A stretch of 64,000 bases of DNA from Camelus ferus. Lineage: Eukaryota. The notes beneath the pieces were generated by a model. It did not search any database. It was not told the DNA's origin and was given only the letters and a program-made list of their open reading frames with translations. Of this stretch, positions 1 to 64,000 are shown in pieces (the first letter of the stretch is position 1; every line of letters begins with the position of its first letter). Location of the stretch: contig NC_045705.1 of assembly GCF_009834535.1 (NCBI RefSeq), forward strand, positions 54,622,001-54,686,000, given 5' to 3'. Both the position numbers and the translations under genes were made by a program.

Positions 1-72
1 TCTGACTTACAGTTCTTCCAGCCCAGATGCAATTTATCATTCAGGAGCCGTTTTCATTATAACCCTCAAGGC

Positions 73-279
73 CAGTGGTTCTCAGGGGCAATTTTGCCAA
101 CATGGAAAATTTGGCAATGCCTGGAGGCAGCTTTGGTTGTCACAACTCGGGACATTACTGGCATCTAGTGGGTAGAGGCCAGGGATGCTGCTAAATGTCC
201 TGCAGTGCACAGGACACTCCTTTATAACAAATAATTATCCAGTCCCAAATGTCCATAATTCTGAGGTTAAGAAACTCTG
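73..279 (+). mobile_element. MER20-like hAT-Charlie DNA transposon, near full length
   Basis: Begins CAGTGGTTCTCA, contains GGCATCTAGTGGGTAGAGGCCAGGGATGCTGCTAAA and ends GAGGTTAAGAAACTCTG, colinear with the recalled MER20 consensus. Confidence 0.85.
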
Positions 280-287
280 CTGTAGTC

Positions 288-506
288 AGTACATAGTGGC
301 TAAGAGTATATCCTTTGGAGTTGTACTAACGTGAGTTTAAATCCCAGCTGTATTAGTTACTACATGTACGAACTTGAGCAAATTATTTAACAAAAGCTTG
401 AGTTTTCTCAACTTTAAAATGAATATAACAATACCTACCTGATTGAAATACAGCGATTAAAAGAACACTCATCTCACTTCTTGGCAGACAATAAGCACTC
501 AACAGA
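288..506 (+). mobile_element. MIR SINE
   Basis: CATAGTGGCTAAGAG...AATCCCAGCT...TGAGCAAATTATTTAAC...TAAAATG...TACCTACCT...AAGCACTCAA follows the MIR consensus order. Confidence 0.7.
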
Positions 507-1129
507 TTATTACATACACACAGGTGTGACCGCTTGTATGTGTCTTACAAACTGGCCAAAAGTTTGTGCACAAAAGTATTTCCTGACCTCATCTATTGGC
601 AATGTCCACCCAAACAGATCATTCAACATTCAAATAAGGATTAGTAAGCAGAGCGGAGGAAGGATATATAAAGACCTCTGAAAAGGCACTGTGGTAGAAG
701 AAAAAATGCACAATGCTAAAGAGTTAGGGCAAGGAAAAAAAAAGAAGTTTGGAAATGAGCAGAATCCGTAAGACTAAAGGAAAAAAAAGAAAAAGTGATC
801 CAGCTGATAGGTAATTTACACGAAGGTAGAGGTCAATAATTCTGATACTGCTATAGACATATGCTAGAAATGAATAATAAGTAAATAGATCACGATACAA
901 AACTTCTCCAAAGCTTAAGGAAAGTACAGTTTCATTAAAAAAAAAAAAAAAAGAGGTTTTCCAAAGTGCTGAAGAGGTATCACTGAGTCTCAGCAAAGAA
1001 TGAACTATGGGCCCAGATACTTTAAGAATTAACATACAGGAAGAAAGAAAAAAAGGTTCACATCACATGTTAAAAATAAAATGAAAAACCAAGTAAGTGT
1101 GAAAAAAAAGCAGGTTTAACAACAACAAT

Positions 1130-1930
1130 ATCCATTGTAACAATAAATGTACTGAGTAAAAACTTCAACTCCACTTTGTAAAAACACAATAGACATCCAA
1201 AACTAAAAAAAATCCAAAGCTGAAGGTAAAGGGATGATTAAAAAAATAACAAGCAAATGTAAACAACAACAAAATACACAGGATGTATTGAATTAACAGC
1301 GCCAGTGAATAAAATTAGACAAAGAGGAAACTTTCAATGACTGAAGGTCCAATTCAATGATCTATGACTGTTATTAAGTGAACCAAATAACACAACTGAA
1401 ACAGATTTACAGCAAAACTTTCAGAAAACAAGAGATGCAATCAACAGTAACACAACAGAAACAGGAGACTACGGCAACTCTCTCAGTCCTTAACTAATTA
1501 AGCTAAAATTAATAGCAGAGCCGACACGAATAACATGCTTAGTCCAACACATAAAACCAGACAGAATGCAGTTTCAATTCAAACACTTGTGAAAATGCTT
1601 ATAAAATCTGCTATTTATTAAGCTACCAAAGAACTCCTCAATAAAGAAGTAAACACAAGCGGTGCAAACCACATTTATTACCAGAATGAACACTAAAGTT
1701 TAACACCAAATAGAAAAAAACAATTTCAACTACTTTGAAATTTAACTTTTGCTTCTAAAAACAACTCAAATTAAAAACACTCCAAACACTGCATTTCAAA
1801 TCTATAGAGCACAGCCCAAACTCTACTGTTAGGCAATGGCAAACCCATACATGTATAATTCAAGGAGAATGAGATGAATTAAACATTCAACTCAAAGTGA
1901 GAAAAAGCAACAAAATATACTAGGGGGTTA
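1130..1930 (+). mobile_element. Ancient degraded L1 (ORF2 endonuclease region)
   Basis: A-rich strand with remnants such as GCTGAAGGTAAAGGGATG, AGACAAAGAGG...GAAGGTCCAATTCAA and ACAGGAGACT matching the L1 ORF2 5' region; no open frame. Confidence 0.55.
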
Positions 1931-2749
1931 AAGGTTAAAAAATTAATAAATCACTCAGTATAAGTAATTATAAAGCCAGGAGGACAGATTAGAGATGTTC
2001 AGGATGACATGCTCACATTTACAGTTTCAAAGGAGCAACAGTCTGGATGACAGAATGTCCAAGGTATGGCCGTGACTGCAAGAAGCTTAAGTAGTCTGTA
2101 AGTGACAACTACTGGAATAAAGTCAAGAACCATTAAGGTTTAAACTCTCAAGTACTGACTAGACCCCTTTGAGGAAGATGGTGAGACTCAGGATGAAGAC
2201 TTAAAAGACACTGAGCCAGAACCACTGGGAGGGAGGGAGGGCTCAATAGACAGCAATCTGGAGAGTTAAAAGAACCAGCTGACACAAGTTCATAGGATTT
2301 TACAGCGTCAAGGAACTTGAACAGGTGATAATTATAGGGAAAGGGTAGCATCTGTCTGTGAAGAGGGTTGTTTTTAATCGAATAGGTAATAGGCAAAGCA
2401 GCAGCTTGAGGTAGGGAGAATCCTTCACCTTTTCAGATTAGCTCGGGTACGGAGGAACAGAAAGCAGTGTGCAAATGTGTGACTGAAAAAGAGGTGCCTG
2501 GAAGTTTTAATGTCTGGGGAGTGGCCAGGAATGACGGGGAGACGAAGGCAAGTTGGAATGACCTTTTCTCCATTCCCTTTTCCAGTTGTTCCAGTCACCT
2601 CTGGTATGGAATCCACACCAGTCCTTCCCAAACCAGCTGAGCAAGATACACTCACCAAGTTAAGCTCCTGGAGATTGCCCCCACGACAGAATGGACGAGA
2701 GGACGGCAGAACTGGATCTAGAACACAGCCGTCCGGTTTCCCATGCCTA

Positions 2750-3400
2750 ATCCTCCGTATCTCTCCTCTCTCATACACTCACTTCTTTCCCCAGCCTACA
2801 TTTCCACCGCTACACAGCCCGCGCCCTTCTCCAGGTTCTCCCGCGGAGCCTGCGGAGCGCAGAGCCTGCGGAGCGCAGAGCCGGGATCCAGGGAACTGCG
2901 AACACGCGGAGGAGACCTGCGCGGTCGGGGTGGACGCCCTCAAGCGGGACTTGCAGTTCCACGCATCCGCGTCCTCGCCGCCCGCTGTCCAGCGTGATAC
3001 CTGCAAGCTTGGCTCCCAGGGCTCGGTTCTGTCACACCCAGGAGCCGGTTCAGAGGAGGCGCCGAAGTCGCGGACCCTGCCGAAGAAAGGAGCTTGCGTC
3101 GGAAATCACGCCAGAACCTAGAACTTGGCGCTACCCTCGGCCCCTACACACACAGACTCGCTGTACGTCTTCTAAATGCCAAGGCGCACGCCGGCGCACT
3201 CCCGCGCACGCGTACCAGCCTTAGACGGAGCCCCCAGAAGCCCCCGCGGCCCAAGTTTGTAAAGTAGACCCGGGGGCGGGGGCTCCCGGCCCCGCCCCTT
3301 CCCAGGCCCCGCCCACCTCATAGTCCAGCGTCCGACGCTAGGGCCGAGAAGGGCCGGCTGTGCTTAGGTTAGGTGGGAGGCGGGCTGCCAAGCTTCTGGC
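2750..3400 (-). promoter_or_regulatory. CpG-island promoter and non-coding 5' exon region of a leftward-transcribed gene, probably ZNF215 (synteny inference only)
   Basis: Only CpG-dense, GC-rich island in the window; GC boxes (GGGGCGGGG ~3273, CCCCGCCCC ~3291, CCCCGCCC ~3308); NRF1-like CGCGCACGCG ~3201; minus-strand GTGAG donors at 2783/2782 and 2656/2655. In human, ZNF215 starts a few kb downstream of OR2D3 on the same strand, as here. Confidence 0.65.
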
Positions 3401-3649
3401 GCTTCCTCCATCCCCATCTAGGAAAACTGGCCCAAATCTTTCTTACCTTCTCCCCGCCACCCACCCGCCTCCACCATTTTCCTGGAATAAAAAAACAGTG
3501 AAATCATTTAGAAATAATTTAGAAATGATATCGTCTTGTGTATAACATGGTTTAACTTTTTTTTTTTTCCTGGTTTACTGATTCGTTCATTGATGCACAC
3601 ATTCACTCAGTTTTGTATCGCGGTGAATAATGTTGCAGAAGATCATTGA

Positions 3650-3890
3650 GTTCATTTTTGGCTTATTGCCTGAGAGATACTTGGTGACATCCAAGAATCA
3701 TTTAAAATAGGCAATTGAATATCCAAGTATCTGGAGTTTAGAGGTGTCTGGGACCAGATGTAAAATTTGTGTCAATTCTGGGTAGTTGGTAGTCAATACT
3801 ATGGGGATGGGGAGGGGAGGGATGAGACTTCAGAAAGAGAGAAAACAGTAGAAGGACGGAGTCTAGGATTGAGCCCCAGAGGAAGAATTC
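3650..3890 (-). mobile_element. L2 LINE fragment
   Basis: GACATCCAAG...TAGGCAATTGAATAT...TCTGGAGTTTAGAGG is the antisense L2 3' signature. Confidence 0.55.
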
Positions 3891-3978
3891 AAACTAGTAA
3901 ATCAGGGAAAGTCTCCCAGGGAGGAAGCTTTAAATCTAGGCCATGAGTTAACCAATGTAAAACAAGACAGGAACCAGA

Positions 3979-3982
<4 letters not shown>

Positions 3983-4014
<32 letters not shown>
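3983..4014. repeat. (TG)16 microsatellite
   Basis: Perfect TG dinucleotide run read directly. Confidence 0.95.
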
Positions 4015-4016
<2 letters not shown>

Positions 4017-4390
4017 GGCCAACCTCCTCTGTACTCATTACTATCACAAGCGAATTTTAAATATCATCTCACTTATCACCACAACACTAGGAAGGCATTA
4101 TCAGCCCCAAATTTATAGAAACTAAAAGATAGCAAAGCTGAGCTTCAAGCTCACATCACTTCATACATATTCCCTCAATGCTTCAAGATCTAGAGGGCCA
4201 TTAGTAAGATATGACCAAAGTATGGAATGATATTTTCCAAGATTAGGGGTATGGTGTGTGCCATGAATTGTTTGTGATGGGATTGACCTTTATAATGTCA
4301 TATTTAACCAGATAGGCAAAATAAAAATTTTGACTTGTAAGTATTGCCAGTAAACAGGCTCAATCATAGACTTCAATTGAGAGTGCATGT

Positions 4391-4481
4391 ATGAATATAT
4401 GTATATTCATATGTGACTGAAAAATTGTGCTGTACACCAGAAATTGACACAGCATTGTAAACCGACTATAACTCAAAAAAA
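4391..4481 (+). mobile_element. Very short 5'-truncated L1 3' end with poly(A)
   Basis: GTGCTGTACACCAGAAATTGACACAGCATTGTAAACCGACTATAACTC plus A-tail; flanked by direct repeat AGAGTGCATGT at 4380-4390 and 4482-4492. Confidence 0.85.
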
Positions 4482-4489
4482 AGAGTGCA

Positions 4490-4798
4490 TGTGGAATATA
4501 AAGAAAAATGATATACATGAATTTATTTACAAAACAGAAGACTCACAGATATAAAAAACAAACCAAAGGTGAAGTGGGGAGGAATAAATTAGGAATCTGG
4601 GATTAGCAGATACGAACAACTGTTTATAAAATAAATAAACAGCAAGGTCCTAATGTATAGCACAGGGAACTACATTCACTATCTTGTAATAACCTATAAT
4701 GAAAAAGATTATATGAATATATATGTATTACTGAATCACTATGGCGTACACCAGAAACATGCAACATTGTAAATGACTATACTTGGATTTTAAAAAAA
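4490..4798 (+). mobile_element. 5'-truncated L1 3'UTR
   Basis: ACAAAACAGAAGACTCACAGA...GTATAGCACAGGGAACTAC...GACTATACTT plus A-tail; direct repeat AGAGTGCA at 4482-4489 and 4799-4806. Confidence 0.85.
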
Positions 4799-6134
4799 AG
4801 AGTGCAGAAAAATGGAAAAGGTGACAAGTAAGGGTTAGAATGACCAGCCTTCCTGTCATACCTCTTATAGATAGGAGGTTTCTGACCATGTGTCTTCAAA
4901 GATCCGCATGGACGGTGCTCTTTAACTGAACAAGGGTCATTTTCAGTTTGCAGTCACCTCAAGTAAAGATCCAGCTATTTTTTTAATGTTATAACTTTAT
5001 AAGGTTTCTCTCAATATATGACTTTCATTATAAAGCCATCTAGTGTAAGGAAGGCCCTAGATCCTTAAGCTGCTTCGAATTGTTTGTTACATATTTCTTT
5101 CTATGATCATGAAATATAGATCATCTAAATGAGAACCTGTCTTCTGAACTAGTTCCTTAAGATGCAAAGAATTATTTGCTAAGAACTCCACTCCCTTCTG
5201 TCATCATGAAAACCTCATCTCCATATTTAAGAAAAAATATAGAGAAACTTGATCTGAATTTAGGCCAACACTTCCCCTGACCACTTATATATTCATTCAG
5301 CAAATTTTTGTTAAGAATTTAATTTGTGGCAAATACTGCACTAGCAATTGAAAATATATTAGTAAATACAATCAAATGAAGACTGTCATAAGGACTAACA
5401 GAAGCATTCCATATGCTAAGCTACTGTATTTCTTCAGCCAACATTCTGTGCTCTACACATCCTCAGAATACTGTGTTGTGCAGATTGTGAATTGAATGGT
5501 CAGTTTGGGATTTGTAGATAGTCCAGATAGGAGTAGGGGTGATTTGGCTTCATGGGCCATGTATTATAAACATTTGTCAATTTTTGACTTCTGATCATTT
5601 CAATACTCTTTCTATAATTATAGTCTTCTGTGAGTCTGGTGGGGAGTTAGAATGTCTCCCTTCATAGAAACTGAATACACCTGTATTCACTTTTTTTGTC
5701 TTCACTGCAGCTAGGGCACAGCCTGTAACTTGGCCTTGATCAATTAAACACAGCCAGTGTAGACTTTGCATTAAGATCTAGTGATATGAAAAAGCAAGGA
5801 CACCAAACAGTTTCTTTCCTTTTATTTTTTTTTAAAATAGACTATTTAGGTCAGTTTTAGAGTTACAGAAAAACTGAGAAGATACAGTTCAACAAGTTCC
5901 CATAAACGCCCCCCCCTGACTTTTCCTTACTATTGACATCTTACATTATTACTGACACATTTAATAGGACTGATACCTTATTATTAATTTATGTACTAAA
6001 TTTTTTCTTTAGAAGCTTCTTGGCCCTTTATTTCCCCTCTACCTCCATAGCAGGAGAGGTAGTAGTTTTTATTGGTAACGTGAAAACACCCCATAGGCAT
6101 CTATTTGAATGAGATGGAACATGATTCTCTCAGC

Positions 6135-6240
6135 TTTTCACTTACCCATTGCTGCATAACAAACCATCTCAAAACTTAGTGCCTTAAAACAGCAATCGTT
6201 TTATTTTGCTTATAATTTTGTGGGTTCAGAATTTGGAAGA
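6135..6240. mobile_element. MLT1-family (MaLR) LTR end fragment
   Basis: ATTGCTGCATAACAAACCATCTCAAAACTTAGTGCCTTAAAACA...GTGGGTTCAGAATT is typical of an MLT1 terminus. Confidence 0.6.
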
Positions 6241-6317
6241 TGAGGATGGCAACTATTGGTAAAGGCGATATTTAAGATACAACCATGGGAATGAATGGTT
6301 AAGGTCATTGGAGGAAG

Positions 6318-6833
6318 TGTTACTGACTCCAAATTCATTCTGCTCACTGCGCAACAGGGCAATAAATTGGGAGACGAGGTGTTGGGGCAAGGAAGAATGA
6401 CTTTATTCAGAAAGCTGGCAGACCTAGAAGATGGCAGACTAATGTCCTAAGAATCATCTTACCGAAGTCAGAATTTAGGATCCTTTTATACTAAAAAGGG
6501 GAGGGGGTATGTTTTGTTGTTGCAAACTTCTTGGTGTCAGAATCCTTTGTTCTTGCAGCTGTCCAAGTAGGTCAGGTCATGATGTTCCTGTAAATCTCCA
6601 ACAAGACAAATGTTATCCTCTGTTCTGCAACTTTTTATGTCTATATGAATGGAAAAGTTTTATAGCCTTAAAGATCAGAGCCTTGAGAATGGGCTTTCCT
6701 GTATATTTTAGGCTGTAGGCAATATTCTTTTACAAAAGGTGCAGAACAGCATGACTCAGCACAGGAAACAGCACAGGGTTAGAGCTAAAGGAACATACCT
6801 AATATGGAGTCAGATTTGTTCTTCCCTATTACA
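6318..6833 (-). mobile_element. Solo LTR (ERV1-like), 516 bp
   Basis: TG...CA termini, near 4-bp TSD (GAAG/GAAT), minus-strand TATAAAA at 6490-6484 and AATAAA at 6407-6402; interrupts an L2-like remnant. Confidence 0.7.
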
Positions 6834-8774
6834 GAATGAAGATCAAGAAATTCTGAGAATGCAAAATATTTGAATATTTCATTCTATGTGAAATTAAAAA
6901 TAGCCATTATTCATAACAGAAGCAGTGTGTTGGGGAATGTGGCAGTGAACCAGGGGTTAAAGTCTTTAGGAAAAGGGGGGAGAGACCTAGAAATCTAAAA
7001 TAAAATTAAAAAAAAATTTAAAGACCGCAGTCCCACTTTCCCAGCTGTACTCTATTTCTCCCTTCTTCCTGATGGTGAAACTTCTCCAAATTAGTTTCTG
7101 TACTTTCTGCTTACATTTTCTTATTTTTTCTGCTGTTACTGAAGTAGCTCTCACCTAGATCATCACTGGCAGCCAAGTCACCGATTTCAACTATAAATTT
7201 TTTTCCTTGTCTATATCACTTCAACTAGCACCTGTTGTTTGAATGAGGATTTTTCTCTGATTTTCACATCCCAGAATTACAGTTTGTCTATTGTAGTGCA
7301 CTTGCAGTAATTTTAAAAGGACAGAAACATGCAAAACATGTGTAAAAATACATGATGTGTCAGTCATTGCTGTGGGTGCGTTGGATCCACCCAGAGCTGG
7401 ATAAGGTAAAACGAAGTAAGAGCTTAAACAATGGTTTTTAAATGATTGCATTGATGCACAAACGCACACAGGAAAGAAATAGGAGGTTTAGCTACTAGGT
7501 GTCTCTTCACCGGGGAGGTTTTCTACTGTAAAGTCAATTTGAGATCTGCTGTTCCTGGGCCTGTCTTCATGGTAACTATAGAATGGTTACCATAGAATCC
7601 CTTGTAAATGTGTGATTGGTTAAAGTTTGGGTAAAAAAGCCAAGTGGCTGTCAGTCAGTTTATTTGAACTAAGAGTTTGTAGGAACCTGCAATGGACTGC
7701 AGAATTGACCATTCTAGAGAAGTTGAGCCACACTGAGATGTGGTTAGAGGCATCTAAGCCTAAGGAGGGGTCAGCCTAGGATTGGTAAACTCCACTTTCT
7801 AAAATTCTAATTTCTATTGTGCTTCCAGAAGAGATAGTCATTGGGTGAACTGGACTCATTCGGAGGAGGATGACGAGAATGACTATTGGACACCAAAGCA
7901 TGTTAGATAAAGGAATTTTAAAGGAACAAGCAGGTGGTTAGCTGTGAGAATTGGGTTGTGGGAAAGGTGGGTTGAAGACATAGGAAAATTGATTTTGATT
8001 TATCATAAGGAAGATCTTTCTAATAGTGAAAAAAAAAATCTATATACAAAAGGAAATGGCCCTAGAGCATAGGGAGCTAGCTATACTGTTCTTGTTTAGG
8101 CAAATGCTGGACAATTACTCAATAGAAATATTGTGAAGGGGTTTAAGCCTCAGACGTATGTTTGGATTAGATGACTGTTGAATTCCCTTTTTACTCTGAT
8201 AGTCTGTGCTTATATGGACTTTGAAGATATAAAAAAAACTCATTTTCTGGAGCTTTCAGGAGAGAACATCATGAGCTAGGAAGTAGTGTTGCCTCTGGTA
8301 CCTTTTTACAAGCTGAAATGCTCTGGACCGTGAACGATCCTAGTATTAAAGACTCTGCCAACTATGTTGATTGCTTTAATCAGAGGCTATTCCTGGGTTT
8401 GTAGGACTGGGACATCCAAACTTGAAATGTCTGTGATGTTAGAATCATGCCTGCAATTCACATTAGATGTTATCTCAGGATAATCTACTTTAAGCCACTT
8501 AGATTCAAGAGTGATTGTGCTTAAAACATGTCCACTTTAGCTGAATTAACCAAAAACTCCTTCAAAATAGTACTTAATGCTTTTCATAATCTAGAAATAA
8601 CCACATGTTTCATCCTTTTACTTCTCCTCTATGTTTAGTATGTGTAGTCACAGTTTCTGGAACATGTCCCTTACTTTTATGCTTCTTCCTGAAATGACCT
8701 AATTCATAACCACCTACTGAAATCCTGTTTCTCTTTGAAGGATGTCACCATTGCTCTAAAAGTCAGACCCAAGG

Positions 8775-9720
8775 TCACCACCCCAGAGAAAAGGACTTTC
8801 TTCCAGTTAGCCTCCTGAGAGCTCCTTTGACATCCTTGTTTCTCAGGCTATAAATTATGGGGTTCAACATTGGAGTCACTACTGTATAGAACACAGATAT
8901 CACCTTATCCTGCACTTTTGTGGTCTTGGAGTTTGGCCGCATGTAGGTGAATATTCCTGACCCATAAAAGAGGACAACAACAGTGAAATGGGAGCCACAG
9001 GTAGAGAAAGCCTTGAGCCTCCCCTCCCCAGACTGCATCCGGATCACAGTAGAGATGATATTCCAGTAGGAGACAAGAATCAGGGAGACAGGAGCTAAGA
9101 GGATGACCACACCCATTGCAAAGATGGCCATTTCTGTCCTGTGAGTATCTGCAGAAGCCAGCTTCAGGAGGGCAGGGAGTTCACAAAAGTAGTGATTGAT
9201 AATGTTCTGTCCTTGATAGGGAAGTTGGAAAGTAACGGTGGTATCTACCAGAGACACTAGTGCGCCACTGGCCCAGGACCCTAGGGCCAACTGAAGACAT
9301 ACCTGTTGGGTNNNNNNNNNNNNNNNNNNNNNNNNNNNNNNNNNNNNNNNNNNNNNNNNNNNNNNNNNNNNNNNNNNNNNNNNNNNNNNNNNNNNNNNNN
9401 NNNNNNNNNNNNNNNNNNNNNNNNNNNNNNNNNNNNNNNNNNNNNTAGTTTTCCTCTTTACCAGGAAGTGGACCAACACTTGCGGGACAATGCTAGTAGA
9501 GAAACAGAGATCTGTGAAAGATAGGTTTCTAAGAAAAAAGTACATGGGGGTGTGAAGTCGAGAATCCATGAAGATGAGAATGATGATGAACAGGTTTCCA
9601 AGCACCGTCAACAGATAAATGATGAGGAAAAGAATGAACAGCAGGATCTGGGTCTGCAAGTCCTGTGAAAGGCCGAGGAAGATAAACTCAGCCTACAAAG
9701 GTGTGGTTTTCTTCTCCCAT
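8775..9720 (-). pseudogene. OR2D3: Olfactory receptor OR2D3 ortholog with one +1 frameshift near codon 10 (possible sequence error) and a 133-N run over TM3
   Basis: ATG GGA GAA GAA AAC at 9720 (MGEEN) is 61 nt from the long frame, so off by +1 (GTAGGCTGAG vs GTAGCTGAG). The long frame has [18 protein letters not shown] and [15 protein letters not shown] and matches recalled human OR2D3. Removing one base gives 314 aa. Candidate acceptor CCTTTTGTTTGTGCCAG at 9744/9743. Confidence 0.85.
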
Positions 9721-10229
9721 TGACATTTATGCTCGTTAACCTTCTGGCACAAACAAAAGGAACAAACTTTGGGTTTATGACAGCAAGCCCTGTAGAAGAG
9801 GTTCATTTAAAGCTTGATTTTAAAGCCCAGTTGGATATTTCTAGCTTTTTGCAACACAACTTGTTCCAATGGATACTAAATAGAATATATTTATTCTTAT
9901 TAGTTGGTTGTAGTTTAACTCCACTTAATTTTTTTCCAAATCTTCTCTCATAGTGCCACTTATTTACAGACAGAATATGACGTTAAAGCCTTCTTGGCAA
10001 GTTCTGATATGAGGACTTTAGAGTTCATGTGGATTGGACTAAGTGGCTATACACATTGTTGTTAGGAAGTGACCATGTATACTGTTAGGACTATCACCTT
10101 GCATGAAACTGCACCACTAACTGTTCAAAATACTACATATTTAACTATAACAGATGCTTGAAAAATGTGAAACAGTTTTCAGGCATCAAATTTAATTTGA
10201 CCTCTTAAAAAACAACAAACTTTTCTTGG

Positions 10230-10380
10230 GTTTAACACATGTCAGGCATTACTTTAAGAGTTTTATATGATTATATTGTCCTGATAACATTACAAGGTAG
10301 ACACTAGTTAACTTATTTTGCACATGAGAAAACTGAGGCACAGAGAAGTTAAATCACACAATTAATAAATGGTAGAATTC
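10230..10380 (-). mobile_element. MIR fragment
   Basis: GAGAAAACTGAGGCACAGAGAAGTTAAAT core motif. Confidence 0.6.
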
Positions 10381-10690
10381 ATTAGCTGTATAATATATAA
10401 AGACAGTGTAGAGAATAAGACATTTTTTGTACAAGGCAAGTGAATAGAAAAGTTAGTACAATATTTCTGGAAAACAATTTTGTCAAATACATTAAATGAC
10501 TCAAATATTCATATGCTTTGATCCAGTTTTCAATAGTATGGGGAAGGGAAAATTTTCCTTTTTCACTAGTGTTTTCTTCCTCATAAGGAGTAAAATCTGA
10601 TTTGTAACATTCTAGGATGTTGATTGGTCCATGTTTACTACTGGGTAGGGTTCCTGTGCTTTCTATTTCTTCTCCTCTTCCCGGGATTGG

Positions 10691-11155
10691 TCTGACAGAA
10701 GATGTGATATATACACAAAGGAATATTACTTGGCCATAAAAAAGAACAACATTCTGCCATTTACAACAACATACATGGACCTAGATTGTATTATGCTTAG
10801 TGAAATAAGTCCGACAGAGAAAGGCAAACACTGTATGATATCACCTATTTGTGGAATCTAAAAATAAAATAAATTAATGGATATAATAAAACAGAAACAG
10901 ACTCACAGATATAGAGAACAAACTAGTGGTTACCAAAGGGGAGAGAGGGAAGGGGCAAGACAGGGGTAGAAGATTAAGAGGTATCAACTACTTTTGTATA
11001 AAATAAATAAGCAACAAGGATATATTGTACAGCACATGAAATATAGCCAATGTTTTATAGTAAATTTAAATAGACTATAATCTATAAAAATACTGAATCA
11101 CTATGTTGTACACCTGAAACTAATATAATGTTGTAAATCAACTATACTTCAATAA
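10691..11155 (+). mobile_element. L1 3'UTR (L1MA-like)
   Basis: GGCCATAAAAAAGAA...CATGGACCTAGA...CTTAGTGAAATAAGTC...CAACTATACTTCAATAAAAA. Confidence 0.85.
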
Positions 11156-11164
11156 AAAGTGAAT

Positions 11165-11470
11165 AAAGAACACGTTGAATACACATACAGTGAAACATTA
11201 TTCACCCTTAATGCTATTTATCGCAACATGGGTGAAGTTGGAGGATATTATACTAAGTGAAATAAGCCAGATACAGAAGCATAAGTACTACATGGTATCA
11301 CTTCTGTGAGGAATCTAAAACAGTCACACTCATAGAAGCAGAGAGTGGCGTGGTGGTTGCCAGGGGCTGTCGGGAGGAGGAAATGAGGGGCTATTAGTCA
11401 AAGGCGCTAGGTTTCAGTTGCACAAGATGAGTAAGTCCCAGAGATGTGCTGTACAGCATAGTCCTGTAGT
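11165..11470 (+). mobile_element. Older L1 3'UTR fragment (L1MA/MB-like)
   Basis: GCAACATGGGTGAAGTTGGAGGATATTATACTAAGTGAAATAAGCCAG...GTGGTTGCCAGGGGCTG...TTTCAGTT...GCTGTACAGCAT. Confidence 0.75.
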
Positions 11471-12429
11471 TATTCACAGAACCATCTCCTCTGCCATAAT
11501 TATTTCTGAAATTCCACAGGGAATAACTTAACCTGTTCTCAGCACTGTCAGCTTCGAAGTAACACCTGTCATTTTCTTTTTTCCCTTCTCTTGCTGTCTA
11601 GGTGTTATCTGAGCACTACTGTTTCCTCTGTACCCTACAAATAATGATTATTAATAGCAGTAATAATAATAATGACAATAATCTTCCATTGGTGCTCACC
11701 AAAAGTGGTTTCACTACTGCCTTAGGGACCAATGGTAATATATATTTTCAAAATGTACAGAAAATCCTGAACAAAAAAATTCCTAAAATGTTGAGAGTGG
11801 TTTATTCTGGGTACTGGAATTACAGAAGCTTATTTTTCTTCTTTTCTAATGTTTTTGGTGCTTTAAAGTTGTTGTTTTAAAGGCCATATATTTCCAGTAT
11901 AGGAAAAATATAAAAATAGGAAAATCTCAAGGGTATTTCCTGGAGGATGCTCTAAACTAAAGTCACTTGATTGCTTCTACTTTCAGCCTTGATAAAGTAA
12001 GTGGAACAAGACTAGCCATCTTGCCAGAGGCAAATATAAAACAAAATAGACAACAGTCATTTTCAGACATTGGACAACAGCCAGCTCAAAACATAGTCCT
12101 CTATAAGGAGATTAGCTAAAGTGAAAATCAATTGAAATCACCTGCTGTATATTGGAGAGTGGGGCAAGCAGATATGAAATATGTAGGCATGTGCATTTAC
12201 AAAATCTCTTTGGAAAGTAGTCTGAAAATATTACAAAATTCCAAAATGAGCTTATCTTTTTTTCTTGAATAATGCTACTTTCAGGACTTTATATTTTGGA
12301 ATTAATTACAGATATGCAAAAAGCTTTGTTTCACATAGAGAGTTTTTTTCCAAAAAAAAAAAAAACCGTTAAAGTCTAACAATAGATGATATGTGAAATA
12401 AATTATAGATTTCCTGCATAACGTAAGTT

Positions 12430-12670
12430 ATAGAGCAGAGAGAACTGGGTAAGAGTGATGATGTCTGAGTCACACAGACATGGATTGGATCCATCTTCCC
12501 CCATTTCTTAGCTCTGTGACCCTGGACAAATTATTCAGCTCCTGCATGCCTCAGTCTCTTAATGTAAAATGGATCTAACACCACAACTTCATTGTACGAA
12601 TGGAAAGACTGAATTAAGAACTTAATGGAAAACAGTTTGCTCAACGTCTGGCAACTACATTAAAGAAATG
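12430..12670 (+). mobile_element. MIR
   Basis: TAGCTCTGTGACCCTGGACAAATTATTCAGCTCCTGCATGCCTCAGTCTCTTAATGTAAAATGG. Confidence 0.65.
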
Positions 12671-14770
12671 CCTGCTATGGTGATGGTGATGATGAGGATG
12701 ATGCCATAACCCTGGGCCATTAAAACGTGAGTAGATCTATATTTCCTACAGAAAGATGTCTGACACACTGCTGAGTTTTAAAAGGGGGTTGCAAAATAAC
12801 ATGTGAGGTGTTTCTGTGTGTATATGCGTGTGAGTGTCTCTCTCAATGATTCCTTTAAATAATACGCTTACCACACTGATAAACTAAGAACTGATAAACA
12901 ACAAAACTAAGAATCCAGGTAGAAACTATACAGTCCATATAAAGAACGGTTATTGCTCTGTCTGTCAAAGGTAGGACTTGCACGTTTAATGAACATGTGT
13001 GTTTAAATGTGGCCTGGGGAAGAATGTGGTTTAATCTCTACACAGGAAAGGAGAATGGTAAGTGAGTGAAAAAGGAGCCAAATGAGATGAAATATAGTAT
13101 CATTTATACTCAGAGGAAGGCCAGGGATAAGCATTCTTTCCACTCTAAAGATTTCATATAACTTTGTCAACCTTACTAATTAATTCAGCAACAATGTCCC
13201 TTTAATACAGAGAGAAAATGAGGAAGAAAAAATGGGTGGGAAAAACAAAATAATGAGAATAAAAGCTAGAAGAAAGTGGGGAGGAGAAACTGAGCATAAC
13301 GGACTGGGCTCCAGAGATGTGGAGAAAAGCAGAGAAGGAAGTGGCTACAGGACCTGGTTTTTTCCCCAAACTAAAAGGGCAGACAATGAATCTTTTATCC
13401 CTCTGAGGCCCTAAGAACATTGTAAGCAATAGGGCCTTTGCAGATATCTTCTCTTAATGACTTTGTCTCACATGCACCCAACTGTATACATGGGAATTAT
13501 TCCTGGTCATTCACACACTACACAGGCTGCATATACCTACTCAGCTTTACAAGCTGTATCTCACACAGACACACACACGTTGCAGATATACTCACGTGAC
13601 TATTTCATGTACTTAAGTATATAACTCTCATGGCCTCCACATTTTTACCATAAAGAAGGAGTCACAGAGGAGGTACTGAGCCTGCTGGGTACTGACCAAG
13701 GCTGGGTCATAGGGGACGCCTCCACATCTGACTTATATGGGAAGGATGTCAGAGAATGGGGTATTCCTGTGATGACACCAGCAGTGGGGCTAGTATCCTC
13801 CTCTGGACTAGAAAGACAGCACTAACTGTAACTGGACCCTCTCTCCTCCATCTGCTCCAACCCACCAAGGAGATTGGAGGGGCAGTGTCAGCATTCTCGA
13901 ACAGTGTACCACACAGTCCGGGTGGCTTCACATCTCCTAGACCCAAAGTATAATCACCAGCAAGAAGCTCCAGATGAGGTTCCTCAAAGCAAGATTTCTA
14001 GTATTGTTCTAGCTCCCTGCCTGTTCACTGGGAGATGGTGGAACAGATTCAAGCTGGGGACACAGTGAAGACTGACCGGCTGACAGCAGAGGGTGGGGAG
14101 ACCCAGGCAGAGTTGCTTTTCAACAGCTAGAGGAAAGTCATGTGACCTCTCTGGAAACAGCCTCATCCCTAAGGGAAAAAGTCTGGAAGAGGATTTGGGA
14201 GCTGGGATTTGGAGAAGAGTGGGAATGGGATCGTTGTCTCTGGGAATCTAACAAAGACAAAATTGATGGGTAAGAGAGTGAATGACAAAGCTCATCTTTC
14301 CCAACACTGTGCTCACCTCCCAATCCCCAACCAGTTTTGCAGAATCCTACAGACGGAGATTTCCCACTCTCACCTGAGGGCAGACATAAAGCTGAAAAAG
14401 GACTGAGGAGTCACTGGTGAAGGAATCGAGGAGCAAGGGCTGGATTTCTGTAGCCTGCAGATCCACTCCTGAAGGACGTCACCAGTTGTGGCTTCTGAGC
14501 AGTGCCTCCCCAGACCTGCACTAGAGTCATCCTAAGAGTTTGACTCCATCTCAAGCCTTTCTGCCATAGCTGAATTGAGGTGCAAACTCCAGTTCTCCTA
14601 GGGCCCAGATCTAAACAGGACTTTCCTTCCAGGGAATATTTAAAAGAGAGGCTCTGAGAGTGATGTAAACAGGGCATTCCCTAGAGCTCTGAAAGCCCTC
14701 AACTTTGGTACCTTTCCATCCTCTGAGACACCCTCGGGCACTTTGTGTTTTATTTGAGATCACAGACTGA

Positions 14771-14883
14771 GGGGGAGGGTATAGCTTAGTGGTAGAGTGC
14801 GTACCTAGCATACACAAGTTCCTGGGTTTGATCCTCAGCACCTCCACTGAACAAACAAACCCTAATTACCCCCTCAAAAAATG
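14771..14883 (+). mobile_element. Camelid tRNA-Ala-derived SINE (Vic-1-like)
   Basis: GGGGAGGGTATAGCTTAGTGGTAGAG (A box)...GGTTTGATCC (B box)...CACCTCCA, then CCTAATTACCCCC and an A-rich tail. Confidence 0.85.
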
Positions 14884-15149
14884 AAATCATAGACTAAAGC
14901 CTCCAAATCATACTCACCTCTCTTTCAAACCTTATACCAAAGTCACTCAGATGACATCAGCAGGTATATTCTCAGAGGGTCACAAATCATTGAAACTTTT
15001 GTTTTCACTTATATATAATTAAATAGAAATGAAAATGAGCAGTTATTGGATTTTGCAGATACCAACTTTCTTACTGAGTAATGCAGTTTGGTTGAAGGGC
15101 TTGTTACACACAGTAATATGCACCAATCTTAGGTACAGCTCAAGAAAAC

Positions 15150-15298
15150 GAATGTATGTATTTCACGTATGACTGCTGTGCACCAGAAATTGACACAACA
15201 CTGTAAACTGACTATACTTCAATTATATCTATAGATAGATAGGTAGATAGGTAGACAGTTAGATAGTCAAACAGACAGATACAAAAAAAAAAAAAAAG
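15150..15298 (+). mobile_element. Short L1 3' end with GATA-type repeat in tail and A15
   Basis: GCTGTGCACCAGAAATTGACACAACACTGTAAACTGACTATACTTCAAT, then a degenerate (TAGA) repeat and poly(A). Confidence 0.75.
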
Positions 15299-15439
15299 AT
15301 TCAAGGAAATGCCCTGAAGCTGTTAGCCCTCCAATCATATTTCAAGTTTAGGTTCAGTAAAACATCGTCTATCACATTAAGGAAATGCTATTAATTTGAA
15401 TTCTATAGTGTTACTGGCTTTGTGGTTTGGCATATTTGT

Positions 15440-16440
15440 CATTTACCTGAGGTTTCACAGAACATATAAATGTAACGCATTAAAAATAAACGGATTATTT
15501 TCTGTGGTATAAACGTACCATGATTTATTTCACCGTATTCATATTAACGGACATTGGGGTTATTTCCAATCTTTAGATATTAAAACCACAATGAACCACA
15601 TTAAAACCAAGATGTACCACAATGAACAAGAAGTTTTTACATATGTGTACACTTATGTAGCCATTATATAGATCAGAATGTGGAACATTCACAGCACATC
15701 AAAAGGCATCTACTCAGTTGCAAGTTAACACTCCCTAAAAGGTAACCATGACTTGGAATTTTAAATAAATTAGTTTTGCCTGTTCTTGTGCTTCAAATTA
15801 ATGAAATCACACATTGTATACCTCTTTGGGTATCTGGCTTCTTTCACGAAACATTGTTCTATGAGTTTTGTCTATGTGTTTTTATGTGGCAATAGCTCAT
15901 TCTTTTAAAATTATTTAATAGTATACCATTGCTTGATCATACCACAATTTATCCTCTCTGTTGCCCATAGAAATGTATACTGCTTCCACCTTTGGTTATT
16001 ATGAATAAAGCTGTTGTAACATCCTTGTACATATATTGTGCTGGATCTAAACGCTCATCTCTATGGCATATATTCAGAAAACAACTACTGAGTTGTAGGA
16101 GGGAAGGCATATGTTTAGGTAAGTTTCAGACACTTCCAAATGGACTTTTAAAATTCATTCTATAAATTTTTTATAAAATTTTGCTCCCATGTCAACTACC
16201 CCACATCCAAAATAATTTTATCCATTTTTATTAAGGTTAGTAGTATTCACTGTGGTTTAAATTTACATACTCTGGTGGCTAATTATGCTGTACAACTTTT
16301 CATGCTCTTATTATCTATTTGTATTTTCCATATTGTAAGGGCATGTTCAAGTCTTTTGCCCATTTTAAAAACTGGAATTTTCTGGCTTTTCTAATTAATT
16401 AATTAGAGATTTGTGGGAGTTCCTTATACATTCTGGGCAG
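15440..16440 (-). mobile_element. Old L1 (L1ME/MB-like) 3' region, antisense
   Basis: GGACATTGGGGTTATTTCCA, TTATGAATAAAGCTG...AACATCCTTGTACAT, GTGGTTTAAATTTACAT, GTTCAAGTCTTTTGCCCATTTT. Confidence 0.65.
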
Positions 16441-18784
16441 CATGTCTGCAGCTCACCATTAAGTTATTAAAATAACAATATCTCTGTAAGTAAAGACAAA
16501 TAATAAAGAAAATGTGGTCAAATGTTAACAATTACAGGATCTAATTATTATTTGAGGCACACAATATTTGCATTCTATAAATTATAAAATTCCTCAAAAT
16601 CATACATAGAGTATGTATGTTATAGACCTAGGTTGCAACTTAGTACCTTCTCCTCTGGAAAACAAATACTTAATTGCAAAAATATAGCACATCTCCAAAG
16701 AGAAGACATGTGAAATCTGGTGATGGGGCTCATAAATGGCGCTGTGAGTGCTTATTACATGTTATTTTCTGTCTTCCTCATTACCATGTGGGAACCTTCT
16801 GAGGGGAAATGCCACTCGGGCTCCCCCCTAATGATTCAGAATTCTCCTGAGCCCTTCAGCGCTCTAGAGACTGCTCCCGGTATCCCTGCATTTACCTCGT
16901 TTAAACGGACCTGTTGTTGCACGATATAGCCCAAAGTCCATAAGACCTTTGGATGGAGCGGGAGGACACAGGAGTTGCGGGGGTGCCCCTTCCTGCCTTG
17001 TCCTTGGTCTTGACTTTGGAGACTTCACTGAGCAATCTGACTTGAGGACAAGATACCTCAGCATCCCTCTCCTCATTCTGCAGCCAGCACACCAGCAGCA
17101 GTTTCCCCCTCAGCACTGAGGTGTCTTACTGGCTTTACCATGCTAATGTGATCTTTTTTCTCCACCAGATGAGAAAATGCTGGTAAGATCATTAGAGGGA
17201 GGAAAAGAGAAGTCATGCTTTGAACAAAGGGGATAACCTGGCATATACTGGGAGTGATATGGTTTCAATCTCTGCATATTTTTGATTTTTAAAAGTCAAC
17301 TAATTTTGTCCAATCTGATTCTTATTACTAAATCTTCTGTCATAGGTCTAGCCAAGGGTTTTTTTTCCCCACTGTGGATCTACCTTAACAAACTACAATT
17401 CTGACATCAAATTCTTTGTGAAGAAGAATTGTGGTTCCCCCTGATGGAGACATAAGTAGAACTTCCATGGGCCAGTGTTGATCCCTTGGGTGGGGGAGGC
17501 GATCCTCACGCCTCTGTTGAGCTGGTCTTGGAAGACAGTACATGGGTATGGGGAGTAGAGGATGGGTGATTTCAAGCACAAAAGGTCTCAGACTCAGAAT
17601 AGAAATTTAGTATTTTCTCTTGGTTCCTACGGATTTCCTCAGTATCCTTCTCCTACAACAGAAGAGAAAGACTGACAATAAACATGGCTTTCTTACAGAA
17701 GCTTCCTGACACTGGGGGCAGATTCACGGTCACCTGGGGTAGCATTTTCTCCTCTACACTTACATGGGAAAATAAAACGCTTTTAAAAACAGATCAGGAA
17801 AGGTCAGGCTGTAGCCTTCTAATGCTGCGCTCCCAGGGTCGGTGAGAGCTCTATGTAGTGGGCTTACTTCAGAATAGAGAGGGTATGCTGAGCAAAAAGC
17901 AGTGAAATATAAAAATGCATTTTGTCCTTGGTGTGTGGCAGGGAAAACGGCTGGAAAGGTGATCTGTGGTCAGATAAAGAAGCCGTAAATAATCATAAGC
18001 AGGGATGTGATTGTTCACGTTAATTAATGCTTATTATAACTATTCACTTATTATTTCAATGATGAACTGAAATCTTTCACCATTTTGACTCACAGACCCA
18101 TCCAGATGCCTAAGACTCCATTATCAGACGCATAGAGTGTAAGTATGCCTTTTTGAGAAAACTCCTGGGAATTCCTTTAGCCCAGGAATTCTTAACTTGA
18201 AATTCAGGGGGTTTTTCAATATAGATGTAAATGCTACTTCTTTCTGTCTACTGTAACTGAAATTCAAAATTTCTTTCTTCTTTGAAGGTAAGTACCCAAA
18301 CCATCTCTAGTAGCATCTATGACTTCATCACCAACAGAAATCAGAGGTATTTTAAAATAACATTGTAGTTGTTGAAGAGATCTCAAAATATAATTTAAGC
18401 TCATCATTTTGAAATTAAGGTGGTTATTAGACTTGAGACATTAAAAATTTTAATGTCTTTAAGAAGCACATGTATTATTATAGCACATATCTGTTTTTTA
18501 AAACTATTTTGGGAAGTGTATTTAAATAAATGGTTTCCTTGGTAATCCTGTATACTCTGTATGATGTATGTACTTATTAATTTATTTTTAATTTGATGTA
18601 TTGTAAAAAGTATTTTCAAGCACCTTTACCAGACAGATAAAGGATTGTAGTCCAAAATTTGCATTGGGTCTTAAACTTCAGATTTTAAAGTAATTTCTTT
18701 CTTCTTTTTTTTTTTTTGGAATGGCCCCATGAAATGTTTTAAAAATTTATTTATGCATTTATTTTACAATATCATATTTAAAAA

Positions 18785-18900
18785 ATTGAAATACAGTTGA
18801 TGATGTACAATATTGTATGTTACAGGTGTGAAAGTAGTGATTCACAAATTTTTAAAGATTATACTCCACTTAGAGTTATTATAAAATATTGGCTATATCA
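18785..18900 (-). mobile_element. L1 3' end fragment, antisense
   Basis: ATTGAAATACAGTTGA...TACAATATTG...TTACAGGTGT...ATAAAATATTGGCTATAT. Confidence 0.65.
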
Positions 18901-19038
18901 GCTCCACAGAATTTTATTATTGCTCCCACATTCTTTCAAATCGCTCTAAGGATACTGGCAGGCTTTTTAAACAACTCTACTGAAAACTATGTGATCAAAT
19001 TATTTTTCTTTACTACTGATAATTTATTGAAGAAAGTT

Positions 19039-19170
19039 TTGTTTTTCTTTGTCAGGGGAGGTAATCTATTTAATTTATATACTTATTTTTAGAGGAGGTA
19101 CTGGGGATTGAACCAGGACCTCGTGCATGCTAAGCACGTGCTCTACCACTTGAGCTGTACCCTCCCCCCA
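19039..19170 (-). mobile_element. Vic-1-like SINE with clean TSD
   Basis: Antisense tRNA-like body GGAGGTACTGGGGATTGAACC...GCTCTACCACTTGAGCT; 11-bp TSD TGAAGAAAGTT at 19028-19038 and 19171-19181. Confidence 0.9.
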
Positions 19171-20037
19171 TGAAGAAAGTTCTATGCTATGTCTAATAAA
19201 GAACACAAAAATGAAAAAAGACATAGACACAATTTTAAACGATTTTTAGTCTCTAGGAGGAGTAGACAGATAACTCAAGACAGTGAGGTATGATGGGCTG
19301 GAAGTGATGGATTAGTGCTACTTCATCCTAAACAAAACCAGACAAGGTGCTGGCTTAAAATGGAAACTATGTTGTAATGGTGTGTCTGCTATTTTGGAAG
19401 TTCACCCATGGTTGAGACTTCTATTCGGAGCTCCAGGTGAAGCTGGGGACAGGACTGTCCAAGAGGTCCAGGCACACCATCCAGAGGCACCATCCCTACG
19501 TTTCCTAGCCCTTTCAAGATAGGTCTTGTCGTCCAAGAAAAAAAGTCAGTTCTGCAAGGTATTTTGGCTCTTTTTAATTTCTTATACCTCAATGGCTATT
19601 TTTTTCAGGGAAGAAACAACAGTAAGTGTACGTCCAATGAATTTTTTAAAAATCTACAGCATCGTGAGATGGGGCATGTGTGGCCAAGGCTGCATAAGAC
19701 TCGAGGGTTTTGTTGATAATAAAGTGAAATTAAATGGCATGCCTGTACAGGAGATTTCAGTCTACTGTTTTATTCTTAGAAGCATGATATTAAGATAAAG
19801 AAGATGATTCTTTTGATCTACTGTATACTTGTCGACGATGCTAGTTTTGCAACATTGAAAACATTCCAACTAAAGCCACACAATCATCTTCTAAAAACCT
19901 CATAAGGGGATTCTTGAAACAACTGGTAGTGATGGAGGGAAATTCCTAAGCCCTCCAACTCTGAACTGTACAATTTACAGGCTATATACACCTATGTTCA
20001 GTGTGTAGTGACTTCGTACTGAAAAAAGAGACAAACT

Positions 20038-20986
20038 ATGAGACAGACGAATCAGACACGGGTGACAGAGTTCCTCCTTCTGGGACTCTCTGATGACCAA
20101 CACACCCAGCAACTGCTCTTTATCTTATTCCTGGGTGTCTACCTGGTCACTGTACTTGGAAATCTGCTTCTCATATTCCTTGTTCATGTTGACTTCCAGC
20201 TTCACACACCTATGTATTTTTTCCTCTACAATTTATCTCTGGCTGACCTCTTTTTCTCTACCAACATCATTCCTCAGGCCCTAGTCCACCTGTTCTCTAG
20301 GAAGAAAGTCATTTCATTCACACGCTGTGCAATACAGCTTCTGCTCGTCCTCATTTTTGGGTGCACACAGTGTGCCCTTTTGGCAGTGATGTCCTATGAT
20401 CGGTACGTGGCTATCTGCAACCCTTTGCATTACCCCAGCATCATGACTTGGAGGGTGTGCATTCAGCTGGCCACAGGATCGTGGACCAGCGGCATTCTGG
20501 TATCTGTGGTGGACGCCACCTTCACACTGAGGCTACCCTACCGAGGCAGCAGTCACATTGCTCATTTCTTCTGTGAGGCCCCCGCACTGCTGATCCTGGC
20601 CTCCACAGACACCCGCACTTCAGAATTAGCCACTTTTCTTCATGGGAGTTGTGATTCTCCTCATCCCTGTTTCCTTAATTCTGGTCTCCTACGGCCGCAT
20701 CATCGTAACTGTGGTCAGGATGAAGTCAGCTGCAGGAAGGCTCAAGGCATTCTCAACCTGTGGCTCCCACCTCATTGTAGTCATCATTTTTTATGGGTCA
20801 GCAATTGTCACTTACATGACACCAAAGTCTTCCAAAGAACAGAAAGAGCTGGTATCTGTGTTCTACGCGATGGTGACCCCCATGCTTAATCCTGTCATCT
20901 ACAGTCTGAGAAACAAGGATGTGAGGGGAGCTCTGAGGAAAGTGGCCCCCAGGAACTTCCCATGCAGGCTTGGAATTTTCCACTGA
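20038..20986 (+). pseudogene. OR2D2: Olfactory receptor OR2D2 ortholog with one +1 frameshift at ~20633-20641 (possible sequence error)
   Basis: ORF 20038 ([12 protein letters not shown]...[10 protein letters not shown]...) continues in ORF 20642 (MGVVILLIP...KAFSTCGSH...PMLNP); both match recalled human OR2D2. Deleting one base (e.g. C20633 gives AIFFMGVV) yields 315 aa with no internal stop. Confidence 0.87.
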
Positions 20987-21749
20987 CAGTGAGACCCTCC
21001 TGGCTGCCTACTAGTAAGAAATGCTGAGTAGGTCCCTCTGAAAGACCGGAATATGCTACAACTTTCACCCCTGGGACTTGCTTGTGGACCCATTCTCCAT
21101 CCTTCATCCAGCACTTCCTTTGTAGAAGAAGAGGACAATAATTCATGGAGCATTAGCACAGAGGGTCTGCTTTCTTCTGGTTAGTCTTTTAGCACCAGGG
21201 GATTTTAGAAAATCCTGAGGAACACACACATTTTATAAACCCTGGAACCTGTAAAATCTATCTTTTAAAATCATACTGTATATTATTATCTATCCCAGAT
21301 CCCACCCCAAATCCTTTATCTTTTGATATTTCTGAATCTCTTTGCATCATCAAATAATCATGAATTGACAAACAGTACTTAATCACTTCCTACAAGCTAG
21401 GTGCTACATGTATGTGTGTGTGTACACGCACCTTCATGTGTGTTTGAGGTAGAGAGTGACGAGCATGGGTAGGAAGGAAGAAGCAGAACATATGATCTCT
21501 GTTGTCCTTCTACTCATGCTGTTATTAAAGATGTGAGTTTCTATCGGGACACACTTTTATAAAGGTAAACACAGGGCTTTGGAAACCAAGAAGATATAGT
21601 GACATCCTGGGGAGCGTGAGAAGCTGTTACCAGTGCTGTGGGTGTAGGTGTATGAAGGTGAGGAGGCCACGGGAATAAATATTTCAAGCTCATTTTCTAC
21701 CTACCTTCTGATTTCCTGTTACTGTATTAAAAAAACAAACAAACAGGAT

Positions 21750-21880
21750 AATCTCCCCATCTGAAGATTCTTAATTCAATCACACCTACAAAGTCCTTTT
21801 TACCATGTAAGGCAACATACTTAACAGATCCTGGGGACTAGGATGTGAACTTCTGGGGGGGACCATTATTCTGCCTACCA
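21750..21880. mobile_element. MLT1 LTR end fragment
   Basis: CAGGATAATCTCCCCATCT...AATCACACCTACAAAGTCC...CCATGTAAGG...GGACCATTATTCTGCCTACCA. Confidence 0.75.
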
Positions 21881-21989
21881 TCCCAAGGCCAAGTAAGATA
21901 AAAGTGGAAGAGCCATTAAAGCTTGCTAAAAATTTTTATAATAGTGCCAATCTGTTTAGTTGTGTGATTGCCATCATGCAAATAGAAAC

Positions 21990-22295
21990 CCATGATCTAC
22001 CTTTTCACTTGTAAAGTCTTATGGCGATACTTCAGAATGTGCTGCCCTTCCCGAACCCTTGCTGCAGGAGAGCTGGAGGATACTCTGAGTGGGAGATTGA
22101 ACCTGTCCTGGTACCTCCCCGGCACCCAGAGCTAGAGCTGCTTATAGAGTCTGAGGAAAGGATGTGCCCATGCAGTAAGTGCTAGTTTACTCTGTTAATT
22201 ATCAATAAACTGTCATCAATAATTTACACAAAGTATGATGCCCTTGTCCCAAGTCTGCTCTTCACCAAGAATCAGGGGTTGGACTATCACTGACA
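21990..22295 (+). mobile_element. Probable old ERV LTR remnant
   Basis: GC-balanced block with AATAAA at ~22204 and a terminal TGACA; family not recognised. Confidence 0.35.
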
Positions 22296-22654
22296 GAATC
22301 CTGGAGAGGGACTGCTAAATTGGTTGAAGGATATGCAAGCTGAAAAGGACAGCTGATTTCACCCAAACACAGTAACATTACCAGAAAAATCTAGAAAACG
22401 ATCTTCGGGCTATTCACAGCAGTTTCCCACAATTTGCCCACTTCTCCTTAACCTGGAATGCCTCTACACTCTTTCTGCCGAGCAACTTCCATATCCAAGG
22501 TGGATAATTTGCAATTGAGGCAGTCGTCAGTGTGCAGTACTCTTTCTCCCTGTGAGGCACAGACCAATTATGGTAGCAGAGGAAGTCCCCAACTGATAGC
22601 CCTCTAAACATGTGTACTTTCCAAGCCAGCGGAAAATTTAAACTATCTTTTTAT

Positions 22655-22945
22655 TACAGAAACAGACTCACAGACATAGAAAGCAGACTTAAGGTTACTG
22701 GTGGGGGGGAAAGAGGGGGATGAAAGGATGAATTGGAAGTTCAGAATTTGCAGATACTAACTACTTTGTATAAAATAGATAAACAACAAGCTCCTACCGT
22801 ATAGCACAGGGAACTATATTCAATATCTTGTAACAACCTATAGTGATAAAGAATATGAAAAGGAATATATATGTGTGTATAACTGAATTGCTATGCTGTA
22901 CAGAAATTAATGCAGCACTGTAAACTGATTATACTTCAATAAAAA
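22655..22945 (+). mobile_element. L1 3'UTR fragment
   Basis: ACAGAAACAGACTCACAGACATAGAAA...GTATAGCACAGGGAACTATATTCAATATCTTGT...ATTATACTTCAATAAAAA. Confidence 0.85.
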
Positions 22946-23611
22946 GTATCTCTTTATTTCATCTCTTTCTCACCATAATATAAATTCTATGAGGCAAGAA
23001 ATTTGTTTTATTCACTAATGTGTCTTCAGGTTCTTAATAATATGACACACACTGAATGCTGAATAAAAATTTGTTGAAATTTTGAATTTGAGTTTTGAAA
23101 GTTTTGAAAGTTTTGAAAATTTGAAAGTTTGAGCTAAAACTCAACATTTGTTGAAAAAAAAGACTGAAAGAATGAAACAAACTTTACTATTTATTATCAT
23201 TACTTATCTTGTGAACAAAAAGGACTTTCAAAGTCCCAGGTAGAACTTTTGGACAAGTAGGAGAAGGTAAATACATGGATGAAAAAGTTTAAGAAAAGTT
23301 TAAACAAATAAGAAGTGAAAAATTGTAGTGAAGTTGTCAGCTTTCAGACAGGCTGCTAATCTGTGTGGCATCCTAGTGGCATCCTCAGAGACATTGGTAC
23401 CACTGGGGTCCTGGAGAACACTGGAGCCATGGAAGTTCTTTCTTCCATCACTCACATTCTTTCATTCATAAATGCATCCTAGTGGAAAGTCCAAAGTCCC
23501 AGTGGGTGCACTGTGGCTCCTGGCAAGAGTAGAGACCAAAGACTTATTTGAGGAACTTGCTTTTTTCCCTTTGTCCTTGCATTCTACCCCTTCAGTTTCC
23601 ACCGAAGTCAG

Positions 23612-24556
23612 TCATCCTTTCTGAGGGCCCAGGGTCCGGCGGACGACCCGCCTCAGGGCAGCCTTGACTTCACTGTTCCTTAAGCTGTAGATGATGGGGT
23701 TCAACATGGGGGTCACCACCGTGTAGGAGAGAGACAACAGCTTCTTGCTTTCAGGAGAGGTGCTGGACCGGGGCCGGAAGTACGTGAGGATGGCAGTGCT
23801 GTAGAAGAGGGAGACGACCAAGAGGTGGGAGGAACAGGTGGAGAAGGCCTTGTGCTTCCCCTCGGCTGAGGGCATCCTGAAGATAGTGGAGAGGATGCGG
23901 ACATAGGACCCCAGGATCAACAAGAAAGGGAAGAGGATGAACAGGACGGTGGCTGTCAGAGCCTCCAGTTCAAACAGCGAGGTATCAGCACACACCAGTG
24001 CGATGACAGGGGGGCTGTCACAGAAGAAGTGGTTCACCCTGTTGGGGCCACAAAAGGGGAAGCTAAAAATCCATGTGGTTTGCACAATGGCCACCGGCAA
24101 CCCTGAGAACCAAGAGGCAGCTGCCAGCTGGCCACAGGCCCGGCGACCCATGATGACTGGGTAGCGCAGAGGGTCACAGATGGCCACATAGCGGTCATAG
24201 GCCATGGTGGCCAGGAGGCAGCACTCCGCAGCCCCGAAGAAGAAGAAGAAATACATCTGAGCAGCACAGCCGAGGAAGGAGATGGTCATGTCCTGGGCGA
24301 TCAGGGTCTCCAGCATCTTGGGCACAATGACCAAGTTGAAACCTATCTCCAGGAGAGACAAGTTCCTGAGGAAGAAGTACATGGGGCTTTGTAGGGCAGA
24401 GTCAGCTGTAGCGACCAGGATGATGAGGACATTGCCCATTAGGGTAACCAGGTAAATGGCCAGAAAAAGGAGAAACAACAGAACTCGTAGGTCAGAGGAC
24501 AGGGCTGAGAAGCTCACAAGAATGAACTCGCTGACAATTGTCCAGTTTCCCCACAT
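23612..24556 (-). CDS. OR10A4: Olfactory receptor OR10A4 ortholog, intact, 314 aa
   Basis: ATG at 24556 (MWGNWTIVSEF; the track start at 24586 is GTG). Has [28 protein letters not shown] and [12 protein letters not shown], and closely matches recalled human OR10A4. Candidate acceptor CTGCCCTCCCGCAG at 24592/24591. Confidence 0.93.
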   Translation of the reverse strand: MWGNWTIVSEFILVSFSALSSDLRVLLFLLFLAIYLVTLMGNVLIILVATADSALQSPMYFFLRNLSLLEIGFNLVIVPKMLETLIAQDMTISFLGCAAQMYFFFFFGAAECCLLATMAYDRYVAICDPLRYPVIMGRRACGQLAAASWFSGLPVAIVQTTWIFSFPFCGPNRVNHFFCDSPPVIALVCADTSLFELEALTATVLFILFPFLLILGSYVRILSTIFRMPSAEGKHKAFSTCSSHLLVVSLFYSTAILTYFRPRSSTSPESKKLLSLSYTVVTPMLNPIIYSLRNSEVKAALRRVVRRTLGPQKG

Positions 24557-25689
24557 CCTTCTTCTGCCCAGGATTTCACTGGGCACTCACGCTGCGGGAG
24601 GGCAGAAGCCCCATATGTTACGTAGACTTCTGTTACACCCTTCGCTAGGGGAGCTCCCCGGGGCCTCACTCTCCACCTTGCTTCTTACAGTTGTCAAGAC
24701 CAAGCAGCTATACTTTCCAAAATGTAAAAAACCAATCTGACAATGGGATTCCCATTTTTTGAAGAATGCTAAATTTTTTTTCAGACTGAACTGAGGCGCA
24801 CTGCATATGTCTATACGTGTCCTGACTTTCCTCTGCTCTAAAAGGATAGTCAGAGCCACGGCTTCATTTGTGGGCTTCTATCCTGTCTCTCTCAGTGGTG
24901 CTAAAAACGAAGTCAGGCCAGCATTTCTGAAGAGAGGGGTCTTAACACAAAAGGAGGATGATGAGGTGGGCCAGGGCATGCTTTCTGCAAAATGAAAGGG
25001 TGGGAAGGAAAACGTCAAAGAAACTGAACCAACGATTACCCAGGATCCCCAAAGAGGAGACATGAATGTGTCCCCCGGTCTGGAGCAGTGCATACTTGGG
25101 AAGATGTCAGTATATTGGAGAAATCTTCATTTCTAAACTCAGACGACTGCAGTTTAAACAAGAAGACACATAATGTAGAAACTGTGGTTTACCTTGATCT
25201 CTGGGCTAAATATTCTCCATGTGGCTGTATGTGGCCAGACAAAGGGACCGTGGACTCAAGACAGAGTCAGATCAAAGGGAGAATCTAGATGTCTCTTGTG
25301 TAAACCCTTTCATCAGCTCCAACTGTTTGACTTGTGTCTCGACTCTCAAGAAATACAAAACTCAGATTTTACGCATCAGCAAAGAACGACTCTGGTATGC
25401 AAGCATGTGACTAATAATATTAAATCCTGTGAAAAAGATTGAGAAGTTTTCATCATTGCATCAACAACAAAGCTTCAAAATTGGACGCTGAGAGTCCTTC
25501 TGATGACGATAAACTGAAGAAGAAAACCTAAATAACTTAGCATGGTGGCTGGTATATAATACGTGCTCAATAAATGCTAACCGATAGAATTATTATGACC
25601 TAATCCTAGATCTGCCTTCTAAAATCCACTTTTCTCACCCATCGCCCAGACTTACTGTAGCCCTTGCTTTTCAATCCCAAGGAAAAAAA

Positions 25690-26000
25690 ATAATTTATTC
25701 AATACATATTGTCTTTTGTGTGCCAGACACTGTTCTAGGTACTAAAGATGATATATCAGTAAATAAAACAAACAAAATCTCTGCCCTCATAGAACTCACC
25801 TTCTAGTAGGGAAAATACATCACAAACAAATTATGTAAGTAAAATGTATAGTATGTTACATGGTGATAAGAATAAGGAAGAAGAAGAAAGCAGGGGAGAA
25901 GATAGGATTTAGGGTGTGGGGAATGTCAAAGACAGTTTCACTTAGATGATATTTAAGTAAAGTCCTGAGCAGGTGCAAGACGTGAAGGATGATGAAGGAA
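25690..26000 (-). mobile_element. L2 fragment
   Basis: ATTTATTCAATACATATTG...GTGCCAGACACTGTTCTAGGTACT...CTGCCCTCATAGAACTCACCTTCTAGTAGGG. Confidence 0.7.
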
Positions 26001-26169
26001 AGAGGGAGGAAAAAAGCAAAATCAGTGAGAAAGATTTATTTAAATTTTTTGCTGATTCATTAAAAAAATCAAGCTGGGCATCATTTCCTTTATGAAACTT
26101 TTTTGATACCTTTTTTTATTTTCCTAGTAACAACTTTTTGATACCTTATTTATTTTCATAGTGAGAAAT

Positions 26170-26340
26170 AAAATTTATTGAGCACCAAGTAAGTTTAGAC
26201 AATAAGTGTTTTGCATGTTACACTATGTCTCACAACAACCTGGAGATACAGGAACTATTATTAGCTTCACTTTACAGCCAAGGAATCTGAGGCACAGACA
26301 AGTTGAGTAACCTCCCCAAAGTCAGGCATCAGGCAAGCTT
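26170..26340 (-). mobile_element. MIR
   Basis: TTTATTGAGCACC...TCACAACAACC...CACTTTACAG...CTGAGGCACAGACAAGTTGAGTAAC. Confidence 0.7.
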
Positions 26341-29300
26341 TGGCATCAGGATATGCACCCTGGGTGGTCTGACTGCAAGTCCCGGGTGTGCCCATCAGGC
26401 GGTACTTTCACCCACTCCCTGAGGACGGGGGTGAGCCCGAGCTCACAGGTGTTGTGTCTGGCATAGGAAGGTAGCCAGGGAGAAACAAGCAAGACAATTT
26501 CTAGAGGGGCAGACTGTTTCAAGGTGTTAGCACCACTGGAGATTGGAAATACCGATTTCATAGTCCTCATCTTAGAATAATCGTTGATTTATGTCTCCAC
26601 CACATAATCTCGGTGGTACACTCCTTGAGAGAACTTGTGTTATTCAGCTTTGTATCCCAATGCCTTGCAAGGTAGATGCCCAGTAAATTGTTACTTAATG
26701 ATGAATGAAGAATGAAGATATGGAAAATAATCAGGAAAATATCTGTATAGACAGTGTGTAGGCACAGTAAGTCTCATTCATAAGAAATTTAGACACAAAA
26801 GTCTACATACATCAACAATACAGCCTTAGATTCAAAGAGTGGTAAGAGTTATAAATTACACTCATCATCTTCCTCCACCCCAATTCCCCTCCTTTTATCT
26901 ACCTTATTTCAGGAAATGATACTGCCTGACTGTATAACCCAGGAACTGGGGGAAGAAGTCCTTTAATTCATCCCCCAAACTTGGTTATTTTTCTTCCCTA
27001 ACACTGATACAGTGTCACCGTCTCCATCGCCATCACTACTGCCTTTAGGTTCTGGTTCTTATTTTCCCTGACCTGGAATATTGTAGGAGCCCAATTCCAG
27101 CTCATTCTCTTCAAACCATCCTTGAGTTGTGTGTGATCTGAAAGCAACTCTGATCGGATTACCTGCTCACCATCAATCACTCTCTACTGTCCCTGGGATA
27201 ACTCAAACTCTTTAAGAAAATCTTGTTCTCTAATAACTGCTTATTTTTCCAGTTTGAAATCCTCTACATAGCTGATGCTCTGATCAACACCAAAATACTT
27301 CCTGTTCTGTGCAAACATCCTGCTCTCTCCCCACTCCCTGCATGTGTGCATGTGGCTCTCTACTCTTGGAAACCCCTCCTGGAATTATGTATAACTTTTG
27401 CTCATCTTGAAAGTCTCCACTGAAACATTTTCTTTGGGAAGTATCCCTGTCTTCCCTTGACTAATCAAGGAATAATTCTTTTACTTTCTTATCACACTTT
27501 GTGTAAACGTCTATTAGAGTATTTTTATAATTGTGTATGTGGGAATCTATTTATCTTAAATAATTACTAATGCCATGAGTACAAACGCATTCATTCATCA
27601 TTGTATCTTTTGCACTTAGCAGAGTACTTAACTCCAAGTGCTTAGTAATCAATGTAGTTGAACTATTTTCAAAGCAGTCTGATGACACAATTGGATCTCC
27701 AGCTGAGCCAACAGACCTGTGGGTGTGTATGTGCATGTGTGTGTGTTTCACAGGTGGTACGTTAGGTTTTATCTTCCAAGATTATTTTGTTTAATTTGTC
27801 TACTATGGGCTGAGAAGATATTTTTAAAGCTTTGCTCTATCACACCAGCTTTGCATCACTCGGTATTCCATGAATGGCCACTTCCCTCAAATGTTTAATC
27901 AAAATATTTCTAGGACAGAGCCAAGACTCTGGGGTGTATCACTTATGCCATATCCCCAAGTGGCTTGACACCAATTTTTAATCTCTACTCTTTGGGCAAA
28001 TAGCAAAGATATCTCTTTTTTTTTCTATCAGCGATGTTAAATCATTTCAGACATGGGTTGGGTATAAATAAACACAGTTATATGTACTGTCACCTGGAAT
28101 AGATCCCTTTAATGTAGTAACAAAGATCTCATGAAAGAGCTCATCAAATGCCTTAGTGACATGCAGATAAACCACATTGATACTTATTTTCTAATCCAAG
28201 AGCTAATGTCAACTTATAAAACCCCTTCTGACTATCCCCATTCCCCACCTGGGTATAGCTAACTACTCTCTCCTTTGTGTTCCTCCAGGAATTCAAAATG
28301 CCCTTATTATAACAATGATTTTATGTCATAGTGACTTTATATGTGTCCTCTCCTGCAAATGGTGCACTTTTTGAAGCCACAAACTAAATGGTATCCATCT
28401 CTGTATCCACACTACATTGCCTGGTACCCACAAAGTAACAATAAATGTTTGTTCAACCACTAATTAACATTTGCCTTACTGTCATCAGTTAATTGGCTTA
28501 ACATACTAATATCTTAAAAAGTTAATGAAGTTCTTTGTCATGAAACTCTTAGGATTTCCATGATGGATTAACATAATCACTATTATTTTTTCAGTATTTG
28601 TAAAAATCCTTTTACCAATGTTTTAAAATTATTGTCTGGTGAGAGATATGAAAATAAATGTAGAATTATAAAACATGACATGCATTTGAATTCTTCCTGT
28701 CACTATAATTGTTCTTGATATTATATAATATGTATAATTCATAAATATGATTATATATAAATATATATTATAGTTTCCGTAGTTTCAAGAAGCCTCTGAA
28801 TCCAATCTTTCGGTAAAGCAGTGTTGGGCACAGAGAAAGCAGTCCAATGAAGTGTCGCCGAGACCTGTGACAGCTGAAACCAGAGGAAAACTACAGCAAA
28901 CATAGTTGGAGAATTTCCTACTGACACACAACCAGATGACACTACTTACACACTAGACAGTATGTGGTGACAAAAGGTTAGGAAAGAAAAGGTTCTCAAG
29001 TCCCCAGCTGAGAAGTTATCAAAGAGAATCTCTGAATATCCAGTTAATGCAGCTGAGGGAACTTGCATCCACATAACAGTAGTTTTTCTGACTTTTAAAG
29101 CAGAGGTGCCCCTTCCTGTTTCTTTCGAACCAAATCTTTCAGGAACTCTCAATACTTCAGTGCAATGAGGATGAACAAGGGCAGGGACAGGGGCTCAGAG
29201 CCCCACTTGGCTTTCACTTTCCTCCTGTCCCATGAAGTGACCCCTTGGGCATCTTCTTAAGGCCCTACGGCTGCACAGAACACAAAGTGACAGTTGGCCC

Positions 29301-30090
29301 CTCTCCTGTAGCTGTAATTCTATATTTTCCTTCATTTGTCTAGCGCCATCTCTCTCTAATACTTTCTTTTGATCTGGCCTTCCCTCTCTTTCTTATTCAG
29401 ATCTTTTACCTTTCTTTTCTGTTTTTAATTTTCTGTTTTCCCCTGCGACATAGCGGGGGTGGTGGAGAGGAAAAGAGAACGCTAGAGGGGAGGAGAAGTT
29501 ATGCGGACACTTGGCTGAGGTCGCCTGGGCAGCTCCGTCTCTACCTGGAGGGTCTCCTTTCAGGGATGACATCTCGGACATTCTCTGCTTTGTTTCAACA
29601 AAGAAGACCAGGTAACATACTGAAGAGAACATTGTGAAGCCACATAAATGATGGTTTGAGATCACACGGTCATAATGGCAAAGGGCTCTGAAGTCATAAA
29701 TTTGCAGTTAAAGTTCTGGTTATTTGTTTTAGCTGTGAGACATAGAGCTACGGATGTGACATTTCCTGAGTAATGATTTTCTCAACTGTAAAATGATGGT
29801 TTTTATGAAAGCCTCACTCACCTGGAAGGTGTGAAATGAGATAATATACGTGCAAACACTGAACATTCTGAAAGACAATACATATAGGATCATTGTTTTC
29901 TATCCTTTCCCAAGTTCCCTAATTTGAGAAGTCCTATAAAACTCCATTTTTTTAAACTTGAGAACTCTGATCTCCTTTCTTATCTCCCAGAAATGTGTCG
30001 ACGAAGACATACTTTTTTTTAGGTGGTGAGCCATCATCCTCTTCACGAGAGATTTCAAGTCTGTGCCCTGCCCTCTCCCCCTTCACTTAC

Positions 30091-30210
30091 CTCGTGTGTG
30101 AGACCTGTCTCTGTCACGTTCCAGACAAGCCCTGGTTGGCGTCAGCTGCTCTAGAGTAGCTTTAAACCATGTCTGAATGAGTGACTCCAGGGGAGTCCTC
30201 AATTATGGCT
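30091..30210 (-). promoter_or_regulatory. Candidate OR10A4 promoter and first non-coding exon
   Basis: Perfect minus-strand donor GAG|GTAAGT at 30091/30090; about 100 bp upstream, TAATTG-N5-TCCCCTGGAG (homeodomain plus O/E-like site, 30205-30185) in unique GC-richer sequence. Confidence 0.4.
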
Positions 30211-30799
30211 ATGTCTGTGCCAGACATTTCAGGAAAGTCCTGGATGGCGTCTGTGCCAGTCATTCCAAAGACACTCGGCTGTGCTTGTCTTGGTCCACGT
30301 TGCTGGTGAACTCTGGGGTTGTGCCTTGTCACATTCTTAAAGAAGCTTTGTCCGGGGCTGTGTCAGGCACCCCAGGTCAACCCTAGGCTGCTATGGCAGG
30401 GCCAGTCCCTGTGAGGGAGCTCGGAGCTGTGCTGCATTAGTCACTCCAGAGAAGCTCTGGGCTTGGCCTGTGTCAGCCACCCTGGAGGATTCCAGGCTGG
30501 GTCTCAGGACTCTTTTGGTCCCTGCTGTTTACTGTAGGGAAGTGATTTCCTCCATTGCTTCCTCTCCCTCAAGTGAAGTCATAGGTTCTTCTTCTGACAG
30601 GTGTGAGTTTTGAGGGGTTCCCAGGAATGCAAAAATTCATGAAGATGTTGTAGTCCCATAACTGGAGGAAGACCTTGACTGCAGCTCCAATGTTTCCTGC
30701 ACTTGTGAGGCTACAAGAGCAAAAGGAGAAACCTCAGTGGCCTCTCTATTCTCCAAGGCTTTCAGCAGAGAGAAATTAGAGGAGTGTGCCACTATTCTT

Positions 30800-31420
30800 T
30801 ATTTTTTTTTCCAGCTTTGTTGAGATATAATTGACATGTAACATTGCATAAGTTTATGTACAACATGATGATTTGATTCCTGCATGTACTGTGAAATGAA
30901 CACCACAGTATGGTTCGCCAACATGTCCATCACCTCACATAATTAGCTTTTGTGTGTGTTTGAGGTGAAAACATTTAAGATCTACTCTCTTATCAACTTT
31001 CAAGGATATTATCATCATGCTGTACATTTGATTCCCAGAACATATTTATTTAAAACTCAGTTTGTACCCTTTGACTAACATCAACCCACCGCAGGCCCTG
31101 GCAACCACCTGTTTCTTTGAGTTTGTTTTTTTTCAGATTCCATATATAAGTGAGATCAATACAGTATTTGTCCTTCTCTGTCTGACTTATCTCACTCAGT
31201 ATAATGCCCTCAGGCTCCATCCTTGTTGCTGCAAGTGGCAGGATTTCCTTCTTTCTTATGGCTGATTAATGTTGCATTGTATACACGTGTGTGTATGTCA
31301 CATCTTCTTTACCCATGCATCGCTGATGGACACTTAGGTGGTTTCCATGCCTTGGCTATTGTGAAAAATGCTACAGTGAATATGGGGGTGCAGGTATCTT
31401 CAGGAGAGTGATTTCATTTC
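30800..31420 (-). mobile_element. L1MA-like 3' end, antisense
   Basis: TTGAGATATAATTGACA...ATAAGTGAGATCA...CTGACTTATCTCACT...GATGGACACTTAGGTGGTTTCCATGCCTTGGCTATTGTG. Confidence 0.85.
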
Positions 31421-34400
31421 TCGTGCCAGTAGCCTTTTACATCTCCCTTCACTTCTGATTCTCATTGGATTGGTTCTTAGGACTGTTTCTGACCTGGACT
31501 CAGGAGAGGTATTTTTAGGAAGGAAAAGGACAACTCAATAATTATTATCTAAGCCAAGTAGAGAATTTTAATGAAAACCATATTCAGTTGGTTGATGATT
31601 CTTTCCAATGGGGAGGCTCTTAACTCCTGGTTAAGATGAAAAAAGTCTGACTAACAATCTCAAAATCCTAACTCCTCTGGAATAGCAATTGAAGTTGAGA
31701 GAGTAAGATGGTGTCCATGCTTTGATATAAAGTTTCCTCCAGCCAGTTAGGGCTTCATCCAAAGACTCTCATGCATTTTTGAGCATTTCTTACAGTGCTT
31801 CTGAAATAGGTATTTTGTTTCTTACTGAAAGCAGTAACCATATCTGACTTGCTCATTATTATTTGCTTAGTACCTGGCACAGTGCCTGCACATACGATCT
31901 TTACTTTTTCCACAAGGCATACTTAAAACACTCGCATTCTGCCTCTTCCTCCACCCATATAACGAGATTTTCCATTTTGATTGAGTAGGATGGCATGTTC
32001 ATCTTGAAGTTTGCTCTAGGGAAGTGATTTCCAACAAAAGTGAGAACAGAGGTGACTCAGTGGATGAAAAAGGATAACTGCTTATTGTTCCCCCTGAGAG
32101 CCCGTCTCACTGTCCAACATACAATATAAATCTCTGTTAGCCCCCGTGTGCACTTGGGATACAACCAAAGGTGGTGAGAGAGTAGAAATGGCTTCATGAC
32201 TTCTCTCTGCCATTCTTCCTCTCATCCTCTCTCTCTTCAGTCCTCCTTACTAGCATTTGGAGGAGGAGCAATTGTATTTCAGGCTCCAATGACCAACGAA
32301 CACATGCACAAGATCCAACTTGTATGTTTTTTCATTCATCCAGCAAATATTTATTGATTTCCTAACATGAACCAGGCATTGTGGTTTTCAGTAGTAAGTT
32401 TTACAGACATTGTCCTCGGCCTTGTGGAACATACAGTTTAGAGGGGAAGACTAACATCAAAAAATCATATAAAAACGTGAATTCACAACTGTGATGAATA
32501 TGTAACTAGAAGAAAGTGATACAGCTGCAAAAAGAGCGCCGCCACTTCCCATTGCCCAGGATGTAACTATGGCTATGAGGGACTTGGATTATAATTTAAT
32601 AAAGTTGTGAGCAGCACACCTTTAGCCATGTCTTTGGATGGCTAAGAGAAAAGCCTTTAAAAGGTAAAATAATCTTCATGAGCTACTTTCTCAGTCCCAT
32701 TCATCTCAAAGGGATTCCCTGTAAAAGTAGGAGATGAAGAAAAAAAACTATCATCACTGTATATAATGATGTGTGGTTAGAAGTCCACTGTGGAAAAAAA
32801 AGATACTTTGAAACTGATGAATTTTAAAATTATTTTGTATTTATGTGTTTGACTATATGTTTCTGATAATTAATGCATATCCTTAGGAGATGAGTTTGAA
32901 TTTGTGTGCTTGATTCAAATTACTTATCTGGACAAAAACAGATGTATCAGAACTCACACTGGTGGGTCGATGTTGAACTTGGAGAGGTCACCATACATTG
33001 AGTTGAGTTCTAGATTTGGGGTTTCAGTGGTCAAGTGTTTAATGGTCATTTTTAATGTTCTGATTAGTCTTGGAGTTTTTTGTTGACTCAAACACTCAGA
33101 TGACGGAAAGCACTTCTGAAGGGCAGGCTGTAATGGACTCTATTGGAGTTCCTCCTTAATCCTCTTGAGTCATTCTGCCCAGCTCCGTGCACCCTTTGTC
33201 AGCTTCTGCAAGCTTTACTTCTAATAGCTGGTGCCTGAGACCGTCAGAAGAATGCCTCTGGGCACTGGGGAAGCTCTCCAGGAGGCAGAACTGCCTGAGA
33301 GTTTTAATTCTTCTTCCCTACAAGTGGAAGTACAAAAATCCTACTTTCTATGACCTGAAGCAGAACAAATTCTGAGATTTATTTATGCTCTGGTGATCCA
33401 GCAGGGAACTAGGGTGTCACCTGGAATTGTGTTTTGCTTAGCTGCTCCTCCATTCCCACTCTACTTTCCCATTCATTTTATGGTTTCTCCTTAATAACTT
33501 GCTTGCACTTGACTCCTTGGCTCCATGTCTAATTCTGGGATAACTTGTCCTATGATGAAAGTATTTGGTCCCAAGGCAAGATCAGTTACTGCATGTTTGG
33601 GTGGATGTTCCTAAAAGGTGAAAGAGGATTTTTAAGAGGGATATAAAGGAAAATACTCTAAGCCTGACTTCTCTGGGGAAAAAAACTCTTCTATACTTTT
33701 TTTTTTTGGGGATCTTTTCCAGATTTTCAGAACACTTGTACTCTGTTATAGGAACTGGTCTTGCTCTAGATGCAACCCTTCTGCCTCCAGTAGTGTATCT
33801 CTCCATGTGCAAGCTACCATGTAGTCCTATCAATTCTTCCTATAAAAAATACTTGGAAGTAATTTCTACTAATACCACTCTACTCCCAGTCACCATCATT
33901 TCTCAGCTAGATTACCCATTCATTTATTTATTTTTCATATACTATAGAAAAATTAGAGGATGATTTCATTGTAATGTAACATTTTTGTTGGGCAAAGCAA
34001 ATCAGAATAAATGGAGTAAAGTGATAACGTTCAACATTGAAGTAAATGTCCTGAGGCCTTGGCATCAGGAGCTCTCCTAGCTGCTTTTAAGAAAAATTTA
34101 AAAGTGTGCTTGTACCTTAGGCTCCATCTGCAGAAAGGGGCACCCCTTAACTTTGTGCAGTGTGAGGCTCCTGAAGAGTGGTACTGACTCCCATAGCCAT
34201 TTAAGGGCTGTCCCACTGGTTCAGAGCATCACATCCATATGCACAGTCTCAGCACCCAATATCCTTCTTCTAAATAAACTGTTGTTGGCAATTTCATTCT
34301 ACTGTTACCATGCATGTTGACTGTCTACCGCGGCAATCTCCAGCCTCACTGAGCTGTGTGCCTGGACAGTCTGTATTGTCTCTCTACGTACCAACTATTG

Positions 34401-35455
34401 TTTCAGCTAATGTTCTGCCTTCAAAGTTGCATATATTTTGAGTGGTCTTCCCTAACCCTACTTCCCCACAGTATTTTTAGTGTGAATTTTGCAAAACGTG
34501 AGGTTTTCAGGAATGCCTGTGTTCTATTAAGACAGAAACACTTGCGCCAGTCTCATTTTCAGAGTTACAGGTACATTGGGGAAAGGCAAACATGTAAAAA
34601 TAAGTACAATATAGTATATACAGAATTTAACTTATCTGTTGACAAACTTGGAATAGATGCATGTAGGAGAGAGTAATTTATACTGCCTGAGGGATTGGAG
34701 TGGGACTATGAAAGATGAGATGGATTTGGTTAAGATGAAGGTCAAAAGAACATTTTAAGCAGAGAAAATAGGATCCCAAGAAACCACCAAATGTTAATCA
34801 TCTGAACTATGAACTCAGAAGTCTAATGCACGCCTTTTCTTTGATTTACTAACCCATTTTTTCCATAATCTTCAAATTTTATTTCACTCAAATAAAATTT
34901 AACTATGATTTTTAACCTATTATGTAAGCAAAATTCCAAATGATTGATGACAAATATTACTGATGTGGTTGTGGGGAAACAAAAAACCCTCATAAATTGC
35001 TAGTAGAAGTGTAAAATGGTGCAAGCAGTTTGGAGGAAAATTTGCCAATAGAACAACATTATATATTTATTTACCTTTTGCCCAGTGAATCTAATTTCTA
35101 GATTTCCACATGTCAGATAAACTGGCAAAAATATAAAAAGACATTTGCATAAAACTATTCTTTGTAATTGTAAAACACTTGTTAAATAAACTATGGCATA
35201 CCTTCAAAATAAGTACTATAAAGTTATAAAAGGAATGAGGAATCCTTCTGTGGTTAAAGAAGAGCTATGTTGGAGTTAGCTTGGTCCATTTTAATCTTTG
35301 ATGAAAGTAGCATCATGACTGAAATTTATAATATTACTTCAGCAAGGTATAAGAACCTGAATATAGGCTAAATACAGAGCCTGGGGAAGCTCAGGTCATT
35401 CTACCTGGGAAAAACAGCATGAGGGATAAAATGATTGTTGGGGTTATAAAGGGAG

Positions 35456-36280
35456 TTTTTTTTTTTTTTTTTTCCCTCAGGTCCTTTCTCTCTCTTCTCT
35501 TTCTGGGACCCACTATAATACAAATATTAGTGTGCTTCATGTTGTCCCAGAGTTCTCAAACTATTCTCATTTCTTTTCATTTTTTTTCTTTTTTCTGTTC
35601 TGTGGCAGTGATTTCCACCACTCTGTCTTCTAGCTCATTGATCCTTTCTTCTGCCTTTTTTAGTCTACTCTTGGTTCCTTCTAGTGTATTATTCATTTCA
35701 GTTATTGTGCTTTTTAACTCTATTTGGTTGTTCTTTATACTTTCTATCTCTTTGCTAAAAACTTCCAACTTCTTACTCTGTGCATCCATTCCCCTCCCAA
35801 GTTCTCTGATAATCTTCACAAGCATTGCCCTGAACTCTCTTACATGGATTGCATCTCTTCTCATCACTTAGTTCTTCTTTTGGCATTTTATCTTTTCCCT
35901 TTGCCTGGAACATATTCCTTTGCCATCTTACTTTGTCTAAATTTCTACTTGTATTTTTATGTGTGTGATAGGATAGTTACATTTCTTAGCCTTGGAGAAG
36001 TGCACCTCTGTAGGTAGCATCCTATGGGTCCCAGCAGTACACTTTACTCTCATCAGCCAAGGGCTAGGGGCCAGCTAGTCCCAGGGTAGAGTCTGGTCTG
36101 AGTTTGTGGGCTCATTCCATAGGTGGTGGGAAAGACCTGCCCACTGGTGGGTGGAGCTGGGTCCTGGCCTTATGCTGGGCAGGGTCATGTCTAAGGGCAT
36201 ATATAGAGGTGACTGTGGCCTCTGGAAGTCTTTTCGCAGCCTGTCTGCTGATGAGTGGGGCTGTGTTCTCACCCAGTTAG
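35456..36280 (-). mobile_element. L1 5'UTR plus ORF1 N-terminal fragment ending in A18
   Basis: ORF 35577-35867 (EFRAMLVKIIRELG...ELKSTITEMNNTLEG...EERINELEDR) is L1 ORF1p coiled coil; it continues to a GVPEREEREKGPE-like segment, then T18 on plus at 35456-35473. Confidence 0.85.
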
Positions 36281-36329
36281 TAGGTATGGGAATTATTGAT
36301 CCACCTTCCTATATACTACATACCAGTGA

Positions 36330-37420
36330 GCTTAAAAGAACTAACACTGCCTCTACAGCAAAGGAACCCATAAACAAAATGAAAAGACAACCTATGGAAC
36401 AGGAGGAGATATTTACAAACAATGTGACCAACAAGGGATTACCTTCCAAAATATACAAACAGCTCAAAAAGCTCAATATCAACAAAACAAACAACCCAAT
36501 CAAAAAATGCGCAGAAGATTTAAATAGACAATTCTCCAACAGGCACACAGAAAGATGCTCAACAGCACTACTTATTCAAGAAATGCAGATCAAAACTACA
36601 ACGAGCAATGAGGTGTCACCTCACACCTCTCAGAATGGCCACCATCAAAAAGTGTACAAATAATAATTGTTGGAGAGGGTGTGGAGAAAAGGGAACCCTC
36701 CTACACTGTTGGTGGGAATGTAAATTGGTGAAGCCACTATGGAGAAGAGTATGGATCTTCCTTTAAAAACTAAAAATAGACTTATCGTATGATCCAACAA
36801 TCCCACTTTGGGGCATATGTCCAGAGAAAACTCTAATTCAAAAACAAACATGCACCCAAATGNNNNNNNNNNNNNNNNNNNNNNNNNNNNNNNNNNNNNN
36901 NNNNNNNNNNNNNNNNNNNNNNNNNNNNNNNNNNNNNNNNNNNNNNNNNNNNNNNNNNNNNNNNNNNNNNNNNNNNNNNNNNNNNNNNNNNNNNNNNNNN
37001 NNNNNNNNNNNNNNNNNNNNNGAACATGGGTGGACCTAGAGATTATCATACTAAGTCAAGTAGGTCAGACAGAGAAAGACAAATATATGACATCACTTAT
37101 ATGTGGAATCTTTAAAAAATCATACAAATGAACTTATTCACAAAGCAGAAATAGTCTCACAAACACAGAAACAAACTGTGCTTACCAAAGGGGAAAAGGG
37201 TAAGGAGGAGGGATAAATTAGGAGTTTGGGATTAAAAGATGAACACTACTATATATATAAAATAGATAACCAACAAGGTCCTACTGTATAGCACAGGGAA
37301 CTATACTGAATATTTTATAATTACCTATAATGGAAAAGAATCTGAAAAATAATAGATTTATATATATGTATAACTGAATCATTTTACTGTACACTTGAAG
37401 TATTATAAGTCAACTATACT
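36330..37420 (+). mobile_element. L1 ORF2 C-terminus and 3'UTR, degenerate, with N run 36863-37021
   Basis: [14 protein letters not shown]...IYKQLKKLN...[15 protein letters not shown], followed by 3'UTR motifs. Confidence 0.88.
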
Positions 37421-37910
37421 AACACTGACTCATGAGGATGATAAGGCAGTGAGGAGTGAGGAGATAATGCATTGGAAGGACTCATAGGGTTTCCCATGTG
37501 ATGAATGGAGTCATATTTGCCCAAAATGATACAAAGTGAAAGGTGATTTTTGATTGATTTTGCTCTATTTTATTATGTGTGTTCCCAAGTGTTAGGATTA
37601 CAAACACTTTCATACTGTTTACAATGTGAACACCAGAATGTGAATATCTGGAATTACTTGGCCACAGAACTGTTGAATTGCCAATAGGAAAAAAAAAAAA
37701 AGTAAGTCTATAACAGGCAAGCAAAGAAGGTTTCCAAGTGGTAGTGATAGGTCTAAACTACATCTGTGCAGCTTTTTCTCCACTGAGTTTTGCTGTAGTT
37801 ATTTCAGAAGTTGGGTTTTATCACAACGCAGCTGGGAAGAGAGGCAGAGGAATCCCAAATATGAACTAATTGTTCCCCATTCAATAAGGTTTAGTCTTAT
37901 TTCTTAATGT

Positions 37911-38866
37911 CTATGGGATGCAGTTTCTAAGGCTGAGGATTTTGCAGAAAGTCCGGCCAAGGGCATTCTTCACTTCATTATTTCTCAGGCTGTAGATGAT
38001 GGGGTTCAACATGGGAGTCACAACAGTGTAGGATAGTGACAGCACCTTCTTGCTCTCAGGAGAATTATTGGACTTGGGACGGAAGTAGGTGAGGCTTAGA
38101 GATACATAGAAAAGGGAGACAACAAGGAGGTGGGAGGAGCAGGTAGAGAAGGCTTTGTGCTTCCCTTTAGCTGAAGGAATCTTGAGGATGGCAGCAGCGA
38201 TGCGAGCGTAGGAACATAGGATCAGCAAGCAGGGTAGCATGACGACTAGAATGGTCCCAACTGATGGCATAGACCTCAAAGAGTGCTGTGTCTGCACAGA
38301 CCAGCCTGAGCACAGGTGGGCTGTCACAGAAGAAGTGGTTCACCTCGTTGGTGCCACAGAATGGAAAGCTGAAGAGCCACGTGGTCTGCACAGTAGCTAC
38401 AGGAACGCCTGGAAACCAGGAGGCAGCAGCCAGTTTGGCACACGTCCTTGTGCTCATGATGACTGGGTAGTGTAAGGGATCGCAGATGGCTACATAGCGG
38501 TCATACTGCCATGGTGGCCAGAAGGAAGCATTCAGAAACCCCGAAGAAGAAGAAGAAATACATCTGAGTGGCACAGCCAAGAAAGGAGATGGTCGTGTCC
38601 TGGGCAATCAGGGTTGCCAGCATCTTAGGCACAGCAACTAAGTTGAAGCCAATCTCCAAGAAGGACAAGTTCCTGAGGAAGAAGTACATGGGGCTGTGCA
38701 GCATGGGGTCAGCCCAGGTGACCAGAAGGATGAGGCCGTTTCCCATCAGGGTGACCAGGTAGATGATTAAAAATACCAGGAAGAGTAATGACTGTATTTC
38801 AGTAGGTAAGGAAGAGAAACTCATCAGGATAAACTCGCTAACTCTCGTCCAGTTGCCTCCAGCCAT
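37911..38866 (-). pseudogene. OR10A2: Olfactory receptor OR10A2-like with two +1 insertions (plus-strand C38506 and T38262; possible sequence errors)
   Basis: Three overlapping ORFs assemble into one OR. Alignment with the intact paralog at 51.7-52.7 kb shows the two extra bases; removing them gives 317 aa ending LRNCIP. Position next to OR10A4 and the SLSLTYF/RNNEV residues fit OR10A2 rather than OR10A5. Confidence 0.8.
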
Positions 38867-41329
38867 AGAAACAGGAGTGAAACCCCAGCTGTGGTCATGG
38901 AGAGATTCTCGATTGCAAGTGTAGGATTTTAGGTTTGTTATTCAGATATCTTCTTGTCAGTGTCAGTGAAAGAGACAAGATCTATAATCACTCAATTCAT
39001 ATCATCAGAAGTCAAATACAAAACAAAAGAAAAAAGTTCAAAGTCATTTGAGATCAAATATGATTGTTTAAAAAGGAGATTTTTTCTTCAAAAATTTAAA
39101 TATGGTATTTATTTTGGGGAAAAGTGAAAGGATATAAGCTTTCAAACGTTGTAGGCCCAAATGATAAGTGAATTTTACAGTATGTATCAGAGGCTCTTTG
39201 AACTAGCAATTCCATATCTACAGTTTTATATTAAGATTACATGCAAATTTTATCTACCAGAATGGTCCCCTCAGTTTATTTACCATAGAGTAATTGAAAC
39301 ATACACAATAAAGGACAATCTAAATATATAAAAATAGATTGGTGAAATCAATTGTGTTACGTCTACATTACGGAATGCTAGGAAGTAATTTAAAAGTATA
39401 AGATATCAAACAACATGAGAAAATACTCAGTAAGTTTTGCTAAATTGATAAAGTAGGCTAAAAAATAGTATGTTTAATGTAAGACATTTATTTTAATGAA
39501 AATGTATATGTGTAAATATATGTGTTACGTAATACATATAGAAAGCCTTCAGTGCTATTTCTTTGTTAATATGTTAGTGGTGCAATTCCAGGTGTTTTAT
39601 ATTTCTTCTCTGCATTTTATACTTTCCACATTATCCACAGTGAAAATGTATTATTTTTTATTTGAAGAACAAATACTTGAATATTATTAAGAATAAAAAA
39701 TTTGTAACACAAAACAATCCATAAACAGAAGGTAAAGGTAAATGACAAACGGGGGAAAATATTTGCAGTAACACCAACAAATGATGAAAAGTGTTTGTCT
39801 ACCTGATATATAAGAGCCACAGAAATCAGTTTTAAAAAGACACAAACTCCTCAGAGGAAAAATAGAAGACACAAAGATTTATTTCACCAAGGAGTGCCAA
39901 GGGCCAGTAAGCATAGGACAGTTACTCTATTTTGCTAGTAATAAAATTAAAAATGAACATAGAAATTGAATTTCTTCATCAAATTTGAAATACTGAAAAA
40001 TATAACATTCAGTGCGAGTAAGAAGTGGTGTTATAAATAATATCTTATTTTGTTTCAGGCTCTGTAAGTTTCTTCTAGAATAATTTGTTTGAAAATCAGT
40101 TTCACACAAATGGTGTGAGGATCCGGTAATATTAATACACTTTGATTCAAAAACTTATCTGAAAGAAGAAATGGAGGCAATGATTTTACGTGTCTGTTCA
40201 GTGCCAACCATTATACTGATAACTTGAAAATGATCATTAATAGATTGATGAATGAATGGTTCAATTATAATGCATGAATGTGAGGAAAATCGTGTAATCA
40301 TTTAAATAATTTTGAAGAACGTTTAATGCTGTATGCAATAATTACAATATAATATGAAATGAAAAGATTAAACGCCAACACTGCTCACATAGGATAAATT
40401 TTTAATTTTGTTAATATATTCTTGTATTAAAAGGCTAATCACCAAAATTCAAAAGTGATCTATTTCACCAGTGGGGAATAAAAGGGGGGGGTTATTTTCT
40501 TATTTTCATTTTCCTGGATTTCTAAATTTTCTGCAGTGAGCTACATTGGTTAGATGATAGCAATGACAATGTTAAAAGTGAAAATGCTGCTGACCATAAT
40601 GATGACGAAACTACAATATTTACTAAGTACATAACAGACTTAGACTTTGTGCTTTACATTCATTCTCATTTTCTTCTCACTACAACTCTGTGATTTAAAT
40701 GCCACCCTTGTCCTCCCCGTATTAGAGAGAAAGAGAAATTTAAAGCAGATATATAATCTCATAGTTAAAAAACTTTGTAATTACTTGGAAATGACAACAG
40801 CCGACACTTAAAACCATAATCCGAAAAATGTATAATAAAAACAACACGGAGGTTTTTAACAAAGCATGTAGAATGAACACAACCTAAACATGTGTCATCT
40901 GTGGTCCCCACATCCACCTCTACTTCCCCTGCTTCAGGGTGCAGCTTCTTACCATTTATGGAGCAAATCAGTTCCTTTTGTCTCCAGGCCTCTGCATGTG
41001 ACAGCACTTCTGCCTCCACGCACGCCTCCCCCTCCACCTGGCTGACTTCTTCCTTCTGATCCTCAAAACTCAGCTCTGCCTGTTGTGCACTGCTTCCTGA
41101 CAGGATTGGTCATCTTCTCTCTTTCCCCACATCCTTTACAGAGAGTTTAACGATTCAGAATCATAATTACCTACTTACATCCCAGTCTGTAACCTCCTTC
41201 AGAACATGAACTGTCTTGGCATCTTTATAGGAGGAAGCCCAGGGTCCATCCAGATAAGCTACTAATATGTGTTTTGGATTAACTGGGTGAACAAGTGAAT
41301 TTGACAGAGTTCATTCTTCCTGGAGTTTT

Positions 41330-42700
41330 CATCTGTTTAGAGTTCTTACTTTTCTCAATGACTACTCTTCCTTTAGTCAGAACTTCACTTTTAGAGAAGC
41401 TCCCTCTCAGGACAAAATGTAGGGTTTGGTACTGGTGGAAAAGAATTGGGAAGGAGGGCAGGAGGCGAGATAAAAGGGCCTGTTGGGTTTCTCAGAGAAC
41501 CTCTGGAAGTACTGGGGAAGAAGAGATGGCAGCCTGACTTGAGGGTGGGAGACACTGCAGAACACGGTGTCCGATGGCCGGCCCAGGCTCCCTGCCAGTC
41601 CCTCCAGAGCTCCTGTAGGAATACTCCTCTGCTGGTCATTTGACTGACTGTCCAGGAGCAGGACTACGCTCTTCTAGACCTTCTGTACCCACAGAATTGT
41701 CCTAAAGAAGTGGTTTACTCCGATGTTCTCTGCCTCATAAATATTCCTCTAGGCAAGTCTTCTCTGAGTTAATTAAAGGAAAGTTGAGACTTGGAGAAGG
41801 TGTATATCCTGTCAAAGCTGCAGGGACTGGATTTTTCTGACCCAGAAAGCTTTAGAGTCAGAATTGGCAAAAACAAAAACAAAAACAAACCGAAAAAAAA
41901 AAACCTGGGTAATCTCAATCTTCTTGTAGTCTCAGATCTGACTTAATTTATGACATAGATAAGGGAAACTGAGGCTCTGGGAAGAGAGAAACCAATGAGA
42001 TTTTCCCAGTGTGGACAGAAGAATAGAATTAGGTGTCCCACCAAATCCTGCCAAACCTTGTCCAGTTGAGCAATTGAACCTAGAGAGGGACCCCTGGTTG
42101 ATGCGACCCTAGATTGGAACCTTACCCCGTGCCCAGGAGGGAGATGTGCCTTGTTCAGCTCTGCCTGGTGGCTGTGCTTCACGCACGCCCTGGAGTGTCT
42201 GAAGAACTCTGGCTCTGTTGTCAGCAGACCCAGAAGAGGAACCAGGGAGGTCTTACTCCCTGCCCTGGATGAGCCATTAGTGGCTGGACCTGAAGCCAGG
42301 TCACTGCTGCCTCCTCTGTGTCAGGCGTGAGTGAGCACTCTAGAGGGCTGGCCAAGCTCCCCGTCCTGACTGAGGAGATTTCTTCCCAGCTGTGTCCTTT
42401 TGTCCTCAGGGCCAGGTGAAGGGCTGGCACCTCTATTTTCCCCCAGGTGTTTCTGGGCTCACCTTAGCTCTTCTTCCTTCCCTCCCTCAAGGGCTATCCT
42501 GACCTTTCCTGATTCCACTGTCCTTTGGGACCCTAAGGGATGTCAGAGGCCAATAGGATGAAAGTTCAAGAAAGGAAAACCATACTCTAGGAATGCTGTA
42601 CTGTGTAGAGAAAAGCACACAATTTTTGGATTCTGAGTGACCTAAATTTAATCCCAGCACTGAATCGCTCTGATTTGTGATTCTTAGCAATTTTAAGTTT
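41330..42700. repeat. Duplicated unique-sequence block, copy A (upstream of OR10A2)
   Basis: Directly alignable with 59460-60745; the core 42130-42660 is nearly identical. Confidence 0.92.
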
Positions 42701-42899
42701 ATTTAAAAAATCAAAGTGAAGACCATTATATACACATCACACAACATAGACTGCATATATTTTATAAAAAGAAAATTTCAAATATATAAATAAAATTATT
42801 TATTAGGAAATTTCTCTAAGGATATATTAAACATTGATAATAGTTGCCCCTGCGCAAGGAAATGGGGTAACAGAGGCCAGTACTGAAAGGCAAATCTCC

Positions 42900-43080
42900 T
42901 TTTTTTTTTTAAAAATTGAAGTATAGTCAGTTGACAAGGTTGTGTCCATTTCTGGTGTACCATATAATGTTTCAGTCATACATATACATATATGTATTCG
43001 TTTTCATATTCTTGTTCATTGTAGGTTACTACAAGATATTGAATATAGTTCCCTGCTATAGAAAAGAAACTTGTGTTTAT
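42900..43080 (-). mobile_element. L1 3' end, antisense
   Basis: Poly-T, then ATTGAAGTATAGTCAGTTGACAA...TTCTGGTGTAC...GATATTGAATATAGTTCCCTG. Confidence 0.85.
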
Positions 43081-43139
43081 CCGGGAAATCTACTTTTGAT
43101 TGTATATAATTTTATACTGACTGAATTTTTACTTTACAT

Positions 43140-43620
43140 TTAAAATTTTGAAATAGTTTTAGATGTAGAAGAGTCAAAGAATTCTTTTTACACTCCACGC
43201 ATGTTTCCCTAATTATAACATCTCACATGACCATGGTTCATCTGTCAGAACTAAGACATTAACATTGGTACAATACTGCTAACTAAACTGCTGGTCTTAT
43301 TTAAATTAGATCACTTCTCCCATAAATGTCTGGTTTCTGTACCAGGATTGATTTGAGAACACTATGTTGCATTTAGTTATCATATACCCTCACACTTTTT
43401 CCAATCTGTGATGTTTTCTCAGTGTTCCCTTGTTTTTATGAGCTTGGCACTTCTGAAGAGTAACACTGGTCAGGGATTTTGCACAATGTCGCTCAGTTAA
43501 GGTTTGTCTGTTGTTTTTCACGATGAGACTGTTTTTGGACAGGTCGGGGCTCTGCCACAGGGTGAGGCGCTCCTCTCACCGCAACACACCAGGGTGTGAG
43601 TGAGATGAACATGGCTCATC
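43140..43620 (-). mobile_element. L1MC-like 3'UTR remnant
   Basis: TTTTGAAATAGTTTTAGA...AACATTGGTACAATACT...ACTATGTTGCATTTAGTTATCAT...GATTTTGCACAATGTC. Confidence 0.55.
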
Positions 43621-43734
43621 GCCATCCCCTTTTCACGGTCTGCTCCTAAGACGTTAAGGGACTGTGTCCAACCCACGTGCAAGGGAGGGGAGCTAATCAC
43701 CACCTGCAGGAGGAAGGAGGCTGCCTGAACTTTT

Positions 43735-43855
43735 AATTTAATTTAATTTTTTGAGGGAGGAGGTATTAGGTTTATTCGCTTATTTACTTTTAGAGGAGGT
43801 ACTGGGGATTAAACCGAGAACCTCCTGTATGCTAAGCATGGCTCTGTCTCCCCCG
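43735..43855 (-). mobile_element. Vic-1-like SINE, internally deleted
   Basis: GAGGAGGTACTGGGGATTAAACC...TGCTAAGCATG with a T-rich tail. Confidence 0.8.
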
Positions 43856-43859
43856 TCTG

Positions 43860-44990
43860 AATTTTTATCACGTGCAAATTTTGGATTTTTTAATGAAAAT
43901 GATTTGAAAGATATATAAAACAAAAATTTTATTCTGGTTTCCTCCACTGATTCCTAATCTCATGACCTGGAGAGAATCATTCCAAGTCTTATTTTCTCCC
44001 ACATAAAATGCCCAATACCTGTTGTAAGCAGGAAAGGAGATAAAGTATAGAAAACATGCCATGCCCTGGCAAATGTCAGAAATGGTAAGGCTCCTCCAGG
44101 ATGCTATTTGACCTGAGACTTGAAGGTTGTGATCACGGAGGGGAAGGGGGCATTCCCGTTGACTCTATGATGACCAGCATCACTACTGTTACTTCCATCA
44201 ACGTTATTTCTGCAATTATTGACTTAGAATCTTTGTATACACTAATTTATTTGCTTTGTATATTTTTCCTCTTTCTTTTTACCTGCTTCATAAATCTACA
44301 CAATCTTCTGATATCACTTCCTGAGGGAGGTCTGCTCTGATCCTGAATGCAAATTAGGACTCTCTCCTTTTACTCTTTCTCAGGGCACTCTGTTCTTTTC
44401 CTTCACAGTAATGACATCAATTTGTAATTATATATTTATTTGTGCAGTTCTTTGTTTAATGACTCTCCTCTCCATTGGAGTGTAATGGCCCTAAGGGCAG
44501 AGACTCTGGCTTGCTCTTCCGTGTATATCAGTACTTGGCAGTGAGTGTAGGGGGGTACTGGGAAGTGCTCAGAAGCAGTGAGAACAGCGAGGAGACTCTT
44601 GTGATTGATAATACTTCGGAGGTGAGGGCCTGGCTTGTGTCACATAATGGTGTGGAATGGAAGTGGCAGTGAAAATGGGAACTGAGCCAAGGTTTGAGAA
44701 AGAAGAATTTTGCCAAGGGAGAATGAGCAGGATTAGGAGACTGGTTGAACGCCGCTATGACAGTCTTTACTGAAGTGTAGAACTGTAGCCAGCACAGCAC
44801 TGTGCATGGCACTTTTTATTCCATAGCTGTCTGTGTATCCGTCTGTCTCACTCAGAGCCAGGAGCTCCTAGAAGGCAGTGCCAGGTTCACTGTTATCCCA
44901 GATTCAGGACATGAATACTCACTGACTAAATGAAAGCATATGTCAATGAACAGTGAGGTCAAAAAGAGGAATAAGTAACAAGAAAAAGGT
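43860..44990. repeat. Duplicated block, copy A (pairs with ~61740-62855)
   Basis: Shared strings such as CCCAATACCTGTTG, TTTGACCTGA, GGCATTCC.GTTGACTCT.TGATG and GTCAAAAAGAGGAATAAGTAACAAG (~44967 and ~62832); includes co-duplicated L2 remnants. Confidence 0.8.
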
Positions 44991-46124
44991 TTTCAGGATC
45001 TGGAGATTGTCTGGGAGCATGGTGCTAGATGCATGTTTTGACAGCTATGTAGACATGTCCTGGAGGCACCTGGAAACGGGGAGCTCACACTTCAGTGAGA
45101 GGTCAGGACTAGGCAAACCATTTGGGCATTCTGCATTCTTTTATTCATTTACTGAGTATCTGCTATATTCCAGGCACTGGACTAGACCTCAGAAATACAA
45201 ACATGAATGAAAAACTGTCCTTGCTGTGTCCTCAATGCCCCTGAGAAATACAACTGCAATGTCTTCAATGCTTAGTAATGCATGCAAGATGACACATGTG
45301 CCCAAGTTCACATGAGTGAACTTGGATTTCTTTAGAGGAATCAGGAAGAGACTGATAGAAAAGAAAACACTAGAGTTTAATCTTAAATGATATGCAGATG
45401 TTAACTTGGTATGGGGAGTCTGAGATGAGAGGCAGGAACTGTAAAGGGACGAACTGAGTAAAGATATAAAGATTTGATAATCATGTCTCTGTCTTGTTGA
45501 AGACTTACTCTGTTCCAGGTAGTTTTATTTAGAGAACAAAAATAACTGTATTAGTCCTTTCAATAATACCCCCAAAACAGTTCACTGTACATTCAGGAGG
45601 TCCTCCAAATACATAGGCTGGTCTTAAAATGTTTTCTCCTATGATCTCTTTGAAGCCTCTTGGCCTTCTATGTTACATATCAAACTTTCCTTTTCCTTCT
45701 AACTTCTTTATAGTTTGTGCCTTTGTATTTTATAGAATTCATGCTATATTGACAAGAACATGACATTTTAGACCACAGGGACCTAAGCTCTGATCACTGT
45801 TGGTTGTTCCTTTGTCCTGTTCTTTACATCCTGATAATACCTGTGAGGAGTAATTGAGGCTTTATATACAAAAAAGTAACTCATATCAAACAGCAAACAC
45901 ATGTTAATTCCTTTCTTTAGCCTGCTCTCTGGGAAAAGAAGGGAACCTAATAATTTATATACACGGTAATGAGTAGGAAACTAGTGAGAATCTGCACACC
46001 TGATATCCTACTTCAAATCGCAAGAATACTAAAGAACAGAGAGAATCGCAAAGTTGTACCAGGGGCAGTGGTTGCCCACATGGTGTCTCGGTTGTTGCCA
46101 CAGAATAATTGGCTTTAACACTTT

Positions 46125-46368
46125 AACATTTTTTTTTGCATTAGATGTTCCTTTTATTTTTTAACCTTTTTTATTGAGTTATAATCATTTTACAATGTTG
46201 TGTCAAATCCCAGTGTGGAGTACAATGTTTCAGTTATACATGAACATACACATATTCATTGTCACATCTTTTTCTCTGTGAGCTACCATAAGAGCTTATA
46301 TATATTTCCCTGTGCTATACAGTATAATCTTGTTTATTTATTCTACAATTTGAAATCCCAGTCTGTCC
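46125..46368 (-). mobile_element. L1 3' end with TSD and short extra 3' tail
   Basis: TTTATTGAGTTATAATCATTTTACAATGTTGTGTCAAAT...; TSD CTTTAACACTTT at 46113-46124 and 46369-46380. Confidence 0.8.
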
Positions 46369-47439
46369 CTTTAACACTTTCAACAGTCTGTTTCATTAAT
46401 ATAATGTCCTCCCTACATCAACTCTATGAGGTAGGTATTATCACCATCACAGATGAGGAAACTGAGAGAGAGAAATTTATGCATTAACTTGCATGGCTGG
46501 TAAATTGGAGACACAGGATTTGAACCCAGGTTTTTTAGAGGTTAAATTGTTGAGGGGAATAAAAGACTATGGTTAGAGAAACTAGAAAGGTATGGAGCAG
46601 GGGGAAAGAAAATAGTTCAGTCCAGTCCGGGCATGGCAAGAACTGAAAGGGACAGATAATCTAGAGCTGAGCTATGAGAGGGCTTGTATGACACACTGGC
46701 AATGTTAGTTTCATTCTAAAAATGGGGGTGAATTGTTGAGACTTTAAGTATGATAATGACAGATCATCACACGTGTATTTAGAAAGAACTATGCAGAGGG
46801 CGAGGAGGATGAATGAGAATGGGGTGTGTATGAACGTCTCAGTACAGCTGGAGGCTGGGAGACCAGTTAGGAGGCTCTATCAATAATCCCGGTGGGAGAT
46901 ACAAGCCAGCATCCAAGTTTCATCTCCACAGGGGTGATTCGTTGAAACCTTGGCACTAGAGGGGATTTCTGAGATGGTACCTGAGGAGGAGAGAAGAAGA
47001 GGACCAACTACTGAGTTCCCAGGACAAGTACAGTTTAAAAGGACTTAGAAAATAACACAAGGATCTACCCTTGGACATGCTGGGGGAATAGCAAGGAATC
47101 CATGACTACAGAAGGCAAGATGATAAAAACTTTCAGCAGCAAAATTCCTCTTACACAAGCATCAGAGAAAATCTGAAGGGCATTTGATTTCCTTAAGAAT
47201 CTCTCTGGACCAAGAGCTGGTCAAAGCCTTGCATCACTGGACTCTGTTGTAATTCCTCCCAGTCAAGGCCCTGGTCCTTCAAGATCTCAATCTGCAGAAT
47301 CACAGTCTCTGAGAGCTCGAAGGGCCCCCGAGACCCAAGAGTAAAAGCCTGGGAATCTCCGCTAAGGGGGTGAGGTCTCTCTCCCTCTCCTGCAGCTCTG
47401 CACAGGCTGAGCTCTGCCCTCACTGGCTTCCATCCTCAG

Positions 47440-47670
47440 TCTCTTCCACCCCTGGGCTTGCAGACGAACCAGCCTATAATGAGCAGTCAGAGGCTGTGAC
47501 CTCATTAAAAAGTTGTTAATGAGACACACTGCTGCTTAGGGAGCACAGCTGAGGGAGGCTCCCAGTGGCCTCTCGTGGGGCCTGGTGGGAGAGCTTGGGT
47601 GAGCAGGCAGGCCCAGCTCTGGGCAGAGGGCTAATGCACTCAGGCTGCAGAGCCACGCCTAATGAGCTCA
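47440..47670. promoter_or_regulatory. Candidate OR-cluster enhancer, probable ortholog of the mouse P element
   Basis: Exact TCATTAAAAAGTT (AACTTTTTAATGA on minus) at 47502-47514; TAATGA at 47477, 47517 and 47660 plus TCATTA at 47502; TAATGC at 47632; O/E core CCC-CT-GGG at 47449-47456; unique GC-rich island between OR10A2 and OR10A5. Confidence 0.75.
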
Positions 47671-48169
47671 TGCTGGCAGCAAGCAGGCCAGCTCGGAAGC
47701 TCAAGTCCCTGCTGACCTGCAGGCTTCGGGGAGTGGGTGTCATCCGGAGAAGCAGTGATCCTCTCTGAGCTCTCAGCTCTGCTTACTGCCTCCTCTGCGG
47801 ATCCAATTTTGATGGAGGACTCCAAATTGTGAGGTTACAAGATGGTTTTCCTTGCACTGAATTTTGGTCTTATGATCTCTTAATTGCCCAGTTACACAGG
47901 TCTTTTGAATGGCGTCTTTTTAGCCTGTGTCCTCTTGCCACATCATACCACTCCCCAAGTAATGTTTACAAACTACAGATTTGATTGTTTCTTCATGCTA
48001 AAAACCCTTCAGTTAATCTATACAGTTCACAAAATAGTGTTCAAACCCCTTGGCCTAGAAGGCCTTTCTAGATTTGACTCGTTCCTACCTCCCCACCCTT
48101 ATTCCCTCCAGTTTTCCTTCCATATCATACTTTTTATTTTTCTCACCATCAGCATCAACATCACCACCA

Positions 48170-48420
48170 CTGCCACCAGCATCCGTATAATGCTTACGTT
48201 TTCTATTGAAGTTGCCATGGGCCCAGCCTTGTTCCTTAGTGACTTACATATATTCACTCATTTAATCCTCTCCACCAAGATGTGAAATAGGTGTTATGAT
48301 TATCTTCACTTTACAGAAGAGGAAATATAGGCACAGAGTTGCTAAATAACTTTCTCAGTGTCACAGAGCTATCAAGGGACAGAAGCAGGACAAAGCCCAG
48401 GCTTTTTAGCTTCAGAGTTC
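48170..48420 (-). mobile_element. MIR
   Basis: CTCATTTAATCCTC...CACTTTACAGAAGAGGAAA...GGCACAGAG...GTCACAGAGCTA. Confidence 0.7.
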
Positions 48421-48429
48421 ATGCTCTGA

Positions 48430-50000
48430 CCCAGGTGTAGGCAAATGACCATCTACAGGACAAATTCAACCTTCCACCCATCTCTGTATAATTCATGTGT
48501 TCAGAATGGTTTTTACATTTTTTTCAGTGCTTAAAAAAAGCAAAAGAAGAGTAATATTCCTTGACATATGAAAATCATATGAAATTCAGATTCCACTATC
48601 TGGAAATAAAGTTCTGTTGGCACATGGCCATGCTCATTCACTTAAACGTCGTGGCTACTTTCATGCTGCAACAGCAAAGCTGAACACTTGTATGAAGTTC
48701 ATACATTAGTGGTACTTTCGTCTGCTGCTTGGGGCATTAAAATTCATCGTGATGCCCAAGGACAAAATTGTAATCATGTGAGGTGATGTATGCTTCCTAA
48801 GCTTACTGTGGTAATCATATTGTTATACATACATGTGTCAGCTCATTATGCTATACACCTTAAACTGGTACAATGTTATATCAGTTATATCTCAGTAAAA
48901 CTGAAAAAAAGTTTTCATGAGCCAGAGCAGGTGAACATAGGAGAGAAATTGTCACAATTTAAGCAGTGAGTATTTGTGTAGCTGTTGTCAAGTTATAAGA
49001 GTATGTTCATGGCCCTGTCTACTGTGTAGAGTGAATTACTCTTGCAAAAAATAAATATTAACAAGCTTTTAAAAAAGCATAGTGAAGCAGTTATTACTTA
49101 ACAGCATCTTGAGTGCCTTGTGCATCTCTGTACTGCAACATTTTATTTACTTATTTTGTTGCCAGTGCATATCCATCAAGTCAAAATGAGAAAAAAAATT
49201 GACATCAAATATCACATTTTAAAGAACAGTGGAGTGTAGAATATTCTGATATCAAATTAGATGGTAAATCATTGTTTATAATGCAATGCTATTCACGCTA
49301 TGCCAAAATTATATATTATATGTAGACATCACTAGACTAATTCCTCATTCCTATATTTCCAACTCACAGGAAGCAACAGTCAGAGAAATCTAAAAATTGA
49401 ATGGAATATCTCATTACAGCAGAATGTCTTTCCCATCTATCCTTCAATAGAAAATGATTCATCTTCAGAGGGCAGGGCATAGCTCAGTGGTAGAGCACAT
49501 GCTTAGCATGCATGAGGTCCTGGGTTCAATCCCCAGTACCTCCATTAAAAAGAAAAAAAACAACTAATTACCACCCCCCAAAAAATAAAATGATCTTATG
49601 CCATAAATGACATGCTAAAAACAAATTTCAGGAGGACAATCTATTGGAATGTATAAACATATTCCAAAAAATGAATATGCTATATAAAAATTATATAACT
49701 GTGGGTGATAACAGTATTTGACAACATGTAATTGTACAAAAAGACGTTTTTGAAGATGCAAGATGTAAAATCTCCTTGTAGATTAGCCTTGACATGTAAA
49801 CACTTGCAACTGATTTTGAATCTCAATTAAATGAAATATTATTCCCCTAAAAAGGAATTCCATTCTTCTCATTAGTAGACCTGTATTATAAAAAATTATA
49901 TTGTAAATATCACCAATAAAATTATGAAAACTTTTCTCTTTGTTATATAATTATCTATAAAATTTCCTTGATTTTGCGTCTTGGCCTACAAAGCTTATTT
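48430..50000 (+). mobile_element. Fragmented hAT-Charlie (MER58/Cheshire-like) element interrupted by L1 and SINE pieces
   Basis: 5' CAGGTGTAGGCAAAT...GCCATGCTCATTCACTTA...GGCTACTTTCATGCT; 3' ATTCTTCTCATTAGTAGACCTGTATT...TTTTGCGTCTTGGCCTACAAAGC. Confidence 0.55.
49470..49590 (+). mobile_element. Vic-1-like SINE, young and very tRNA-Ala(AGC)-like
   Basis: GGGCAGGGCATAGCTCAGTGGTAGAGCACATGCTTAGCATGCATGAGGTCCTGGGTTCAATCCCCAGTACCTCCA plus the same CTAATTACC..CCCC tail as the copy at 14.8 kb. Confidence 0.88.
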
Positions 50001-51733
50001 ATTATCTGTTGCTGACTCCTAGCACATACCTGGTATTATGGTATGAATATGGCCATTTGGCCTCTTCATTTTGGAAACACTGCTTATTTTTCTTAGAATC
50101 CCTCTCCACACACAGTTCAAAACCTCCGTCCCTATTTTATCTTCCACTCTTGTTCTTTACTACTTCTAATCCTTTGGCTGCACTCTTACTCAGGATCCTA
50201 ATCATATGTTTATATTTCTGTCTCACTAATGGACTGCAAAGACAGTCATGTTCAATATCTAATTTAGTGGCTTAACCATTTCTTCTAGTACCTGTTGTGG
50301 TGGGTTAAAGACAGCAGCACTGGACTTATATTCATGTTCCTTGCATTATTTTCTTGTATACTAATGCCTACTCAGGTCCCCCCATTGTATTCTTTTACTC
50401 AGAAAAGTAAATATTCTTTTACTCTGATTCTGAGTTATTTACTTAATTAATTGACTATTCATTGCATGGTACTTAAAAAACATAGAGAATTGAGATTCAA
50501 GCCACCTGAATTTTGTTCTAAATATGTATTATCAAATATCTTTGAACGCCACTTCCCTTACCTATGAAATGAAGGATTCAGATGAGATAAGTTGCTAATA
50601 GCAAATGCCTATATATGTACCTACAGCATGCTAGTGCTGTCATAAACACATTATATGCAATATCAACTCTTAAAAACAAATCCATAAAATAGATACTATT
50701 ATTACACGCATCATTTTACAGATGAGGAAAGAGACAAAAAGAGTTTAATTCACTTTCCAGTGGTCACCAGCTAGTAAATGGCAGAGTGGAATACGAACCC
50801 AGGTAAGTCCCTTTATGTTATGTAACACTCCATTACTTCAGGAGTCTATAGTTTTTTCTTTTGTAATTTCTATTGCTGATTAAATTATAAACCTCTGAAT
50901 ACAGTGATTGTATTTTATGGTCTTTGGTATTTTCACATCAACAAACAAAAGTTTTTATTTTAAAAGGCATTAAGCAAAACACGACAGAGTTGTTAATAAG
51001 ACATAGTGGAGTAGCTAGGATCCATTGTAAGCCTTAAAGAAATCAGCACCATGATGGAAATTATGTTAGTGAAAACCTGAAATCACTTCAACAAACCTTA
51101 AAAACCTGAAAAAAAGAACTGAGAGGGAGAACTGGAAACTCAGATCTTCCTAGCTGGGGAAAACATCCTGAAAGCAGTTGATTAAGGATATTGGGATTAT
51201 AAAGAATAGCCACGGGGACTAGTGATTTACTTTCCTTTATCCATGCTAAGTACCAACCAATTCAAGAGCAGTCACTGCCTCAGAGACGTACAAACTGAAG
51301 TGAATGAATGAGGAAACTTGTACAGCAGAGCGATTAGAGCTTTCCCCCCCTACTGAATGGAGTCACACTTGTCCAAAACAAGATGAAGTGCCAAGATAAC
51401 TTTGCATCCCCAAGTTCACATTACAAGCAGTTTACTCTGTTGGTGATGTATTTCACATTGGTGCACATTGCAAAGTAAAGATCTGGAATGTATTGGCCAC
51501 AGAAATGTAAAAATATCAACTGAACCAATAAGAAAAAGAATGTGAGTGTATAAAAAGCTAGCAGAGGAATGCAGCAGGTGGTAACGAGAGGTCTAACCCA
51601 GCTCTGCGCTGTTTTCTCTCCACCGGGCTTTACAACAGCTATTTCAGCAACTAGGTTTTGAAGCCAGGGGAGAAGGGAACAGAAGCAGAGAAGAATCTCA
51701 AGTATGAACAGATTGTTCCTCATTCAATAAACT

Positions 51734-52711
51734 TTAGTTGTGCCTCAAAATAGCTGTAGAATTTCTGTAGTTTCTGCCCCCTAAAACCTTGTAGAAGGTC
51801 CGGCTGAGGGCATTCTTCACTTCATAATTTCTCAGGCTGTAGATGATGGGGTTCAACATGGGAGTCACAACGGTGTAGGATAGTGACAGCACCTTCTTGC
51901 TCTCAGGAGAATTATTGGACTTGGGACGGAAGTAGGTGAGGCTTGAAGATACATAGAAAAGGGAGACAACAAGGAGGTGGGAGGAGCAGGTAGAGAAGGC
52001 TTTGTGCTTCCCTTTAGCTGAAGGAATCTTGAGGATGGCAGCAGCGATGCGAGTGTAGGAACATAGGATCAGCAAGCAGGGTAGCATGACGACTAGAATG
52101 GTCCCAACGATGGCATAGACCTCAAAGAGTGCTGTGTCTGCACAGACCAGCCTGAGCACAGGTGGGCTGTCACAGAAGAAGTGGTTCACCTCGTTGGTGC
52201 CACAGAATGGAAAGCTGAAGAGCCACGTGGTCTGCACAGTAGCTACAGGAACGCCTGGAAACCAGGAGGCAGCAGCCAGTTTGGCACATGTCCTTGTGCT
52301 CATGATGACTGGGTAGTGTAAGGGATTGCAGATGGCTACATAGCGGTCATATGCCATGGTGGCCAGAAGGAAGCATTCAGAAACCCCGAAGAAGAAGAAG
52401 AAATACATCTGAGTGGCACAGCCAAGAAAGGAGATGATCGTGTCCTGGGCAATCAGGGTCCCCAGCATCTTGGGCACAATGACTAGGTTGAAGCCAATCT
52501 CCAAGAAGGACAAGTTCCTGAGGAAGAAGTACATGGGGCTGTGCAGCATGGGGTCAGCCCAGGTGACCAGAAGGATGAGGCCGTTTCCCATCAGGGTGAC
52601 CAGGTAGATGATTAAAAATACCAGGAAGAGTAATGACTGTATTTCAGTAGGTAAGGAAGAGAAACTCATCAGGGTAAACTCGCTAACTCTCGTCCAGTTG
52701 CCTCCAGCCAT
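51734..52711 (-). CDS. OR10A5: Olfactory receptor OR10A5-like, intact, 325 aa with altered C-terminus
   Basis: ATG at 52711 (MAGGNWT; the track start at 52759 is TTG). All OR motifs present; SSSLTYF and RTF.KVL residues and position fit OR10A5. Candidate acceptor TTTCGTCTCTTTCCCTGACACTCAG at 52800/52799. Confidence 0.88.
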   Translation of the reverse strand: MAGGNWTRVSEFTLMSFSSLPTEIQSLLFLVFLIIYLVTLMGNGLILLVTWADPMLHSPMYFFLRNLSFLEIGFNLVIVPKMLGTLIAQDTIISFLGCATQMYFFFFFGVSECFLLATMAYDRYVAICNPLHYPVIMSTRTCAKLAAASWFPGVPVATVQTTWLFSFPFCGTNEVNHFFCDSPPVLRLVCADTALFEVYAIVGTILVVMLPCLLILCSYTRIAAAILKIPSAKGKHKAFSTCSSHLLVVSLFYVSSSLTYFRPKSNNSPESKKVLSLSYTVVTPMLNPIIYSLRNYEVKNALSRTFYKVLGGRNYRNSTAILRHN

Positions 52712-54199
52712 AGAAACAGGAATGAAACCCCAGCTGTGGTCATGGAGAGAGATTCTCAATAGAAAGAGTCAGATTCTGGATTTGTTTTTCAGATTCATTC
52801 TGAGTGTCAGGGAAAGAGACGAAATCAGGATCTCAGTTGCAAAGGAAAGGGCTTCCTGTTGTCTAAGAATAAAGACACAAGGAAGAGTCGCCAGAGCCCG
52901 AAGCTCTGAATGGGCAACGGCTCATCCTTCCTTACTCTTATACTTTATCATCCATTTTCCACTTTGTGATCATATTTGCTGAAACAAATTGGATCATATC
53001 CACACACACCCATCTTCTGCTGCATAATTAATACCTTTGTTGTGGGGTTAAATGAGATAGGTCCTGAGGCAATAAAGTGGAGTCAGATGGAAAACAGTAG
53101 ATAATTTCCATTTAATCCTGTTATATATTCCCCTTTGTCAAAGATTCATGGTGTTCATCTTCTCCATCTACTGCCAAAAATAGTACTTACTTTTTTGTAT
53201 GCAAGTAGGGACTGCAGTCCTAATACAATTTGAGAGGGTACATAATGGAAAAAGTCAATTGTTTTATCATGCTTCATTTTGAAGTGACTTGAAGTAGGAA
53301 AAAAGTGGCAAGGGGATGGATAGGAGGATGTGTACAGAATGTAGTAGTTTTAATTCACCTTTCCCCCTCAATGTCAGAACTGCAGAGTACTTCAGATCTT
53401 ACAATACTTGTTCCTTCTTGTCTGACCTGTTTATGAGGTAACAACCTTAGGAGCTTTATTTTTCAGTCCAGCAAAGCTATAATTAAAAATTGGTGGTCAG
53501 GACCCAACGTATTCACTGGCTTTCAAAATTAAGATCTAAGAGGTAGATCTTAGATCTACAACTAAGCAGATAGTGAGTGTGCCTCAGGAGATTCCAAATA
53601 CTTCTCTTTCAAGAGTGGACAAATGGAAAAAAAAAAAGAAATGAATTACCACAAGAGTTCTATGAAAAATATGAGAAACATTAGAGTGAATATTCAAAGG
53701 AAAACAATTATGAATAAACAATTAACATGTGTTATATTAAAGACAGAATCTTAAGTAATAAGGAAAAATTTAATATTTATTCCACTTCTATTGAAGCACT
53801 GGCGATGTGACGGTTGATTCCTCCGTGAAGCTTAAAATTTAATGGGGGAGATATTTAAATAATCAATCCTATTAAAATCACAATGAAGATCTTGATACAG
53901 TAAATACACAGTAGCTTGGTGGAGGGAATGTATAAGGGGTAGGGACACCTAATGATGCCACCTAAGATGTGCAGAACATGTAGGGTGCACATTATTATGA
54001 AAATATTATAAAATTGAAATTACATTACAAAACATAAGTATAGGAAAAAATTTAAATTACTGAGCTAACTCTTTTTGAACTGAGCATTCCTTAACACACA
54101 CACACATACACAAGAATAGAAATACACACATACCGATATGTTTTGATCTTTGTGTTATTTATTTTTTTTAATTTTGAGGGTAGGGAAAATCTTTAAGCA

Positions 54200-55925
54200 T
54201 TCAGACAGGAAACAAATATAACTAAAGAAGCAAAACCACACGTTACAATCAAAAGAACTTCCAGGCTGCCTACAAAAAACCACAAGAATTTTATCTTACA
54301 CCANNNNNNNNNNNNNNNNNNNNNNNNNNNNNNNNNNNNNNNNNNNNNNNNNNNNNNNNNNNNNNNNNNNNNNNNNNNNNNNNNNNNNNNNNNNNNNNNN
54401 NNNNNNNNNNNNNNNNNNNNNNNNNNNNNNNNNNNNNNNNNNNNNNNNNNNNNNNAAAAATAAACAAGTGGACTCCATTAAACTGAAAAGCTTCTGCACA
54501 GCAAAGGAAACAATCAACAAAATGAAAAGGCAACCTACCAAATGGGAAAATATGTTTGCAAACTGTATATCTGATAAAGGGTTAATATCCAAACTATATG
54601 AGAAATTCATATAACTCAGTAGGAAAATAATAATAAAAGTAAAAATGAAAAAAGAATCTGATTGAAAAATGAACAGAAGGCCTTAATAGACATTTTTCTA
54701 AAGATGGCATACAAATGGCCAACAGATACACACAAAGGTGCTCAACGTCACTAGTCAACAGGGAAATGCACATCAAAACTCCAGTGAGATCTCGCCTTAA
54801 AGAAATGGCTATCATCAAAAAGACAAAGATTATATAAAATAGATAAACAGGTTTATACTGTATAGTACAGGTATATTCGATATCTTGTAGTAACCTATAC
54901 TGAAAAAGAATATATGTATGTATATGGATGACTGAAACATTATTCTGTACCAGAAGCTGATGCAACATTGTAAACTGACTATACTTCAAAACAAAAACAA
55001 AAATATTGCTTTATAGTTAACAGGAAAGAAAAAAATCACATACAACTTGAAATTCTAAAAAAAGATAAGCGATAACAAGTGTTGGGGAAGATGTGGAGAA
55101 AGGAGAACTTTNNNNNNNNNNNNNNNNNNNNNNNNNNNNNNNNNNNNNNNNNNNNNNNNNNNNNNNNNNNNNNNNNNNNNNNNNNNNNNNNNNNNNNNNN
55201 NNNNNNNNNNNNNNNNNNNNNNNNNNNNNNNNNNNNNNNNNNNNNNNNNACTATCTCAGNNNNNNNNNNNNNNNNNNNNNNNNNNNNNNNNNNNNNNNNN
55301 NNNNNNNNNNNNNNNNNNNNNNNNNNNNNNNNNNNNNNNNNNNNNNNNNNNNNNNNNNNNNNNNNNNNNNNNNNNNNNNNNNNNNNNNNNNNNNNNNNNN
55401 NNNNNNNATTATTTAGCCATTAAAAAGAAAGAAATCTTGCCATTTTTGACAGACAAAATTAATTGAGCTTGAGGATCTCATGCTAAATGAAATAAGTCAA
55501 AGAACAAACAAATACTGTATTATCTCACTTATATATGGACTCTAAGAAAGCTGAACTCAAAGAAACAGAGAGTAGAATGATGACTGCCAGGGACTGGGGG
55601 CTAGGGGAAAGGGAGGAAATGTTGGTCAAGATCTACGAACTTCCAGTAATAGGATGAGTAAGTTCTGGGGCTCTAATATACAGCAGTGGTGACTATAATT
55701 AAACATATTGTATTATATACTTGCTAGTTGCTAAAAGAGAGTAGATCTTAAGTGTTCTCCATATATGCACACACAAAAGGTAGTTATGTGAGGTGATGGA
55801 TGTGTTAACTAACTTTTTTTTGTGGCAATTATTTTGCAACGTATATGTGTATCAAATCATCACATTGTACACCTCAAACTTACACAATATTAAATGTCAG
55901 TTATATCTCAATAAAGTTGGGAGAA
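54200..55925 (+). mobile_element. L1 ORF2 3' end and 3'UTR (L1MA-like) with a younger L1 3' fragment nested at ~54830-54990 and three N runs
   Basis: AAACTGAAAAGCTTCTGCACAGCAAAGGAAACAATCAACAAAATGAAAAGGCAACCTAC...; 3'UTR ending ATATCTCAATAAAG. Confidence 0.85.
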
Positions 55926-56399
55926 AAAACTCATATGCCCAATAGACTTCTGCTGATAACACATATGAAAAAACACAGTAGACTGAGGCTTAAAAAATTT
56001 GAGGGGAGAATTAAGACTTTTATTATTATCACATAAAAAAATAATGAAAATAAATTAACTTGGTTTTCAAATCAACTTAGAAAAGAAAACAGACACAGCA
56101 AGGAAAAAATACAACTAAAAGCAAAAATAAATTTTAAAATTATAAAATTGATAACTATATTTAAAAGTCAGTCCTTTGAAAACTTAAAAAGTGGAGATAA
56201 ATAGTCGCAGAATCTAATAAAGAAATGTCTGAAGAAAACAATAATATGCAATTTTAGGAATAAGAAATGGAAAATATCCTTGGAAACAATGAAATTTTTA
56301 AAATTATAAGAATACTATAATAATAATAAATGTGTGCTACTTAAAACAAACTGATAGTTTTCTAGTAATGTGTGAGGTTCATCTTGATTTTAAAAGATA

Positions 56400-56750
56400 A
56401 AATATGATGGATGAACCTGGAAGACATTCTGCTAAATGAAATAAGCCAGACACAGAAGGACAAATGCTGCATGATTCCACTTATACAAGGTACATAAAAT
56501 AGTCAAACTCAGAAATGGGGAGCAGTATGGTGATATCAAGGGGCTAGGGGGGAGTCGGGGGGTGGGAGGGAGAAACAAGGACTTGCTGTTTGAAGGGTAC
56601 AAAGTTTCAGTTTTGCATGGTGAATAACTTTTAGAAATCTGCTGCACAACATTGTGCCTGCAGTTAACAAGCTGTATTGTGTACTTAAACATTCGTTAAG
56701 GATTCTCACGCTAAGCGGTCTTACACAACAAAAAAATTGATTAAAAAAAA
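56400..56750 (+). mobile_element. L1 3'UTR (L1MB-like)
   Basis: ATGGATGAACCTGGAAGACATTCTGCTAAATGAAATAAGCCAGACACAGAAGGACAAAT...AAAGTTTCAGTTTTGCA. Confidence 0.8.
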
Positions 56751-58738
56751 GACATGGGAGAAAGAAACCAAAAATTATGCAAAGAATATAATCATACATT
56801 TAAAATTATAATAGCTATAAAATATGGGGAAATGTTCAAAGTAACCAGAAAATGAATGCAAATTAAAAATAAGATTTTTTTAAAATTGTAGTCCTCAGTT
56901 ATGATAAAAGTTAAGGGAAATAAACAGGATAGGTCAAAATGATAAGTTGATTTCACAATATATATCAAAGACACTTTGAACTAGCAGCACTGTATTTACA
57001 ATTTTTACATTGTTTGGATGCAAACTGCATTTTACTTGAATGCTTTTCTCAGTCTTATTTAAGATAATGTAGTTGTAAACAAATGAACAAAAGAACAAAA
57101 ATAGCAAATTGTTTAAATAAATTGTATTATAGTTCCACTATGGAATTCTGTGCCATAATTTAGAATTATGCTAGAAAAGAACATTTAATAGCACGGTGAG
57201 ATATTCAACATATTTATCTAAGTGGATGGAGTATGTTACAAAATAGTATGTTCAATGCCAAGATCTTCATTTTAAAATATGAAATTATATCCATACATGG
57301 AAAACTACAATTGTATTATTTAAATGTTAAAATCTCAGTGCTGTGATTATAAGTGTTTTAAGCTTTTCCTGTGTTTCACCTGTTCTACATTATTCACCTT
57401 GATGTATTCTCTGTATTCAGATAAACAAACATTCTATTAAGAATAAAATAATTATGCAAATCAAAACAGCTTATAAAATTTTAAATATAAATGATAAACT
57501 TGGAATAATTTTGTAGTAATTCAACAAATAATAAAAAATGTTTGCCTAATTGACTTGTAAAGAGAGCCCATGAATCATTAAGAACAAGCATTGTATCTCT
57601 CCCCGACCCAAAAAAACAGAGGGCACCAAGATTCAATTTATCAAAAGTACCATAAAGGAATATACATATAAAATTACTCAATTTTCCTAGCAGTAAAAAA
57701 AGAAGTAAAAATCAGACAAATAAATAAATAACACAAAAATTCAATTTTGTGTATCAAACTTAGAAAGGCAAAAATAATCAAAATGTTCAGTGCTAATATG
57801 GGGGTGGTATGATAGATAATATCTTTGATTTGGGCTGTAAATTAGTATTTTTTTTCTGAAAAGCAATTTAGAAAATTTGTATGAAGTCTCTTAAAGTGTT
57901 CATATACTTTGTTTCAAGAACTTCCTCAGGATTTCTAGTCTAAGCCAGTAGAGCCATAGACAGTGATTTCACATATAAATATGTTGTGTTGTATTTAAAG
58001 ATAAATAGTGTCAGGACTGCAATCAACCAACCACTCGTCCATAACTGATGAGGTCGATCATGGCACGGGCACCTCAGAAAATATCATGTAATTATGTTCA
58101 GTCAGTTTTGAAGAACATTTATTGCTATTGAATAATACTCACAAAGAAATATTATATTTAAAAAACTCAAGAATATATAGGTGTACATATAAGATTCCAA
58201 ATTTATAAATATCTGCGTAGGGGGAAAAAAGACAGGGAATGTACAAAATTTTAGCGATGATCACCTTTAAGTGGTGGGGAAATTTCATTTTCTGGTTTTC
58301 CAAACAGCCTACAGTGAGCTACGTTTGTTATACAGCAGCAATGAAGGCAGTAATGATGAAAATGAAAATGATGACTGCATGTTGGTAGTGTTTGCTGAAT
58401 ACATAATAAAATTATGCTATGTATTTTACTTTTATTTTTTTCATACTCTTCTCACAACAACAGTCTGATTTTGATGCTACTATTATAATCCTTCCCGTAT
58501 TTTTGCTAATGGCAAACTGAAGTTTGGAGAGCTTAAGTTATTTAATAGTTAAGGAATTTAATAAATTGTCTGCATAGCAGGATGATGCAGACCTGCACTT
58601 AGAACCACGATGAGAAAAAATACATAAAAGCGCCACTTGGGTTTTGAACACAGAAAATATTTTAGGTATCAACTTTTGTCCCTCATCATTAGTTTCTTAC
58701 TACTTAGTGAATGAATTGCTTCCCTTCATGATTCTATA

Positions 58739-59119
58739 CAGAGGTTGGCAAACTTCTATAAGAGGCCAGATATAAAATATTTTAGGCTTTGCGGACCACA
58801 TGAGCTCTGTTGCAACTACTCAACATCCAAACAAATACCCACATGCAAAATGCCAAATCTATAGTGTTAATATAGGTATACGAACAATTAGGTATATAAA
58901 TATATACAATAAACAAATGAGCATGTCTGCATTGCAATTAATTTTACTGACAGACATCAAAATTTGAATTTCATATAATTTTCAAGTGCCATAAACTATT
59001 CTTCTTCTTTTGACTTTTTAAACCATTTTTTAAATGTAAAAGTCATTTTTAGCCCATGAGCCATAAAAACCAAGAGGCTGGCTGTATTTCACCCATGCGT
59101 GGTAGTCTGCCAATCCCTG
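58739..59119 (+). mobile_element. MER58-like hAT-Charlie element
   Basis: Terminal inverted repeats CAGAGGTTGGCAAACT / AGTCTGCCAATCCCTG; internal GGCCAGAT..AAATATTTTAGGCTTTGCGG. Confidence 0.8.
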
Positions 59120-59459
59120 CTCTATATCTTTGCACATAACATCACCTTTGGTTGCACATGCCTCCTCCTCTTTCCGTGTAATTTCTTCCTTCTCATTTTC
59201 AAAGTTCAGATATGTTTTTCCTGAACTACTTCCAGATAGTGTTATTCCTGAGTGCTTTTACAAAAACTTAATCATTTGTATTTTAATTATCTATTGATAC
59301 CTAAATTTCCCAGTTTAATTTGCAAATTTCTTCAGACCAGGAACTGCGTATTATTTACAGGAATAAGCCCAATGCATATCCAGATTAAGTTATTTATAGT
59401 AAATGAGTGGAAAAGGAATACAAGAATTTCAGAAATTTCATCATTCCTGGAGTTTCCAC

Positions 59460-60745
59460 TGGATTTCATGTCTACTCACGTTCTACTAAAAACACCTTTC
59501 ACTAGAAGCTTCATTTCATGACAAAGGATTAGGGGTGGTTCTGGTGGAGAAGGATTAGGAAAGAGGAGGGAGGAGACATGAAAGGTCCAGTTGGGTTTAC
59601 TGGGGAAGAAGAGATGGCAGCCTGACTTGAGGGTGGGAGACACTGCAGAACCTGATAGTCCATGGCAGGCCCACAGGCTCCCTGCTAGTTTCTCTATACC
59701 TTCCACAGGAACATTACACTGCTAATCACGCCTGCTGTGCCGGGAGTAGGAACCCACTCTTCTGGGTCTTCCGCACCCACAGAATTGTCCTAAAGAAATA
59801 GTGTACTTGATGTGTTCTACCTCGTGAATGTTCCACTGAGGCAAACCTTCCCTGAGATAATTAGAGGAAAGTCAAGACTTGGAGGAAGTATATGCACTGT
59901 CAAAGCGGCAGGGACTAGAATTTTTCTGACGCAGAAAGCTTTAGAGTCAAAAACGGGAGGAAAAAAAAAAAAAAACCTGGGTAATCTCAATCTTCTTTGG
60001 CCTCAGATCTCACTTATGAAAAAGAAATTGGAGACTAAATCCTAGCGAGGTGAGGATCTGATGAGATCTTCTCAGGGTGGACAGAGGAATAGGATTAGGT
60101 GTCCCACCAAATCCTGCCAAACCTTGTCCAGTTGAGCAACTGAACCTGGAGAGGGACCCCTAGTTGATTCAGCCCTTGATAGAACCTTACCTGTGCCCAG
60201 GAGGGAGATGTGCCTTGTTCAGCTCTGCCTGGTAGCTGTGCTTCACGCACGCCCTGGAGTGTCTGAAGAACTCTGGCTCTGTTGTCAGCAGACCCAGAAG
60301 AGGAACCAGGGAGGTCCCTGCCCTGGATGAGCCATTAGTGGCTGGACCTGAAGCCAGGTCACTGCTGCCTCCTCTGTGTCAGGCGTGAGTGAGCACACTA
60401 GAGGGCTGGCCAAGCTCCCCGTCCTGACTGAGGAGATTTCTTCCCAGCTGTGTCTTTTGTCCTCAGGGCCAGGTGAAGGGCTGGCACCTCTATTTTCCTC
60501 CAGGTGTTTCTGGGCTCACCTTAGCTCTTCTTCCTTCCCTCCCTCAAGGCTATCTGACCTTTCCTGACTCCACTGTCCTTTGGGACCCTAAGGGATGTCA
60601 GAGGCCAATAGGATGAAGTTCAAGAAAGGAAAACCACACTCTAGGAATGCTGTACTGTGCAGAGAAAAGCACAAAATTTTTGGATTCTGAGTGACCTAAA
60701 TTTAATCCCAGCACTAAAACTCTGTGGTTTGTGATGCTTAGCAAT
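59460..60745. repeat. Duplicated unique-sequence block, copy B (upstream of OR10A5)
   Basis: Directly alignable with 41330-42700. Confidence 0.92.
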
Positions 60746-63009
60746 TTTATTAAACAATATGGAGTTTTAGCTTCCACATTGCTTAGACAAACATAATATG
60801 CTTATATTACAGAGTTGGTATGATGAGATGGGATACATTAACACTGATGTTAATGTATTCTATTACAGTATATTTATCAATGTATCATGGGTATCATGTT
60901 ACAGTAACCTTCCCAATAGGCAGTAATTGTTCCTCAACAAGTATTGAGTGATTACTACATGCCAGGCATCCTTCTAGACCCTGGGAAAGAGAAGCAAACA
61001 GAACAAGCCCCTTGCTCATGAATCGTCCATTTGGAGGTGGGAAGCCCAGCATTGAGCAAATACACAGTTAAGCACTTAAGACCAAGTGGTTGCTGTACAC
61101 AAAATCCGGGATGGAAGAAACAGGACATAGACTTCTTTTAATATAGAATACTTTTTTCTTTTTGCTAATACTACACTAGCCATTATTAAGAACGTTGCAC
61201 AAGATAAGTTGAAGATGTAAGCCCTTTTCCAAAGGTTGATCAAGTAAATTTGAGGCTACTGGCTTTTGAAAAGCCGAGTGAGCAGTACAAGATAGAGCTT
61301 GTATCAGAGCTTGATTCAGGCTTTGAGTCATACAGAAAAGATCATAACTGTTTCTTACTATAACACAATTTTAATAGTAAAATAATGTGCAAGTTATCTT
61401 AATCCATCAATAGGGCACTGATGAAAAATTATCGATTTTACACTGTAAACTATGTAACTGTGAATATATTATATTAATGTGGAATAAGCTCCAAGATAAA
61501 CTATTATTTGAAAAAAATCAGGGCGAAGGACATTACGTACACATCACACAAATTACATATATTTTATAGAAATACATATTACACACATACATATAAAATA
61601 TGTAAATAGTACGTTTCTGGAAAGACACACAAAGAATTGATAAATAGTTTGTTGCTTTCAGTGCAGGAAAGTGGGGAAGCACAGAGGTCAACCCTGAGAG
61701 GGAAATCTTTTGATTCTATATTATTTTGTACTTAACTTTATCATGTACATTTATTAAATTTTTAATAAAAATAAAAGATGCTTAACATTTTCATTCTGGT
61801 TCCTCCCCTATTAATTTCTAGCTTTATGACTTAGAGAAAGACACTAAAGTTACTCCATGTCCCAATACCTGTTGTCAAAAGAAAATGACATTAAGTACAG
61901 AACACATGCCAAGCACTGGTGAATGTCATATAAGGCAGGTTTCATCAAGATACTGTTTGACCTGAACTTGAAAGTTTCCATCAGGGAGGGGAAGAGGCAT
62001 TCCGGTTGACTCTGTGATGGCAACATCACTTTGATTACTGCTACCAGCGCTGTTTCTGCAAGGTTTGTCAGATTGGCTTCTTTCTTTTCCTCTAACTCAC
62101 AAAACTCTTCCCTGCATTAGGGTCTTTGCGTAGGTAAATCTATTTGTTTCTAGTGCTTTTCCTCCTAATTTTCACCTGGTTAACTCCTACTCAATTTTCT
62201 GATACCACTTTCTGATTTTCTGCTGTTACTTCCTTGAAAAGGAGTTCCCTGGCCCTCTTCCATTAGGACTCCAATTTATTCTTCTTCAGAGAATTTTATT
62301 CTTTTATTTCATAACAATGGTAGCATTGTATAATTATATATTTGTTTGTGAATTCTTTGTTTAATCCTCTTTTAATTGGGCTATAATACCCCTGAGGGTA
62401 GGGACTCTGTAAATCCAGTACTTAGCAGAGAGTGTAAAGGAGGGCTGGGAAGCAACAACGGAAGCCATGAGGACAGTGAGGAGGCTCACTGAGTAATAAT
62501 TCAGGAATAAAGACCTGGCTAGGCCAACGGCAGCGGTAATGTAAATGGGAACTGAAGCTAAATATGTGGAAGGATTTTGTCAAGGATGAATTAGCAGGAC
62601 TTAGAGACTGGTTGAACAGTTCTCTGACAACACTTATCAAAGTGTGCAGTCATTATAGTAAAGCGCCTTGCATGGGACTGTTTGCTCTGTGGCCGTTTAC
62701 TTATTTGTCCTTATCACCCAAGGAGCTGGAAGCTCCTAGAAGGGGCAGCACCTTGTTCATTGTTGTACCTTCAGGATTCAGTGTGTAAATATTCACTGAT
62801 GAAGTGAAAGAATACGTCAACAGAAGGGGGAGTCAAAAAGAGGAATAAGTAACAAGCCAATGGCAACGGCAGTGGGAATGGGAACTAACACTAAGGGATG
62901 GATAAAAAGAGTTGCCAAAGACAAACTTGCAGGAGGTGAAGGCTGGTTAAATATTCCCATGATACCAATTATCAAGCGGTGGCATTAAAATAGAATAAAG
63001 ACACTGAAT

Positions 63010-63123
63010 GATTTTTATTTGCTTGCTTGTTTTTTTAGTTTAGTGGAGGTACTGGGGATTGAGCATGTAAGGACCTCATGCATGCTGAGCACATGCTCTG
63101 CCACTGAGCTATATGCACCTCCC
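63010..63123 (-). mobile_element. Vic-1-like SINE
   Basis: GGAGGTACTGGGGATTGAGC...CATGCATGCTGAGCACATGCTCTGCCACTGAGCTATA. Confidence 0.82.
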
Positions 63124-64000
63124 AGTGATGTTTTAATTTTATAATTGTCTGTTTACTTCTATGACCCACTTACTGGGAGCACCAACTAAACAGCAGCACG
63201 TACGTTTACTGTTTTACTCTCAGAGCTCAGTATACACATGTTCCCTGATGGAATGTAAAAATAAATCAAAGAAAAATTAAATTAAAAAGAAGGGTAAATA
63301 ATAATTACAAAATTGTCCAAGTGTAGTGACTGGGAGAATAAGTCTGTGTTTTATTCTAAGTAAACCTTGAGTTAAGAATTTCATCGTGTTAACATACCAT
63401 GTAGGGGTCTGGAGTTGTCTTAGGGTCTGTAGGTGACTCTCAGCTAACCAGCTCAGCACATTTTTAACAGGCTCTGATCTTTGATCCATGCTCTGCATAG
63501 TTTGGACTTGCACGCTGAGTAGGGTGTCCGAGTGCTCAAGTGCACCTCTACCTCTTTTTATGGACTCATGGTTGCATCATTCATGTTTTGTTGTTGGTAC
63601 TCAGAATGCCCTCATATGGTACACGACTGGTCATGTAAGTTGTTTAAAACTTTGGAGAACAGCCAATTGTTATCACTTTTGGGTGAGTTGTTTATATCAG
63701 TGTATGCAAATTAACTCTCACAAACAACATTTAATTAGCACTGAAAGGGTAGCCACGTTTGTATCTTTTGATGGCATTTTGGATAACCATTCAGGTGGGC
63801 TTTGAAGTTAAAATTTGGGGGACCTTTTGGGAAAAATGTACTTACAAACAAAAGAGCACTTTGGGGAGGAAATTAGTGGAAAACATCTTTGCCGTGTTTT
63901 TTGTCACTTTTATTAGGGAGAAGGAAGCATCCTTCATAAGAGTTCAGTTCATACATTATCGTTTGAGAGCATCATGCTAGATAGATACCTTGCTGTCTAA

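Follow-up and report, generated by a model that had tools for sequence, protein, structure and literature searches.

A probable camel ortholog of the mouse P olfactory receptor enhancer downstream of OR10A5

The DNA analysed here is a 64-kb window, a stretch of 64,000 nucleotides of the Camelus ferus contig NC_045705.1, in which olfactory receptor (OR) genes lie on either side of a GC-rich intergenic element. The OR10A5 coding exon, upstream of the element, is intact on the minus strand (51734..52711) and is 100% identical to 'olfactory receptor 10A5 [Camelus dromedarius]'. Downstream of the element the gene in the OR10A2 position (37911..38866, minus strand) is 95.6% identical to the OR10A5 coding sequence and is split into three open reading frame (ORF) pieces in three reading frames. 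Single-base (+1) insertions of G at 38506 and of A at 38262, together with the loss of 4 nt near 37920, make it a pseudogene in this assembly, either through recent loss or through an assembly error. A 13-mer motif within the element is 4220 bp from the OR10A5 stop codon (51734-47514) and 8636 bp from the ATG of the downstream gene (47502-38866). The initial annotation had placed the element between OR10A5 and OR10A2 at 4.2 and 8.6 kb; these distances stand, while the frameshifts of the downstream gene had gone unnoticed.

The camel gene order is OR10A5, the OR10A2 pseudogene, an intact OR10A-like gene (23612-24586) and genes that we putatively label OR2D-like from a reading of their translations. 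This matches the mouse order Olfr2-Olfr713-Olfr714-Olfr17-Olfr715. An ORF at 20038-20889 on the plus strand encodes an OR-like N-terminal two-thirds followed by an unrelated tail, and is therefore probably frameshifted, while a further OR ORF at 8775-9659 on the minus strand is broken by a run of N. The window contains five such runs (9312-9445, 36863-37021, 54304-54455, 55112-55249 and 55260-55407), the last three of which (54304-55407) are situated 1.5-2.7 kb upstream of the OR10A5 ATG.

The element consists of a conserved core (47424..47583, minus strand), recognised as the peak of three-way identity between camel, pig and manatee, enclosed by an island (47150..47900, minus strand) delimited by GC and copy-number analysis. 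The GC content of the island is 52-60%, compared to 28-45% in its flanks, and 46350-48490 has no second copy in the window while the repeats on both sides do, so that its initial description as a non-repeat, GC-rich island is borne out. A wider stretch, 47778-46480, is collinear with the promoter region of mouse Olfr713 (P3). OR10A5 and the OR10A2-position gene are tandem duplicates whose similarity reaches upstream, with 42695-41395 matching 60749-59504 at 85% and 44982-44011 matching 62856-61861 at 65%. The first of these blocks, of approximately 1.3 kb, is also conserved (75-78%) upstream of the horse, dog and sheep OR10A genes, and since it is both conserved across species and duplicated upstream of OR10A5 it is a candidate proximal promoter, or possibly a 5′ exon. 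We searched the 64-kb window for a second copy of the island, as the promoter copy belonging to OR10A5, and did not find one; extrapolating from the duplication geometry of the upstream blocks, such a copy would sit near 65.4 kb (~65,400), just past the end of the window.

Mouse P is a class II OR choice enhancer on chromosome 7, in the P2/Olfr17 cluster (Bozza 2009; Khan 2011; cited via PMC5638857, PMC12547500 and PMC8213819). It controls 10 of the 24 genes of its cluster. In camel, each of its three homeodomain sites has a positional counterpart, as does the O/E-like site. Two of the homeodomain cores, TCATTA (47502-07) and TAATGA (47517-22), face opposite ways inside a 30-mer (47494..47523) that is identical to rat P, and correspond to the published P sites ‘P2’ and ‘P1’ respectively. 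The third, TAATGA at 47477..47482 on the plus strand, lies inside the block TAATGAGCAGTCA, which is common to camel, pig and mouse P and from which manatee differs by one base and the P3 promoter by three; the camel site has a 1-nt deletion just outside the core. The three cores (47477, 47502(-) and 47517), each aligned to a P site, span no more than 46 bp. The initial annotation had reported several TAATGA sites and a CCC-NN-GGG core, and we find four of the former, at 47477-82(+), 47502-07(-), 47517-22(+) and 47660-65(+), together with a single CCCNNGGG core at 47449-56. Four TAATGA sites per 300 bp is the maximum for the window and is reached by only 0.16% of 300-bp windows.

The O/E-like core CCCCTGGG (47449..47456) lies at the homologous place to the O/E site published for P, the sequence being GTCTGCAGCCCCAGAG in P and GTCTGCAAGCCCAGGGG in camel. 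Against the strict O/E-like pattern YYYCARRRR camel scores 8/9 and pig 9/9, and the manatee site has a 1-nt insertion. Upstream of the core, the minus strand of 47590-47700 contains two further homeodomain-type sites: a TCATTA at 47660-65 that is kept in camel and manatee and not in pig, and a second whose sequence is TCATTA in pig and manatee and GCATTA in camel. Camel and pig share the block GGCCACTGGGAG (47559-47570), which is also conserved, save for its last base, in the mouse P3 promoter; manatee differs at the first base.

The 13-mer itself, AACTTTTTAATGA, is an extended homeodomain site that occurs as an exact match on the minus strand at plus-strand positions 47502..47514 and has no other exact copy in the 64-kb window. 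The surrounding minus strand reads CATTAAC-AACTTTTTAATGA-GGTCACAG, which confirms the H/P 13-mer and the flanks that had been read at first sight. The initial annotation had also stated that this motif is shared by mouse H, P and the P3 promoter and raises the probability of OR choice. The literature agrees on both points, describing AACTTTTTAATGA as an extended homeodomain site common to H, P and the Olfr713/P3 promoter, tandem repeats of which boost transgene expression (PMC7804114, PMC5638857, PMC6744719). In the sequences compared here the 13-mer is exact in camel, pig, mouse P, rat P and the mouse P3 promoter, while the manatee counterpart, GTCTTTTTAATGA, has two mismatches. In dinucleotide-preserving shuffles the exact 13-mer appeared on average 0.01 times per window (1 of 100 shuffles with a match), in agreement with the rough figure of ~0.01 proposed initially. 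When one mismatch is allowed the expectation rises to 0.5, with a match in 39 of 100 shuffles, and the weight of the 13-mer therefore rests on the exact match only.

Full-length mouse P is 319 bp. The mouse P used for comparison comprises 95 nt of the core, reconstructed from the overlapping motif sites that the supplement of PMC6744719 lists, and the rat P and P3-promoter sites, of 44 nt each, come from the same supplement. Over the 30-mer at 47494-47523 camel matches rat P at 30/30 positions, the mouse P3 promoter at 29/30 and mouse P at 28/30. Over the 95-nt core the camel sequence is 76.8% identical to mouse P and 64.2% identical to the paralogous P3 promoter. There are 29 columns that discriminate mouse P from the P3 promoter, at which camel has the P state in 16 and the P3-promoter state in 4, with corresponding ratios of 15:3 in pig and 15:5 in manatee. 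A six-sequence alignment gives the same picture, with camel, pig and manatee siding with P where P and the P3 promoter differ; examples of P-type versus P3-type states are GTC versus GAC, GTGACTGCTCATTAAT versus GTAACTGTCCATTAGT and TAGTCTGCAG versus TAGACTGAAG. Stretches of 4 nt and 7 nt that are absent from the P3 promoter are present in P, camel, pig and manatee.

P has been described as ‘remarkably similar’ to the nearby P3 promoter (PMC7804114, PMC5638857, PMC6744719). In both Mus musculus and M. caroli the sole copy within the 10-kb flanks is found 5.1 kb upstream of the Olfr713 ATG, and is therefore the P3 promoter. Camel is 67% identical to this mouse promoter over 375 bp, with 24 nt of contiguous identity around the 13-mer, and sensitive settings extend the collinearity to ~1.15 kb (64-67%). 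Similarity to mouse P and P3 thus reaches well beyond the 13-mer, as had been anticipated, covering the 95-nt core of P at 76.8% and 375-1150 bp of the P3 promoter. A P-type copy was sought in the mouse Olfr713 and Olfr714 loci with their 10-kb flanks, where only the P3-promoter copy was found; mouse P is likely to lie in the 16.7 kb between the Olfr713 and Olfr714 flanks, at GRCm39 chr7:106,646,317-106,663,037. Measured against the camel/pig/manatee consensus, there are 4 core changes in P alone, 16 in the P3 promoter alone and 6 common to both mouse copies. The 4 P-only against 16 P3-only changes point to mouse P as the slow, ancestral-like copy and to the P3 promoter as the derived one, and the six shared rodent-derived states set beside the 16 P3-only changes are compatible with an ancient duplication, a duplication in the rodent lineage or gene conversion.

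To place the element among mammals, OR10A5-type loci with 10-kb flanks were compared from mouse, pig, manatee, dog, sheep, squirrel and horse. In pig the element has an exact 13-mer and is found 6.3-7.6 kb downstream of OR10A5, and in manatee, a member of the Afrotheria, it is 5.3-7.3 kb downstream of an OR10A gene (L014:17175-17400). Together with the 4.2 kb of camel these are matching relative positions within collinear intergenic DNA. Nearly all the unique intergenic DNA is collinear, at 72-76% in pig and 66-74% in manatee, and since the background is collinear throughout, alignability alone is no sign of constraint. In 60-bp windows the three-way identity has a mean of 0.55 and climbs to 0.75-0.82 at the core, and the five best 100-bp windows of the 8 kb of collinear intergenic DNA all fall in 47583-47444. 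These best windows reach 0.78-0.79 against a mean of 0.45 (z about 1.9), while other local peaks reach 0.65-0.74. The core is the identity maximum of the interval, by a modest margin over other peaks. The second-highest peak of camel/pig/manatee identity (0.74), at 45334-45433, has neither a homeodomain nor an O/E motif.

In the one sheep OR10A interval examined the element is absent, with camel 50569-45419 replaced by 834 bp of unrelated DNA of 30% GC (L011:12116-12949). Copies of the 42695-41640 block lie on either side of the sheep OR10A gene, an arrangement suggestive of a rearranged tandem array. No copy of the island was found within 10 kb on each side of the gene at two dog loci and one squirrel locus. 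The horse flanks are collinear and stop ~1-2 kb short of the expected position of the element, and horse is therefore uninformative on its presence or absence. Conservation across placentals, as the initial annotation had expected it, thus holds for pig and manatee, with a local peak, and does not hold for the one sheep interval, while none was found in dog and squirrel.

Three other explanations of the element can be weighed against this evidence. That the 13-mer is a chance match within unrelated GC-rich DNA has almost no probability. One-mismatch matches do arise in 39/100 shuffles, and a scan of metagenome contigs with a shared 21-mer returned one match, which was AT-rich, unrelated and due to chance; but the expectation for an exact match is 0.01, and homology to P, the P3 promoter, pig and manatee spans hundreds of bases. 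These alignments refute a chance origin of the 13-mer. An explanation with more in its favour, which we nevertheless judge unlikely, is that the island serves chiefly as promoter and first non-coding exon for the OR10A2-position gene, as its paralog does for mouse Olfr713/P3, rather than as a cluster-wide enhancer. The ~1.15 kb of collinearity with the mouse P3 promoter region extends beyond the motif core, relative to the downstream gene the 13-mer points the same way as in mouse, and a distance of 8.6 kb is compatible with OR genes having upstream non-coding exons. OR promoters are mostly TATA-less, so that a missing TATA box is compatible with promoter identity. In the mouse P3 promoter, however, a TATAAAAA box is found about 200 bp 3′ of the 13-mer, and at the homologous place camel, pig and manatee lack TATAAAAA despite conservation of the neighbouring bases across all five sequences; its absence fits an enhancer-type copy. 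Moreover, at discriminating positions the element tracks P and not the P3 promoter, the block at 42695-41395 is an alternative promoter candidate nearer to the gene, and conservation still peaks at the core even with the camel gene reduced to a pseudogene. On balance the island is probably more than just the OR10A2 promoter, and a dual enhancer/promoter role is compatible with the evidence.

The condition of the downstream gene raises another question, which is whether the element is a true P ortholog that no longer works in camel and is decaying as a relic beside a dead gene. The two frameshifts of that gene, the O/E-like site one base off the strict consensus and the 1-nt deletion just outside one homeodomain core would all fit such decay, and the absence of the element from the sheep interval indicates that its loss is tolerated in some lineages. 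Against this, camel keeps the exact 13-mer and an unbroken set of three homeodomain cores, and its 30-mer is still identical to that of rat P across a separation of at least some 90 million years. The element could also still be needed by OR10A5 and by another intact OR10A gene in the vicinity. We regard decay into a relic as improbable.

We consider it probable that the core at ~47424-47583, in the island 47150-47900, is the camel ortholog of mouse P, a class II OR choice enhancer made up of three homeodomain sites, among them the extended 13-mer, and a neighbouring O/E-like site. On sequence grounds, orthology to P taken by itself appears highly likely, and the initial reading of the element as a camelid ortholog of P is upheld at this level; an enhancer function in camel is plausible by analogy with mouse. 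The orthology draws on the exact 13-mer, the 30/30 match to rat P, the majority of P states, the site counterparts, the position and the identity peak, and the match of the camel gene order to Olfr713-Olfr714-Olfr17 was also counted in favour. Counted against it were the modest height of the conservation peak, the 8/9 match to the O/E pattern, the downstream pseudogene, the weak Lhx2/Ebf/Ldb1 ChIP signal of mouse P itself, the limit of the comparison to 95 nt of mouse P, the absence from the one sheep interval and the failure to find a copy near the dog and squirrel genes examined. The orthology is thus supported by sequence, by a relative position shared among three placental orders and by a local peak of conservation. 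On the basis of mouse genetics and of the motifs present it can be proposed that, in immature olfactory neurons, an Lhx2-type homeodomain factor and O/E (Ebf) factors would bind the predicted sites, and that this binding would raise, in cis, the choice probability of neighbouring OR promoters of the OR10A/OR2D cluster. The element lies in the upstream portion of the duplication unit that contains OR10A2 and is paralogous to the mouse P3 (Olfr713) promoter, and through this paralogy it may also serve as a promoter for the downstream gene.

A broader and more tentative possibility is that the P-type module was the ancestral upstream element of the OR10A5/OR10A2 unit, predating the placental radiation because it is present in Afrotheria, Laurasiatheria and rodents, that mouse P has kept the ancestral sequence, and that the P3 promoter, a derived copy, has evolved fast and acquired a TATA box. 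If this were true, the pair would offer a natural example of a single module used as an enhancer in one copy and as a promoter in the other, the persistence of the element next to a dead gene in camel would argue for a role across the cluster, and the loss in sheep would be a natural knockout.

The element is what would be expected of an ortholog of the known P enhancer and involves no new mechanism. To our knowledge, only a few OR choice enhancers have been validated by deletion in mouse, P among them. The survival of the core, nearly unchanged, in camel, pig and manatee marks the constrained bases as the homeodomain sites, the 13-mer and the O/E-like site, and the ancestral sequence would be carried by the P-type copy and not by the P3 promoter. 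Sheep, where the element is missing from the interval examined, and manatee, in which the 13-mer is altered, are natural variants for probing the contribution of the motif. For annotation, the analysis marks a putative regulatory element that is invisible to gene models, as had been proposed at the outset.

Among known systems, the Greek Islands resemble the camel element in being intergenic elements of OR clusters with homeodomain and O/E motifs. They are co-bound by Lhx2, Ebf and Ldb1 and share a composite motif in which a homeodomain site is within 3 bp of an O/E site. In the camel core the O/E site is ~20 bp from the nearest homeodomain core, and there is therefore no composite motif. In the 2017 Greek Island study a cluster fitting that of P (mm10 chr7:106.64-107.17 Mb, 25 ORs) is listed without an island, and in a 2021 paper mouse P showed no strong enrichment for Lhx2, Ebf1 or Ldb1 in bulk mature neurons. 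The mouse H element and the x21 and 19-mer multimer enhancers have the extended homeodomain 13-mer in common with camel; multimers of this site raise the probability of OR choice. H itself is on another chromosome next to a different cluster, and camel has no homology to it outside the motif (H ACATAACTTTTTAATGAGTCT; camel TAACAACTTTTTAATGAGGTC).

The mouse Olfr713 (P3) promoter is a closer relative, with ~1.15 kb of collinear sequence, the same 13-mer and 24 nt of contiguous identity. Unlike the camel element, it is upstream of the first gene of the pair and not between the genes, has 16 unique core changes (P has 4) and a TATAAAAA box, and lacks the 4-nt and 7-nt stretches. Relative to mouse P, in a comparison that spans 95 nt of P, the camel element differs in having an O/E-like site one base off, a 1-nt deletion beside the third homeodomain core and a pseudogene as its downstream neighbour. 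Its similarities to mouse P are a 13-mer without mismatch, a set of three homeodomain sites that agree in order and orientation, a corresponding placement of the O/E-like site, 77% identity across the 95-nt core, the P state at most of the positions that discriminate P from the P3 promoter, and its location within a syntenic OR10A cluster.
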